NCBI GenBank assembly: GCA_964566575.1
Contig: CAZMKD010000237.1
Span: 1-61,314 of the forward strand
Direction: 5' to 3'
Source of the DNA: an uncultured Verrucomicrobiota bacterium
GTDB lineage: Bacteria > Verrucomicrobiota > Verrucomicrobiia > Palsa-1439
DNA length: 61,314 nt
How positions within the stretch are numbered: the stretch's first letter is position 1; the number at the start of each line of letters is the position of its first letter. This document shows positions 1 to 61,314 of the stretch, in pieces. Both the position numbers and the translations under genes were made by a program. The notes below the pieces were generated by a model that did no database searches, had not been told where the DNA came from, and saw only the letters and a program-made list of their open reading frames with translations.

Positions 1-31
1 CAGGACTCCGACCCAACACCAACACGCAACC

Positions 32-60
32 TTGACAGAAAGATTCCACTTTCTTATGAA
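32..60 (+). promoter_or_regulatory. sigma70-like promoter with internal operator palindrome
   Basis: TTGACA(32-37)-N17-TATGAA(55-60); AGAAAG(37-42)/CTTTCT(49-54) inverted repeat in the spacer. Confidence 0.5.
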
Positions 61-357
61 CACAACTGCCAGCGTCGCTGCGCTCCGATGGGTGGAAACA
101 TAAAAGCGAAATCACTGGTAACTTTCACCGAAATCCGCACTCAGGAACATGAGGAATTCAGATGTTGCTCCCAACAGCCGTGTAATTTACGGTCGCCCGT
201 ACGAAGCCAATCTGGTGAATGCGTTTGGCGGGCCGGTTGGCGACACGGCATACTGTCTGGTAGGAATCCGAATCGACATCAAGGGATACCCCCTTTGGTG
301 AGTCCCCCGCAGTAATCGGCGCGTTGGCAGACAGCCGGAGCGCGCACGTGGCCGTCG

Positions 358-519
358 CTAAATCATCAGCAACACCGGCTCGTCGCGCACCAATTCCCGC
401 ACCACGGCGCGCCGCACGTATTCTGCCACGGTGAGTTTGTGGCCACGCACCCGTGCCTTCACTTGCTGGTGGATTGGCTTCGAGAGATTACACCGCACTT
501 GTGGAGATCGCGCTTTCAT
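358..519 (-). CDS. ribbon-helix-helix (CopG/Arc-like) DNA-binding protein, 53 aa; not in ORF track
   Basis: Hand translation MKARSPQVRCNLSKPIHQQVKARVRGHKLTVAEYVRRAVVRELVRDEPVLLMI; strand-helix-turn-helix pattern with TVAEYVRRAV. Confidence 0.65.
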   Translation of the reverse strand: MKARSPQVRCNLSKPIHQQVKARVRGHKLTVAEYVRRAVVRELVRDEPVLLMI

Positions 520-527
520 CACATCAT

Positions 528-821
528 CTATGGTTTGCTACCGATAATCCTCCGTGCCAAGTTTGCTTCTTCAATGCGTTTGGCACGGCGGAACTCTTCG
601 TACCTAGGGGCAATCGCTTGTTGGAGAGTGTACCGCGATAAAGGGGTTCCCTGTCGGGCCTCGTCGAGAAGTTTGCAGAGTGCATTCAGCCGTGCCGCCT
701 TCTCAGTGAAGGGGCAATACTCAAATTCGTACCAAGCACGCTTAATCGGTTCGAGCAACTCCGGCTTCGCCACCAAAAACCTCCGCCAGAATCTGCGCGC
801 TGTGCGCAGATGACATGCCAC
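528..821 (-). CDS. small helical hypothetical protein (true start may be GTG at about 773, MAKPELL)
   Basis: ORF track; overlaps upstream ORF end in operon-like fashion. Confidence 0.5.
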   Translation of the reverse strand: MACHLRTARRFWRRFLVAKPELLEPIKRAWYEFEYCPFTEKAARLNALCKLLDEARQGTPLSRYTLQQAIAPRYEEFRRAKRIEEANLARRIIGSKP

Positions 822-1200
822 CGTACCGGGTTAGGTGCTTCACGCGAAGTTCCTCGACTACGGCATCAAAATTCGCGGGATTCAAACCAACTGCTTTTAG
901 GTGGGTGTCTTCGATGCGTTTGAGTTGGAGTGAAAGCATTCCGCCCAATCCCATCAGTGCTTCCAACAGAGGCCGGTAGTACGAGGGGATACTCCCCGGT
1001 GTCTGCAAATTCAACATTCGCTCTTCGGCAGTGGAGAACAGGCGAACGGCGGAGAGCCAAAAACCAACTTGTGTGAATGTGTTGTCACGAATCGATTCCT
1101 CGTTTACCTCACGGATTAATTCGTTTACAGCCGCCCAATCGCCGGGTGTGATGTCTAGAGGCAAGTTCTGCTGGTGTGGATTTTGTTCTAGCTGGCTCAT
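742..1200 (-). CDS. hypothetical protein, 152 aa
   Basis: ORF with GAGAGGA RBS and an upstream promoter. Confidence 0.65.
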   Translation of the reverse strand: MSQLEQNPHQQNLPLDITPGDWAAVNELIREVNEESIRDNTFTQVGFWLSAVRLFSTAEERMLNLQTPGSIPSYYRPLLEALMGLGGMLSLQLKRIEDTHLKAVGLNPANFDAVVEELRVKHLTRYGGMSSAHSAQILAEVFGGEAGVARTD

Positions 1201-1243
1201 CCCGATCCTCTCTCACTGCGTTGTCGCCGCAATTCGATATTGA

Positions 1244-1272
1244 AATCTACGCTTCGCTACCGATGTTGACAA
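1244..1272 (-). promoter_or_regulatory. sigma70 promoter of the 742-1200 gene
   Basis: Minus strand TTGTCA-N17-TAGATT. Confidence 0.6.
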
Positions 1273-1383
1273 GCTCTAATGCCAACGTGCTCATTCTCAT
1301 GTAACCATTAACAGCAGACATTGAGCCAATGCACTTGGGAGATCGCGCTTTCATCGGGAGCATCGGGAAAAACGGGGTGGCGA

Positions 1384-1761
1384 TCATTGTAACCCCATCG
1401 AGTCTATAAAATGCTGTTTCTGTGCTGTTGCTGAAGGATCTTCAGCAACACTATAATGGGTGGTTGTTTCCGTGATTACCCATCGACCGCCCTGATAGAC
1501 AAGTGATGATGTCAGGCGCGCGTTCCCCTCTTTATCCAGCAACCGTATCGTGCCGACAAACGGGGACACCAAGGAGTTTACCTCGTGTGCGGAGTACCAG
1601 ACGGTGCAGCAGTTGGAATATTCCGCCCGCACCCTTTCGACACACTGCTCCAGTTCGGCTGTCGCCCTTTTCTTCACTTCAAACGGCCCCTCCTTCTGAC
1701 GGCAGCCCGTCACCAGCAGTGACGCGAGGACAATGGCTTTCAGCAGCGGTGTCGTAATCAT
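1384..1761 (-). CDS. putative lipoprotein, 125 aa
   Basis: MITTPLLKAIVLASLLVTG-C lipobox; start moved from 1881 to 1761. Confidence 0.6.
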   Translation of the reverse strand: MITTPLLKAIVLASLLVTGCRQKEGPFEVKKRATAELEQCVERVRAEYSNCCTVWYSAHEVNSLVSPFVGTIRLLDKEGNARLTSSLVYQGGRWVITETTTHYSVAEDPSATAQKQHFIDSMGLQ

Positions 1762-1882
1762 GCGCGGTATTCTAAGGTTGGATGGGTTGCGTTGGCGATC
1801 TCCCGTGAATCGGTAACGGTTGCGCTTAACTGGATGCCGGTGCCCGTCTGGTGAGCGGACATGGTTTTCAAACTCGATCAAT

Positions 1883-1943
1883 GGCGGAGGTGCTCTCTAC
1901 CGAACCTGACATCAAAAGCCGACGGCGTAGGAGACTCCCTACC
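1883..1943. repeat. degenerate GTAG-type REP-like repeats
   Basis: Two CTACC-terminated units (GGTAGAG/GGTAGGG on minus), similar ends to the 22877-22948 element. Confidence 0.3.
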
Positions 1944-2256
1944 GGGCGGGGGCTACAAGGCAGGCAGGGCAGACGATTCGACGCGGGCTAATTCGTTGCA
2001 CACCGCCCGGCGCACGTAGGCTGCCACCGGCACGCCGAGCCGACGGGCACGGGCTTGAACAAGTCGCAGGACTGGCTTGGGCAGGCTGGCTTTGATCTGA
2101 GACGGGCAAGGGCGTTTCGTCATGCTCGGTTGATAGCACCGGCAGAGACGGCAATCAAGGCACTCTCTTTTTCAGATTTTGCGCAACCCGACGCCGACGT
2201 GTAGCACCGTCCGCTGACGATTGTACCCGCCCCCTATCGTGTTGCCGGGAGTACCG

Positions 2257-2326
2257 ACTTATCAAGCGCACTTGTAAAGTCTCACCCCGAAATGCCCTTG
2301 ATAAGTGCCGATTAGACTTGATAGGT
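2257..2326. repeat. three 10-bp CTTGATA(A/G)GT motifs beside tRNA 3' end
   Basis: ACTTATCAAG 2257-2266 inverted to CTTGATAAGT 2297-2306; CTTGATAGGT 2317-2326. Confidence 0.6.
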
Positions 2327-2370
2327 GGGGAAGCTGGTAGTATAAAAACCACCAGATTCCTTAAGAAAAT

Positions 2371-2445
2371 TGGCTCCGCAGGTAGGACTCGAACCTACAA
2401 CCCGCGCATTAACAGTGCGCTGCTCCACCATTGAGCTACTGCGGA
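2371..2445 (-). tRNA. tRNA-Asn(GTT)
   Basis: Cloverleaf: acceptor TCCGCAG/CTGCGGA, anticodon arm GCGCA-CTGTTAA-TGCGC, GTTCGAG T-loop, encoded CCA. Confidence 0.97.
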
Positions 2446-2462
2446 ACCGAAAGTGGACGGCT

Positions 2463-3074
2463 CTATATAGTCAGAACGCCGAGTTTCGTCAACTCCCGCC
2501 GCACTTGCTCCGCGCTCTCGAATTGAATCGCTTGCATCCCTACCGCACGCGCGCCATCGACGTTGGCCTGCAGGTCGTCAATGAACAGCGTGCGCTCCGC
2601 CTCCAGACCGCATTGGCGAAGCGTGAGTTCAAAAATCGCGGGATCAGGCTTCAGCAGACCAACCTCGTGAGAAAGAACCTGCGCGTCGAATTCCTGAAAC
2701 AGCGGGAAATGCTCGTGGATATATTGCATGTGAATCGCATTCGTGTTCGAGAGCGCCACGCGCGATAAACGCGTCGCCAACTGTGCCGCCAATTCCATCA
2801 TCGGCTCGATCGGCGTCAGCCCCTCATTCCAACAAGCAGCAAACTCCTTGAAGCTGCCGGGAAATCCCAAATCGCCTGCCACCGCCCGGTAAAACCCGCG
2901 CGGCGTTATCCTGCCAAGCGCCAACTCGGTCACATGCGGCGCGCTATGAATGTAGCGCTCAATCTCCGCCGGTGTTTTGCCGGTGCGTGCGGCGAAACTG
3001 CGCAGCACCAGTGCTTCGTCGTAGCGAATGAGCACGTTGCCGATGTCGAACACGATCGCGTGCAGACATTTCAC
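2463..3074 (-). CDS. HAD-family phosphatase (YihX-like)
   Basis: FDIGNV, LSNTN, KPDPAIF and FIDD motifs. Confidence 0.9.
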   Translation of the reverse strand: MKCLHAIVFDIGNVLIRYDEALVLRSFAARTGKTPAEIERYIHSAPHVTELALGRITPRGFYRAVAGDLGFPGSFKEFAACWNEGLTPIEPMMELAAQLATRLSRVALSNTNAIHMQYIHEHFPLFQEFDAQVLSHEVGLLKPDPAIFELTLRQCGLEAERTLFIDDLQANVDGARAVGMQAIQFESAEQVRRELTKLGVLTI

Positions 3075-3634
3075 AACTTCGCCATCAACCGTTCCACCGC
3101 CTCGTTCGCTTCCCGCATCGTGCGCCCCAACGCCACGAACCCGTGATGGCGCATGATGACAACGGCGTGACCGCTCAACACATCCAACACTTCATCCGCC
3201 ATCGCCGGTGTGCCGTACGGACGTTCGCGACGGGTCACCGGCAAGTCGAGTCTGCCAGCGGCTTCAAGCAACGCGTTGCTGTGACCGTGAAACACCGCGC
3301 CGATTCCAGGCCGCGCCTTGTAAATCGCCGCATGCATCAAACTTTCGCTCGATGGCTGATGCCGGCCCGCCACCGTCAACGTTGGCGGCGCGAACGCGGT
3401 CGTGACCACCTCGACCGAATCCGCCGCGTTCAACTTCCTCGGATCGCTGCCGGTCGGCGTGATGATGAAGCCGGTCTCGCTGCGAAAACTCAGGTTGCCC
3501 ATCGCCGTGCCGATCCAACCGGCCGCCGCCCAACGCCGGCACCACTCGAGAAACTCTGCGGTGCCGGGGTGCGCCGTCGGCTCACCGCGCACGAACTCGG
3601 TCCGGAACTTTGTGCCGATGTAGACCTCAGCCAC
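3071..3634 (-). CDS. class II aldolase/adducin family protein (FucA/Ald2-like)
   Basis: GNLSFR, ITPTG, PSSE..MH..IY.ARP, HGHS, HHG motifs. Confidence 0.85.
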   Translation of the reverse strand: MAEVYIGTKFRTEFVRGEPTAHPGTAEFLEWCRRWAAAGWIGTAMGNLSFRSETGFIITPTGSDPRKLNAADSVEVVTTAFAPPTLTVAGRHQPSSESLMHAAIYKARPGIGAVFHGHSNALLEAAGRLDLPVTRRERPYGTPAMADEVLDVLSGHAVVIMRHHGFVALGRTMREANEAVERLMAKL

Positions 3635-4613
3635 GCCCGAAGACCTTTCTCAATTCGCCCGGCTTCACAATCCCCCGCTCGGTGATGATGCCGGTAATGT
3701 ATTTGGCCGGCGTCACATCAAAGGCGGGGTTGCCGGCCTGCGCGCCGCGGGGCGTGACGCGTGTGTTGCCGACGAAATGCACTTCGTCTTCGTCGCGTTC
3801 CTCGATCGGAACATCGTCGCCGCTCCGGCACTGCAAGTCGATCGTCGAACTCGGCGCAGCCACGTAAAACGGAATGCCGTTTTCTTTCGCGACCACAGCT
3901 TTCTGATACGTGCCGATCTTGTTGGCAACATCGCCGTTTGCCGCGATCCGGTCGGCGCCCACGATACACAAATCCACTTCGCCGCGCCGCATATAGAAAC
4001 CGCCGGCATTGTCAGCGATGACCTTGTGCGGCACGCCTTCCTGCATAAACTCCCAACTTGTCAGATTCGCGCCCTGATTGCGCGGCCGCGTTTCATCCAC
4101 CCACACGAATACCTTCCGCTTCTTGCGATGTGCGAGGTAAATCGGCGCGGTCGCGCTGCCCCAATCCACGATGGCAAGCCAACCGGCATTGCAATGCGTC
4201 AGCGCTCGGCAACCATTCTTGATCAGCGGCAACCCGGCCTCACTGATCTTGCGCATCCGTTCGACGTACTCATCCGCAATGTGTTCGGCTTCGGCGACCG
4301 GGTCGTCGAGATGTTGCATCACCCGGTCGAGGGCATGTTTGAGATCGGCGGCTGTCGGGCGCGTGCGGAGCAGCGTCCGGTAGGCTCGCCGAAGATCAAC
4401 GCCCTCAAGACACGCTTGTGCCAACCCATACGCCGCCGTCGCGCCGATTGTGCCGGCGCCGCGAATCATCATGCTCTGGATGGCGTGTGCGGTCTGACGG
4501 TGGTTCGTCAATCGCCGCAACGCAAACTTGTGCGGCAGCAACGGTTGGTTGATCACGATCACATCGCGGCCTTCCATCCAAACCGCCCGGTAATTCTTGC
4601 CACGCACCTTCAC
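3627..4613 (-). CDS. mtnA: S-methyl-5-thioribose-1-phosphate isomerase
   Basis: IRGAGTIG, THCNAGWLA, DETRP..QG..LT, GADRIAANGDVANKIGTY. Confidence 0.95.
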   Translation of the reverse strand: MKVRGKNYRAVWMEGRDVIVINQPLLPHKFALRRLTNHRQTAHAIQSMMIRGAGTIGATAAYGLAQACLEGVDLRRAYRTLLRTRPTAADLKHALDRVMQHLDDPVAEAEHIADEYVERMRKISEAGLPLIKNGCRALTHCNAGWLAIVDWGSATAPIYLAHRKKRKVFVWVDETRPRNQGANLTSWEFMQEGVPHKVIADNAGGFYMRRGEVDLCIVGADRIAANGDVANKIGTYQKAVVAKENGIPFYVAAPSSTIDLQCRSGDDVPIEERDEDEVHFVGNTRVTPRGAQAGNPAFDVTPAKYITGIITERGIVKPGELRKVFGRG

Positions 4614-4621
4614 AGGCAGTC

Positions 4622-4650
4622 ATGCTAACGTCGCGCGCGCGCGCCGACAA
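4622..4650 (-). promoter_or_regulatory. mtnA promoter, near-leaderless
   Basis: TTGTCG-N17-TAGCAT, 8 nt before GTG. Confidence 0.55.
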
Positions 4651-4791
4651 GCCCGTTCAATCGTCCGGGGGATGTCGTACCTAAGTAAACAATCACGCCG
4701 CGCGAACGCGGCTTCCCGGCCTGGGAACTCCCCTGCGGTCGCCCCAGCGCTCATTCCCGGGCGGGACCGAAGACACCCAAAATATCGGTTT

Positions 4792-4820
4792 GCAAAACCC
4801 TTGCTCAGTAAGGCTTTTGC
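4792..4820. repeat. 11-7-11 imperfect palindrome
   Basis: GCAAAACCCTT-GCTCAGT-AAGGCTTTTGC; outer TATCGGT(4783-4789)/ACCGATA(4824-4830). Confidence 0.6.
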
Positions 4821-4944
4821 CGGACCGATATGCCGGCTCACAATCGCGGTTAACCGTCGTCCCTTGGCAGCTTTCCAACCAAACTCCAGTTTTGACTTTC
4901 GCTCCCGAGTAAGGCCGAATACTAATGATAGGCGACGAGAGACT

Positions 4945-5370
4945 ATGCCAGACCTAGGATTACAACCGGGAGAGAGAGTTGTTGAGTTGGCTGCGGTCGT
5001 GCGGACGGCAGCGATTGTGAGTGGTGCTGTTGCTGGAGTTGCTACCACGTGGCTGGTCAGACGGAGTTGGTGGTTTTCTCTAGCAGCTTTCGTCTTGGGC
5101 GCAGTCGCCGGTTTTGTCGTTAGTCAGTTCGTTTCGCGGCTGTACCGTTCAGCCGACGGCCAGACAGTAGTTGCAAGAGTCGGGAGCACTTCATTGCCCG
5201 CTACTATTCCGGCAGGCTTAGCTGGTGGTGTATCGGTCGCCTTGGTGGTCGGCATAGCCGTGATTCTGCTTTTGTCAGCGCAGAGCCGTGCGGTGCCGGT
5301 ACTCGGCACTTCGCTCGGCTGCGGGATTGTGCTCGGCATTATCTTCGCGTGCTTGGCATCGCTTGTATGA
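4945..5370 (+). CDS. membrane protein, integron cassette A
   Basis: Hydrophobic 141-aa ORF between GATAGGC (4927) and an attC site. Confidence 0.75.
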   Translation: MPDLGLQPGERVVELAAVVRTAAIVSGAVAGVATTWLVRRSWWFSLAAFVLGAVAGFVVSQFVSRLYRSADGQTVVARVGSTSLPATIPAGLAGGVSVALVVGIAVILLLSAQSRAVPVLGTSLGCGIVLGIIFACLASLV

Positions 5371-5377
5371 GTGCAGA

Positions 5378-5482
5378 GCCTATCCATGCAGTCGAGCGAA
5401 CCGTGAGCCAGCCGACCGGCCGGGTTGCCGGCGGCGGCGTCAGGGGCGGCTGGCTCGCGTTCGCTCACTTTTATCGTTAGGA
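5378..5482 (+). mobile_element. attC site (cassette A)
   Basis: R'' GCCTATC, L'' TCGAGCGAAC, paired arms GAGCCAGCCG/CGGCTGGCTC, L' TTCGCTCA, R' GTTAGGA; extrahelical bases. Confidence 0.85.
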
Positions 5483-5489
5483 AGCATCT

Positions 5490-5861
5490 ATGAACACACG
5501 CGAACTTTGGTCACGCATTCTGATCACTGTTGGCGGGATCGCCATGCTGGTCGGAGCTCTTGATCCGCTGGAAGGATCGCTAGTTATTCTTCCCGGCAGC
5601 GCCGTCGTGACGCTCGGCACATTCCTAAGCAACGGTAGACGCGGGTTGCTCATTTACTGGATATGGATTTTCATCCTGATAGCAGCCGGGGTGGGCGCGA
5701 TGTTTGCGTTGAGCGCGTTCGGAGGTATTGGCGGACGTAGCGGGCATTCAGTGTGGTGGGGGCTGCTGATCGTGCCTTATCCCGTTGGTTGGATTATGGG
5801 AATCGTCAGTCTCGTGTCTAGGCTGATCGGAACCGTTCGAAACCGCCATGCCGCTTCCTAA
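5490..5861 (+). CDS. membrane protein, integron cassette B
   Basis: 123-aa multi-TM ORF whose TAA stop lies inside the attC R'' box. Confidence 0.8.
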   Translation: MNTRELWSRILITVGGIAMLVGALDPLEGSLVILPGSAVVTLGTFLSNGRRGLLIYWIWIFILIAAGVGAMFALSAFGGIGGRSGHSVWWGLLIVPYPVGWIMGIVSLVSRLIGTVRNRHAAS

Positions 5862-5915
5862 CCATCCGCTGGAGGCAACGCGGCTTCGCCGCGTGCCTCA
5901 GCTTGAGCGTAAGCT
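5856..5915 (+). mobile_element. attC site (cassette B)
   Basis: TCCTAAC-CATCCGC-TGGAGGCAACGCGG-CTTCG-CCGCGTGCCTCA-GCTTGAGC-GTAAGCT; GCTTCCTAAC complements GTTAGGAAGC at 5476. Confidence 0.85.
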
Positions 5916-6032
5916 GAATGCGGCCGGTGCAGCACGGCGCCTCGAAAAAGTTTTGGGAATAACCGCAGTCGGGATCTTTCGTCAATAACCGGCCGGTAAT
6001 TGGATTTCCATGAACGCCGCGTAGCGCTCGGA

Positions 6033-6746
6033 TCATCGATTCACGTGCCCATACGATTCGAGCACCTCGCCATGTTTGCGCACAAACAATGGTTCCGTGA
6101 AGAACATTCGGAAACACTCGCGCAACGTCACCGGCGGACTGACCAGTTGAACCTTGCCTTGCCGGATCGCACGGAAGATGGACGCTTGCGTCGGTTCGGC
6201 GTCCACCAGTGTGTAGTGCCGACCGAACATCCAGAGGTTGTGCGCGTCGGAGTTGGCGATGATTGTCTTGCCGTGTTTGCGCGCGATGGCAACGGCGCGT
6301 CGGTTGAAGAGGTCGAACCATCGCAGATGAATCTGCGCATACTCGACGGCATCGAATACATCGATGTAGCGCTCGAACTCCGGCCCGAGGCTGTGTCCTT
6401 TCGGATACAATGGATGCGGGGCGACCACGAGCAGGTCGTCGCCGCGCTCGCGCTTGTAGGCGCGCAAGTCGTCGAAGCTCTGGAGCCGGTTGGCGTCGCG
6501 TTGCCTGATGTTGTAGAGCAACACGTCGCGCCCGTTGATGTTCCATTCGACGGCGCGGATGAAGAGCAAACCCTTCTGCCGCGCGTAGTCGAAGACGCGC
6601 TCGTCCTCGATCACTTTCTCGTGCAACGTGACCGCAATGGCGGCGTAGCCGAGCTCCACCGCCTTGTCGATCAACTGCACCGCCGTGTAGCGCAGTCCGT
6701 CGTGCGGGTCTTCGCCGGAGTGCATGTGGAGGTCGACCTTGATCAC
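6033..6746 (-). CDS. PHP-domain phosphoesterase
   Basis: VDLHMH, H..VE, VAPHP, ANSDAH motifs; GTG start overlaps addA stop. Confidence 0.85.
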   Translation of the reverse strand: MIKVDLHMHSGEDPHDGLRYTAVQLIDKAVELGYAAIAVTLHEKVIEDERVFDYARQKGLLFIRAVEWNINGRDVLLYNIRQRDANRLQSFDDLRAYKRERGDDLLVVAPHPLYPKGHSLGPEFERYIDVFDAVEYAQIHLRWFDLFNRRAVAIARKHGKTIIANSDAHNLWMFGRHYTLVDAEPTQASIFRAIRQGKVQLVSPPVTLRECFRMFFTEPLFVRKHGEVLESYGHVNR

Positions 6747-9694
6747 AGTTGCACCTGCTCGCTGGTGGCAAGGAAGAACAACACCGACTCCGCGACCTCG
6801 ATGCCGGCCACTTGCTTCAACGCGTCGCAGTAGGCCTGCATTTGCGGCCGGTAGCGCTCGGTCTTCGGCCGCGAGTCGGTTTTGTAATCGACAAGCGTCC
6901 ACCGTTTTCCTTCCCGGAACAACAAATCGATCTTGCCCTCCATCGTCCCGACCGTGAACGGCAACTCGCGGTACACTTCATCGGCTCTTTGCGCGCGCTG
7001 GAGCAACTGCGACTTCAGTGCACGCTCGATCATTTTCCGCGCGTCCTCCGGCAACCCCGTGGCATCCGAGCGCTCCAACGCCTCGTGGACAAGGATGCCG
7101 AATTCCATCGCGCGTTCGCGGAAGATGCCGGTCGGCTCTTCTTCGCGCGGTTCAGCTTCGTGGGCAAGCTTCGAGGGGCTGATGCGGGCGACCGGCTGCG
7201 AGGCGCGCGCCAACAAGGCCGCGCGTTCGGCCTGCCATTGCCGGCGCTTCGCAATGAGTTCATTTGGAGTGCTCCGACTTGTCGGAGCTTTGCCGTGGCT
7301 CTTCACAGCGGCGACAAGTCGCTGCACTCCAAAATCAACTTCGACAAGTTTGCTCGCCTCCGGTCTGATACCCAACAGATCGAGCCGTTCACCATGTTCC
7401 TTGAACCACGGGATAACGAGCCGTTCTTTCGCGCGTGTGGCGGCAACATAGAGCAACCGGATTTCCTCGGCTTCGTCCCGTTTGGCCTGTTCCTTCGTGG
7501 CGTCGTCGAAGCTGGCGGTGCGGTAACCGGCAAAGCGCAGCTCAACGTGACCGGTCGCGCGATTCGTCACGAGTCGCACGCCACTGTCGCTGGACTTGCC
7601 GGCCAGATCGGCGAGCACGACGACTGGAAATTCCAACCCTTTCGACTTGTGCATCGTGAGGAATTGGACGACGTCGGCATTCTCCTCGGTGGACGGCGCC
7701 GGCTCTTCGTCCGCGCCGCCGAGGACGGTGGTGCGGAGTTGCCGGACAAAACCGCGCAGCGAACGCACGCCCGCCACTTCGAGCGATCGGGCGAGGCCGA
7801 GCGCTTTCAACAAATTCGCGACGCTGGCCGGGCCGTCCGGGGCGCACGCAGTAAACGCCTGGCAGATGTACGTGCGGGCAAACACCAATTCGACAAACCC
7901 GGCCACCGAGAGGGCGTGCCGCCGCTCGTGCAGCTCGCGCAGCGAGCCGAGCGCGTCGTTGTGCAAGTAATCGAGTTTGCCGGCGGCCGACGCGAGGAAT
8001 ATCTGCTCGTCGCTCCAACCAAACAGCGGCGAGCGCAGGACGGCGACGAGGTTGAGCTTGTCATTGGGGTTGTCGAGTGCACAGAGCAACGAAACCAGCG
8101 TCTGGATTTCCTGTCGTTGATAGTACCCGCGTCCGCCGACGATGCGGAACGGCACGCCGTGTTCGATGAACGCATCCTCGAAAATCTCCACGCCGGTAAA
8201 GCTGCGGAACAACAGCGCCACGTCGCCGAACTTGAACTTACCGGCGTCGACCCCTTCCCGGAGATGGCGCGCGATCGCCGCCGCTTCGGCTTGCCGAACT
8301 TCCGTGATCTTTTCCGCGAACACTTTCGGGCGCAGCAACGTGACGCGCGGCTCATCGATCTGGAACTTCGCTTCGAGCGCGATGTAGTCTGGTTGGTAAT
8401 CACCGTCGGCTGGTTTCTGGATCAATTTCGCGAATACCTCGTTCACCCAATCGAGGATCGTCGACTGGCTGCGGAAGTTTTGCTGGAATTGCAGCACCTG
8501 TCCCATCTTCTCGATCGCGCGACGTGTGTGGACGTACATCTCGATGTCAGCCCGGCGAAAACCGTAGATGCTCTGCTTCGGGTCGCCGACGATGAACAGT
8601 TTACCCGGCACGTCGCCGGCGAGCGCGAGCACGATCTCGACTTGCACGGGGTCGGTGTCCTGAAATTCGTCCACGAGCAAAAACCGGTATCGCTCCTGCA
8701 GTTGCCGGCGCACGTCGGCGTTGTCGCGGAGAAGATCGCGCGCCTTCTCCAGCAGGTCATCGAAGTCGAGCACGGCTTTCTGGCGTTTGACCTGTTGAAA
8801 GTGCGCGACAAATCCCTGCAACCACCCGGCCAGCTCAACGAGGAAATTATGCTCCACCACCGCCGTCAACTCCGCGATAGCCGACTTGAGTTCCTTGATC
8901 GCCGCCTTCGCCTCGCGGAACACATCCTCGGAATCAAAATCGGCTTTGCGCTTTGGCTCAGTCACCTCCAGCGCGCCCAGCACAGCGGCTACGCGATCTT
9001 CTGACGCTCGTTCCAACAGTGGCAATGTCTCGCGCAAGGCCCTTGCCCGTTCATAGAAGTTCTCGCCGCGCGCGACGCAATGCTTCAGCGGTGATTCGAG
9101 CGCCCCGGCAATCTCGTTCAAGCGACGCAACACTTCCCGGACTCGTACCGGCTCACGCCCCGGCCACTTCAGTATTTGCGCCCGGTGATCGACCAGTTGC
9201 ACCGCCAGCTCGCGCAACGCCTCGACGCGCACCTCGCGCACCAATGCCTGCCGCAACGCAGCCGGATTCTTCGACAGCTCCCCTTCGAGCCATTGCGTCC
9301 ACGCCTCGTCGAGCAACAACTCGCGTTGCATCGCGTCCGCCACGGCAAATTGCGGGTCGACGACCGCCTCGACCGGCCGCTCCCGCAGCACCGACGCGCA
9401 GAACGAATGGATCGTCGTGATCGAAGCGCGTTCGAGATCGCGCAACGCCTCGGCGAGTTTCTTGCCGGCCAGACTCTTCTCCAATTCCTCGCGCAACCGG
9501 ACTTTCAAATCGCCAGCCGCCTTCTCGGTAAACGTGATGGCGACAATCTCGTGCAACCGGGCCCGATCCTTCTTCACCGCTTCGAGAATGCGCGACACCA
9601 GCGCCGTCGTCTTGCCGGTGCCCGCCGCCGCCTCCACGAAGAACGTCGTGTCCAGCTTTTCTCTGGCGTCCTTCCGCGCAACGGCGTCGCTCAT
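6743..9694 (-). CDS. addA: UvrD-family helicase/nuclease, AddA-like
   Basis: AAAGTGKT, VDEFQDT, VGDPKQSIYGFR, TMHKSKGLEF, LLYVAATRA, C-terminal IDL..DYK nuclease. Confidence 0.88.
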   Translation of the reverse strand: MSDAVARKDAREKLDTTFFVEAAAGTGKTTALVSRILEAVKKDRARLHEIVAITFTEKAAGDLKVRLREELEKSLAGKKLAEALRDLERASITTIHSFCASVLRERPVEAVVDPQFAVADAMQRELLLDEAWTQWLEGELSKNPAALRQALVREVRVEALRELAVQLVDHRAQILKWPGREPVRVREVLRRLNEIAGALESPLKHCVARGENFYERARALRETLPLLERASEDRVAAVLGALEVTEPKRKADFDSEDVFREAKAAIKELKSAIAELTAVVEHNFLVELAGWLQGFVAHFQQVKRQKAVLDFDDLLEKARDLLRDNADVRRQLQERYRFLLVDEFQDTDPVQVEIVLALAGDVPGKLFIVGDPKQSIYGFRRADIEMYVHTRRAIEKMGQVLQFQQNFRSQSTILDWVNEVFAKLIQKPADGDYQPDYIALEAKFQIDEPRVTLLRPKVFAEKITEVRQAEAAAIARHLREGVDAGKFKFGDVALLFRSFTGVEIFEDAFIEHGVPFRIVGGRGYYQRQEIQTLVSLLCALDNPNDKLNLVAVLRSPLFGWSDEQIFLASAAGKLDYLHNDALGSLRELHERRHALSVAGFVELVFARTYICQAFTACAPDGPASVANLLKALGLARSLEVAGVRSLRGFVRQLRTTVLGGADEEPAPSTEENADVVQFLTMHKSKGLEFPVVVLADLAGKSSDSGVRLVTNRATGHVELRFAGYRTASFDDATKEQAKRDEAEEIRLLYVAATRAKERLVIPWFKEHGERLDLLGIRPEASKLVEVDFGVQRLVAAVKSHGKAPTSRSTPNELIAKRRQWQAERAALLARASQPVARISPSKLAHEAEPREEEPTGIFRERAMEFGILVHEALERSDATGLPEDARKMIERALKSQLLQRAQRADEVYRELPFTVGTMEGKIDLLFREGKRWTLVDYKTDSRPKTERYRPQMQAYCDALKQVAGIEVAESVLFFLATSEQVQL

Positions 9695-12381
9695 TTCACG
9701 GTCTCCTTGATTTCGTGAAACGTTGTAATCCGCGCGTCGCCGAGTTTGCGCGCTGCGAGTTTCAGGATGCCGTTGCCACAGATCGGACGGAAGTCGCACT
9801 GCCGGCAATTTTCCGGTGTCGCGTGCTGCGCGAACACGCCGTCGCGAATCATGCCGGCGGCGGTGTCGAGTAGCTTGTTCACATCATCGCGTCGCGCTTC
9901 AAGTGCGCCCCGCGAGAAATGGATGTCCCGGTATCCACCTCGCAGCGTGAAGAACAAGTAGCTCGCCGCCTCGACACTTACGTCCGGCAAGAGCTTCTCG
10001 GCCGCCAGCAAGTACAGCGGCAATTGCAACGCTTCGCCGCCGGCCAGCGCGTCGTCGCGCAGCCCGCGCGGCAGCTTGCCGGTCTTGTAATCGAGCACGC
10101 GGGCGCGGCGTCTGTCAGCGCTGAGGTCAATGCGATCGATTGTGCCGCGCAATCGCACGGGCGCGGCGACCGCGAGGCCGTCGAATTTCTTTTCAAATTC
10201 CACCGGTCGCCAGTCCTTTCCGCGGTCGCGCGCGACGAACGCGGCGAGTTCGTCGAGAATGATTTCCTTCTTGATCGCCCAAACGGCCGGATACCCGGTC
10301 ACGCCTTCGCGTTCGAACCGCTCGAAATGTTTCTCCGTCACCGCCACCAGTTCGCCGCCCCGGTAGTAGTCTTCGAGAATCGCGTGATAAAGCGAGCCGA
10401 GGTCCTTTGACTCGATGACGACCGTGGCTTCCGGTTCCTCCCAGCGCTCGATGCCGAGCACGTGCTTTTGAAAATAGTAAAACGGACAACCGAAGAAATC
10501 CTCCAGCGACGTCGCGCTAATGACGAGTTTTTCCAGCCCGAACCGCTCGCGCAACAGTTGCCGGGCGTCCGTGCCGTCGATCATGCCGTCGTACCGGGTC
10601 AGCGCACGCTCGCCCCAGCGTTGCCGGTAGGCTTGGACGCCGGTCCGCAATGTCAGCGAAATCTCCGCGAGATAGTCGTCGTTCACGACTTGCAATGCCT
10701 TCAAATCCAACTCGCCCTCGTCGAGCGGCGGCTCACCGGTAGTTTTCAGGACGAGTTTGTCGAGCGCCTTGAAGTCCTTCGCGCCGGTATGCTCCAGCAA
10801 CAGGAACGACGGTACGCGCGGACGCGCTGTGGCCGGCTCGATGCGCGGATAGCTGAGCACGAGTTGCTCGCGCGCCGTCGCCCGGGCGAGATCGAAGAGT
10901 AAGTGTTCCTCGTCGTACCCGCGTTGTTTCAGCGGCAGATCGGGGCTGATCTGGCGGCGTTCGTCGTCGAGCAGCAGCGGGTCTTCCCGGATGACGCGGG
11001 GGAAACTCTTCTCGACCAAGCCGAGCACCATGACAAAGGGAAAACTCAGTCCGCGCGCGCTCATCACGTCACCAACAAAGATGCCGCCGCCTTGAAACTT
11101 GCCGGTCGGTTCGCGCTCGGCTTCGATGGCCTTCTGGCAAAACTCCGCGAACGTCTCAAAGGTCACCGGCGATTCGAAAGCGTCCAGTTCCGCGAGCGCG
11201 CTGATCGCTTCGCTGACGCCGAGATGGCTGCCTCCGAGCGCGCGAAACGCGGCGAGCACCGGCTCGATAAACTTGGTCCACTGGCCCTTGGCCGGGATGG
11301 CTTCAGCGAGCGTAAAGATTTTGGTGATGAACTCAGATAACTCACGGTCGGGAGGGCGCAGCCGGCGCTGCCACTGTGACTGGCCGGCGACGATGCCGAG
11401 TTCAACCGTGCGCGCGTCCCACGGCGAATGCGGCCCGATGTGGCAGGCCAGTTCCATCATCGTGGCGCGGCTGTAGTTCGATCGGATGACTTCGAGCAGC
11501 AGCCAAAGCAGCTTCGCGTCCGGGTGTTCGGTGAGCGGACGTCCGCCGCGGAAGTAAATCGGCAAACCAAGCGCACCGGCAGTGTCTCGGATGATCGCGT
11601 CGTATTGCTCGCGGCTGCGGCAGAGAATCGCGCAGTCGTTGAACGTCTTGCCGGTCTCGGCGACGTATCGGAGCACGGCACGGAACGCTTCGCGGACTTC
11701 GGCAGGTTCGCCGGGACAGGAGATGATGGTTGACGGAACTGGCTGTGGGCGCGACGAAGCGACAGGGCGCGACTGAAACCAATCGAGGAGCGGTTGTGAG
11801 AATTCCGCGTGCTCGACCCGAGGGAAGAAGATCGCCGCTGGGTTGAGGCGTTCGACGAAGTCTTTCTGGATCATTGTGAGATCGTAGAAGCCGTAAAGAA
11901 ATACCGGAGATTGGAGATTAGAGACCGCCGATTGGCGAAAGTCGTGGTCGTCGAGCCATTGGCGGTACGTTGTATATGCCCTGGCGAGTTCTCGAAGTTT
12001 CTTGGTCTTGCCGGTGAATCGGCTGATGCCGGCTTGTTCGAGGTCTTTGAAAGTTTCGAGCAGCGCGGTGGCGAAGCCGGGGGTGTCGTTGACCGGAGCG
12101 AAGTAATCTTCGCAGGATTTTGCGAGTCGCCGACAGAGCAGTTCAAGGCCGAAACGCGGTGCAGCCGGCATCTGGAGCAGATCGTCGAGGGTCGTGAAAC
12201 GGAGATTGGCGTGCGGCACGAGCGTGCGTTGGAGATGCAAGCCGAGCAGTCGCGTGGGGACGACGACAGTCAGTGGTGCAAGCGGGCCGCGCGTTTTCTT
12301 GTAGGCAGTTATCTCGTCCGCGAGTGCGGCTTCGAGGTGCGGCTGAAACGCGCCGAGGTAGAGTTTGCGTGGCTGGGGCAT
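9691..12381 (-). CDS. addB: AddB-like PD-(D/E)xK nuclease with Fe-S cysteines
   Basis: SARGLSF, SATSLEDFFGCPF, GTIDRID..DYKTG, CRQCDFRPIC. Confidence 0.85.
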   Translation of the reverse strand: MPQPRKLYLGAFQPHLEAALADEITAYKKTRGPLAPLTVVVPTRLLGLHLQRTLVPHANLRFTTLDDLLQMPAAPRFGLELLCRRLAKSCEDYFAPVNDTPGFATALLETFKDLEQAGISRFTGKTKKLRELARAYTTYRQWLDDHDFRQSAVSNLQSPVFLYGFYDLTMIQKDFVERLNPAAIFFPRVEHAEFSQPLLDWFQSRPVASSRPQPVPSTIISCPGEPAEVREAFRAVLRYVAETGKTFNDCAILCRSREQYDAIIRDTAGALGLPIYFRGGRPLTEHPDAKLLWLLLEVIRSNYSRATMMELACHIGPHSPWDARTVELGIVAGQSQWQRRLRPPDRELSEFITKIFTLAEAIPAKGQWTKFIEPVLAAFRALGGSHLGVSEAISALAELDAFESPVTFETFAEFCQKAIEAEREPTGKFQGGGIFVGDVMSARGLSFPFVMVLGLVEKSFPRVIREDPLLLDDERRQISPDLPLKQRGYDEEHLLFDLARATAREQLVLSYPRIEPATARPRVPSFLLLEHTGAKDFKALDKLVLKTTGEPPLDEGELDLKALQVVNDDYLAEISLTLRTGVQAYRQRWGERALTRYDGMIDGTDARQLLRERFGLEKLVISATSLEDFFGCPFYYFQKHVLGIERWEEPEATVVIESKDLGSLYHAILEDYYRGGELVAVTEKHFERFEREGVTGYPAVWAIKKEIILDELAAFVARDRGKDWRPVEFEKKFDGLAVAAPVRLRGTIDRIDLSADRRRARVLDYKTGKLPRGLRDDALAGGEALQLPLYLLAAEKLLPDVSVEAASYLFFTLRGGYRDIHFSRGALEARRDDVNKLLDTAAGMIRDGVFAQHATPENCRQCDFRPICGNGILKLAARKLGDARITTFHEIKETVK

Positions 12382-12405
12382 ACCTGATAAATGTTGCGGC
12401 GTCCG

Positions 12406-13518
12406 ATGAAAATCTTGCCGAAGTATATCATACGGCAGACGCTCGTCACTTTGTTCTTCACGGTGAGCGTGTTCACGTTCGTGCTGATGCTGGCGCGGAT
12501 GTTGAAGCAGCTCAGCGAGATGCTGGTGAACCGGCAGGTCGGGCTGGACATTGTGGGATGGTTTATCCTGTTGCTGATGCCGTACGTGATGAGTTTCTCG
12601 TTGCCGATGGCAATGCTGGCGGCGTCACTGCTGGTGTTTGGGCGGATGAGTGCGGACAACGAGATCACGGCGATTCGCGCCAGTGGCGTGGGATTGGGAC
12701 GTGTGGCGTCGCCGGTGATTCTGTTGGCGTTGTTGATGATGGCGTTGTGCTTCTACATCAACACGACCCTCGCGCCGCAGTGCCGGTTTCAGTTTCGTAC
12801 GCTGTTCCTGCGGTTGGCCACAGAAAATCCGATGGCGTTGCTCGAAGAAGGCGTCCGGATCCGTGACTTTCCCGGCTACGAGATTTACATCGGACAGAAA
12901 AAAGCGAACATCATCGAGGACGTCCGCATCATGGCGATGGACGACAGAGGAAACGTCACCACGCGCCTGTATGCCGAGAAAGGCCTCGTGAAGGGTGACC
13001 CAGTGACGCGCAAGCTGACGCTTGATCTGTACAAGGTCACGGGCGATCTACGCGACCCGAAAGATCCAACCAACGTTCGCAAGATCCGGCCCGGCACGAC
13101 GGCCGACCGGTATCCCATCGAACTCGACGTCGGCGCGGCGTTTCGTCAGGCGCGGGTCTCCCGCGGCTTGCAGGACCTACCGTTCGGTGAACTACGCGAT
13201 GAGATCCGGCGATTGCGCGACAATGACATCTATCCGGCCGCCGCGTTGATGGAAGCGCATCAACGCGTTGCCGCCGCTGTGGCGTGCGTGGCATTCACGC
13301 TGATTGGAATTCCGCTCGGCATCAAGACCAGCCGGCGCGAGACTTCGATCGGGATCGCCCTGAGCCTCGGCCTGGCGTTGATCTGGTACTTGGTGCTGGT
13401 CGTGTCGAACACGCTGCGCAACCGGCCCTACCTCTTCCCGGAAGCGATCCTCTGGACACCGAACCTGATCTTCGAAATACTCGGTGTCTGGCTGCTGTGG
13501 CGTGTGGCGCGTGTGTGA
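12406..13518 (+). CDS. lptF: LptF/LptG family LPS export permease
   Basis: LPMAML..FGRMSADNEITAIRASGVGL signature; multi-TM. Confidence 0.8.
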   Translation: MKILPKYIIRQTLVTLFFTVSVFTFVLMLARMLKQLSEMLVNRQVGLDIVGWFILLLMPYVMSFSLPMAMLAASLLVFGRMSADNEITAIRASGVGLGRVASPVILLALLMMALCFYINTTLAPQCRFQFRTLFLRLATENPMALLEEGVRIRDFPGYEIYIGQKKANIIEDVRIMAMDDRGNVTTRLYAEKGLVKGDPVTRKLTLDLYKVTGDLRDPKDPTNVRKIRPGTTADRYPIELDVGAAFRQARVSRGLQDLPFGELRDEIRRLRDNDIYPAAALMEAHQRVAAAVACVAFTLIGIPLGIKTSRRETSIGIALSLGLALIWYLVLVVSNTLRNRPYLFPEAILWTPNLIFEILGVWLLWRVARV

Positions 13519-13538
13519 GCGGTGCATTATTTCCGCCG

Positions 13539-15941
13539 ATGAGCAGCGCGGTCCATAACCACAGTACGACACGCCTGAAGCGATTCGCTCCTGATGCGGC
13601 TGCCGTCGCTGTGTTGGCGATTGTTCTCACCCTTTTCTATTGGGGCTTCCTACTCGGACGATATTTCATGTGGAATGACACGTTGACCGAATTCTATCCC
13701 GGGGTGAATTATTTCGCCAAATCGATCCAGGCGGGTCGGTTCCCCCTGTGGTTCCCGGGCGTCCACAATGGGCAGCCGTTCTATTCCGACCCACAGATGG
13801 CCGTGTTCTATCCACCGCAATGGCTCTTAATTCCCTTTGTACAGAATGGACGATTGCCATTTCTGGTTTATCAGAGATACATCGTTCTGCATTACCTGCT
13901 CGGCGGCCTTTTCATGTATGCGTTGCTGAAGCAGATCAAGCTCAGTCCGATTGCGGCGTTGAGTGGTGCTCTCGTCCTCTGTCTCTCAGGTTTTGCCTCA
14001 CTGCGAATCGTGAACTTTGTCATGATCCAAGTGTTCATATGGCTTCCACTCCAACTCCGTTGCGTCCACCGCCTCACTTCCGGCGCGAGTCGTTGGGATT
14101 GGCCGGGTCTCGTTGTCGCCATGCTCATGTCGTTGCTGGGGGGACATCCGCAGACAACCGTCTACTGCTGGTATCTGGTCATCGCGTATTGGTTGTGTCG
14201 CTGCTATTCCGGGCGCCGAACGACTGGTTCTCGACGGTGGGCAACGATACGGCAAGTTGCGAGACGGGACGCCCCAAAATTGGCTGGCACATTTGTGCTC
14301 GTCTTTGGTCTGAGCGCAGTCATGGTGCTGCCGGGAGCGGAGAACTGGTGGCGGTCAGGACGACCGCGCCAGTCATTTGAGGCCGTGGCTGACACGTCGT
14401 TGCCATATCACCAACTTCTGACGTTGTTTGTACCCAATTTCTTCGGAAAGGTGCAATCCTCAGGCTCACCTGTCCCGTTCTGGGGTTTTGATCCAGACAG
14501 TTTGACTGTCATGCTAAACACTACCGAAACCGCCAACCGTGGTTTTTGGCAATACTGGGAACTCGGTGGCTACGCCGGGCAAATTTTCTGGCTAGCACTT
14601 CTCCTGATGCTCTTCAACTGGCGGGGCATCGAAGATAAACTGACGGCGGGATTCTTCCTGGCAACCTGGCTTGCAGCGACATGGTTCATGTTGGGAAGAT
14701 ATGGTGGTTTGTACCAAGTCTTGTACCACATCCTTCCGGGCGCATCCCTATTCCGTGGGCCCGCCAAAATGTCCTGTGTCGCCACTTTTGCCGCTGCGAC
14801 TCTTAGCGCTTACTCCGTAGATCTTCTGAGGCGCCGCACGAAACCGTTACAATACTGGCCGGTGTTCCTTCCAGCAGTGGGTTGTGCATGTCTCGCCGTG
14901 GCGTTGTCCGTCAGCGGGGAGCATCTTGCGGCGGGACTGCGTAATCTTGACAGACTGAACTGGTCACGGCACGAAACGCATTTCGTTCTGGTGGTGGGCG
15001 TGATCTGCGCGCTGGCCGTCGTCGGCACAGTTCGCGCTCAAAGCCCGCGAATCCAAACCGTGTGTTTAGGCAGCCTACTGGTAATCTTGGTCGCCGATTT
15101 TCACCACGCGTATGGAGGTTTCCATCGCGGGCACATGAATCCCGACGTGTATTATCCAGAAACCGATAACCGCTTACTTCCGCTCTTGGAGGACTATCGC
15201 GATCAACGTGGCCCATTCCGCTTCGGTCAGATCATCAGGGGCCGAGTCCGCGAGGAATCGATCACGCATCGGAACCTGGCCTATTTCCATGACTTTTTGG
15301 AAGTCCCGGAAGGCTACACCAGCTTGTATTTGGACAACGTTGCAAGATTTCAAGGAATCACCAACGAGGAAGCCAAGATTGCCATTCAGAACATCACCTA
15401 TATGGTCACGATGGAAAGAGACGAGGACGGCGTACATTGGTCTGGCACACGCACAAACTTGCTCCCGCGTGCGAAGTTTTTCGCGCGGATTCGGCGCTAC
15501 GAGTCCAACACTGCTTTGCTGGGTGCGTTGGAGTGCGGCGAGATTGATTGGCGCAGCGAAGCAGCCGTATGCGAGTTGCCCGCTGTTGGCGCGTCGCGTT
15601 GGGGCGAGCAAGACCAAGCGACTGGCACGAATGACGTAGTTCAGTTTGAGAGCACTACACCGGAGAGCTATTCGATCACCTACAACGTGAGCCGGCCGGG
15701 CATCATCTTCGTCTCACAGGCATTCTACCCCGGTTGGGTGACGACAGACGAGCATCTGACGCTGGTAGAAGTCTTTGGCGCATTTCAGGGGATTGTCATC
15801 CCTGAAGCCAGCCGGGGACAGGTCGTGGTGCACTTCTCACCCGCAGTGTTAAAGCTGGGGATCGCGACCACCATCGTAAGTTTCACGATACTTGCTGCGT
15901 TGGCATTCGGAACTTTGGGTCTCAATCCAAGAAGCCGATAA
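13539..15941 (+). CDS. YfhO-like GT-C fold membrane glycosyltransferase
   Basis: FPLWFP..HNGQPF.SDPQ.AVFYP, GGHPQ, C-terminal SQAFYPGW. Confidence 0.75.
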   Translation: MSSAVHNHSTTRLKRFAPDAAAVAVLAIVLTLFYWGFLLGRYFMWNDTLTEFYPGVNYFAKSIQAGRFPLWFPGVHNGQPFYSDPQMAVFYPPQWLLIPFVQNGRLPFLVYQRYIVLHYLLGGLFMYALLKQIKLSPIAALSGALVLCLSGFASLRIVNFVMIQVFIWLPLQLRCVHRLTSGASRWDWPGLVVAMLMSLLGGHPQTTVYCWYLVIAYWLCRCYSGRRTTGSRRWATIRQVARRDAPKLAGTFVLVFGLSAVMVLPGAENWWRSGRPRQSFEAVADTSLPYHQLLTLFVPNFFGKVQSSGSPVPFWGFDPDSLTVMLNTTETANRGFWQYWELGGYAGQIFWLALLLMLFNWRGIEDKLTAGFFLATWLAATWFMLGRYGGLYQVLYHILPGASLFRGPAKMSCVATFAAATLSAYSVDLLRRRTKPLQYWPVFLPAVGCACLAVALSVSGEHLAAGLRNLDRLNWSRHETHFVLVVGVICALAVVGTVRAQSPRIQTVCLGSLLVILVADFHHAYGGFHRGHMNPDVYYPETDNRLLPLLEDYRDQRGPFRFGQIIRGRVREESITHRNLAYFHDFLEVPEGYTSLYLDNVARFQGITNEEAKIAIQNITYMVTMERDEDGVHWSGTRTNLLPRAKFFARIRRYESNTALLGALECGEIDWRSEAAVCELPAVGASRWGEQDQATGTNDVVQFESTTPESYSITYNVSRPGIIFVSQAFYPGWVTTDEHLTLVEVFGAFQGIVIPEASRGQVVVHFSPAVLKLGIATTIVSFTILAALAFGTLGLNPRSR

Positions 15942-16024
15942 CAGAAAGTCTTTACCGTGGCCTCCTCCCTTCCATCTCTCGCCTATCCGCGCCCGTCCGC
16001 CGCGTTCGACTGACGCTAAAATCG

Positions 16025-17050
16025 TCACGTTCCGCCGAGCTGTCTGCCCATCACTTCCACTAGCGGGCGCAGTTCGTTCATCAATTGTGCAAACTGCATC
16101 GGCTTGAGCTGCTGGCCACCGTCACTCAACGCCGTGGCTGGATCCGGGTGAACTTCGATGAGCAAGCCGTCCGCACCAACAGCGACGGCAGCGCGAGCGA
16201 GCGGAATAATCATATCAGCCCGACCGGCGGCGTGACTGGGATCGACAAACACCGGCAAATGAGTTTCCTTTTTCGCCACGGCGACCGCACTCAGGTCGAG
16301 CGTATTCCGGCAGGCGTGTTCGAAGGTACGGATGCCGCGTTCGCAGAGGATGACCTGGTTGTTGCCGTGGACGCAGATGTATTCGGCGGCGAGCAACCAT
16401 TCGTCCACGAGGCCGGACACGCCTCGTTTCAGCAGAATCGGCTTACCGGACGCAGCGGCGACGGCGAGGAGCGGGACGTTTTGCGCGTTGCGCGCGCCGA
16501 TCTGCAAAACGTCGGCAACCTCGGCAACCATCTCGACATCCTGGGGCGACATGACCTCGGTGACGATCGGCAATCCCGTGGCTGCGCGCGCCTCGCGGAG
16601 CAGTTCGAGGCCAGCGCGGCCCAAGCCCTGAAAGTCGTACGGTGAAGTGCGCGGCTTGAATGCGCCGCCACGAAAGAGCGTTGCGCCGCTCGCCTTCACC
16701 GCTTTCGCGGTCGCCAAGGTTTGCTCGCGGTTTTCGACGGAGCACGGCCCGGCCACGACATGAAAGGCGCTCCCGCCGATCTTGCAGCCAGCCACGTCGA
16801 AAACGGTGTCGTGCTGTTGGTATTGCCGGCTCACGAGTTTATACTTCTTTTGAACGGGCGTGACGGTCTCCACCTGCGGCAGGACGATGAGCGATTCGAG
16901 GGTGTGATGGTTGCGTTCATCGCCCACGCATGCGATGACAGTCCGCTCGACGCCCCGGATGAGCTTTGGCTCGTAGCCAAACTTCTTGACGGCCTCGCAC
17001 ACTTGCTGGATTTCCGGTTCCGGGCTGCCGATTTTCAGGACGATGATCAT
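16025..17050 (-). CDS. aroF: DAHP synthase type I-beta with N-terminal regulatory domain
   Basis: AGPCSVE, RGGAFKPRTSPYDFQG, QIGARN, LLKRG, DPSH, IEVHP. Confidence 0.93.
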   Translation of the reverse strand: MIIVLKIGSPEPEIQQVCEAVKKFGYEPKLIRGVERTVIACVGDERNHHTLESLIVLPQVETVTPVQKKYKLVSRQYQQHDTVFDVAGCKIGGSAFHVVAGPCSVENREQTLATAKAVKASGATLFRGGAFKPRTSPYDFQGLGRAGLELLREARAATGLPIVTEVMSPQDVEMVAEVADVLQIGARNAQNVPLLAVAAASGKPILLKRGVSGLVDEWLLAAEYICVHGNNQVILCERGIRTFEHACRNTLDLSAVAVAKKETHLPVFVDPSHAAGRADMIIPLARAAVAVGADGLLIEVHPDPATALSDGGQQLKPMQFAQLMNELRPLVEVMGRQLGGT

Positions 17051-17068
17051 GGCGTTCGCTCCTTCAAC

Positions 17069-17101
17069 AAAAAAACCGCCCCGCATCGCTGCGGGACGGT
17101 T
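17069..17101 (-). terminator. intrinsic attenuator terminator upstream of aroF
   Basis: AACCGTCCCGCA-GCGA-TGCGGGGCGGTT 12-bp stem (one G-U), GNRA loop, followed by a T run. Confidence 0.85.
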
Positions 17102-17120
17102 GACATGTGCGTCGTTGGCG

Positions 17121-17204
17121 TCAACACAGCGCCCGCAGCGCGCGGCTAAAGTAGAAAAACCAGAACCACGCTTGCGTGTTGCAGTGTTGACGACGGTCGT
17201 TCAT
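17121..17204 (-). CDS. aroF leader peptide, 27 aa
   Basis: MNDRRQHCNTQAWFWFFYFSRALRALC; seven consecutive aromatic codons. Confidence 0.85.
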   Translation of the reverse strand: MNDRRQHCNTQAWFWFFYFSRALRALC

Positions 17205-17244
17205 TGCGAGACGAAGACTAGCAGTTTGCGGCCGGTAAGTCAAC

Positions 17245-18585
17245 CTAGCCGCTAACAGTCGCGCCAAAGTAACCATCCCAGGCGAGGTCGATGACCTCTT
17301 TTGAGAGCCGAATGGTTTCGCGGTTGTACTTGCAGACTTCGATGGCCCGGTCGATGAGGTCGCGTGGTTCGCAGGCTTTCGGTTCTCGGTTTTCCTTGCC
17401 GTATCGTAGTTCGAGGTGCGCGAGCAGTCCCGGCTCGATCGCGAGGCCGCGTTTGCGCGCGTAAGTGGCGAAGATTTGCGCGTAGGTTTGGGGACCGGGC
17501 GGCATGACGTAGAGCCGGTAGCCCATGCGCCGCAGAAAGGCTTCATCGGCGAGGTCGGACACAGTGAGGTTAGTGGCAAAGACGATGACCTGCTCGAATG
17601 GCACTTGGACTTTCTTGCCGGTGCCGAGGGTGAGGTAATCGATGCGGCTCTCCAACGGGATGATCCACCGGTTGAGCAACTCCGCCGCGGAGCACCGCTG
17701 CCGGCCGAGGTCGTCGACGACCAACACGCCGCCGTTGGACTTGAGCTGGAACGGCGCTTCGTAAAATCGTTGCGAGGCATTGCCCGTCAGTTCCATACTA
17801 TCGATCGTGAGTTCGCCGCCCACGACGACCAACGGTGGTTTGATCTTGATCCAGCGCTTGTCGTAGTCACTGGCCGCGACTTTCACCGGCCGGTGCGTGT
17901 GGGGGTCGAACAGCCGGATGACTTGTCCGTCCACTTCGATGGCGTGCGGAATCCACAGGTCGCCTTGGATGCCATCGACTAGCGCCCGCGCCATCGCGGT
18001 CTTGCCGTTGCCGGATGGTCCACTGAGAAACAGGCTACGCCCCGAACTGGCCACGAGACCAAGAGTTTGTTTGGCCCCATCGGTGAGCACCAGCTCGTTC
18101 ATCGCGAACTCCAGAGCCGAGCGTGTGGTCGGCATGCGCCCGCGAATCTGTGCCGTGAGACGCTGCGTGTATTCATTAAGCGCGACGGGCGCCGGCCCGC
18201 AGTAGCTGCTGACCGCCATCACTCGGGCAACCTCCGTCCAGCCCCGCTCAAGCATTGCGTACCGGTGGTTGTGGGTGCCGACAACTCCTTTGATTTCGAT
18301 GAGCCGGTCGCGATTGAGCCGTTGCAGGAGTGTGTCGGTCACCATCAGGCCCAGATGCAAACGCGACGCGATTTCTGCGCTCGTGGCGGCCGGCTCGAGC
18401 GCCATCGCCTTCAGCGCGAGGTCGCCGAGCAGGATCGGAGAAAGGCCGAGCGCTTCCAATGTCTGCGAAAAGGCCGGCATGAAGGCGTCGCCGGTCTCGA
18501 CCAATAGTGTCGAGTCCGTCCCGAAGACATCGTCTTTGGGCATGTAAGTGATTGGTGCCGCAGTCGGTGTTTGGACGGCAATCAT
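17245..18585 (-). CDS. AAA+ family ATPase of unknown function with N-terminal HTH-like region
   Basis: GPSGNGKT Walker A, LVVDDLGRQ Walker B, FATN, LRR arginine finger. Confidence 0.8.
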   Translation of the reverse strand: MIAVQTPTAAPITYMPKDDVFGTDSTLLVETGDAFMPAFSQTLEALGLSPILLGDLALKAMALEPAATSAEIASRLHLGLMVTDTLLQRLNRDRLIEIKGVVGTHNHRYAMLERGWTEVARVMAVSSYCGPAPVALNEYTQRLTAQIRGRMPTTRSALEFAMNELVLTDGAKQTLGLVASSGRSLFLSGPSGNGKTAMARALVDGIQGDLWIPHAIEVDGQVIRLFDPHTHRPVKVAASDYDKRWIKIKPPLVVVGGELTIDSMELTGNASQRFYEAPFQLKSNGGVLVVDDLGRQRCSAAELLNRWIIPLESRIDYLTLGTGKKVQVPFEQVIVFATNLTVSDLADEAFLRRMGYRLYVMPPGPQTYAQIFATYARKRGLAIEPGLLAHLELRYGKENREPKACEPRDLIDRAIEVCKYNRETIRLSKEVIDLAWDGYFGATVSG

Positions 18586-18642
18586 ATGTACTTCCTAGTC
18601 TAAATTAGCGGCTTCCATGCCAAAACCGAGATTCTCTCGGAC

Positions 18643-18671
18643 TTGCAACACCCTGCCGGTTTCCCTAGACT
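18643..18671 (+). promoter_or_regulatory. leaderless promoter of LysM gene
   Basis: TTGCAA-N17-TAGACT-N6-ATG. Confidence 0.65.
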
Positions 18672-18677
18672 CGCCGC

Positions 18678-19199
18678 ATGAAACAACTGCTTCTCGCCTC
18701 GGGTGTTGCACTTTTTTGCGCGTTGGCACCGTCGGCCACCGCCCAGCAGCCTGATCCTCACCAACTCGGCATCCTCGACGAAAAGGTCAGCCGCCTCAAT
18801 GCGCAGATTGAGGACCTGCAATTCCGCCAGCAGCAGACGCAGAAAGACCTGGAGCGGATACAGACCGAGTTGCAGGAACTGCGCCGCGCCGCCGGCGGGG
18901 TCGCGTCGAGCGATCTGAAAGCGCTCGAAGATCGCATCGTCGCCGTCGATGCTGCCCGGCAAAAAGACAAACAAGCAATCATTGATCAACTCGCCAAAGA
19001 ACTGGCTTCGATCGGTTCATCCAAATCGAGCAAGACAGAGTTGCCGACGACCGGAACAAAGGAGCACATCGTTCAGAAAGGCGAAACGCTGACGACCATC
19101 GCAAAGGCCGCCGGAGTCACAGTCGCCGACCTGAAGAAAGCCAACAACCTGACCGGCGACGACATCAAAGTCGGTCAGAAGCTCGTCATTCCGCGGTAG
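18678..19199 (+). CDS. secreted coiled-coil LysM-domain protein
   Basis: Signal peptide, coiled coil, HIVQKGETLTTIAK..GVTVADLKKANNL..IKVGQKL. Confidence 0.9.
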   Translation: MKQLLLASGVALFCALAPSATAQQPDPHQLGILDEKVSRLNAQIEDLQFRQQQTQKDLERIQTELQELRRAAGGVASSDLKALEDRIVAVDAARQKDKQAIIDQLAKELASIGSSKSSKTELPTTGTKEHIVQKGETLTTIAKAAGVTVADLKKANNLTGDDIKVGQKLVIPR

Positions 19200-22100
19200 C
19201 AGCCCATCGCTCGCGGCGTGTGCCATTCTTCGCCGCCATTTTCTCCGTGTCCACCTTTAGCCACACGGAGTCTTCACCGAGGATGGCTTCCAACTCTTGC
19301 ACGAGTTTCTCGGTCGGGGCGACGGCGAAATAGTCGTTGGCTTCGAGGAACACGAGTTTGCCGTCGGGGTAGATGAAGCAGAACATTACCGGCACACTGC
19401 CCTTGGCGCTGCGCAGCACGTCGTGCACGCGCCCGAGCACCTCCTCGCTCGTGCTCGCGGCCGAGAGACGGATGTGCATCGCCTTCGTGAAATTCTTCGG
19501 CACGTCTGTCAGCGGGATGATCCGGTCAGCGTAAATCTTGGGTTTGTCCTCGCGCAAGTTCACAGAGCCGCACACGAAAATCGCGGCGTCCGCTTTCAAG
19601 TGCATCACGCACTTCGCGTAGGCTTCCGGAAAGACCAACACTTCGACTGAACCGTCGAGGTCCTCGACCGTAAGGATGGCCATCGGTTTGCCCTGCTTGG
19701 TCGTCTTCGGCTGCAGCTTGCTGATGATGCCGCCGATTCGCGTCATTTGCCCGTCCTGCAACGACGCGAGCTGCGTGCTCGACGCCAGCTCATACCGGCG
19801 TAGAATCTCGGCGTACTCACTCAGCGGATGGCCGGTGACGTAGAAGCCGAGCAACTCTTTCTCAAATGCCAGCATCTCGCTCTGTGACCACTCCACCTCC
19901 GGCATCTTGCCAGTCGCTTGCTTGCGGGCGTTGACCGGCGCGACATCGAACAATGCAGCTTGCCCGCGTTCCCGGTCGCGCTGCACGGCCGCCGCGCGAT
20001 TCAACTGGTAGTCAATCTCAGCAAAGACTTGCGCTCGTGCCGGGTCGAGCGAATCGAACGCGCCGCACTTGACGAGACATTCAAACACCTTGCGGTTGAC
20101 GACGCGCCCGTCGACCCGGTCGCAGAAATCGGCGAATGATTGGAATTTACCGGCCGCCTCGCGGACGGCGATAATGTTTTGGACGGCGATCTCGCCGACG
20201 TTTTTGATCGCGGCGAGGCCGAAGCGGATCCGGCCCTTGTCGACCGTGAAGCGCACGCCGCTCTCGTTGATGTCGGGCGCGAGCACTTCGATGCCCATGC
20301 GTTTGCACTCGTTGATAAAGAACTGGATTTTCTCGGTATTCGCCAGCTCGTTGGACAACGACGCGGCCATGAACTCAACTGGGTAGTTTGCCTTGAGCCA
20401 TGCGGTCTGGTAGGAGACGACGCCGTAGGCGGCGCTGTGCGATTTGTTAAAACCGTACCCGGCGAACTTCGCGAGGGTACCGAAAATCTTTTCCGCTTTG
20501 GCGCGGGGGATCTTGTTCTTGTCGTGGCACCCTTTGATGAAGATCTCGCGTTGCTTCTCCATTTCCTCGGGCTTCTTCTTGCCCATCGCACGGCGCAACA
20601 CATCGGCGCCGCCGAGTGTGTAACCAGCCAGCACGCTGGTGCTCTGCATCACCTGCTCCTGATAGACGAACACACCGAACGTCTCTTTCAGAATCGGTTC
20701 AAGCAGCGGATGGTCGTACTCGACTTTGATCTTCCCGTGTTTGCGGTTGACGTAGTCGTCGAGCATGTTCATCGGCCCGGGGCGAAACAACGCGATCAGC
20801 GCGATGATCACGTCCACCGAATCCACCCCGATGCGCCGGCACAGGTCGCGCATACCACTCGACTCAAGCTGGAACACGCCGGCCGTATTCGCCTTCGCCA
20901 GCATGTCGAACGTCTTCGCATCGGTCATCGGGATCTTATCCATGTCGAGGCGCTGGCCGGTGGTCTGCTCGACGAGGTCGAGCGCGTCCTTGATGACCGT
21001 GAGCGTTTTCAGTCCCAGGAAGTCCATCTTCAACAACCCGAGGTCGCCGAGCGGATTCATCGAGTACTGCGTGACGATTTCGTTCGAATTTGTGCCGGTG
21101 GTGAGCGGCACGATATTGGTGAGCGGCTCCGCGCCGATGACCACGCCGTCGGCATGGGTCGAGGCGTTGCGGGCGAGGCCTTCGAGCGTCTTGCCGTTGT
21201 CGATGATGCGGCGGACGATGTCCTCGTTCTTGTACGCCGCCTTCAACTCCGGGTTCATCTCCAGGGCCTTGTCCAACGTCATCCCGAGGTCCGGCGGGAT
21301 CATCTTGGCGATCCGGTCACACTCGCCGTAACTGAGACCGAGCACGCGGCCGACGTCGCGCACGACCATCTTCGCGCCAAGTGTGCCGAACGTGATAATT
21401 TGTGCCACGTGATCGTCGCCGTATTTCTTGCGGACGTAGTCGATGACTTCGGGCCGCCGGTTGTAGCAGAAATCCATGTCGATGTCCGGCGGTGAAATGC
21501 GCTCGGGATTCAGGAAGCGCTCGAACAGCAAATTGTACCGGAGCGGATCGATGTCGGTGATGCGCAGCAAGTACGCCACGACGCTGCCGGCCGCGCTGCC
21601 GCGGCCCGGGCCGACCGGGATGCCGTGGTTCTTGGCGAAGTCCACGAAGTCCCAAACGATGAGGAAGTAGCTGGCGAACCCGGTCTTCTCGATGACCTTC
21701 AGCTCGAACTCAACGCGCTCCACGATTGATTTTTCGCGAGCGTCTTTCGGTTGTTTCCATACGATGCCATACCGCCGGCGCAGTCCGTCTTCGACCAATT
21801 GATGGAGGTACTTCTCCCGGCTCAAGCCGTCGGGCGGATGATAGACCGGGAAGCGCAGCTTGCCGAATTCGAGCCGGAGATTACACTTCTCGGCAACGGC
21901 GAGCGTATTCGTCACCGCCTCCGGCACCTCCGCGAACAACTCGTGCATCTCCTCCGGCGTCCGCAGGTAGAACTGTTCAGCCACGTACCGCATCCGTTTC
22001 TCGTCGGCCACGAGCGACTGCGTTTGCAGGCAGATGAGGCAATCGTGCGCCTCCCAGTGTTCCCGCTCGACATAGTGCACGTCGTTGGTCGCCACCAGCG

Positions 22101-22707
22101 GCAGGTTAAATTCCTTCGCCCAATCCATGAGCACCCGATTGACCTTCTGCTGTTCTGGTATGCCGTGGTTCTGCAGCTCGACGTAAAAGTCGCCGGGCTC
22201 GAAGATGTGACGGTATTCGTCAAGCGCGGCTTTCGCTTCGTTGAGTCGATCGTCCTTGATTCGGTTCGGCACTTCCCCCTTCAGACACGATGTAAAGCCA
22301 ATCAGCCCTTTCGAGTGTTGCGCGAGAATTTCCTTGTCAATGCGCGGTTTGTAGTAAAACCCCTCGAGATGCGCCGAACTGATGAGCTTGACCAGATTCT
22401 TGTACCCGGTCTCGTCCTTCGCCAACAAGATCAGATGAAACGCCGCATCGCGCGCGCTGCTGGATTTCTTTTCGAGCCGCGACCCCGGCGCGATGTACGA
22501 TTCGCAACCGATGATCGGCTTCAACCCCGCCTCCGACGCCGTCTTGTAGAACTCAACCGCTCCGAACATGTTGCCGTGATCGGTCATCGCGATGGCCGGC
22601 ATCTTCGAGGCGTGCGCCTTGTCCACCGCGTCCGAAATCCGGCACGCGCCATCGAGCAGGCTGTACTCGGTATGCAAATGTAGGTGAACGAAGTCAGAAT
22701 GTTTCAT
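19186..22707 (-). CDS. dnaE: DNA polymerase III alpha subunit
   Basis: HLHLHTEYSLLDG PHP domain, GRGSAAGS, PDIDMDF, KMDFLGL, YGFNKSH; start moved from 23001 to 22707. Confidence 0.97.
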   Translation of the reverse strand: MKHSDFVHLHLHTEYSLLDGACRISDAVDKAHASKMPAIAMTDHGNMFGAVEFYKTASEAGLKPIIGCESYIAPGSRLEKKSSSARDAAFHLILLAKDETGYKNLVKLISSAHLEGFYYKPRIDKEILAQHSKGLIGFTSCLKGEVPNRIKDDRLNEAKAALDEYRHIFEPGDFYVELQNHGIPEQQKVNRVLMDWAKEFNLPLVATNDVHYVEREHWEAHDCLICLQTQSLVADEKRMRYVAEQFYLRTPEEMHELFAEVPEAVTNTLAVAEKCNLRLEFGKLRFPVYHPPDGLSREKYLHQLVEDGLRRRYGIVWKQPKDAREKSIVERVEFELKVIEKTGFASYFLIVWDFVDFAKNHGIPVGPGRGSAAGSVVAYLLRITDIDPLRYNLLFERFLNPERISPPDIDMDFCYNRRPEVIDYVRKKYGDDHVAQIITFGTLGAKMVVRDVGRVLGLSYGECDRIAKMIPPDLGMTLDKALEMNPELKAAYKNEDIVRRIIDNGKTLEGLARNASTHADGVVIGAEPLTNIVPLTTGTNSNEIVTQYSMNPLGDLGLLKMDFLGLKTLTVIKDALDLVEQTTGQRLDMDKIPMTDAKTFDMLAKANTAGVFQLESSGMRDLCRRIGVDSVDVIIALIALFRPGPMNMLDDYVNRKHGKIKVEYDHPLLEPILKETFGVFVYQEQVMQSTSVLAGYTLGGADVLRRAMGKKKPEEMEKQREIFIKGCHDKNKIPRAKAEKIFGTLAKFAGYGFNKSHSAAYGVVSYQTAWLKANYPVEFMAASLSNELANTEKIQFFINECKRMGIEVLAPDINESGVRFTVDKGRIRFGLAAIKNVGEIAVQNIIAVREAAGKFQSFADFCDRVDGRVVNRKVFECLVKCGAFDSLDPARAQVFAEIDYQLNRAAAVQRDRERGQAALFDVAPVNARKQATGKMPEVEWSQSEMLAFEKELLGFYVTGHPLSEYAEILRRYELASSTQLASLQDGQMTRIGGIISKLQPKTTKQGKPMAILTVEDLDGSVEVLVFPEAYAKCVMHLKADAAIFVCGSVNLREDKPKIYADRIIPLTDVPKNFTKAMHIRLSAASTSEEVLGRVHDVLRSAKGSVPVMFCFIYPDGKLVFLEANDYFAVAPTEKLVQELEAILGEDSVWLKVDTEKMAAKNGTRRERWAATAE

Positions 22708-22876
22708 GCGCGCGCCGACGCCACTGTAGATGTGCGCCGAAACGCAATCAAGCCTTACCGGAAAAGTCCACCGGTAAGCCTGCAAAAAAACTGCCCGGCT
22801 ACATTGGTGCTGACGTTCGCCGTGCCGTGAGCCGAGTCCGACGAGACGGCGCGATGTAGTATTCGCGGCAAATGTT

Positions 22877-22948
22877 GGTAGAGCGCGACCGCCGGGCGCA
22901 CCGTTTGGTCTGGAAACGGACGGATGGCCCGGCGGGTCCGTCCCTACC
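22877..22948. repeat. GTAG-type REP doublet
   Basis: GGTAG...CTACC ends, internal GGACGGA/TCCGTCC hairpin. Confidence 0.55.
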
Positions 22949-23114
22949 GGGAAGGAGCAGACGCCGCACGCGACCGTTCCGCATGAAACGCTGGCTGGCA
23001 ATCAGGTTGACGCGCTTTGCCCTTCGTCCTAATCTGTCGCCGTGGAGAACGTTAAATGCACATTTGTCTTTTGCCGCTGACTTTGTCCCATTACTAATGT
23101 TCGAGGAAAATACC

Positions 23115-23609
23115 ATGACGGGTTCCATGCCTGGGATAGTAAGCCGGAGAACAGCATTGGTGCTGAACGCGGTTATCGTCGTTGCTTACGTTACCATTGG
23201 CGTGCTCGCCCCAACGCCTTGGATAATGTTTGGCGGTTTCCTTCTGCTGGCCGTTGCGATTCGGTGCGCGACACTTTGGTGGATTTCGAGCTCTGTGCAA
23301 GATACTGAGGGGGGCTCGCCACACTTTGCCCTCCGCATAGTGTTTTTGAATCTTTTTCTCGGTCTGCTTTTCGTCACTGCTGTTATTGGTCTTCTCTGGT
23401 GGCTCGGCCACTATTGGCTTTCTGGCATCAAGGTCATCGTCCCCTTGGTCGCTGTGTTCGTTGCATACAAGTCAACGTTTCCGGTGATTTCATGGAGTTC
23501 GCGATCGAAGGACGACAGAATCCTCGAACCAGACGGTGCAGCGAACGGGAGCCAGCCGATTCGCTCAGAGACGAATACAACGTCATCGGCGGCTGGCTCC
23601 CGTCGCTGA
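23115..23609 (+). CDS. membrane protein, integron cassette C
   Basis: GAGG RBS; four hydrophobic segments; reading frame continues through the attC. Confidence 0.7.
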   Translation: MTGSMPGIVSRRTALVLNAVIVVAYVTIGVLAPTPWIMFGGFLLLAVAIRCATLWWISSSVQDTEGGSPHFALRIVFLNLFLGLLFVTAVIGLLWWLGHYWLSGIKVIVPLVAVFVAYKSTFPVISWSSRSKDDRILEPDGAANGSQPIRSETNTTSSAAGSRR

Positions 23610-23623
23610 CCTTTACGTTGGGC
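23523..23623 (+). mobile_element. attC site (cassette C)
   Basis: R'' CTCGAAC (complement GTTCGAG at 23099), L'' TGCAGCGAAC, L' GTCGCTGA, R' GTTGGGC. Confidence 0.88.
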
Positions 23624-23637
23624 GTTCTATCTACGCG

Positions 23638-24195
23638 ATGATAAGATACATTCAACGTAACAAGGAGTGGATTTTTTCGGGAATAGGAGTCGCCATATTG
23701 TTGCTTCTCCTCTCGTTGTTTAGGTTTCTTCTCACATCCACACGTCCCGAATCACGAACGCCTGCGGCACTCGGCTCAAAGGCGTTAGCGCATTCTTCAA
23801 CATCCTCTCCGTCGCAGTCGCAATTCTCGCCAATAACGCTCGATGAGGTGCTTCAAGCGTCATCCGATTCGTCACGCACTGAGCTTCAGAAGGAAGAATT
23901 TCGGCGGAGATATGAAGGTAAGATAGTTGAGTGGGATGCTTAGGTGGACAGCGTGTCGAGCCAGGGGTCGCGGGCCGATGAAGAAATTGTTTTGGTATGG
24001 CATTCCCCACATACGAAGCCTTCCCCGTCGAGCGATATTTTTTTCGCTGCAACCTTTCCGGCCAGTTACAAAGAGAGCCTGCTCGACCTTCATCCCGGCG
24101 ACACGATTACGGTTCGTGGCACACTTCAATTTGTGAACAATTCATCGCATAACCCGAGGCTGGTTAAGTGCGAGCTGATACAACTTCGAACGTAA
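23638..24195 (+). pseudogene. membrane-anchored OB-fold-like protein interrupted by in-frame TAG (23941-23943), cassette D
   Basis: RYEGKIVEWDA*VDSVS...LHPGDTITVRG reads in one frame. Confidence 0.65.
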
Positions 24196-24200
24196 TGAAC

Positions 24201-24264
24201 CCGCAACGGCAATGCGCTTCAGCGAACAGGACTTACGCCCTGTCGCTGAGCTTTTACGGAATGC
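24201..24264 (+). mobile_element. degenerate attC site (cassette D)
   Basis: TTCAGCGAACAGG/CCTGTCGCTGA arms intact; R'' spacing longer by 3 nt and R' eroded. Confidence 0.6.
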
Positions 24265-24422
24265 GGCCGAGAACGACACCGCGCTTTGAAAAAGTTTAAA
24301 AAACAACGATCCAACCCCCGTGAATTCTGTTTCCGGTTCTTAGCAACAATTTCCCAGTCAACTCCGAAAACGTTCGGGGTTGAATCCGGCACGCCTCGTG
24401 CCGTATAAGTTCCAACTGGAAC

Positions 24423-25754
24423 ATGAAACCGACTGACCTACGCGGTATCCTGCATTACATTCCGCAGTTTCGCGACAAGGTGTTTATCATCGCGATCGAT
24501 GGCGCGGTCGTGGCCGATGACAACTTCGGCAACCTACTGCTCGACATCGCCGTGCTGCGCAGCCTGAACATCCAGATCGTAGTCGTCCACGGCGCCGGCC
24601 AGCAGATCCGGCAACTCTCGCAGCAGCTCAACATCGCCGCCACCAACTGGGACGGCACCGGCATCACCGACGCCGCGACGTTGCGCCTCGGCATCATGGG
24701 CGCTACGCAAGTCACGCACGAGATTCTCGAGGGACTTTCGTTGAACAACCTCCGCGGCGGCCAGACCAATTGCATCGAGGCTGTGCCCCTCGGCATCATC
24801 AAGGGCATCGATCATCAGCAGACCGGCAAAGTCCATCAAGTGGACGTGGAAATGCTGCGCACGTTGCTCGACAAGGGTATCATTCCGGTCATTCCGCCGC
24901 TCGGATTCGACGGGGCCGGGCGAACGTACCGCCTGAATTCGGATTCCGTCGCGGTCGAAGTGGCGCGTGCGCTCGGCGCCGTGAAATTGATGCTGATCAC
25001 CACACGCAATGGACTGGAAATCGACGGCAAGCTCATATCGCAAATGTCGGTCGTGGAATTGGAGACCGCGTTGAAGACCTCCACCGACAAGTTTGCGCCC
25101 GAAATTATTTCGAAAGCGCAGCACGCGCTCCGGGCCGGCCAGGGCGGCGTGCCGCGCGTGCACGTCATCAACGGGCAGGTGGACGAAGGGTTGCTCGCCG
25201 AAGTGTTCTCAAACGAGGGAATCGGCACGTTGATTTACGCGAACGAATACCAAGGCATCCGGCCCGCACAGCGCAAGGATATCCGGCATATCTTTTCCTT
25301 AATCAAACCGGCGATCGAAGGCGAGCAACTCACGAAACGCTCGCGCGCCAGCATCGAGAAGCACCTCAGCGAGTATTTCGTCTTCGAGATCGACAACAAC
25401 ATCGTTGGCGTCGTCGCCATCATCCCCTTCCCAGCCGAAAAGAAAGCCGAGCTGGCCTGTTTGCAAATCAACCCCGCGCACGAGCACCGCGGCATCGGCA
25501 CAAAACTCGCGGCCCGCGCCGAGCAAGTCGCGCGCGAACTGGGGATGGAAACGATTTTCTGCCTCTCGACGCAGGCGTTCACCTTCTTCCAACATAAGCT
25601 CGGCTATGCGGAAGGCCGAGCGGATGACTTGCCGGTGACGCGGCGCGAGAAGTACGAGCAGAGTGGGCGAAACTCGAAGATTCTGCTGAAATCGCTGGTG
25701 GCTGGTCCCGCGGCGCCAACCGCTCCTCTCGCGGCGGTTACGAGCGTAAGTTGA
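24423..25754 (+). CDS. argA: amino-acid N-acetyltransferase (N-acetylglutamate synthase)
   Basis: Amino-acid kinase domain (VVHGAG, YRLNSD, ELFSNEGIGT-like) plus GNAT (ELACL.I.P.H..RGIG). Confidence 0.9.
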   Translation: MKPTDLRGILHYIPQFRDKVFIIAIDGAVVADDNFGNLLLDIAVLRSLNIQIVVVHGAGQQIRQLSQQLNIAATNWDGTGITDAATLRLGIMGATQVTHEILEGLSLNNLRGGQTNCIEAVPLGIIKGIDHQQTGKVHQVDVEMLRTLLDKGIIPVIPPLGFDGAGRTYRLNSDSVAVEVARALGAVKLMLITTRNGLEIDGKLISQMSVVELETALKTSTDKFAPEIISKAQHALRAGQGGVPRVHVINGQVDEGLLAEVFSNEGIGTLIYANEYQGIRPAQRKDIRHIFSLIKPAIEGEQLTKRSRASIEKHLSEYFVFEIDNNIVGVVAIIPFPAEKKAELACLQINPAHEHRGIGTKLAARAEQVARELGMETIFCLSTQAFTFFQHKLGYAEGRADDLPVTRREKYEQSGRNSKILLKSLVAGPAAPTAPLAAVTSVS

Positions 25755-26274
25755 CGCGCGAGCGACCGCCGGCCGTCGCGTTCGCCGAACCGCTCGCGGC
25801 CTGCGTTCCGATCTGGGCGACGAGTTGATTCAACTCCGCGGTCACCTGCTGTTGCGAGGTCTCCAATCGAGCCATCATCACGAGATCGCGATTGACGTCA
25901 TTGATGCGGGCGGCGAGCCGGTTATTGATCTCAGTGCGCTGCGTTTGTAGTTCCTTCAACTTGTCGGTGATGATCACCAACCGGCTGCGCAGATCCTCAC
26001 CGGCTGGCACGGGCTTCTTCTCCTCGACCGCGCCAGTCTTGGACGATGCTTGACTCGGCGGCGGTGGCGCCAGCGCCGATGTCGGTTTCGGCGGGACGAT
26101 GACGTCAATTCGGCACTGCGGACATTGGACGATCATGCCTTCCGCGACAACGTCCACCACGAGACTTTTCCGGCAGGCGGGGCATTCAAAAATGATGTCG
26201 CGGGGCGAGATCGCCAGTTCGCGTGTCAGAGAGTCGGTTGGTTCGAGCTTAGTCATCGTGGTTGTTATCGACAT
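25738..26274 (-). CDS. zinc-ribbon plus coiled-coil protein
   Basis: CPAC...CPQC followed by Pro-rich linker and coiled coil. Confidence 0.75.
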   Translation of the reverse strand: MSITTTMTKLEPTDSLTRELAISPRDIIFECPACRKSLVVDVVAEGMIVQCPQCRIDVIVPPKPTSALAPPPPSQASSKTGAVEEKKPVPAGEDLRSRLVIITDKLKELQTQRTEINNRLAARINDVNRDLVMMARLETSQQQVTAELNQLVAQIGTQAASGSANATAGGRSRVNLRS

Positions 26275-26332
26275 GATGCCGCCCGAAAGAGCACTTTGCA
26301 AGCCGGAAGCTCCCTGTTAGAGTCGTCGCGCT

Positions 26333-27073
26333 TTGCAACGCAAGCCAACTCCAATCGTCGCCGGGTGCTGCGGATTCGCAATGGCGCAGCCAAAGTATTA
26401 CCGGACATTTCCCGTTGTCGAGATTGACTCCAGCTTCTACCAACTTCCCAAAGTTGAGACAGCGGCTCGCTGGCGGGCGAGCGCACCGCCGGGGTTCGAG
26501 TTTGCGCTGAAGGCCTGGCAGGTCATCACGCACCCGTCCACCAGTCCGACGTACAAACGGACGCGGATCGACGCGCGCGACCGAGAACACTGCGGGTACT
26601 TCGGCTTCAATCCCACCGTGCGCTGGGCGTGGGACGAGACATTTTCTGTGGCGCGGGAGTTGGGGGCGTTTCTGGTCTTGTTTCAGTGTCCGGCCAGTTT
26701 CCGGGCCACGAAGGATAACGTGGCGCGAATGCGACAGTTCTTCGAACGGGCCAAGCGTGGCCGGTTTCTCATGGGCTGGGAGCCGCGGGGCGATTGGGAC
26801 ATGAACCTCGTTGCCGAACTTTGCCGGGACTTGGATCTCATTCACGTCGTTGACCCATACCGCACCCTGCCGGCGGATCGCGGCAAAGTGCAGTATTTCC
26901 GGTTGCACGGACTGACCGGCTCCAATCACCATTTCAGCCGGGAAGAGTTGACCCGGCTCCGGGGATTCTGCGGTACGAAACGCCCGACCTATTGTTTGTT
27001 CAACAACGTGGCGATGGCCACGGATGCCCAACGGTTTGCCGCCATGGTCACTCCGCAAAATCGACTGCGGTAA
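26333..27073 (+). CDS. DUF72 family protein
   Basis: GCCGF, VEIDSSFY, FALKA, LFQCPASF, WEPRG, YFRLHG, LFNN. Confidence 0.88.
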   Translation: MQRKPTPIVAGCCGFAMAQPKYYRTFPVVEIDSSFYQLPKVETAARWRASAPPGFEFALKAWQVITHPSTSPTYKRTRIDARDREHCGYFGFNPTVRWAWDETFSVARELGAFLVLFQCPASFRATKDNVARMRQFFERAKRGRFLMGWEPRGDWDMNLVAELCRDLDLIHVVDPYRTLPADRGKVQYFRLHGLTGSNHHFSREELTRLRGFCGTKRPTYCLFNNVAMATDAQRFAAMVTPQNRLR

Positions 27074-27590
27074 ACACCTGCAGCCGGGCGTCGGGCTCGC
27101 GCCACGCATCGGGCGGCAGTCCAGCTTTCCAGCACACCGTCTCCAGCGTCTTGCGTTCGTCCCACCCCTGCTCCTGCGCCACCTTCGGCAACAACAGGGC
27201 GTGCCGAACCCCTTTCTCGATAATAATGCCGTGCCGTTGCGCGTCGAAATCCTCCGCGCGCACCAACTCGACCGGCGGCTCGAGCACGGAAATCTCCAGT
27301 CGCAACTCCGGCAATTCCTCCGGTCGCACCCGCTCGAAGCGCGGGTCTTCCAGCGCCGACAGGACGGCCGCATGGACGACGTTTTCCCAGAGCGGCCGGT
27401 CGAAATCCATTTTGCCGATGCAGCCGCGCAGTTCGCCGTGCTTCTTCAACGTGACAAATGTCGCGTGAGGTGAACACAGTCCGGGAGTCAACTCGCCCGC
27501 CGGCACTGTCATCGGTTGTTTCCCGCGGACAGCCTGTTCGATCGCGGAGCGCGCCCATTTCAACAGCGTGGCCTGGTCGGCTGCGTTCAC
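27048..27590 (-). CDS. AMMECR1-domain protein (AmmeMemoRadiSam protein A-like)
   Basis: ATFVTL...GELRGCIG, EDPRF, EISVL, LLLPKVA. Confidence 0.88.
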   Translation of the reverse strand: MNAADQATLLKWARSAIEQAVRGKQPMTVPAGELTPGLCSPHATFVTLKKHGELRGCIGKMDFDRPLWENVVHAAVLSALEDPRFERVRPEELPELRLEISVLEPPVELVRAEDFDAQRHGIIIEKGVRHALLLPKVAQEQGWDERKTLETVCWKAGLPPDAWREPDARLQVFTAVDFAE

Positions 27591-27604
27591 GCCGGCAGTG
27601 TATC

Positions 27605-28087
27605 TCAGCCGGCCAAATCCGGGAAGAGCGACGACGTTTCCGTCGTGGCAGGGTCCGGTAGGAAATCGACCGCCGCGTGTTTCATCGCGGCCACGTCCAT
27701 CGGAATCTGTTTGCACGTCGCCCGGGCGCACACCTTGCCGTCAACGTCGCGCAACTCCGCACTCGACTCCCAGACCCGCCCCCGATCGGCCTCGAACTTC
27801 GCGACGATAAGATACTTTTCGCCCACGGTAACCTTTCGGAGAAAACGCACCGTGAGTTCCGCCGCGAGACAGAAGCGCTTTGTTGTCGTCGCCGCGGCCC
27901 AGAACATTGCTTCGTCGAGCGCCGTCGAGATGATCCCGCCGTGGATGATCTCGCGAAAGCCGGCATGATGGGATGACGGCGTGAAGTCCGCCCGGACCTC
28001 ATCACCGTCCCGGCGGAAACGCAGATGGAGGCCGTGGCTGTTGTGCGCCCCGCAGACGAAACAATTTTTCGTATAGGGGAGTTGCAT
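27605..28087 (-). CDS. PaaI-family hotdog thioesterase
   Basis: CFVCG..N.HGL, IHGGIISTALDEAM. Confidence 0.88.
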   Translation of the reverse strand: MQLPYTKNCFVCGAHNSHGLHLRFRRDGDEVRADFTPSSHHAGFREIIHGGIISTALDEAMFWAAATTTKRFCLAAELTVRFLRKVTVGEKYLIVAKFEADRGRVWESSAELRDVDGKVCARATCKQIPMDVAAMKHAAVDFLPDPATTETSSLFPDLAG

Positions 28088-28090
28088 CCG

Positions 28091-28594
28091 TCAGCCCACC
28101 CATTTCGATACCAACCGGCCCATCAGGTAAATCAAGAACCAACACGGGATGGCGAAGATCAGGATCGCGGCCATGTTCGGCCAGTTCCAGGGAACGAGCC
28201 CGGCCTGCATGGCGTAGAACGTGATGAGGAAGTAGCAGGAGAATCGGGTGTGGCCGAGGACTTCGCACATGGCTTTGTCCTTTTTGCGTAGACCGAGCAC
28301 GATCGCGAACACGCCAATCCCGATCGCGCTGCCGGCCACGACCCACGCCAATGCCTTCGAGGAGAAAATGTAGGAGAGCTTGCTCGCTTTGAGCAAGTGC
28401 CGCATCCAGCTCAGCCCCACCCACAACATCACAAACCCATTGCAAACCGCATGGCTGAAGGAGACTTTCTTCTTGTAGAGTTCCCCGAGGATCAGCGTGG
28501 TGTAAACTGGCAGGATTGGCCAGGCCGTTCCCAGATTGTCGAAGGGCGTGACGAGTAGATGTACGAACTTCACCAAGTACGCTTCCAATGGCAC
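28091..28594 (-). CDS. membrane protein
   Basis: GGAGGAGG RBS before GTG; several TM segments. Confidence 0.7.
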   Translation of the reverse strand: MPLEAYLVKFVHLLVTPFDNLGTAWPILPVYTTLILGELYKKKVSFSHAVCNGFVMLWVGLSWMRHLLKASKLSYIFSSKALAWVVAGSAIGIGVFAIVLGLRKKDKAMCEVLGHTRFSCYFLITFYAMQAGLVPWNWPNMAAILIFAIPCWFLIYLMGRLVSKWVG

Positions 28595-28670
28595 GGCAAC
28601 CTCCTCCTTGTGGCCAGCGTTGATAGCAAATTCGGGTTTGCCGGGCAAGCTTTCGTGTTACAATCGGGCT

Positions 28671-29246
28671 GTGGTTTTGGAAATCGTCAAATATGGTCAC
28701 CCCGCCCTGCGCACGAGAGGCAAACGCATCGAGCACGTCACCGCCGACCTCCGTCATCTGGCCGCCGACATGGTCGAGACGATGTACGCCGCCGAGGGTG
28801 TGGGCCTCGCCGCGCAACAGGTCGGCAAGCCGGTGATGCTCACGGTCATCGACGTTTCGCCCAGCGAACAGCCGTGGACAATGTCGCCGCAATTGCCGAT
28901 GCCGCTCGTGTTACTCAACCCGGTCATCTCCAATCCCCAAGGCGAACAAATCGGCACGGAAGGTTGCCTCAGCGTGCCGGAGCTCAGCGCCCAAGTCCGC
29001 CGCGCCGAACGCGTCACCGTCCGCGCCCGCACGCTCGATGACAAGGAACTTGTCTTCGAATGCACCGGACTCCTCGCTCGCGCGGCCCAACACGAGTTCG
29101 ATCATCTCAACGGCATTCTGTTCATCGACCGCATGGATGCCGCCACGCGCGTCAGTCTGGCCGGCAAGCTCAAGAAGATGAAAAAGGACACCGAAGCCAC
29201 ACTCGACAAGCCCAAGAAAGCCCGTCGCTCGCTCGCCCGGCTCTAA
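28671..29246 (+). CDS. def: peptide deformylase
   Basis: GVGLAAQQ, EGCLS, QHEFDHLNG. Confidence 0.95.
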   Translation: MVLEIVKYGHPALRTRGKRIEHVTADLRHLAADMVETMYAAEGVGLAAQQVGKPVMLTVIDVSPSEQPWTMSPQLPMPLVLLNPVISNPQGEQIGTEGCLSVPELSAQVRRAERVTVRARTLDDKELVFECTGLLARAAQHEFDHLNGILFIDRMDAATRVSLAGKLKKMKKDTEATLDKPKKARRSLARL

Positions 29247-29254
29247 CCGTCCTG

Positions 29255-30055
29255 ATGAATTTCTTCCGCACCCTGTTCGCGTTGTGCGCGCATTTTCGGA
29301 ATTACCGGGCCATCCGCGACGTTCCGATCACCACCTCGCTGAAGTTCATCGCGCGACTGCTCGCACTGCTGACGTTCATCCTGATGCTCAGCGCCGTCCC
29401 GCGCGCGCACACCGGCATCAACGAGTTTGCCACCCACCTTGATCTCAACCGCCCGGACTTCGAGCTGCGCGACGGCAAAGTCGTCACCGCCGCGTCACAA
29501 CCTTGCGCCTGGGGCAACGAGACGCTGCGGTTCATGCTCGACACCACCGGCCGCGCGACCGCCGTCGATTCCAATGCCGCGCAAGGCGTGCTGTTCACGA
29601 CCGACAGCTTCGTGTTCTGGGTGAAACTCACGAACGGTACGGACTCGGTGTTGCGCAGCCACGAATCGAGTCTGGCCGGGTTCCCGAACGGGCCGATCAA
29701 CGGCGACTATTTCCGCGCGATGGTGCGAACGTTTCTGTGGGTGCTCGTCCCGTTCTCGTGGCTGTTTCTGACGTTGGCCGGTCTGCTCGCGTGCCTGATT
29801 CAGGCCTACGTATTCTCGCTGGTCGCCTCGTTGCTGGAACGCGGCCTGCCGCACGGCTTGCAGTTGCCGCAGTTGCTCAACATCGCCACGCACGCCGTCG
29901 CCCCGGCCGCGATCATCATCACCGCCTACAAGGCCATGTGGTTGGAAGGGATCGACCTGTGGCTGATCTATCTGATTGTCTACGGAATCTTTCTCGTCGG
30001 CGCGAGCAACGCCTGCCGGGAATTACCGGCGCGAACCGAAGAACCGTCAGACTGA
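29255..30055 (+). CDS. DUF1189-like membrane protein
   Basis: N-terminal TM, periplasmic region, C-terminal TMs; family call tentative. Confidence 0.6.
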   Translation: MNFFRTLFALCAHFRNYRAIRDVPITTSLKFIARLLALLTFILMLSAVPRAHTGINEFATHLDLNRPDFELRDGKVVTAASQPCAWGNETLRFMLDTTGRATAVDSNAAQGVLFTTDSFVFWVKLTNGTDSVLRSHESSLAGFPNGPINGDYFRAMVRTFLWVLVPFSWLFLTLAGLLACLIQAYVFSLVASLLERGLPHGLQLPQLLNIATHAVAPAAIIITAYKAMWLEGIDLWLIYLIVYGIFLVGASNACRELPARTEEPSD

Positions 30056-30124
30056 GAAACCCTGTCCTGAGCAAAGCGAAACTCGAAGAGGCCGCCTGTT
30101 GTATGGCAGCAAATCTTGCCCCGA

Positions 30125-30502
30125 CTACACGCTAAAACTTTCCCCACACGAGCAGGTGGCCGTCGCGTTCGGATTGTGAATCTTGAACCCGCCCCCGATC
30201 ATCTTGTCTTCGAAATCAATCTGCGAACCGCTCACGTACAGCGCCGACTTCACGTCCACCAACACACGCACCCCGGCACTCTCGATGAGAATGTCCTTGG
30301 GCGTGGCCGGGTTCTTCTCGAAATCCATCTTGTACTCCAACCCGGCACAACCACCGCCGACGATTTTCACGCGCAATGCGCCATCGGCGACGCCATCGCG
30401 CTGCATCAATTGCTGAACCTTGCGCCCGGCCGGCTCGGTCAGCTTGACGAGCTTCTCGCTGCCCATGCGCGGGACAGTTAGCGTTGGAGGTTCCGTGCTC
30501 AT
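30125..30502 (-). CDS. erpA: HesB/IscA/ErpA A-type Fe-S carrier
   Basis: GGGCAGLEY, GF...NPNATATCSCGESF. Confidence 0.88.
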   Translation of the reverse strand: MSTEPPTLTVPRMGSEKLVKLTEPAGRKVQQLMQRDGVADGALRVKIVGGGCAGLEYKMDFEKNPATPKDILIESAGVRVLVDVKSALYVSGSQIDFEDKMIGGGFKIHNPNATATCSCGESFSV

Positions 30503-30532
30503 CGTCACCACTCTATCACATTGCCGGCAAGA

Positions 30533-30991
30533 TTACCGCCGCCGGCGCTGGACCCGGTAAGTCGCCCGGCGTTCCTTGATCACCAGTTTCATCTGAGCCG
30601 CCGGCGGCTCGTCCAAGCCGAGACTTTTCCGAAGTACTTTTCGCGCCACACGGCAATTAACCAGAGCTTCTTGGGCTGCGTCACTTGTGGCTGATTCCCC
30701 GGGGTAGCGAAAATCCACAGCGTAATGAGTCAGCCCGTCAACATTTTCACGCAATGACGCAAGAAGAGGTTCTGCCGGCTGCAACAGTTTCAGCAGCGCC
30801 ACTAGATCGTGCGTCTTCGGAAATGCGATCCCCGCCTCGGCCAATCGCCCTTTGAGGTATTTCTCGGCGCACTGCTGGCAATGAAAGCAGACGATGCCCG
30901 GCACTGGCGATTTCCGTTTCCGGCTCAGATGCCGGGCGGCGGCGTAATCCTCCTCCGCCTTCCCCACCCATTCAGCGGTGAGCGGCTTCAT
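30533..30991 (-). CDS. HEPN-domain protein (COG2250-like)
   Basis: CFHCQQCAEKYLKG, KTHDL, YAVDFRYPG. Confidence 0.88.
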   Translation of the reverse strand: MKPLTAEWVGKAEEDYAAARHLSRKRKSPVPGIVCFHCQQCAEKYLKGRLAEAGIAFPKTHDLVALLKLLQPAEPLLASLRENVDGLTHYAVDFRYPGESATSDAAQEALVNCRVARKVLRKSLGLDEPPAAQMKLVIKERRATYRVQRRRR

Positions 30992-31292
30992 AAAGGACGG
31001 TCCCCTTCTCCAGAATTTCCTGAATGAAACAATCGCCCCAGGCCAGCCGCTGACGAATTTTCTGCGGCGAACGCACCAGTAAGTCCATCGGGAAGGGCGC
31101 ATCCGCTTTGCGCCTAATCTCGATGGCTTTTTCAACACCTCGCCCCTTCAGCGGCATGATCACCAGCAAATCTACATCGGAGTCGCGAGTCGGTCTTCCG
31201 TAAGCGTATGAACCAAACAAGATGATCCGGCGCGGACGAAATTGCCGGGCAATCTCTTGGGCGTACTCGCGAATTTGTCGGCGCGTGACCAT
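30972..31292 (-). CDS. minimal nucleotidyltransferase (MNT)
   Basis: LFGSYAYG...DSDVDLLV, DLLV. Confidence 0.9.
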   Translation of the reverse strand: MVTRRQIREYAQEIARQFRPRRIILFGSYAYGRPTRDSDVDLLVIMPLKGRGVEKAIEIRRKADAPFPMDLLVRSPQKIRQRLAWGDCFIQEILEKGTVLYEAAHR

Positions 31293-31333
31293 AGCGCGTA
31301 AGAAACTACCGACGCGCCCCGCTCGGCGCAACC

Positions 31334-32739
<1,406 letters not shown>

Positions 32740-32743
<4 letters not shown>

Positions 32744-34188
32744 CGTAGTCCAAATACTCCTGCCGCCATGGTGGCTGCCTCGACCAACGGCTGTTGATAA
32801 ATCCCCAGCCCAATCATTGCAAGCATACACACATACAAGCCGGCACGCATCGGCAGACTGACCGGGATCGGCGACGCGTCTTTGGCTTCCTCAATGTAGA
32901 TCGCGCGGCCGACGTTAAAATAGTAATACAGCGACACGACCACCGCCCCTGCGCCGATGCCGGCTAGCACATAATAATGCCAATTGGTCCGCGCGGCTTC
33001 GATCACGGCGGCGAAGAGTTGGAACTTCCCGAAGAATCCGCTCAGCGGAGGAATGCCGGCCAGCGACGCCATCGCGAGGAACAATGCCACGCCCAGAATC
33101 GGCGACCGTTTCCCCAGCCCGGCAAAGCTCGCAATCTCCTCGCTCTTCGTCGCCCCGGTCACGGCGATGATCGCAAGAAACGCGCACAAGTTCGTGAACG
33201 CATACTGCACGAGGTAAAACATTACGGCTTGCACGCCGAGTTGATTCACCGCCGCCACGCCCATCAGCATGTACCCGGCATGACCGATCGAGGAATACCC
33301 GAGCAGGCGCTTGATGTTGTGCTGCGAAATCGCGCCGAGATTGCCGTACAGCAATGTCGCCGCCGACAGCACAAGGATTACCGGCATCCACACGCCACGC
33401 ACCGGCAGCAATCCGGTCATCATCACGCGCAATAACAACGCAAACCCCGCCGCCTTGCTCCCGACCGCGAGGAAGGCGGTGACCGGCGTTGGCGCGCCCT
33501 GGTAAACGTCCGGCGCCCACAGCTGGAATGGCACGCTCGCGATCTTGAAGCCGAGCCCGGTCAATACCAACAGCATCCCCAAGACAAATGGTGGCGCCGG
33601 CGTCCCGGCCTGCGTCCGCAGGATTTCTGCAAGCGTGTCAAAGTTGGTCGTGCCGGTGGTTCCGAAGATGTAGGCAATGCCGTAGACGGTGAAGCCACTG
33701 GAGAGCGCGCCAAGAATCAGATACTTCGTGCCGGCTTCCAGCGATTGGCTCTGCCGGCGCAGGAAACTCGTCAGTACGTAGAAGGTGATCGTCACGAGTT
33801 CGAGCGCCACGAACAGCAAGATGAAGTCGTTCACCGACGCGATGATCAGCATCCCGGTCGCACAGAGCAACACCAGCGCGTAGAACTCAGCGACGCCGGT
33901 CTCAAACCGTTCCGCGAATTCTGCGCCCATCAACAACACAAACGCCGTCGCCAGTAAGAACAGCCGTTTGAAGAACAACGCAAACGCATCGAGCCGGTAC
34001 ATCCCGTGAAACAGCGGCTCCGGCAGCGTCGGCATGAGAAAGCTCGCCGCCAACGCCATCGCCACCAGCCCGGCCAGCACGTAGCCGAGCTTGCGTTTGT
34101 CGCCCGACGGTCGAAACGCATCCGTCAACAGCGTCCCGATGGCGAGCAACGCCAGCAAACATTCAAGCTGTGTGGCGTAGAGGCTCAC
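32740..34188 (-). CDS. nuoN: NADH-quinone oxidoreductase subunit N
   Basis: EAGTKY, FKIASVPFQLWAPDVYQGAPTP, KRLLGYSSI. Confidence 0.95.
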
Positions 34189-35774
34189 CGATGCACCTCT
34201 AGCGCAGCTTTGTCATTCCGAGCAGGGCGAGGAATCTCTGTCGGGCCGGGAGGGTTGAGATTCCTCACTTCGTTCGGAATGACAGGTGAATAAGTAACGA
34301 TTCGTTGCACACTCGGCTTGATGATGTCCGTCAGCAATCGCGGCCAGAAACCGACCGTCAGCAGCACCGCGATCAGAAACGCATACGGGAACTTCTGCTT
34401 CAGAGTCGTCGCGTCCTTGAGCATGTTCCACTTCTCATCGAACGGACCAAAGAAACTCGTCCGCACCGCCCGCAACAAATACGTCGCCGTGACCACGATG
34501 CCCCAGATTGCACAGATCGTCGCGATGCGGAACAGCGTCGAGCCTTGTTTCCACGCGCCGATGAAGACCATGACTTCGCTGACAAAATTCGCGAACCCCG
34601 GTAACCCGCTCGACGCCATCACGGCCATCACCATGCATACGCCGATGAACGGAATCTTCCGTGCCAGCCCGCTCAGGTCCGGCACGTTGCGGTTGTGCGT
34701 CTGATGATAGAAGAAGCCGATCAACGAGAACGTCAGCGCCGCCATCACGCCGTGCGCGAACATCAACAGCACCGCGCCGGTCACGCCGATCACATTCAAC
34801 GTCGCGATCCCCAGCAGCACGTACCCCATGTGACTGACCGAGCTATAGCCGATGACAAACTTCCAATCCTTCTGCGTCAGCGCCGCCCAACCGGCGTAGA
34901 GAATATTGAAGCACGCCAGAATCGCCAGCAAGTCCACCCACTGCCGCGCCCCCTCCGGCAACAGCGGCAAGGCCAACCGGATGATGCCGTACGCGCCAAG
35001 TTTCTTCAGCACGCCGGCATGCATCATCGAGGCGGCCGTCGGCGCAGACGCGTAGCCGAGCGGCGACCACGTGTGAAACGGAAACAGCGACGCGAGGAAA
35101 CCAAACCCAAACAACAACGCCGCAAACACCCACTTCTGATTCAGACCGGACCCGCGGAGATTCTCCTTCAACTGCACCATGTCCATCGTCCGTCCGCCCG
35201 CGTAGTACATCGTCAGCAACCCGACCAACGCCAGCACTGCGCCCGCCGTCAGGTACAGCGTCAACTTCATCGTCGCATATTCCTTCGTCCGCCCGTGCTT
35301 ACCGGCGGGCAGCGACCCGTACATGCCGATGAGCAAATACATCGGGATCACCGCCATCTCGTAAAAGAAGTAAAAGAAAAACATATCCATCGCGCAAAAC
35401 GTCCCGCTGATGCCGGTCGTCAACGCGAGAAACAAAATGTAGTACTCCTTCTCCCGCTCATGGATTTCGTGCGAAACCAGCGCCCCGCAGAACGACACGA
35501 TCCCGACGAGCAACAGCAACGTCATCGAAATCCCGTCCACGCCTAACTTCAGATTGATCCCGAGCGACTTCACCCACTCGTGCGTGAACACAAACTGATA
35601 CCCAGCATCCTGCCTGTCAAACCGTGAGAAGATATACAGCGTCAACACCAACGACACACCCGTTGCGAAAAGCGCCAACGCCCGAATCGCTCCCGGCTTC
35701 TTTGCCGGCAGCAGAAATGCCAAGAACGCCGACGCCAGCGGCAGCAGGACGGCTATGGTCAGTAAGTTTCCCAT
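34185..35774 (-). CDS. nuoM: NADH-quinone oxidoreductase subunit M
   Basis: GVDGIS, FYEMAVIPMY, PFHTWSP, HAGVLKK, GLPGFANFVSE. Confidence 0.95.
   Translation of the reverse strand: MGNLLTIAVLLPLASAFLAFLLPAKKPGAIRALALFATGVSLVLTLYIFSRFDRQDAGYQFVFTHEWVKSLGINLKLGVDGISMTLLLLVGIVSFCGALVSHEIHEREKEYYILFLALTTGISGTFCAMDMFFFYFFYEMAVIPMYLLIGMYGSLPAGKHGRTKEYATMKLTLYLTAGAVLALVGLLTMYYAGGRTMDMVQLKENLRGSGLNQKWVFAALLFGFGFLASLFPFHTWSPLGYASAPTAASMMHAGVLKKLGAYGIIRLALPLLPEGARQWVDLLAILACFNILYAGWAALTQKDWKFVIGYSSVSHMGYVLLGIATLNVIGVTGAVLLMFAHGVMAALTFSLIGFFYHQTHNRNVPDLSGLARKIPFIGVCMVMAVMASSGLPGFANFVSEVMVFIGAWKQGSTLFRIATICAIWGIVVTATYLLRAVRTSFFGPFDEKWNMLKDATTLKQKFPYAFLIAVLLTVGFWPRLLTDIIKPSVQRIVTYSPVIPNEVRNLNPPGPTEIPRPARNDKAALEVHR
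34211..34284. repeat. palindromic element copy 1, inside nuoM 3' end
   Basis: TGTCATTCCGAGC..CGAGGAATCTC / GAGATTCCTC..TTCGGAATGACA. Confidence 0.85.
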
Positions 35775-35827
35775 TTGTCTAGTTTGTCATTCTGAGTGCA
35801 GCGAAGAATCTCTGTTGGTCGTGTCTA

Positions 35828-36463
35828 TCATGCAGCTGTCTTTCTCCAAATCGCTAGACAGCTATAATCTGTGTGGGTTATTCGCCCGCGCAGTCCGATG
35901 TCCAACTGGCGAACCTGACCGTTGAAGTTAAGCACCGCAGACAACCGGATGCCAACGGCGACCACTTGGTCAGTCGCCGGGTCGTGCACAAATGCGACAT
36001 TGCTCTGTTCGTCATAGCCAAGTAGCAGCCACATGTGGCAACAAGCCGGACTTAGAGCGCCCGATTGCCAGTCGAGCATCCAAGTTGACACAACTACCGG
36101 GTGCTCTTGCACTGCGTGTTTCTTGATGAAGTCGAGCGCCTGCTCGGCCTTTGCGACGTCAAACGGGTTTTGGTCGCCCTGCTCAGTGAACACTTCGGTC
36201 GCAAAAACCGATGAAAACGTGGAGTGATTTTCGAGAGCTTGCACAATTCCGAAACCCACATCTTTCAGTTGCTCGTTCACATTGCTTTCGATTTGCTTGT
36301 TGTTGAGCGCATACCAAGCATCACGGATCTTCTCTTGTGAGAATTCCTCCGTGCCGAGCAAACGAGTGGCATTCGAGATAGACGCAGGGATACACCAGAA
36401 ATGCCCAGCTTGCCGGGTATTCTTACCAAGAATGCCTTGGAATTTTCTCAGCAGTTCACTCAT
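35828..36463 (-). CDS. C39-like papain-fold cysteine peptidase
   Basis: Q.....WC, HMWLLLGYD, HDP motifs; alternative start 36511. Confidence 0.7.
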   Translation of the reverse strand: MSELLRKFQGILGKNTRQAGHFWCIPASISNATRLLGTEEFSQEKIRDAWYALNNKQIESNVNEQLKDVGFGIVQALENHSTFSSVFATEVFTEQGDQNPFDVAKAEQALDFIKKHAVQEHPVVVSTWMLDWQSGALSPACCHMWLLLGYDEQSNVAFVHDPATDQVVAVGIRLSAVLNFNGQVRQLDIGLRGRITHTDYSCLAIWRKTAA

Positions 36464-36550
36464 GAATTCTCGTTCTTCAGGCGATTGATCGATAATCAAC
36501 GCGCTGCGCAACTGTAGTCGGCGATAGACGACCCAGCAGGATTGCCGCGT

Positions 36551-37663
36551 TCACCTAGAAGACCTCCTTACAAGTTTTCCGGTTATCGGATCGCCCCCGA
36601 AATTGATGCCTTTATACTCAGTAAGGTTCTCATTGAAGCGCAGATGAGCTCTAGTTGGATTTTCGAGTTGTGCTCGTCCAAGACTTCCCATCCTTATGAT
36701 CGCCTCTCGCTCTCCCACGGATTCGACAAACGCTTCCCATCCGTGACGTGGGCATTGTACGCGCAGGGTGTCGTCGATAGTGATCGTCTCGACAGTGTCT
36801 CCAGGTGACCCCCCTGTCCAAGTCCAAGTTGAGTTCCTAAGGATCGTCGCTAGACGGGGACCGGTGCTGCTCCCGGAGCGACCTGACTGTTCCGGTCTCG
36901 GCGTCTTAGTTTCTGTAACATCGTCGGCAGTTTCCGATTCTGAAAGCCCTTTCTGCAAACGCTCAATCCTTCCTACCAAGTCTGTGACTTCCACAGGAAC
37001 AACTAGGGGTGAGGTTCCAACCTTGATTGTGAGTTGTGTTCCATCCACTTTCATTAACCGGTACGTCTCGCCTCTCGACAAGCCCTGTACCCCGACCCTC
37101 TGCCCTTCGACGATTATCGGAAACGAAACGCTCTGAGTCATGGTCACAAACTTCGGCATTTGCTCCGCACTCAGTTCCATGCCGCGTGCGGGGTTGACAA
37201 CCTCGTACTTCTTCTGGATTTTCTGAATCTCTTTCTGGGCGTTGACGGCGTCGTCGAGCTTGTTATCGATGGTCAGCTTTCGCTTCATATCCTCAAGCTG
37301 AGTGAGGTAGCTTCTTGCGATTTCCTCTGCCGATTTCTTAGGCGCTGCCAGAAACTTGTTCTGAAGGTCTCGAAGCTTAACGGGTATATCAACTACGTGT
37401 TTCAGGTCTAAAGACTTCTCCGAGGCAAATCGCTCGATTTCCTTCTTCACGGCAAGAGTCTTGTCTAGGTCGCCCTGTAGACGGAACTCATCAGCAAGTT
37501 TGTCCAAGGCTGCCCCGTAGTCTTGAAGCAGTTGCGCCTTGGTTTTCAGCACTTCGGCGTCACACTTCTCAGCAGCCCCCTGGTAGGACTCCAATGCACT
37601 TGCCGGCCTCACACCCAGTAGTATTACGAATGCCATCACGAGACTCACCGCAATAGTTTTCAT
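36551..37663 (-). CDS. secreted coiled-coil hypothetical protein
   Basis: GGAGG RBS, signal peptide, long coiled coil, beta-rich C-terminus. Confidence 0.8.
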   Translation of the reverse strand: MKTIAVSLVMAFVILLGVRPASALESYQGAAEKCDAEVLKTKAQLLQDYGAALDKLADEFRLQGDLDKTLAVKKEIERFASEKSLDLKHVVDIPVKLRDLQNKFLAAPKKSAEEIARSYLTQLEDMKRKLTIDNKLDDAVNAQKEIQKIQKKYEVVNPARGMELSAEQMPKFVTMTQSVSFPIIVEGQRVGVQGLSRGETYRLMKVDGTQLTIKVGTSPLVVPVEVTDLVGRIERLQKGLSESETADDVTETKTPRPEQSGRSGSSTGPRLATILRNSTWTWTGGSPGDTVETITIDDTLRVQCPRHGWEAFVESVGEREAIIRMGSLGRAQLENPTRAHLRFNENLTEYKGINFGGDPITGKLVRRSSR

Positions 37664-37793
37664 ACAAGGTCCTCCGATATGTGTTGTACTCGATTGAATT
37701 CGTCGCTGAAAATATCGAGTCTAATCCCAGCAAGCCACCCGAACGACGGAGATTCTTCGCTGCGCTCAGAATGACAGATGGGGAGAGCGAGCT

Positions 37794-39680
37794 TCATTTC
37801 ACCACCACATAATAAATGATCACCGTCACGCCCAAGCCGAACAGAAAGGCGTAGCTCTGGATGTTACCGGTCTGCAATAGCCGCAGCGTCTTACCGGCCA
37901 CGCTCGTCGCGCCGGCAAGTCCGCCGATACCGAGACGTTGCAGCACCCAGCGGTCGAACAATTCGCACAGCGTCGCGATTGTGCCTTGCACATACTTGAT
38001 GATCAGTGCGTACAACTCGTCGAAATAGTATTTGTTCTCGACCCATGTCCACGCGCGACCCAACGCAGCCTTGACCGGCGCGTCGCTCGGATTCGCCATC
38101 AGGTAAATCTTTGCCGACAACAGGAAGCCCGCGGCCGGTATGAGCAGCAGTGCGAATCCCTTCCACGCATCATGGTGCTCCGCGTGCGCATTCGGCTTGA
38201 GGAAGTGCGGGACGTAATCGCCCCATCCACCGACAATCGACAGCACAGCGAGGAACACCAGCGGCAACGTCATCACGAGCGGCGATTCGTGCGGTTCATC
38301 TTCTTTGTGTGCTAGTGGCACAGGCGTCCCTGCCTGTGAATGTTCATGATGATGCACAGCGGCCTGTGCCACCCCATGTCCCCAGCGCGGCTTGCCGAAG
38401 AACACCACGAAGCATTCCCGGCCCATGTAGTATGCCGTCAGAAACGCCGTGAACGCGCCCATCACAAACAGCGCCTTGTTGTGCTCCAGCGCAAGCAACA
38501 GGATTTGGTCCTTCGAGTAAAACCCGCTCAACGGATACACGCCGGCCAGCGCCAGTGTGCCGATCATGAACGTCGCGAAGGTGATCGGCGTCTTCTTCCA
38601 CAGACCGCCCATCTTCCAGATATCCTGTTCGTGGTGCAGCGCATGAATCACGCTGCCGGCACCAAGGAACAACAGCGCCTTGAAGAACGCGTGCGTTGTC
38701 AGATGGAACATTGCCGGCGTGATGCCGGTCAACCCGACCGCCATCACCATGTAACCGAGTTGCGAAAGCGTCGAGTACGCGAGGATGCGTTTGATGTCGT
38801 TCTGCGCGATGGCAATCGTCGCCGCGCCCAACGCCGTGATTCCGCCAATCCACGCGATCAACGTCAACGCTGTCTCGCTCGGCAAAATCACGAACGACAC
38901 CCGGCACAGCATGTAAACGCCCGCCACCACCATTGTCGCCGCATGAATGAGCGCCGAGACCGGCGTCGGCCCTTCCATCGCGTCCGGCAGCCAGACATGC
39001 AACGGAAATTGCGCGCTCTTACCGACCGCGCCGCAAAAGATCAGCGCGGCAATGAGCGACAGCGTACCGGCAGGGATACCGGCAATCTTGCCCGGCAGCT
39101 CGGCAAAGTTGAACGTGCCGGTATTCGTCCACAGCAGGAGCACGCCGAGCATCATGCCGAAGTCACCGATGCGGTTGACGAGGAACGCTTTCTTGCCGGC
39201 TTCGGCGGCGCTGTGTCTCTCGAACCAGAAACCGATGAGCAAGTAGCTGCTGACGCCGACAAGTTCCCAGAAGATGAAGATCTGGATGAAGTTGTTCGAG
39301 AGCACGATGCCGAGCATCGAGAACGTGAACAACGACAGGCACGCGAAGAACCGCGAGAATCCCGGGTCGCCCTTCATGTAGCCGACGGAATAAATGTGAA
39401 TCGCCGAGCCAACGCCGGTTACCACGAGCAGCATGAGGATGCTAAGCCGGTCAATCGTCGCGCCAAACTCAATCTTCACGGCGTCGATCACGAGCCATTG
39501 CAGCGGGGCCGGTGACTGCCAGTTGCCGTGTTGCAGGAACAATTGCATCGTGAGCGCGAAGCCAGTCAGAATCGCCGCGCACGAAATGAGTGCGCTGAGC
39601 ATCTGCGCCTTGTGCGTCAGCAGCATGATCACCGCCGCGGCGCACAGTGGAGAAAAGAGGATAATCCAGACGGGGTTCAT
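37794..39680 (-). CDS. nuoL: NADH-quinone oxidoreductase subunit L
   Basis: GKSAQFPLHVWLPDAMEGPTPVSALIHAATMV, THAFFKALLFL. Confidence 0.97.
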   Translation of the reverse strand: MNPVWIILFSPLCAAAVIMLLTHKAQMLSALISCAAILTGFALTMQLFLQHGNWQSPAPLQWLVIDAVKIEFGATIDRLSILMLLVVTGVGSAIHIYSVGYMKGDPGFSRFFACLSLFTFSMLGIVLSNNFIQIFIFWELVGVSSYLLIGFWFERHSAAEAGKKAFLVNRIGDFGMMLGVLLLWTNTGTFNFAELPGKIAGIPAGTLSLIAALIFCGAVGKSAQFPLHVWLPDAMEGPTPVSALIHAATMVVAGVYMLCRVSFVILPSETALTLIAWIGGITALGAATIAIAQNDIKRILAYSTLSQLGYMVMAVGLTGITPAMFHLTTHAFFKALLFLGAGSVIHALHHEQDIWKMGGLWKKTPITFATFMIGTLALAGVYPLSGFYSKDQILLLALEHNKALFVMGAFTAFLTAYYMGRECFVVFFGKPRWGHGVAQAAVHHHEHSQAGTPVPLAHKEDEPHESPLVMTLPLVFLAVLSIVGGWGDYVPHFLKPNAHAEHHDAWKGFALLLIPAAGFLLSAKIYLMANPSDAPVKAALGRAWTWVENKYYFDELYALIIKYVQGTIATLCELFDRWVLQRLGIGGLAGATSVAGKTLRLLQTGNIQSYAFLFGLGVTVIIYYVVVK

Positions 39681-39693
39681 AGTCTCAAACGCT

Positions 39694-39778
39694 TGTCACC
39701 CTGAGCGCAGCGAAGGGTCTCTGTCGTTTCCGCGCCGCACCCCAACGACTGAGATTCTTCGCTCCGCTCAGAATGACA
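39694..39778. repeat. palindromic element copy 3
   Basis: TGTCACCCTGAGCGCAGCGAAGGGTCTC ... GAGATTCTTCGCTCCGCTCAGAATGACA. Confidence 0.88.
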
Positions 39779-39780
39779 GC

Positions 39781-39909
39781 CTAGGAGTTTGTCGGACTTG
39801 GAAGAGAGATTTTTCATAAGTTGTTCATTATCAAGAGTCGCATTTTTCGTGGGCAAGAATAGTCAGGTTGATAATCAACGGCTTACATCAAAGTCCGACA
39901 GGCTGCTAG
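39781..39909. mobile_element. 129-bp MITE-like element
   Basis: CTAG at both ends, 16/19 terminal inverted repeat (..TGTCGGACTT), 15/18 subterminal inverted repeat, AT-rich. Confidence 0.7.
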
Positions 39910-39954
39910 TGGAAGTTTCGAGTTCGTTCGTGTCTGATTCGTGTTCATTTGTGG

Positions 39955-40266
39955 CTACAGCCGCATCGAGTTCAGTTCACTCACGCTCACGGTTTGTTTG
40001 CGGCGGAACAGCGCCACGATGATCGCCAAGCCGACTGCCACTTCCGCCGCGGCGATGGCGATGATGAAAAACACGAACACCTGGCCATCCACGATTTTGT
40101 TGTATTTCGAGAACGCGATCAGCGCGAGGTTGGCGGCGTTGAGGTTCATCTCCAGCGCCATGAAAATCACCAGCGCGTTGCGCCGCACAATCACGCCGGC
40201 AATGCCCAGCGCGAACAACAGGCCGCTCACCCAGAGGTAATGGTTGAGTGTCAGCTCGGACGTCAT
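39955..40266 (-). CDS. nuoK: NADH-quinone oxidoreductase subunit K
   Basis: RRN...[25 protein letters not shown]. Confidence 0.95.
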
Positions 40267-40763
40267 TTCAAATCCTTCTTCGACAGCAGCACCACGCCGA
40301 CCATCGCGACGAGCAGTAACAGCGCGGTGACTTCAAACGGCAGCATGTAATGTTGAAACAGCGGCTTCACGACGTTCTCCAGGCCCGCGCTCAAGTCGGC
40401 GGTGCCGGTCTGCAGCGAAGTGACCGGCTTACTGAGGATGATACCGAGTTCCCACACAAACGCCCCGGCCACCACGAGTCCGCCGAGGATGCCGAGGTAC
40501 GCAAACCGCCGCCGCTCCGATGCCTTGATGTCGAGCAGCATAATGACGAACAGGAACAGCACCATCACCGCCCCGGCATAGACGAGCACCTGAATCGCCG
40601 CGATGAAGAACGCCTCCAGCAGCACGAACAGCCCGGCCATGAACAGAAACATCAGCACAAGACACATCGCGCTGGCGACCGGATTGCGGTTGGCAATCAC
40701 CAGCACGCCGCAGAACAGCATCGCGAGGCTGAAGAACCAAAATAGTGTGTCGTGAAAGTTCAT
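40263..40763 (-). CDS. nuoJ: NADH-quinone oxidoreductase subunit J
   Basis: [26 protein letters not shown]. Confidence 0.95.
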
Positions 40764-40767
40764 TCGC

Positions 40768-41340
40768 TTAGTGCTTTGACGTCGCCTCGACCGGCTTGCC
40801 ATCTCTTACCGGTGCCGCGGGCTCGCCCGGCGGCGGCGCGCCCATGTACTTCCATTTCCAAATCGAGTCCGGCTGGACGCCGCCGAGTTCCAGCAGCTTC
40901 TGTTTGTTGAACTTCAACTCATCGCGGCTGTAGCCGGCAATGGCGAAATCGTTTTTGAGGAAGATCGCCTCCTCTGGGCAGACTTCCTCGCAGTAGCCGC
41001 AGTAAATGCACCGCAGCATGTCGATGACGAATTCCTGCGGTTCTTTCTCGACGTTGGCGTCGAACGCGTTCTCCGGTCGGAATCCCGGCGTAATGCGAAT
41101 CGCTTTCGGCGGGCACACAAACTCACAGAGTTGGCACGACACGCATTTCACGCGGCCCTCCGGATCTTTCACCAACGTCGGCGCGCCCCGGTAAGCGCCG
41201 TACAGCGGCGGCTTTTCTTCGGGATACTGCCGGGTGAACTTCCGCTTCGGGATATGCTTCAACGTCAGCCACAGCCCGCCGATAATCTGCGGGATGTACG
41301 TTTTCTCCAACCACGTTAGTTTGGGTCGCTGGACTTGCAT
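40768..41340 (-). CDS. nuoI: NADH-quinone oxidoreductase subunit I
   Basis: CVSCQLCEFVCP and CIYCGYCEEVCP. Confidence 0.96.
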   Translation of the reverse strand: MQVQRPKLTWLEKTYIPQIIGGLWLTLKHIPKRKFTRQYPEEKPPLYGAYRGAPTLVKDPEGRVKCVSCQLCEFVCPPKAIRITPGFRPENAFDANVEKEPQEFVIDMLRCIYCGYCEEVCPEEAIFLKNDFAIAGYSRDELKFNKQKLLELGGVQPDSIWKWKYMGAPPPGEPAAPVRDGKPVEATSKH

Positions 41341-41341
41341 G

Positions 41342-42376
41342 TCACTTCACCACCAAGGCGAGCACCACGCCCACGAGCAAAATGTTTACGATGGTCAACG
41401 GGATGAAAATCTTCCAGCCCAACGCCATCAATTGGTCATACCGGAACCGCGGAATCGTCCAGCGCACCCAGATGTAGACAAACAACACGGCCAGCAATTT
41501 CGCCACAAACACGCCGATGTGCAGCAACCCGACGCCAAGCGTCTTGGCCGGCGCGTTCAGCGGCGCGAACGGCAGCGACCACCCGCCGAGAAACAGCGTC
41601 ACGATCAGCGACGACATCACGAACATCGCCGCGTACTCGCCCATCATGAACATGCCGAACTTCATCGAGCTGTACTCGGTGTTATAGCCGCCGACGAGTT
41701 CCTGTTCTGCCTCCGGCAGATCGAACGGCAGCCGGTTGGTCTCCGCAAACGCGCTGATGCCGAAAATGAAAAACGACAGCCATTGCCACGGATATACAAT
41801 CAGCCACGTGTGTTGCGCCTGATACTCGACCACGCTGCCAAAATTCAACGACCCCGCCTGCATGAATACCGGCACGACGCTCAGTCCAAGGCACACTTCA
41901 TACGAAATCATCTGTGCGCTCGACCGGATCCCGCCGAGGAACGGATACTTCGAATTGCTCGCGTACCCGGCCAGCACGATGCCGTAGACCGACAAGGACG
42001 TGAACGCGAACACGAACAGCACGCCGATATTCAAATCCGCGATCACGCACTTCACGTTGTGCCCGGCAATCGGCAGATAACTGCCCCACGGAATCACGCC
42101 GATGTTGATCAACGCCGGCATCATCACCAGCGTCGGCGCGAGGGTGTACAGCACCTTGTTGACGTGATGCGGCAACACGTCTTCCTTCAAAATCAGTTTC
42201 AGCCCATCCGCCAACGGTTGCAGCAACCCGAGCGGCCCGACGCGATTTGGCCCGATGCGATCCTGAATCCACGCCGACACCCAGCGTTCCGCCATCACCG
42301 TGTACGCCACAATGCCGAGCATCGCACCGATGACGCAGGCGATCTTGATGAGGTGAAAAAGAAGTTCGATGATCAT
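41342..42376 (-). CDS. nuoH: NADH-quinone oxidoreductase subunit H
   Basis: QDRIGPNRVGPLGLLQPLADGLKL, ETNRLPFDLPEAE. Confidence 0.97.
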   Translation of the reverse strand: MIIELLFHLIKIACVIGAMLGIVAYTVMAERWVSAWIQDRIGPNRVGPLGLLQPLADGLKLILKEDVLPHHVNKVLYTLAPTLVMMPALINIGVIPWGSYLPIAGHNVKCVIADLNIGVLFVFAFTSLSVYGIVLAGYASNSKYPFLGGIRSSAQMISYEVCLGLSVVPVFMQAGSLNFGSVVEYQAQHTWLIVYPWQWLSFFIFGISAFAETNRLPFDLPEAEQELVGGYNTEYSSMKFGMFMMGEYAAMFVMSSLIVTLFLGGWSLPFAPLNAPAKTLGVGLLHIGVFVAKLLAVLFVYIWVRWTIPRFRYDQLMALGWKIFIPLTIVNILLVGVVLALVVK

Positions 42377-44001
42377 ACCTTTGCCAGCATCGGTTGCGCT
42401 TCGGCCTTGGGTTCGGCCTGCTCAATCTTCAACTCCACACCCAAATCGCCAATCTTCGACAGGTTCAACCCCGCCAACGACGGTAACGTCCGCGCCATGT
42501 CTGCAAAAACGTCTTCAATGGCTGCGTAGCTTTCGCCGAGGAGAGCCGTGAGTGTCTGCCATTCCGGCCGCGCGATGCCGACCGGCGGAATTGCCGCGTT
42601 GAATCGCTGCAGCCGGTTCTTGCCATTAACGAACGTCCCGCGCTTCTCCGCAAACGTCGTCCCCGGCAACACGTAGTTCGCGTGTTCCGTCGCCTTCGTC
42701 GGCAACGTGTCGATCACGACGAGCAACTCAAGTTTCTTGAGCAATTCCTCCTCGACCGCATCTTCACCGAGCACAACGAGCGTCTTGATCTTACCGGCCT
42801 TGATGCCTTCGATGATCTCCGCAAGCTTGCCGGTCGCTACGCCGGTAAGTTTCGCGCCGGCAGTGTTCGGATTCCGGTCGGCCTGCAACAGCTTGCCGTC
42901 AGCCTCGCCGGTATGCGGGACGATGTCGACGAGTTCGCCGACGAGTTTCTTAAACAAGAAAAGTTCTTCGGTCGTCGCCCGTCCACTCGCGATACCGGCC
43001 ACGCCTTTCGCCGCCTTCAGTTTACCGGCAATTTGCCGGGTGGCCTCAACCCACGTGAGATTCACGCGCTCGCCGTAGACCGCGCTCTTCACGGTCGGCG
43101 ACGTGAGCCTGGCCGGGTCGTTGATGTACTTGAAATGCAACCGGCCGTAATCGCACATCCAGCATTGGTTGACGGCGTCGTTGTCGCGCGGCGTTTGCCG
43201 GTAGACGACGCCTTCGCGCGACCAGAGCACGGTGTTGCAGCCGGTCGAGCAATTCGGGCAGACCGACTTCGTCTCCTTCAAGAACCACACGCGTTGCTGG
43301 AAACGGAAATCATTCGAGGTCAGCGCGCCAACCGGGCAAATGTCCACAATATTAAGGTCGTAGTTCGTCTTCGGTTCTTGGCCGGGATAGCACGTGAGTG
43401 TCGAGTGACTGCCGCGGTCGATGAAGCCGAGGCAGTCCTGTCCGGCCACTTCCTTCATGAAGCGCACGCAGCGCGAGCAGAGGATGCAACGTTCGTCGTC
43501 GAGCATGATCTTCTTGCCGATAGGCGACATCTTCGGCTTGTGAACTTTCTCCTCGATGAATCGGCTCTCGCCCTTGCCGTAGTCCACGGAGAATTCTTGG
43601 AGCCGGCATTCGCCCGCCTGGTCGCAGATCGGGCAATCGAGCGGGTGGTTGATCAGCAAAAATTCCATCACGCCTTCGCGCGCCTTCACGACCTTTAGCG
43701 AACGCGTGTGCACGACCATGCCTTCCGCGACGCCGGCGTTGCAGCGGATCGCCAGCTTCGGCGCGAACATGATGACCGGTTTGCCATCCGGCCCGCTCTC
43801 CGGTTTCTTGTCCGGGCCGAGCTTCGGCATGCCGGTATCAACGAGACACATGCGGCAGTTGCCGGCGATGGTCAGCTTCGGGTGATAGCAATAGTGCGGC
43901 ACTTCAATGCCCGCGAGCTTCGCCGCCTCGATGAGGTTCATCCCCTTCGGCGCGACGACTTCCCTGTCATCAATCGTGAGTTTGACTGTGTTATCGGCCA
44001 T
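42373..44001 (-). CDS. nuoG: NADH-quinone oxidoreductase subunit G (short form, 542 aa)
   Basis: CYH..GNCRMC, HPLDCPICDQAGEC, CILCSRC, CPNCSTGC. Confidence 0.93.
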   Translation of the reverse strand: MADNTVKLTIDDREVVAPKGMNLIEAAKLAGIEVPHYCYHPKLTIAGNCRMCLVDTGMPKLGPDKKPESGPDGKPVIMFAPKLAIRCNAGVAEGMVVHTRSLKVVKAREGVMEFLLINHPLDCPICDQAGECRLQEFSVDYGKGESRFIEEKVHKPKMSPIGKKIMLDDERCILCSRCVRFMKEVAGQDCLGFIDRGSHSTLTCYPGQEPKTNYDLNIVDICPVGALTSNDFRFQQRVWFLKETKSVCPNCSTGCNTVLWSREGVVYRQTPRDNDAVNQCWMCDYGRLHFKYINDPARLTSPTVKSAVYGERVNLTWVEATRQIAGKLKAAKGVAGIASGRATTEELFLFKKLVGELVDIVPHTGEADGKLLQADRNPNTAGAKLTGVATGKLAEIIEGIKAGKIKTLVVLGEDAVEEELLKKLELLVVIDTLPTKATEHANYVLPGTTFAEKRGTFVNGKNRLQRFNAAIPPVGIARPEWQTLTALLGESYAAIEDVFADMARTLPSLAGLNLSKIGDLGVELKIEQAEPKAEAQPMLAKV

Positions 44002-44004
44002 GTT

Positions 44005-44841
44005 CTAACTCTTCAAAGCGGCCAGCAATTGAATCGGAGTGAAAGAAAAATCTTTCTTCATCTGCTTCCCCGTCCACTTTTTCACGAGTGGCGTTTTCGA
44101 AAGTGCATTCAACACAACGTGCAAGGCGAAGTTGGCGTCATCAGCGGCGCGTAGCTCACCTGCTGTCAGGATAAATGATGGCGTGTTCCCGGAGACTCCC
44201 TTCACCTCAACTTTTCGCGTCTGTTCGCCCTTCACGCAAAGGAGATCAAAACCAATTCTCTGTTTCTCGACAGACTCTACCTCCCACCCCAATTTCCGGA
44301 AGTCACCAGTAACCTTTCGAACTGCTGCTTCTTCTACCTTTCGATTCTTGGCTGGGTCACCAAATCCACCGCCGCCTTGCTTCTTCTTGTCGGCAACAGA
44401 TTTGGATTTCGCATGGCTGCCTTTCCAAGGCAGGAGTTTCTTCAACTCTGACTCTACATGCTTCAAGCTGACGACAGCCGCACGAGGGGCTACCCATTTC
44501 CGGACAAGTTGTGCGCTAATGGGGCGACCATTGAGTAGTTGTTCGCACTTATTGAGATCAAACTTGAGATCCACGAACCATTCTTCGCCGTCCTGCAACA
44601 CATCGTTGACCTTGGCATATCCGATGATCCCGAGGTCTTGGTCTCCCGTGTACACATAGACCTCGTCGCCCTTCCGGACGTTGTGGAAGTTCGTCTTGAT
44701 ATACCATGCGTCGTCTTCAGCTAAGCGGCGGTTCTCCACGAGAATCCTGTACGTATCAACGGATACCGGCCAGTGACGACCGTCCTTAAGTTCAAAGTAT
44801 CGGCCAGCCCGCTCTGAGATTGGATAGAGCCACGACGACAT
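44005..44841 (-). CDS. EVE/PUA-like domain fused to DUF3883 PD-(D/E)xK nuclease
   Basis: NVRKGDEVYVY..GIIGYAKV..FVDLKF..RPIS; C-terminal VEEAAV..GWEV..GFDL..VEVKG; GGAGG RBS. Confidence 0.75.
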   Translation of the reverse strand: MSSWLYPISERAGRYFELKDGRHWPVSVDTYRILVENRRLAEDDAWYIKTNFHNVRKGDEVYVYTGDQDLGIIGYAKVNDVLQDGEEWFVDLKFDLNKCEQLLNGRPISAQLVRKWVAPRAAVVSLKHVESELKKLLPWKGSHAKSKSVADKKKQGGGGFGDPAKNRKVEEAAVRKVTGDFRKLGWEVESVEKQRIGFDLLCVKGEQTRKVEVKGVSGNTPSFILTAGELRAADDANFALHVVLNALSKTPLVKKWTGKQMKKDFSFTPIQLLAALKS

Positions 44842-44867
44842 TACTTCAGTCCTCCGTTCTCGTGCGT

Positions 44868-45150
44868 TGTCACCCTGAGCGTAGCGAAAGGTCTCTGTCG
44901 TTTCTTCGGAAGCGACCGAACAATGTTGTAGCCACTCACGTAACTGCCGTTCGCGGTGTGAGTCCAGGACCACTGAACGTCTTCATTAGAAGCGAGCGCG
45001 ACGCCTTGCACGGCAAGCGCGCCCGACAACGATGATTGCGGGGCCGTCACCCAGCGAATACCGGCAGTCGTCTTCGATCGCCGCGAACGACTGAGATTTG
45101 CCGCTTTACGACGAGCGGCCTCTGCGAGTTTCACTTCGTTCAGAATGACA
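44868..45150. repeat. palindromic element copy 4 with about 200 bp interior and split right arm
   Basis: Left arm 44868-44895; right arm GAGATTT (45093) and TCACTTCGTTCAGAATGACA (45131-45150). Confidence 0.75.
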
Positions 45151-45160
45151 TCCAACGTGA

Positions 45161-45718
45161 TCATCGCTGTGCTTTCCTTCGGGCTATCTGGTACTTTGCG
45201 CCACGCTCCCGAACTTGGAAGCCGATCTGTTTGCGCGGCGGTTCTGGCTCGGTCATGAGTTGCCGGATCGCCTCGAAGACGACGCGGAACTGCTTGTCGT
45301 ATTTCTTCTCCAGTTCTTCGAGCTTGCGAGCAAGATCAGCGCGTGTCGCCAGCAGTTGCCGGAGCTTGACGAAGGCGCGCATGATCTCGATGTTCACTTT
45401 CACCGCGCGCGGGCTGTGCAGAACGCTGGAAAGCATCGCGACGCCTTGTTCCGTGAAAGCGTAGGGAGTGAACCGTCGCCCACCCCAACTTGAAATCACA
45501 ATTCGTGATTTCAAGTTTGTAAGCTCTTGGCGTGTAAGCTGAAACATGAAATCATCCGGGAAGCGCTCGGCGTTGCGTTTCACAGCTTGGTTCAAGACAC
45601 CCACTGGCACGCCATAGAGTTCTGCCAGGTCGGCGCTCAACATCACCTTCTGTCCGCGAATCAAGTAGATGCTGTTCTGAATCCGCTCAGCTGGAACAAT
45701 GGAGGAGTTAGTGGCCAT
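45161..45718 (-). CDS. ORF6N-domain protein
   Basis: [16 protein letters not shown]....[34 protein letters not shown]. Confidence 0.93.
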
Positions 45719-47474
45719 TCTTCCCCCCGTTCTTGCACGCTTCTTCAAACTCGCTGCGGTAATTTTTCAGGAACGCCTTGACCGGCCACGCCGCGGCTTC
45801 GCCAAGCGGGCAGATCGTTTTGCCGTCGATGTTGTCGGCAACTTCGAACAATAGATCGACGTCTTCGGGGCGACCGTGGCCTTCTTTGATGCGGTGGAGC
45901 ATTTTCTCCATCCAGAGCGTGCCCTCCCGGCAGGGCGTGCATTGGCCGCAACTTTCGTGGGCGTAAAATTGGGAGACGTTCAGCGTGGCGTCGACGATAC
46001 TCACGTCTTCGGTAAGCACGATGATGCCGCCGCTGCCGGCCATCGTGCCGGCTTTGCGCAGCGATTCGAAGTCGAGCGGGACATCCAGATTATTGGCGGG
46101 CAAAACTGGCATCGAACTGCCGCCGGGGATGACGCCTTTGATCTTTTTGCCGTCGGTCAAGCCGCCGCAGACATCTTCGATGAGTTGGCGCATCGTAAGT
46201 TTGCCCATCTCGAATTCGTAATACCCGGGGTGTTTGACCGGGCCGCTGACGCAGACGAGGCGCGTGCCGGTCGAGCCGGGGACGCCCATAGCCTTGAACC
46301 ATGCCGCGCCGTTCTTCACGATGTGCGGGATATTGGCGAGCGTCTCGACGTTGTTGACGACGGTCGGGCAGCCGAACAAGCCGACCACTGCCGGGAACGG
46401 CGGCTTGATGCGCGGGTAAGCACGTTTGCCTTCGAGCGATTCGATGAGGCCAGTCTCTTCACCGCAGATATATGCGCCAGCACCGCGATGGACGTAAATC
46501 TCAACACCCTTGCCGACGTAGCCTTGGGCGCGGGCTTCTTCAATGGCTTTCAGGAGAATCTGCGCGCCGACCGGCATCTCGCCCCGAATGTAGATGTAAG
46601 CGACCTTCGCCCCGACGGCGTAACAGGAGATGAGAATGCCTTCGAGGAGTTGGTGCGGGTCGTAATTGATGAGCTGCCGGTCCTTGAACGTTCCCGGCTC
46701 AGATTCGTCGGCGTTGCAGACGAGATAGACGGGCTTGCCGGTGCCCTTGGCGAGGAAACCCCATTTGAGGCCGCACGGGAAACCGGCGCCGCCACGACCG
46801 CGAATCTCGCTGCTCTTGACTTCATTGACGATTTCCTCGGGCTTCATCGTCAACGCCTTCGCCAACGCTTGATAGCCACCTTCCTTCTCGTAATCGGCGA
46901 GCGAACCGGTGTAGCCGGGCTTGGTGATGTTCGAGAGCACGATGCGTTTTTCGAGTGGATGGGCCGGCAACGGTTTCGCGATCGGTTCTTTCGCGAGTGT
47001 GCCGGTCCGGCGGATGTCAGCAATGATCTGATTGAGCCGCTCGGGCGTGACGCTGTCGAAGTGCTCGTCGTTGATCATCATGGCCGGCCCGGTGCCGCAC
47101 GAGGCGAGGCATTCGACTGTCGAAATCGTGAAGAGACCGTCGGGCGTGTTTTCATCGAGGCCGACGCCGAGTTTGTCCTTGAGCCGCTTCAGCAAACCAG
47201 CGCAACCGGCGAGGTCGCACGAGAGTGTCCGGCAAACTTTGACGTGAAACTTGCCGCGCGGCGTCTGGGTAAACATCGGGTAGAACGTGACGACTTCCCA
47301 GACATTGATCGGTTGCAGGCTGAGTTTCTGCGCCGTCCATTCGACCTGCTCGCTGCCGAGATACCCGAAGTGCTCTTGTAAGAGGTGGAGTAGCCACAGT
47401 ACCGATGCCCGTTTGGTCGGGTAGTGCGTGATGATCTCGTCGATGTGACGTTCTAATTGTTCTGGTACGGTCAT
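45708..47474 (-). CDS. nuoEF: fused NADH-quinone oxidoreductase subunits E and F
   Basis: NuoE CRTLSC..CLASC followed in frame by Nuo[32 protein letters not shown]. Confidence 0.93.
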
Positions 47475-47487
47475 TTTTCTTTAGTGC

Positions 47488-47564
47488 TGTCACCCTGAGC
47501 GCAGCGAAGGGTCTCAGTCGAACCGGCCGAACGACGGAGATTCTTCGCTTCGCTCAGAATGACA
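47488..47564. repeat. palindromic element copy 5
   Basis: TGTCACCCTGAGCGCAGCGAAGGGTCTC ... GAGATTCTTCGCTTCGCTCAGAATGACA. Confidence 0.88.
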
Positions 47565-47575
47565 AATAAATTTTT

Positions 47576-48814
47576 TCACCGGTCGCACTCTCCCATCACA
47601 AAGTCGAGACTGCCGAGGATGGCAACGGTGTCGCTCATCATGTGGCCTTTGCACAGCAAGGGTACGAGCTGGAGGTTCACAAAGCTTGGCGCGCGGATCT
47701 TGAGGCGATGCGGCGTGCCGCCGCCTTTGCTGACGATGTAGAAACCGAGTTCGCCTTTCGGGTTCTCGGCGGAGAAATAAATCTCGCCGGCGGGAGCGTT
47801 GATGCCCTGGGTGACGTTGATGAAGTGGTGGATCAATTCTTCCATCTTCGTCAGGACCGCCGTCTTGTCCGGCAACACGACCTTCGCTTCGGGTGCATGC
47901 CATGGACCCTTGGGCATGTAGTCGAGCGCTTGCTTGATGATGCGAATACTTTGGCGCATCTCTTCCATCCGGACAAGATACCTGTCCATGCAGTCGCCGA
48001 CGGTGCCGGTCGGGATCTTGAAATCGAAATTCTCGTAGCCGCCGTAGCGATGCGCCTTGCGAATGTCCCATTCGACGCCGCTGGCGCGGAGAATCGGGCC
48101 GGTCGCGCCGTAGTCAATGGCGTCGGCTTTCGAGAGGATGGCAATATCCTTGTTGCGCTCGATGAAAATTTTGTTGCGCGTGAGCAGCTTGTCAGTCTCA
48201 TCAATCGTCGCCGGCAAGCCCTCGATGAACTTCCGGCACATCGGGATGAAGTCGTCTGGCATGTCGTTGGCGAGGCCGCCGATGCGCGTATAGCTGGTCG
48301 TGAACCGCGCGCCGCAGATGAGTTCGCAGAGATCGTAGATCAATTCGCGTTGCCGGAAGGTGTAGAGGAAAACTGTCATCGCGCCGAGGTCCATGCTCAT
48401 TGCGCCGATGCCGAGCAGGTGCGAGCTGATGCGGGCAAGCTCGGCGCAGATGACGCGAATATACTTGCAGCGTTCCGGCACGTCGATGCCGCAGAGTTTT
48501 TCGACGGCGTAAGCGTAGGCGACGTTGTTGGCCAGCGGGGCGAGATAATCGAGCCGGTCGGTGTACGGGATGAACTGCGTGTACGTCATGTTCTCGGCGA
48601 TCTTCTCGTCGCCGCGATGGAGGTAGCCGATCTCCGGCCAGCAGTTGGTGATTTCCTCGCCGTCGAGTTCGAGCACGAGCCGGAACACGCCGTGCGTGCT
48701 CGGGTGCTGCGGCCCCATGTTGATGATCATCTTCTCGCCATGCAACTCTTCGTCGAACGCCTGTTGCGCCCGCGTAGCGGAATCAATCATCTCCATTTCA
48801 TATTTCGCCGCCAC
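47576..48814 (-). CDS. nuoD: NADH-quinone oxidoreductase subunit D
   Basis: NMGPQHPSTHG, GYLHRG.EK, RLDY, ENPKGELG. Confidence 0.97.
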   Translation of the reverse strand: MAAKYEMEMIDSATRAQQAFDEELHGEKMIINMGPQHPSTHGVFRLVLELDGEEITNCWPEIGYLHRGDEKIAENMTYTQFIPYTDRLDYLAPLANNVAYAYAVEKLCGIDVPERCKYIRVICAELARISSHLLGIGAMSMDLGAMTVFLYTFRQRELIYDLCELICGARFTTSYTRIGGLANDMPDDFIPMCRKFIEGLPATIDETDKLLTRNKIFIERNKDIAILSKADAIDYGATGPILRASGVEWDIRKAHRYGGYENFDFKIPTGTVGDCMDRYLVRMEEMRQSIRIIKQALDYMPKGPWHAPEAKVVLPDKTAVLTKMEELIHHFINVTQGINAPAGEIYFSAENPKGELGFYIVSKGGGTPHRLKIRAPSFVNLQLVPLLCKGHMMSDTVAILGSLDFVMGECDR

Positions 48815-48817
48815 GAG

Positions 48818-49423
48818 TTAGACCTGCTCCGTCTTCGATGGATTTTTTACGCGGTCGATGTTTTCGACAACGGTGTCCACCTGACGCGGCTCACGCACGA
48901 CCGAACTGCCTGACCCGATGGCCGGCACGAACGGCCCGCCCAACATCGGCGATGCGCGCACGGTATCAGCATCCACCGCCGTGTCCGGCAATTCCGCCGG
49001 GAGACCGGCCAGCGGGAAATCTTTCCGCAGCGGAAAAAAGGGATAACCGTCCCACATCAGAATGCGTTTCAGGTTTGGGTGATTGCGAAAGCGGATGCCG
49101 AACATGTCGAACGCTTCGCGTTCGTGCCAGTCGGCTGTCTTCCAAACGCTCACAACGGAATCCACGATCAAATCGTCTTCCGGCACGCTGGCCTTGAGGC
49201 GCAGATGGCAGCGGTCGGTCATCGAGTACAGGTGATAGACGACTTCAAAGCGCGGATCGTCGCCGTAGTTATCGACGCCGGACACGTCTGTCAGCATGTC
49301 GAAGCCGCGCTCCGACTTCAGATACCGGCAAGCTTCGAGAAGTTTCTCGCGCGTGATCCGCACGGTCGTTTCACCGCGGAACTCTGTCGTTGTGCCGCCG
49401 AAGCGAGTTTCGAGTTCCTTCAT
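48818..49423 (-). CDS. nuoC: NADH-quinone oxidoreductase subunit C
   Basis: [29 protein letters not shown]. Confidence 0.95.
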
Positions 49424-49998
49424 CGCCTCCCCGCGTAATCGCCGCGAACGACGACGGGGCCGGTCACCTTATTCCAAGTCGTCGCTGCGCTGCCGGACTT
49501 CATTCCTTGGAGCGCCTTCTCCTGTGCGATCTTGCGCTGCAACGCCATCAAGCCTTCCAGCAGCGCTTCCGGTCGGGGCGGACAACCGGAAACATAAATG
49601 TCGACCGGCAAGAAATGATCCACGCCTTGGACGACGGCGTAGCTGCGATACATGCCGCCGGTACTTGCACACGCACCCATGGCCATGCACCATTTGGGAT
49701 TCGGCATCTGATCCCAAACGCGTTTGACGACACCGGCCATCTTGTACACGCACGTGCCGGCCACGATCATCAAATCGCATTGCCGCGGCGAGAACCGCAT
49801 CACTTCTGAGCCGAACCGCGCGATGTCGAACCGGCTTGCGCCGGCGGCCATCAACTCGATGCCGCAACACGCCAACCCCATCGGCATTGGCCAGACGGAG
49901 TTCTTACGAACCCAGCCGACGGCCGCGTCGACGCGTGTCACGATAACGTCGCGGCCTTCGACTTTCTGATCGAAACCGACTTCGAGACGTTCACTCAT
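49420..49998 (-). CDS. nuoB: NADH-quinone oxidoreductase subunit B
   Basis: [27 protein letters not shown]. Confidence 0.96.
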
Positions 49999-50392
49999 GC
50001 CGGTCCTTCTTCGGCGCCCAATCCAGCGCGCCCTTTTTCCAGAGATAAATGTGGCCGGCCTCGAGGATGAGGAGAAACAGCGCCGCGCCAATCATGATAT
50101 TCCAGCCCATTTCCTTGAAAAGATCCCGGAACACCGCGCCCCAGCCGAGCATGAACACGACTTCGATGTCGAAAATGATGAACAGCATCGCTATCAGGTA
50201 AAACTTGATGCTGAACCGCGGCTGGCCAGCCTGCATCGCCGGCAAGCCGCATTCGTAGGCGCTGTCCTTGACTGGGTTGTGCGTGCGCTTCTTGCCGATG
50301 AGAGTCGGCAAAATGAGGTTGCCAATGGCAAAGCCGATGGCCACCAGCATCAAAATCGCAACCGGGACGTATTGATGTAATTGCTCGCTCAT
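49991..50392 (-). CDS. nuoA: NADH-quinone oxidoreductase subunit A
   Basis: [27 protein letters not shown]. Confidence 0.95.
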
Positions 50393-50431
50393 AAACAGTA
50401 ACAAGGCGAACTGTCACGCCAAACAGCCGGG

Positions 50432-50453
50432 CCTTGTGATAAATTTCACAAGG
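50432..50453. promoter_or_regulatory. Rex- or CRP/FNR-type operator
   Basis: CCTTGTGA-TAAATT-TCACAAGG, perfect 8-bp arms. Confidence 0.75.
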
Positions 50454-50506
50454 AAACTACGGGGATTGGCCGTGCCATGCAAGAAGGATTTCGTTATCGT
50501 GATGAA

Positions 50507-51403
50507 ATGATTGGCAACCTCGTGCTCATCGAGGACATCCGCACCGAAATTGCGCGCGCGGGCGGCCGGATCACTTTCGAGCGCTACATGGAACTGGCGC
50601 TCTATCATCCGCAGCACGGCTACTACACGTCCGGCAAGGCGCGCATCGGTAAGGCCGGCGACTTCTTCACCAGCGTCAGCGTCGGCCCCCTATTTGGCCG
50701 CATCCTCGCCCGGCAATTTCGGCAATGGCAGGTGTCCGAAGTCATCGAAGTCGGCGGCCATCGCGGCCAACTCCGGCACGACGTGCTCGCCGCCGCACCG
50801 GATTTGTCGTACCGAGTTTTCGAGGTCGGTGAGGAATTGCCGGACAAGATTACCGGCTGCTTGTTCTCCAATGAATTGCTGGATGCGATGCCAGTGCATC
50901 GGATTCACGGCGACCGGGAAGTGTACGTGACCGGCGATTTCACCGAGGAACTCGGCCCGCTTTCCGATGCGCGCCTGCCGCGGTTGCCGTCGGGGTACCG
51001 GTCCGAGATCAACCTGCGCGCACTAGACTGGCTGGAAGACATCGCCCGGCGGTTACAGCACGGATACGTGCTGACGATCGACTACGGTTTCGAGCGCGCT
51101 GAATACTTTGCGCCACACCACAAAGACGGCCACCTCCAGTGTTATCGACAGCACTCGAAATCCGGCAATCCTTTCGAGCACATCGGCGAACAAGACATCA
51201 CGGCGCACGTCGAGTTCACGTCGTTGATCGAGCACGGCCAAGCGTTCGGTCTGGAGCCGGTCCTGTTCACGACTCAAGAGCGCTACTTGATGAAGACTGG
51301 CGAAGCCGAGATCATGCAGGCGACTGAACGCAATGCCATTCACCAACTACTCCACTCCACGATGGGCCACACCTTCAAGGTGCTCGTGCAGCGAAAGAGC
51401 TGA
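50507..51403 (+). CDS. NDUFAF7/MidA-family SAM-dependent methyltransferase
   Basis: ITFERYMELALY..GYY, GDFFTS, NELLDA.P, IDYG, QDITAHVEF. Confidence 0.88.
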   Translation: MIGNLVLIEDIRTEIARAGGRITFERYMELALYHPQHGYYTSGKARIGKAGDFFTSVSVGPLFGRILARQFRQWQVSEVIEVGGHRGQLRHDVLAAAPDLSYRVFEVGEELPDKITGCLFSNELLDAMPVHRIHGDREVYVTGDFTEELGPLSDARLPRLPSGYRSEINLRALDWLEDIARRLQHGYVLTIDYGFERAEYFAPHHKDGHLQCYRQHSKSGNPFEHIGEQDITAHVEFTSLIEHGQAFGLEPVLFTTQERYLMKTGEAEIMQATERNAIHQLLHSTMGHTFKVLVQRKS

Positions 51404-51454
51404 CGGCTTGCATTCTTGAATAGCTAGGGATTATCCTTCGTCTCAATTGGCCTT

Positions 51455-53413
51455 GTGAAAGTAGACCGCGACAGACTGTTAATCTCATTCGGCTTCTGGA
51501 TCGCGCTGGCGGTTTTGCTGGGCGTGGCGGTGATGACCCATCAGAATACACTGCGTCTGCTCGGCATCGAATCGCGGAGCGTCGCGACCGAAATGGCCGA
51601 TCCCGCGCAAGCACAGGCGGTACGGCTACGAGCGCATCTGGAGACGAGCTTGTTCGTGGTCGGGACCGTCTTGAGTGTCACGGTTCTGGTGATCGTGTTC
51701 CTCGTACTCAACAACCAGATCGTTGCGCGCAAACTGGCCGAACAGTCCTTGACGGATGAAAAGGCGCGGTTGGAGTGGCAATATCGACGTCAAGCCGCGA
51801 TAGCGGAGATCGAGTTGGCCATCAACGAACCGCACGAGTTGCAGGCGGTACTGCAGCGCATTACCGAGCGCGTCATGGAACTGTTGCCGGCCTCCGCCGC
51901 GAGCGTGATCCTGTGGGATTCAACGGCGCAAGACTTCGTCGTCAGCGCCACGACGGTGTCGCAACAGCCCGCACAGACTGCTAGCCAACGCGTTCGCCGC
52001 GCGGCCGGTGCCACGCGCTGGATCGTTGATCAAAAGAAGCCGTTCATCACGCGTGACGTTCGCGAAGATCCGTTTGGAGCAAACCCGATGCTGGAAGAGT
52101 TCGGGCTGCAATCCTATGTAGGCGTGCCGTTGATCATCGACGGCGAGGCGCTCGGGGTCTTGTACGCCTTGGACCGGCAAGTGCGCGATTATTCGCCATT
52201 AGAGATCGAATTCCTCACCGCACTGGCCGGGCGCGCTGCGTTGACGGTGGCGAAAGTCCGGCACTTTAATGAACTACAAGTCCTCAACAAAGAGTTGGAG
52301 CACAGCGCGCAGCAGCGCACCCTGGAATTGGAGCGGGTCAATACCGCGTTGTCGCGCTCGCAGGAATTGCTACAATCGGCCATCGACGGTTTGTCGGCCC
52401 ACATCGCCATCCTCGACGAACAGAGCACGATTATCGCCGTCAACCGCGCGTGGCGCGAGTTTGCCAATCGCAATGGACTCCGCGAGCGTGATCACGGCAT
52501 CGGGATGAACTACCTCGCGGTGTGCGACCGGGCTCAGGGTCCTGGCGCAGAGCAAGCGGCCCAGGTCGCGCAAGGATTGCGGGCGATCCTGAATAGCATG
52601 CGCGCGGAGTTCCGCTTCGAGTATCCGAGCCACGGACCCGAGGAGGACAGTTGGTTTCAGCTTCGCATCTCCCTCCTCCCACAGAGCCAGACGGGACGTT
52701 TGGTGGTCGCGCACGAGAACGTCACGGAAATCAAACGCACGCAAGAGGCGTTGCGCGCGTTGTCGAGCCAGTTGATGCACTCGCAGGATGAAGAACGCCG
52801 TAGTATCGCCCGCGAGTTGCACGACTCCACCGGCCAAAATCTCGCCGCGCTCACCCTGAACCTCTCCCGGCTTCAGAAGCTATTGCCGCAACCCGACGGT
52901 CAGTCCCACGCCATCGCTTCCGAGAGCCTGGCGTTGGCAGAACAATCTCAGCGCGAGGTCCGCACACTGTCGTACCTGTTGCATCCGCCGATGCTCGAAG
53001 AAGCGGGACTCGTTCACGCGCTGCGGTGGTACGCGGACGGCTTCACGAAGCGCAGCGGCATCCCGGTGGATGTCATCGCACTGCCGGACCTTGAACGCCT
53101 GTCGGCGGAGACCGAGCGCACGTTGTTTCGGGTCGTGCAAGAAGGATTGTCCAACATCCACCGCTACGCAAACTGCAGCAGCGCCAGCCTCCAGCTTACC
53201 CGGCAAGAGGGGTTGGTGACATTGGAAGTCAAGGACAACGGCCGGGGCATGGCCGTCAATCCGGCGTCCATTCCCAGCATGGCCATTGGACAGCTCGGCG
53301 TCGGCATCATGGGGATGCAGGAGCGCCTCCAGCAATTGGGCGGACGACTCGAGATCGAGACCGGACGACACGGCACGCTGTTGCGTGCCCTGATTCCGCT
53401 GGGAAGGAAATGA
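51455..53413 (+). CDS. membrane sensor histidine kinase (GAF, PAS, HisKA_3)
   Basis: ERRSIARELHDSTGQ, QEGLSNIHRY, DNGRG, G.GIMGMQER. Confidence 0.92.
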   Translation: MKVDRDRLLISFGFWIALAVLLGVAVMTHQNTLRLLGIESRSVATEMADPAQAQAVRLRAHLETSLFVVGTVLSVTVLVIVFLVLNNQIVARKLAEQSLTDEKARLEWQYRRQAAIAEIELAINEPHELQAVLQRITERVMELLPASAASVILWDSTAQDFVVSATTVSQQPAQTASQRVRRAAGATRWIVDQKKPFITRDVREDPFGANPMLEEFGLQSYVGVPLIIDGEALGVLYALDRQVRDYSPLEIEFLTALAGRAALTVAKVRHFNELQVLNKELEHSAQQRTLELERVNTALSRSQELLQSAIDGLSAHIAILDEQSTIIAVNRAWREFANRNGLRERDHGIGMNYLAVCDRAQGPGAEQAAQVAQGLRAILNSMRAEFRFEYPSHGPEEDSWFQLRISLLPQSQTGRLVVAHENVTEIKRTQEALRALSSQLMHSQDEERRSIARELHDSTGQNLAALTLNLSRLQKLLPQPDGQSHAIASESLALAEQSQREVRTLSYLLHPPMLEEAGLVHALRWYADGFTKRSGIPVDVIALPDLERLSAETERTLFRVVQEGLSNIHRYANCSSASLQLTRQEGLVTLEVKDNGRGMAVNPASIPSMAIGQLGVGIMGMQERLQQLGGRLEIETGRHGTLLRALIPLGRK

Positions 53414-54057
53414 GAATGATCAAGATCCTAATCGCCGACGATCACGACGTAATGCGCCGCGGCATCCGGCAACTCCTGGAGACCCAACCTGGCTGGGAGG
53501 TTTGCGGTGAAGCCAGCAATGGCCGCGAAGCCGTCGACTTGGTCGCGAATCTCAAGCCGCACGTGGCAATCGTCGATATCGGCATGCCGGAGATGAACGG
53601 CCTCGAAGCGGCGCGGGCGATGAAGAAAGTTTCCCCGCGCACTGAGGTCCTGATTTTCACCATGCACGATACCGAGCAACTCGTCCACGAAGTGCTCAGT
53701 GCCGGCGCGCGCGGTTACGTATTGAAGTCCGATGCGTCACGCCATCTCATCAACGCCGTCGAGGCGCTGGCGGAACACAAACCCTTCTTCACCTCCGACG
53801 TCGCGGCCACCATCCTGGACGGTTACCTCAACGTTGCCGGTGGTGAGGCGCAGTCGGCATCGGTTCTCACTCCGCGCGAACGCGAGATCATCCAACTGCT
53901 CGCCGAGGGCAAGACGAACAAAGAAGTGGCCAATTCCCTTGGTATTAGCGTCAAGACGGCGGAGACACACCGAGCCGCAATCATGCGCAAGCTGGAATTG
54001 AAGTCCACCGCCGACCTCGTACGCTACGCCGTGCGTAACAACATCATCCAGCCCTGA
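53410..54057 (+). CDS. NarL/FixJ-family response regulator
   Basis: ADDH, D receiver motif, LTPREREI..GKTNKEVA LuxR HTH. Confidence 0.95.
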   Translation: MRMIKILIADDHDVMRRGIRQLLETQPGWEVCGEASNGREAVDLVANLKPHVAIVDIGMPEMNGLEAARAMKKVSPRTEVLIFTMHDTEQLVHEVLSAGARGYVLKSDASRHLINAVEALAEHKPFFTSDVAATILDGYLNVAGGEAQSASVLTPREREIIQLLAEGKTNKEVANSLGISVKTAETHRAAIMRKLELKSTADLVRYAVRNNIIQP

Positions 54058-54147
54058 GCCGGCCACTCGGCTACAGGAAATCCCCGTAGAAATTGCATAG
54101 TTCTCCCGATAGCCTTGCGGGCCTCGTGTTCGCTATCGTGCGCGACC

Positions 54148-54945
54148 ATGTCGATCACTGGCGACTCCGCACCCGGGAACAACGGCGATACGCTGCGCTC
54201 ATACTGGATTTGGGATTCGCCGCCGGTGGCGGCGTTTGACGATCTGGCTTCACTGGCCGCGCGCTTGTGCGACGCGCCGATGGCGTTGATCAGTTTCCTC
54301 GACGGCCAACAGCGGTGGTTCACATCGCGGTCGGGATTCAAATTGGCAGCCACGGCCGCCGAGTGGACGTTCCGCGCGAAGACGATGGCCGGCACGAAGG
54401 TGCTGGTCGTACCGGACGCGTGGGCCGACGCCCGTTTTGCCGACAACTCACTCGTGACCGGTGACCCTTACGTGCGTTTCTTTGCCGGTGCGCAGCTCAC
54501 GACGTTTACCGGGCTGACCCTCGGCGTGCTTTGCGTGATGGATCGCATTCCCCGGCAACTGGACGCGAAACATCGGGAGTCCCTCCTGATCGTCTCCCGG
54601 CAAGTTACAATGCAGCTCGAATTCCGCCGCGTCGTCGAGGAGTTGGCCAACACGATCAAGCTGCTCGACGAAACGACCCTCGAGCAAAAGGAGTTGATCA
54701 ACCAGTACCGCAGAACGCTGTCGGAAATCAAAACGCTCCGTGGCCTGCTGCCCATTTGCTCCGCCTGCAAGAAAATCCGCAACGCCCGGGGAGACTGGAC
54801 CCGGCTGGAGGAATACATTCGCGAGCATTCGCACGCCGATTTCACCCACGGCCTCTGCCCGGACTGCGTGACGCACGTATCGAGCCCGGCGGTCGGCCAC
54901 GAGCCGCCAGCACAGGGTTTATCTCACGAAACGAGCGCCAGATGA
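54148..54945 (+). CDS. GAF-domain protein with Cys-rich C-terminal motif
   Basis: FDDL..LAA..CDAP, DARF.DN.LV..DP.VRFFAGA, GLLPICSACKKIR..HGLCPDC. Confidence 0.8.
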   Translation: MSITGDSAPGNNGDTLRSYWIWDSPPVAAFDDLASLAARLCDAPMALISFLDGQQRWFTSRSGFKLAATAAEWTFRAKTMAGTKVLVVPDAWADARFADNSLVTGDPYVRFFAGAQLTTFTGLTLGVLCVMDRIPRQLDAKHRESLLIVSRQVTMQLEFRRVVEELANTIKLLDETTLEQKELINQYRRTLSEIKTLRGLLPICSACKKIRNARGDWTRLEEYIREHSHADFTHGLCPDCVTHVSSPAVGHEPPAQGLSHETSAR

Positions 54946-55160
54946 TGTTTTGGCGCTTTCGGGCCTCGGTAGTTTCCCCTAGCTAGAATACATGATTCAC
55001 CCGATTTGCACCGGGCACCGTCACGCCTATCCTCAACGCGTTCTAAGACCAATTGTGACGGGAAGACGCTGTTGAGGGGACGGGCGGCGCGGCGAGCGTC
55101 GCTATTAAGAAGGCAACGCCAGTTTCTCTGTCACTACAATCCAAGAAAGGCTATCAACAT

Positions 55161-55613
55161 ATGAGTATGGTAAAAGAGTTCAAAGAGTTCGCGATGCGCG
55201 GCAATGTCGTCGACCTCGCGGTCGGTGTCATTATCGGCGGCGCGTTCGGCAAAGTGGTTAGTTCAGTGGTCAACGACATCATCATGCCGCCGGTTGGCAA
55301 ATTGATGGGCAACGTCAACTTTAGCGACTTGTTCGTCAACCTCGACAGCAGCAAAGGCCCGTTTCCGTCCCTCGCGGCTGCGAAGGCAGCGGGCGCCGCA
55401 GTGATGAGCTACGGTGTATTTATCAACACAATGATCGATTTCATCATCGTCGCCTTGTGCATCTTCATGCTCATCAAAGGCATGAACTCGATGAAGAAGA
55501 AGGAAGCGCCAGCGCCGGCTCTCGCGCCCAGCACCAAGAATTGCGAGTACTGCCTGTCGGCCATCCCGATCAAGGCCACGCGCTGCCCGCACTGCACTTC
55601 GCAGGTCAAGTAA
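55161..55613 (+). CDS. mscL: large-conductance mechanosensitive channel with C-terminal CxxC pair
   Basis: [22 protein letters not shown]; CEYC..CPHC. Confidence 0.95.
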
Positions 55614-55632
55614 CTCAACGAAAGGAAATGCC

Positions 55633-56091
55633 ATGAAACAAATACTGTGCATCGCCGTTGCCGGTCTGATGTTAGTCGGTTGCGGTAAGAACGAAGAGCC
55701 CGCTCCCGCGGCACCGGCCGCCGAGATGCCAAAGGTAGTGGAGCCGGCCCAACCGGCCGAACCCACCGCCGCCGCCCCCGCACCGAGCGTGGCGCAGCAA
55801 GCCACCGGCAAGTACGCCGGTCTCCTCAATGCCTTCCAGGGTGCCGACGCCAGCACGATGGCGACGGTCCAAAAGGCCGTTGGCGCGTTGCAAGGCGGCA
55901 AGTGGAGCGAAGCAATGCCGGCGCTGCAGCAGTTGCTCGCTGGCAACCTGACGGGCGGACAGAAGCAGGCCGTGCAGGACACAATGGCTGACGCCCAGAA
56001 GGAAGCGGCCAGCAGCGCAGCCAGCCAGGCCACAGAAGATGCGTCGAAGTCGGTCGAAGACCTGAAGAAGTCACTGCCGTTTGGCAAATGA
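55633..56091 (+). CDS. Ala/Pro-rich lipoprotein
   Basis: LMLVG-C lipobox. Confidence 0.8.
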   Translation: MKQILCIAVAGLMLVGCGKNEEPAPAAPAAEMPKVVEPAQPAEPTAAAPAPSVAQQATGKYAGLLNAFQGADASTMATVQKAVGALQGGKWSEAMPALQQLLAGNLTGGQKQAVQDTMADAQKEAASSAASQATEDASKSVEDLKKSLPFGK

Positions 56092-56130
56092 CGTGAAATG
56101 AACCCAAGAAACCAACCCAAAGGAATCACA

Positions 56131-57681
56131 ATGAAGAAACAACTATTGTTAACCCTTGCGACCGTCGCCCTCGCAGCGTCCACAACGCTGTGGACAGGCT
56201 GCGCGAGCTGGGGCCAGCACGACGAACAAACCTACACCTCCGGCACCGAGGCCAGCCGCACGGAAGTCCCGCGTTACCAGCAGACGACACCGGCACCCAG
56301 AGCCGAAGCTCCGAAGCCGATGGCCAGGCCCGAAGTCGCATCGAGCGAGTTCACGCTCAAGAGCGACCTGCTCCAAGTCACCAAGCGCGTACCGGCCAGA
56401 GCGACACTCGGCTCCACGATTGAAGCCGATGTGACGATCGTTGCGATCGCCTCCTGCGCCAACGTCGTCGTCACCGACACAATCCCGGCTGGCTCCACCT
56501 ACGTGAAGAGCGAGCCTCCGGCACAAGTCGACGGCAAGAAGCTGACCTGGAACATCGACACGATGGACAGAGGCCAGACCATCAACGCCAAGATCTGGTA
56601 TAAAGCCGACAGCGAAGGCAACCTGGTCAATTGCGCCACGATGGCCGCCATCCCGCGCGGCTGTGCCGTCACTCTGGTTGGCATCGCGAAGCTCACGATC
56701 ACCTGTTCGTTGCCTGCCTCCAGCAAGGTCGGCGATGCGGTCAACAAAGTCATCGAAGTCCGTAACACCGGCACCGCTGTTGCCAACGACGTCGTCATTG
56801 CCGACACGCTCCCGAGCGGTCTGAGCGCCACCGGCCCGGTGACGTTCAACATCGGCGACCTCGCCCCCGGCGCAGCCAAGCAGGTGACTGTCACCGCTAG
56901 AGCCAACGCCCGCGGCGAGCAACAGAACGTTGCCACGGCAAAGGCGTCGAATACCGACTCAGTCAAGGCTGAGTGCGCCACGCTCGTGCAGCAGCCCGGC
57001 CTGAACATCACCAAGTCCGGCACCAAGGAACAGTTCCTCGGCCGCAACGCCAACTATGAGATCGTCGTCTCCAACACCGGCGACACGACCCTCACCGGCG
57101 TGGCCGTCACCGACACGGCTCCGGCCGCAACGAGGATCGTCAACGCCAGCGGCGCCAGCGTCTCCGGCAACAGCGCGACCTGGCAGATGAGCGAACTTAA
57201 GAGCGGTGAGAAGAAGGCCCTCGAAGTCACGCTCACTAGTGCAACCCCCGGCACACACTGCAACGTGGCCGGCGTCAGAGCCAGCGCCGACAACCTCTCC
57301 GGTAGCGCAGAAGCTTGTACGGTGTGGAGGGGCGTCCCCGCCATCCTGCTCGAAACCAGGGATGATCCCGACCCGATTCAGGCTGGCGAAACCGTCTCCT
57401 ATACGATTCGTGTGACCAACCAAGGCACTGCGGATGATGGCAACGTCAAGATAGTCGCCAAGTTCGGCAAGGAGATCAACCCAGTCAGTGCCGTCGGTGG
57501 CACCGTCAGCGACAAGACCGTGACGTTTGCGTCGATTCCGAAGCTCGCGCCCAAGCAGGTCGTGACCTACACGATCACCGCCAAAGGTGCCGCTGCGGGC
57601 GACCATCGCCTGAACGTCGAACTGACTTCGGACCTCCTGTCCTCGCCGGTCACGCACGAAGAAAGTACGCACGTATACTAA
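56131..57681 (+). CDS. DUF11-repeat lipoprotein, OmcB-like
   Basis: LWTG-C lipobox; four repeats of ..V.NTG....NVV..DT.P; paired cysteines. Confidence 0.82.
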   Translation: MKKQLLLTLATVALAASTTLWTGCASWGQHDEQTYTSGTEASRTEVPRYQQTTPAPRAEAPKPMARPEVASSEFTLKSDLLQVTKRVPARATLGSTIEADVTIVAIASCANVVVTDTIPAGSTYVKSEPPAQVDGKKLTWNIDTMDRGQTINAKIWYKADSEGNLVNCATMAAIPRGCAVTLVGIAKLTITCSLPASSKVGDAVNKVIEVRNTGTAVANDVVIADTLPSGLSATGPVTFNIGDLAPGAAKQVTVTARANARGEQQNVATAKASNTDSVKAECATLVQQPGLNITKSGTKEQFLGRNANYEIVVSNTGDTTLTGVAVTDTAPAATRIVNASGASVSGNSATWQMSELKSGEKKALEVTLTSATPGTHCNVAGVRASADNLSGSAEACTVWRGVPAILLETRDDPDPIQAGETVSYTIRVTNQGTADDGNVKIVAKFGKEINPVSAVGGTVSDKTVTFASIPKLAPKQVVTYTITAKGAAAGDHRLNVELTSDLLSSPVTHEESTHVY

Positions 57682-57840
57682 GCAGCTACAGCGCGCGCAG
57701 CCGACTGGCTGAGGGTTGGTAAAACGGGAACCAGTCACTGCGTTCAGTAAGCGCCCGCAGGTTGAGTGCCTTGGAGCACTCGTCTGCGGGCGTTGCGCTT
57801 TCGGCTTCCCGCCTTGCGGATTCGCCGCTATCCTGTCGAC

Positions 57841-59004
57841 ATGTTCGTCGACAAAGTCAGAATTCACGCCAAGGCCGGTAACGGCGGCAATGGGTGCGTC
57901 GCGTTTCGCCGCGAACAGTTCATCGACATGGGCGGCCCCAACGGCGGCAATGGTGGTGACGGCGGCGACATCGTACTTGTCGCCGACAAGAACGTCAGCG
58001 ATCTCTCCGATTATCATTTCTCACCGCGGCTCGTCGCACCGAACGGTGGACACGGGCGCGGCAAGAACTGCACGGGGCGCACCGGCAAGGCGAAAATCTT
58101 CAAGGTGCCGGTCGGCACACAAGTGTTTCGATTGAGCACGCCGGTGCGTCAACTCGGGTACCAGCGCTACCGGCCGGCCGCCGTGTCGGATGAAGTGGAT
58201 TGGAAGAGCACGAAGATGCTGGGCATTCCGCACCAACCGGGGCGCGCGCGGCAGGCGTTGGCCGTCGCGCAGTCGGGACTGTTGCCGCTGGCGGAGCCTG
58301 TCGAGACAGCGTTGCCCGAGCGCGAATTGATCGCCGACCTCGTCGAAGGCGGCCAGCGTTTTGTGTTGGCCAAGGGCGGAAATGCTGGACGCGGCAACAC
58401 CGCCTTCAAGAGCTCGACCCACCAAGCGCCACGCGAATTTGAATACGGCGAGCCGGGCGAGGAACTTCATGTCGAATTGGAGTTGAAGACGCTGGCGGAT
58501 GTCGGACTCGTTGGCTATCCGAACGCCGGCAAGTCCACGTTGCTGTCGAAGTTGACGCGGGCGCATCCGAAGATCGCAGCCTACCCGTTCACTACGTTGA
58601 CGCCAAACGTGGGGCTGACGGACTACGACGACTACGAGCGCATCACGATCGCCGACATTCCCGGCTTGATCGAGGATGCGCATACCGGCCGGGGGCTGGG
58701 GCACGATTTCCTCCGGCACATCGAGCGCTGCCGTCTACTGCTCATCCTGCTTGACATGGCCGGCGTGGATGCGCGCAAGCCGTGGGACGATTACCGGCAA
58801 CTCCTCAGTGAGTTGAAACTCTACAATCCAGAGATCCTCGACAAACCGCGGTTGGTCGTTGCGAACAAGATGGACTTGCCGGCGGCGAAGAAGAATCTCT
58901 CGGCGTTCAAGCGCAAACACCGCGTCCGCGTCGCTGAGATTTCGGCACAAGAACAGACCGGGCTCGACAAATTAAAGCTGGCATTGCGCAAGGCGCTGGC
59001 CTAG
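57841..59004 (+). CDS. obgE: Obg family GTPase
   Basis: MFVDKV..AGNGGNG, GYPNAGKST, YPFTT, DIPG, NKMD. Confidence 0.96.
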   Translation: MFVDKVRIHAKAGNGGNGCVAFRREQFIDMGGPNGGNGGDGGDIVLVADKNVSDLSDYHFSPRLVAPNGGHGRGKNCTGRTGKAKIFKVPVGTQVFRLSTPVRQLGYQRYRPAAVSDEVDWKSTKMLGIPHQPGRARQALAVAQSGLLPLAEPVETALPERELIADLVEGGQRFVLAKGGNAGRGNTAFKSSTHQAPREFEYGEPGEELHVELELKTLADVGLVGYPNAGKSTLLSKLTRAHPKIAAYPFTTLTPNVGLTDYDDYERITIADIPGLIEDAHTGRGLGHDFLRHIERCRLLLILLDMAGVDARKPWDDYRQLLSELKLYNPEILDKPRLVVANKMDLPAAKKNLSAFKRKHRVRVAEISAQEQTGLDKLKLALRKALA

Positions 59005-59031
59005 CATTCCTGCCGAGGCAAGGAGGAAGCG

Positions 59032-59385
59032 ATGTCAAGCATGGATGACATCAAGCGTGTAGTTTTGCACGTGGCAGTGGTCGGTGTGGCGGTCGGGCTG
59101 CTCTATTTCGTGCGTCCGCCGTGCCCGGTGCATGTGTTGACCGGGTGGAACTGTCCGGGTTGCGGCACCACTCGCGCTCTCCACCAACTCGCGCACGGCC
59201 ACCTGTGGGCGGCGTTTCGACTGAACCCGCTGACGTTTGTAATGCTGCCGGCGCTCGGACTGTTGTGGCGGACGGCGGGTGCGCGTCCTGCCTGGTTGTG
59301 GTCGCTCGTGGTTGTGCTGGTGGTGTTCGGTGTGATGCGCAATTTTCCGGGGCCACCGTTCGCGTTGTTTGCACTTCAACCCTAA
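59032..59385 (+). CDS. DUF2752 family membrane protein
   Basis: CP....TG..CPGCGTTRA..L.HG....AFRLNP. Confidence 0.85.
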   Translation: MSSMDDIKRVVLHVAVVGVAVGLLYFVRPPCPVHVLTGWNCPGCGTTRALHQLAHGHLWAAFRLNPLTFVMLPALGLLWRTAGARPAWLWSLVVVLVVFGVMRNFPGPPFALFALQP

Positions 59386-59403
59386 ACCAAAGTGGAACGT
59401 TCG

Positions 59404-59649
59404 ATGAGCAATGGCAAACCTGCTGGTGCGGAGAAAAAAGTCCCCGCCGGTATCCTGGCGATTCTGCTGGGCAGCCTCGGCATCCATAAGTTCTACCTCG
59501 GCTACACCGAGGAGGGAGTGATCCAACTCATTCTCGGCAGCATTTTCATTGGCGGCTTGATCGGTCTGATCGAGGGCATCATCTACCTCACGAAGTCCGA
59601 CGAGGATTTTGCCGCGACCTACGTCACAGGCAAGAAAGGCTGGTTCTAG
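59404..59649 (+). CDS. TM2-domain protein
   Basis: AGILAILLGSLGIHKFYLG, IEGIIYLTKSDEDF. Confidence 0.88.
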   Translation: MSNGKPAGAEKKVPAGILAILLGSLGIHKFYLGYTEEGVIQLILGSIFIGGLIGLIEGIIYLTKSDEDFAATYVTGKKGWF

Positions 59650-59656
59650 CACGACC

Positions 59657-60571
59657 ATGTACAAGTTGATTGGAGCAGACAAACGCGAATACGGCCCAGT
59701 CACCGCCGATCAACTCCGCCAGTGGATCGCCGAAGGCCGCGTCAACGCGCAGACGCCCGTTCAGCCTGAGGGCAGCACAGAGTGGAAAACCATCGGGGAG
59801 TTGCCGGAGTTTTCCGATGCGCTCAGCCAGACGTCGCCGCACGCGGAGGCAACCCCCGAGGAGATCGCCGCACGCGACTACCAAATCGAAATCGGTAGTT
59901 GCATCAGCCGCGGGTGGGAGTTGTTGAAGGCCAACATGGGCGTGCTCATCGGTGGCACAACGTTGATCATCCTCGCGCAGATGGCGCTTGGCGTTGTGCC
60001 GATCGTGGGCAGCCTGGCCGGTCTGATCGTTGGCGGCGTGCTCAACGGCGGGGTCTATTGGCTCTACCTCCGCACGTTACGCGGTGAATCCGGCGGCGTG
60101 GCGGACGCATTTGCCGGGTTCAATCGCGCCTTCGTGAAATTGATGTTAGGCAATGTCGTTGTGGCGTTACTGATCGGACTGCTCGTTGCGCCAGGCGCGG
60201 TTTGCATGGCAATCGGCGTCATCGCCCACGCGCACCACAATGCCGCGGGTGTGCCCGGCATTATCGTCGGCACCGGCTTGCTCGTCGCCGCCCTGCCCTT
60301 TGCCATCTACCTGTCGATCTGCTGGATTTTCACTCTGCCGCTGATCATCGACAAGCTGCTGGACTTTGGTGCCGCCATGAAACTCAGCCGGCAGATGGTG
60401 CGCAAGCATTGGTGGACCATTTTTGGTCTGGTGTTCGTAAACGCACTCGTCGCCGGTGCCGGCATTCTCGCCTGCGGAATCGGTCTGCTGTTCACAGTGC
60501 CGATTGCCATCGGCTCGATGGTGGTCGCCTATGAGGAGATTTTTGGAGCACGCCCCTCGCCCGCCGCTTGA
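59657..60571 (+). CDS. GYF_2 (DUF4339) domain membrane protein
   Basis: EYGPV..QLRQWIAEGRV..T.V..EG..EW plus multi-TM C-terminus. Confidence 0.85.
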   Translation: MYKLIGADKREYGPVTADQLRQWIAEGRVNAQTPVQPEGSTEWKTIGELPEFSDALSQTSPHAEATPEEIAARDYQIEIGSCISRGWELLKANMGVLIGGTTLIILAQMALGVVPIVGSLAGLIVGGVLNGGVYWLYLRTLRGESGGVADAFAGFNRAFVKLMLGNVVVALLIGLLVAPGAVCMAIGVIAHAHHNAAGVPGIIVGTGLLVAALPFAIYLSICWIFTLPLIIDKLLDFGAAMKLSRQMVRKHWWTIFGLVFVNALVAGAGILACGIGLLFTVPIAIGSMVVAYEEIFGARPSPAA

Positions 60572-60905
60572 CCGCGCCGCTGCCCGCAACTTCACCCTAA
60601 CCAACCTGCTCGCGTTGCCTGGCCTCGGCACGTGGCTGGCCGGTCGCCGGTTCGCGGGGGCAATCCAGATGACACTGGCAGTGACCGGCTTCGTGCTGAC
60701 TGCGGTGTGGGCCGGTGATTTCTTTCTCACATGGATTCGGACCGGCGAGTTCCCCGGCGATTTCAGCCGCCTGCTGTTCGTCGGTCTCGGCGGCGTGACG
60801 CTGTTCGCCACCGGGTGGCTCTCGTCACTAGTCAGCGGCTTGCGATTGCAGCGTGACGCGCGGGCGCACGAGCAGCGCGACCAAATTGAACGCGCCCACC
60901 AGTAG
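60531..60905 (+). CDS. small membrane protein (start uncertain)
   Basis: NLLALPGLGT motif and hydrophobic helices. Confidence 0.55.
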   Translation: MRRFLEHAPRPPLDRAAARNFTLTNLLALPGLGTWLAGRRFAGAIQMTLAVTGFVLTAVWAGDFFLTWIRTGEFPGDFSRLLFVGLGGVTLFATGWLSSLVSGLRLQRDARAHEQRDQIERAHQ

Positions 60906-61175
60906 CACCAGCGCCCGCATGCCGGTCACGAACGACAGTGACTCCAGTAGCCCGCCCACCAACGCCCCGATGAGGTTCGAGCCGAGCGCTCGCGATTTGT
61001 CGGCGCAGCCGGCAAAGGGCCGGATGAAGATCAGACCTGCGAAGAATGCCGGCGCCGTTAGAAACGCACTGGCGACGTCGAGTTTTGTGGCGCCGGTCAG
61101 CCTGTTGAAACTGTCCAACGCCACCAAGGCGAGCAGCAAACCCGTGCCCATCCAGCGGATCATTACCAACTCCAA
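60828..61175 (-). pseudogene. C-terminal fragment of a spermidine-synthase-like membrane protein
   Basis: FFAGLIF..F....RALGSNLIGALVGGLLE tail with no N-terminal portion. Confidence 0.45.
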
Positions 61176-61314
61176 ATCACTGCTGTCCGATTAAAAACCC
61201 TGTAAACACAGTTGATTTGTGAGGTTGAGCGTTTCGTCAATGGGTGGAGATGGAGCAAAGGCGTGCAAAATGGGCATTTTCTCGAACAACGTCAGGCTCG
61301 AAATCTGTAAAATC

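Follow-up and report, generated by a model that had tools for sequence, protein, structure and literature searches.

Examination of the window, as we call the whole 61,314-nt stretch of DNA analysed here, revealed a pair of long inverted repeats between nuoL and nuoM of the complex I operon, enclosing a 1.9-kb insert of foreign composition. This arrangement is probably a single REP doublet, resident in a Verrucomicrobiia clade from soil and peat and split so that the insert fills its loop; the window would hold one allele of a hypervariable junction. Comparison with relatives suggests that genes have landed repeatedly in the nuoL-nuoM hairpin, inside an essential operon, the cargo in relatives being predicted to be mostly of nuclease or defence type.

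All features described below lie on the minus strand of the window, and upstream and downstream are given in nuo sense. The junction is flanked by nuoL (37794..39680, 628 aa) upstream and by nuoM (34185..35774, 529 aa) downstream. The upstream half of the doublet, the L arm (37737..37776), consists of a 28-nt core (37749-37776) with an inner stem extension and begins 17 nt past the nuoL stop codon. The downstream half, the R arm (35785..35824), has the same organisation (core 35785-35812) and stops 10 nt ahead of the nuoM ATG; the sequence of the R arm-nuoM junction, GAATGACAAACTAGACAAATGG, is the same in relative L025. A first-pass annotation had reported that the two cores differ at 1 of 28 positions, and the ungapped inverted repeat in fact reaches over 40 nt on each side (88% complementary), with 1912 nt between. 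The stem of the nuoL-nuoM hairpin measures 34 bp, made of a 27-nt arm and the extension TGTCGTT / AACGACA. The arm starts with TGTCATTC and finishes with GAATCTC, and neither a GTAG nor a CGTC tag is present at its ends. As already noticed in the first pass, no direct repeat or target duplication is visible in the flanks (CCCCATC/TGTCA ... TGACA/AACTAG in nuo sense). An Rfam scan of the 33-48.5 kb region gave sub-threshold chance matches only, so that the hairpin corresponds to no described RNA family.

The arms belong to a family of short imperfect palindromes, present in many copies and mostly extragenic, as is typical of REPs. The 27-nt arm pattern occurs four times in the window with at most 3 mismatches (0.00 expected from 100 shuffles of the window), and REP arms were counted 9 times in the window (61 kb) and 113 times in related loci totalling 0.54 Mb, against 0.00 expected by chance. 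Short doublets of 70-90 nt, in which two arms form an inverted-pair hairpin, were found 26 times. Those of the window, at 34210-34285, 39693-39781 and 47487-47567, are of the same family as the cargo-bearing pair and have folding energies of -37 to -54 kcal/mol. Two of them are intact reference copies, one in the nuoK-nuoL gap (39693..39781, a TT/AA-type arm with a CC/GG-type arm in nuo sense) and one in the nuoD-nuoF gap (47487..47567), while the third (34212-34283) is translated as the final ~36 codons of nuoM. Short copies mostly combine a TT/AA-type with a CC/GG-type arm, which results in 4-5 mismatches, whereas the cargo-bearing pair is of TT/AA type on both sides, with its single mismatch; the closer match claimed for it in the first pass is therefore real.

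The insert (35825..37736, 1912 nt) is compact and comprises a 73-nt leader, cargo gene 2 (36551..37663, 370 aa), a spacer, cargo gene 1 (35828..36511) and 3 nt. The spacer is 39 nt long if cargo gene 1 starts at the TTG at 36511 (227 aa) and 87 nt long if it starts at the ATG at 36463 (211 aa). Both ORFs are intact and on the nuo strand, and their lower GC, which had been remarked upon earlier, was confirmed (GC 0.52 and GC3 0.57-0.58, vs 0.58-0.60 and 0.78-0.80 in nuoL, nuoM and nuoN). Neither ORF carries a transposase domain in Pfam, in agreement with the first reading; no integrase was found at the site, no promoter-like or terminator-like site at the cargo borders and no GIY-YIG gene in the whole window. 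Transcription of the cargo probably occurs by read-through from the nuo promoter, and a route of gene delivery into an essential operon that preserves expression, as first proposed, would fit the data.

Cargo gene 1 encodes a Peptidase_C39_2-like cysteine peptidase. The Cys of its CIPA motif is present in five of six aligned sequences (G in P0006), and the His of a conserved VHD stretch is invariant among the six. An AlphaFold2 model built from this 6-sequence alignment had a mean pLDDT of 53.7, too poor for a fold search, and a profile search against the PDB gave no significant match. The only relatives found (42-51% identity) sit between pglX and pglZ in BREX loci, and lack arms. Cargo gene 2 encodes a protein with a Sec-type signal peptide, a helical module (residues about 25-160) and two more domains; the module is widespread in secreted multidomain proteins with Laminin_G_3 or trypsin domains. 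Its single close relative, located on contigs without arms and without a C39 neighbour, shares only the N-terminal ~250 residues. Since cargo gene 2 has no similarity to the genes that precede the cargo gene 1 homologues in BREX loci, the two window genes do not form a conserved pair. PADLOC gave no match for either protein; the window cargo is not a recognised defence system, and a link to defence is suggested only by the BREX-embedded relatives of cargo gene 1.

A comparison of the nuoL-nuoM junction, which the first-pass annotation had proposed, was made over about 50 related Verrucomicrobiia loci (33 from genomes and 19 from metagenomes) and revealed empty junctions, scar hairpins, hairpins with a GIY-YIG gene and hairpins with other cargos. 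Seven loci are empty, with a TGATG stop/start overlap, and these include close relatives (nuoM 86-91% identical). Scar hairpins occur in L028 and L039, a cargo remnant lies between intact arms in L038, and four loci (L025, L018, L048 and L056) show the organisation [L R]-GIY-R, in which a doublet is followed by a GIY-YIG gene and a further R arm. Alleles of the form L-cargo-R, with or without a following GIY-R, carry Mrr-like, PLD, HhH-GPD-like, PDC-S61/PDDEXK and HNH proteins and one unknown protein. A type II restriction-modification pair (L019) is accompanied only by an L arm that is rearranged and a short remnant of the R arm. The complete 34-bp stem is kept at the junction in 12 further loci, where unrelated genes replace the loop only, and alleles that differ in cargo share homologous flanks beyond both arms, which shows that the arms are resident whereas the cargo varies. 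These observations support the first of two readings offered in the first pass, namely that genes were captured into the loop of a REP.

The inserted genes are all co-oriented with nuo and lack flanking terminators; the cargo ORFs fill the space between the arms tightly, some of them terminating within the R arm. Defence-type content across the relatives includes, besides the restriction-modification pair, PDC-S02 (YhcG), PDC-S05 (RhuM/ORF6N), PDC-S61, DrmC-like PLD, HNH, Mrr-like, and ParE and PIN toxin-antitoxin genes. The junction thus shows across relatives the variable, defence-enriched content between core genes by which defence-gene hotspots are recognised.

In a number of alleles the cargo lies outside the hairpin or no arms are present at all (L119/L120, L017, L020/L035, L021, L024, L027 and L033), and genes without arms also occur at other nuo junctions, so that the junction is permissive independently of the hairpin. 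No other inverted repeats were found around the armless alleles, and visual inspection of L019, L020 and L017 revealed either decayed arms or remnants of GIY-YIG genes. The finding of cargo in the loop is in part an ascertainment effect, being recognisable only if both arms survive.

It is highly improbable that the window holds two independent decayed REPs flanking an ordinary insertion, or an assembly chimera formed through repeats, even though solo arms are common in unrelated contigs and the arms are long enough to confuse a short-k assembly. Their complementarity runs on into the stem extension, and 12 independent assemblies show the configuration again, their cargo having diverged together with its flanks. 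The first-pass annotation had itself named two decayed REPs as an outcome that would speak against its proposal; this is not the case, since both arms of the cargo-bearing pair lack a separate partner. The window probably derives from a metagenome assembly, and a mis-join through its 34-40-nt arms is unlikely.

The second reading of the first pass, in which the arms mobilise the cargo as a non-autonomous unit, corresponds to a mobile insertion cassette or MITE transposed as a whole into the junction, with the arms as terminal inverted repeats and a transposase acting in trans. Such cassettes are a known kind of element (PMC3913671), the near-perfect arms of 34-40 nt have the form of terminal inverted repeats, and identical arms surround many different cargos whose ORFs fill the space between them up to, and in some cases into, the R arm. 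This origin is nevertheless quite unlikely and the reading was not upheld. The target duplication is absent, and the homologous outer flanks of alleles with differing cargo imply that the arms did not arrive with it. In about 1.1 Mb sampled, no cognate IS or transposase with these ends was found, and arm-cargo-arm pairs with non-GIY cargo were all at the nuoL-nuoM junction, on which the sampling was centred. The divergence of the cargo, moreover, follows that of its flanks. Cargo homologues exist elsewhere without arms, which was one half of a second outcome considered adverse in the first pass; that half was seen in the distant relatives, whereas the other half, a lack of other cargo-bearing pairs, was not, as such pairs are abundant.

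Recombination has made the history of the alleles a mosaic. On the nuoM tree, empty alleles are found among filled ones, a patchwork of identity runs through the region in L055 and L059, and in L035 a duplicated nuoL 3' end adjoins the cargo. The divergence of shared cargos tracks that of nuoL and nuoM: a first pair of relatives has 79.8% identity in the cargo vs about 80% in the flanks, and a second pair 92.7% vs 84.6% in nuoL and 94.2% in nuoM. Breakpoints at the arms were considered and are unsupported, the one mapped breakpoint, in L055/L059, lying about 90 nt inside the GIY-YIG gene.

Cassette exchange by short homology was also considered, whereby any gene located between L and R arms would be copied into any resident doublet by two crossovers in the 34-bp arms. 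The arm is highly conserved and widespread, with 49 stretches in viral contigs, stems are always complete, and recombination is active in the region. This route is still unlikely: donor arm-gene-arm units were not found outside the junction, most arms in unrelated contigs are solo and lack the stem extension, those in viral contigs being mostly solo copies, and the mapped breakpoint is not at an arm. Three kb-scale L...R pairs in viral contigs were judged to be chance, their inner flanks being non-complementary.

The GIY-YIG protein encoded at the junction of relatives is a 113-aa protein consisting of a bare Slx1-like catalytic domain, with a match to 1zg2, a Slx1-like protein from bacteria. 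The non-cargo genes found with flanking repeats all code for GIY-YIG proteins (PF01541), none of them for a Y1 (HUH) transposase, and the GIY-YIG genes found are always flanked by REP arms; at nuoL-nuoM, the gene ends in the further R arm. The [L R]-GIY-R module also occurs at nuoG-nuoH, argJ-argB and other non-nuo sites, and different GIY-YIG lineages are accompanied by different REP variants. One search yielded 1897 close relatives of the protein, and a GIY-YIG profile scan of the viral contigs gave one irrelevant match. Members of the Slx1-like GIY-YIG family have been seen as repair enzymes that are inherited vertically (PMC1564403). No description joining GIY-YIG with REP or REPIN elements was found in the literature searched, nor was the arm sequence. 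Because the window lacks a GIY-YIG gene, any role of the nuclease at its locus is suggested by the relatives.

A nuclease gene that is polymorphic between two highly conserved genes, as observed in relatives though not in the window, is characteristic of homing endonucleases. In intronless homing, the free-standing GIY-YIG protein would cut the empty nuoL-nuoM junction and repair from a filled allele would copy its gene along with the neighbouring DNA, the window allele being a hitch-hiker whose endonuclease was later lost. The departure of presence and absence from the nuoM tree, the recurrence of the module in other conserved operons and one loop cargo that is an HNH protein with homing-endonuclease repeats are in line with this model, and phage T4 seg and mob genes act likewise (PMC2988022, PMC2790892). 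We regard it as rather unlikely, as the protein lacks a DNA-binding domain for site recognition, homing between bacterial cells requires DNA transfer, the window has no GIY-YIG gene, and the position of the cargo in the loop is not accounted for by homing alone.

For the split resident doublet that we favour, we infer the following route of gene entry. An [L R]-GIY-YIG-R module would have colonised the junction, and the palindrome would then have taken up DNA at its centre: breakage of an extruded hairpin within its single-stranded loop would leave both stems intact, to be followed by the joining of a foreign fragment. The obvious candidate for the breaking enzyme is the adjacent GIY-YIG nuclease, which is of structure-specific type. 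Insertions in the loop may preferentially survive because the hairpin is preserved. The resulting alleles would be inherited vertically and shuffled among strains, with the highly conserved nuoL and nuoM genes providing the homology for recombination. In the lineage of the window, recombination between the two R arms, which are in direct orientation, may have removed the GIY-YIG gene, or the gene may never have been there.

A second cargo island is located in the same operon, at the nuoF-nuoG junction (44005..45748, GC3 0.59-0.65). It encodes an ORF6N protein (45161-45748) and a NOV_C/DUF3883-type protein (44005-44841), between which lie a degenerate L arm (about 45126-45150) and, after about 221 nt, an R arm (about 44868-44904). 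Across loci, the nuoL-nuoM gap ranges from 0 to 2934 nt, compared with at most 113 nt for nuoJ-nuoK and at most 666 nt for nuoK-nuoL. The complex I operon, essential and tightly packed, tolerates and in this clade regularly carries foreign genes at its intergenic junctions, several of which are occupied in a single genome; this contrasts with the usual view of accessory genes gathered in islands between operons. At least eight unrelated cargos in the same loop suggest a structure-directed acquisition of genes without integrase or transposase.

More tentatively, the Slx1-like GIY-YIG protein might be the partner of a widespread REPIN-like family, forming a second, non-HUH REP system in which the loops of the neighbouring doublets capture nuclease, defence and other accessory genes, in co-directional fashion, into junctions of essential operons (nuo, arg), where these would be expressed by read-through and hard to lose. 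If GIY-YIG proteins do drive or maintain REP-like repeats, a function would be given to a very large family of "putative endonucleases", and the GIY-YIG-REP pairing would represent a second mechanistic class of REP system.

The elements described here resemble REPIN-RAYT systems (PMC3116915, PMC3337134, PMC2817692) in their many-copy short palindromes, in the inverted doublets that form long intergenic hairpins, and in the single nuclease-type gene flanked by repeats, with a repeat variant that co-varies with the gene lineage. They differ in that the flanked gene is an Slx1-like GIY-YIG instead of a Y1/HUH transposase, and in that the arms are devoid of the GTAG/CGTC tag of REPs (PMC3733652). 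The loop of the doublet, moreover, carries unrelated protein-coding cargo, which has not been described for REPINs.

Some insertion sequences, such as IS1397 and ISKpn1 in enterobacteria and ISPpu9/10 in Pseudomonas, land precisely inside REP palindromes, and these have their own transposase, ends and target duplications. They share with the present inserts the position of foreign DNA within a palindrome, with stem halves on either side, whereas the inserts at nuoL-nuoM are without transposase, ends or duplication. Integron cassettes depend on a tyrosine-recombinase integrase and an attI site, and each cassette is followed by a complete attC hairpin. Here no integrase is found at the site, and the cargo is inside the hairpin and not beside it as with attC. 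Defence-gene hotspots likewise have variable, defence-enriched content between conserved flanks, but the junction is inside an operon rather than between operons and has no integrase or mobile-element backbone.

In mobile insertion cassettes (PMC3913671), inverted repeats also bracket transposase-free passenger genes; at nuoL-nuoM, however, the repeats are resident, and no target duplication, cognate IS or second site was found. The seg and mob genes of T-even phages (PMC2988022, PMC2790892) are similarly small nuclease genes, some of GIY-YIG type, that are co-directional between conserved essential genes and polymorphic among relatives, with co-conversion of neighbouring DNA; the system described here is distinguished by its cellular genome, its minimal Slx1-like nuclease and its association with a hairpin repeat. 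Finally, the homing-endonuclease ORFs located in the peripheral loops of group I introns offer a parallel in that ORFs are tolerated only where a structured element stays unbroken, that element being here a DNA/RNA repeat hairpin and not a ribozyme.

Examination of the nuo operon in the window placed nuoN (32740-34188), nuoM (34185-35774), nuoL (37794-39680), nuoK (39955-40266) and nuoJ (40263-40802) on the minus strand, with further nuo genes continuing upstream and a spacing of 2019 nt between nuoL and nuoM. This spacing contains both halves of a split REP doublet (two inverted REP arms of one REPIN-like hairpin), the L arm (37737-37776) being upstream and the R arm (35785-35824) downstream in the nuo sense. 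Together they form an ungapped inverted repeat of 40 nt, 88% complementary and 1912 nt apart, with one mismatch in the 28 positions of the arm cores; the arm pattern is expected 0.00 times by chance (100 shuffles). The arms and three short hairpins (34210-34285, 39693-39781 and 47487-47567) are members of one repeat family. Two intact genes are enclosed, cargo gene 1 (35828-36511) and cargo gene 2 (36551-37663), both on the nuo strand; their composition is foreign (GC3 of 0.57-0.58 versus 0.78-0.80 for nuo genes). The first-pass annotation had described near-identical arms around lower-GC genes co-oriented with nuo, and this is confirmed, as are its observations of no transposase in the two enclosed genes and no target duplication at the insert flanks. 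No promoter-like or terminator-like sites were found at the cargo borders, and no GIY-YIG gene (a small Slx1-like nuclease gene of relatives) within the window. The window probably comes from a metagenome assembly, and its arm-cargo joins are those of the assembled sequence. The 3' end of nuoM itself includes a doublet (34212-34283, CCGA...GAGGAATC variant), which is translated as ...VIPNEVRNL... and makes NuoM ~36 residues longer; NuoM of relatives ends near residue 493.

A NuoM scan of species-representative genomes yielded 33 loci, all from Verrucomicrobiia MAGs (peat, bog, soil) with NuoM 76-91% identical, and a further ~30 came from contig look-ups and from scanning metagenomes for the GIY-YIG protein, the sampling being centred on the nuoL-nuoM junction. 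The gap there spans 0-2934 nt across loci, and adjacent junctions are far less variable. This comparison, proposed in the first-pass annotation, revealed empty, scar, doublet plus nuclease and other-cargo states. Seven loci are empty, with the nuoL stop and nuoM start overlapping (TGATG), including the close relatives L044, L042 and L014 (nuoM 86-91% identical). A scar hairpin of 66-71 nt, in which the L arm is joined to the final bases of the R arm, is found in L028 and L039, and an R-arm remnant alone in L032. Both scars (5963-5993 in each locus) consist of the complete L arm and the R-arm terminal GACA joined via a shared AGAAT, and look like the footprint of a deletion removing everything between the arms. 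L025, L018, L048, L056 and L121 have a short doublet and, after it, a GIY-YIG gene (113 aa) with an R arm as its last ~10 codons. In the arrangement L arm-cargo-R arm-GIY-YIG-R arm, the cargo is Mrr_cat-like (333 aa; L023, L043), a PLD nuclease (L029, L060, L125), HhH-GPD-like (L041, L055, L059, L065), an HNH protein with homing-endonuclease repeats (L049) or a 176-aa protein of unknown kind (L054); in L038 the first 25 codons of the HhH-GPD-like cargo alone remain between intact arms. L037 (PDC-S61/PDDEXK) and the window carry L arm-cargo-R arm immediately before nuoM. Decayed forms are L019 (rearranged L arm, type II restriction-modification pair, R remnant) and L020 (YhcG, 3' end of the GIY-YIG gene, R remnant), and L021, L024, L027, L033, L017 and L119/L120 bear genes without arms or outside the hairpin.

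In these alleles the hairpin is resident, and the genes in its loop differ by lineage. In all clean cargo alleles TGTCGTT (or a one-base variant) follows the L arm and AACGACA precedes the R arm, so that the 34-bp stem known from the short doublet is retained in full, and unrelated sequence begins precisely at the position of the hairpin loop; the inner extension of the window is more diverged (CGTCGTTCGGGT / ACACGACCAACA). The outer flanks are homologous across alleles with different cargo, gCTCGCctcTtCatcT on the nuoL side being common to the window, L041, L037, L023 and L055, and GAATGACAAaCTAGaaAAATGG on the nuoM side being identical in the window and L025. Since stems and outer flanks are conserved and loop content alone varies among relatives, the capture of genes into the loop of a REP, one of two readings offered in the first-pass annotation, is supported. 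The other, that the arms mobilise cargo as a unit, finds no support: a unit bringing its own arms would not recreate both outer joins, no target duplication is present, and cargo relatives occur without arms.

Where two relatives carry the same cargo, its divergence is similar to that of nuoL, nuoM and the GIY-YIG gene (~80% throughout for L041 versus L055; for L023 versus L043, cargo 92.7%, GIY-YIG 90.1%, nuoL 84.6% and nuoM 94.2%). Shared-cargo alleles are old and mostly vertically inherited. Recombination is evident as well. Empty and filled alleles are interspersed in the nuoM tree; between L055 and L059, identical blocks alternate with 11-15% divergent ones over nuoL, cargo and GIY-YIG. 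In L035 the last ~100 nt of nuoL are present a second time (5440-5540), downstream of a YhcG cargo; either homology-facilitated insertion or a single crossover would be expected to leave such a duplicate.

Cargo gene 1 encodes a predicted Peptidase_C39_2-like cysteine peptidase (211/227 aa), and in a six-sequence alignment of the family the motif Cys is present in five sequences and the His of a conserved VHD stretch is invariant. Only five relatives (42-51% identity) were found among 5.8 billion proteins. Those with enough contig lie inside BREX loci, immediately downstream of a PglX-type gene and ahead of PglZ, some accompanied by a conserved 208-aa neighbour. The family was otherwise seen only in BREX loci (L001 323-937, L007 1556-2185, L009 1319-1951, L008 1030-1701). 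The 370-aa product of cargo gene 2 has a signal peptide and an N-terminal helical module found in ~400 representative secreted multidomain proteins, some of which also bear Laminin_G_3 or trypsin domains; its one close relative is similar only over the N-terminal two thirds. No C39 gene occurs on contigs bearing that relative, and the arm is absent from every examined locus of relatives of either gene. With relatives in separate, arm-less loci, the two window genes do not form a conserved pair, nor do their relatives travel with arms. The first-pass annotation had counted arm-less cargo elsewhere, together with a lack of other cargo-bearing pairs, against its reading; the former was found for distant relatives of the cargo, but other arm pairs enclosing ORFs do exist, at nuoL-nuoM in relatives and with unrelated cargos.

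Cargo is strictly co-oriented with nuo. Its entry may have begun when an extruded hairpin was broken in its single-stranded loop, at the centre of the palindrome. A break within the loop would spare the stems, the adjacent GIY-YIG nuclease is a candidate cutter, and a foreign fragment would then be ligated into the broken loop. Loop placement is enriched, not exclusive: eight cargo types lie in the loop, which is ~15% of the non-coding target, in four alleles the cargo adjoins or replaces the hairpin, and another four lack arms. Survivorship accounts for part of this enrichment, because a recognisable hairpin, and any role it has, survive loop insertions only. Decay among alleles takes the routes of scar, cargo remnant and arm loss, and recombination through the flanks is also seen.

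Most short doublets oppose a TT/AA arm to a CC/GG arm, so that perfect pairing (via G.U or G.T) is limited to one strand, as in the window at 39693-39781 and 47487-47567 and in 17 more doublets of related loci. This points to a strand-specific single-stranded form, which may be RNA or DNA. All cargo-bearing pairs have TT/AA on both sides. The sense-strand arms of the window give a computed duplex of -53.5 kcal/mol, and transcript processing at this putative stem is possible.

The small GIY-YIG nuclease has a match in 1zg2, a bacterial Slx1-like protein from a family described as minimal, vertically inherited repair nucleases related to a structure-specific endonuclease (PMC1564403). Its arrangement is constant in every readable context (doublet, gene, R arm overlapping the 3' end of the gene), namely at nuoL-nuoM, at nuoG-nuoH (L116, L117, L061, L062 and probably L064), at argJ-argB (L118, L057) and at two other non-nuo sites (L052, L124); one viral contig (L108) carries the gene with arms in a mirrored arrangement. 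Different GIY-YIG lineages go with different repeat variants. Proteins at least 77% identical to the L025 copy accompany CATTCTGAGCGNAGCGAAGAATC, the nuoG-nuoH class (63-69% identical) accompanies CATTCCGA...GAGGAATC, and the L124 copy (4830-5620), immediately between inverted arms, accompanies CATCCTGAACGAAGTGAAGGATC; L116 carries both gene and repeat-variant pairs on one contig (5900-6530 and 11600-12145). An L-cargo-R-GIY-R allele whose two direct R arms recombined would be reduced to the L-cargo-R form seen in the window. The exact 27-nt arm also occurs in 49 stretches of IMG/VR viral contigs (L066-L114) of very different base composition, mostly as solo arms adjoining gene ends, and L090 (9369-9750) carries tandem arm arrays with 30-33-nt spacing.

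At the nuoF-nuoG junction of the window, a second island (44005-45748, minus strand) of foreign GC3 (0.59-0.65) has an ORF6N/PDC-S05 protein next to a degenerate L arm and a NOV_C/DUF3883-type protein next to an R arm, the two arms being ~221 nt apart. L116 (1-12324) distributes a PDDEXK_3 gene, a Phd/PIN pair, two GIY-YIG genes and an ORF6N gene over five nuo junctions, and in L119 and L120 the GIY-YIG gene is surrounded by YhcG, ParE/MqsA and another antitoxin, all accessory genes in these three operons being co-oriented with nuo. L042 and L044, empty at nuoL-nuoM, have an ORF6N gene at nuoK-nuoL (3600-4180 in each). Nuo junctions in this clade are thus habitual homes of small accessory, toxin-antitoxin and nuclease genes. 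By eye, positions 39782-39954 of the window, just past the nuoK stop, resemble the leader of the L044 ORF6N insert, and in the nuoK-nuoL gap of the window a REP doublet occupies the place of that gene.

The kinds of element involved are known ones, REPIN-type repeats and hotspots between conserved genes. The pairing of gene and repeat variant mirrors that between REP-associated tyrosine transposases (RAYTs) and REPINs (PMC3116915), but the enzyme here differs, and a literature search found no published link of GIY-YIG genes to REP-type repeats. Two features are unusual: protein-coding cargo in the loop of a doublet within an essential operon, and a GIY-YIG partner where a tyrosine transposase is usual.
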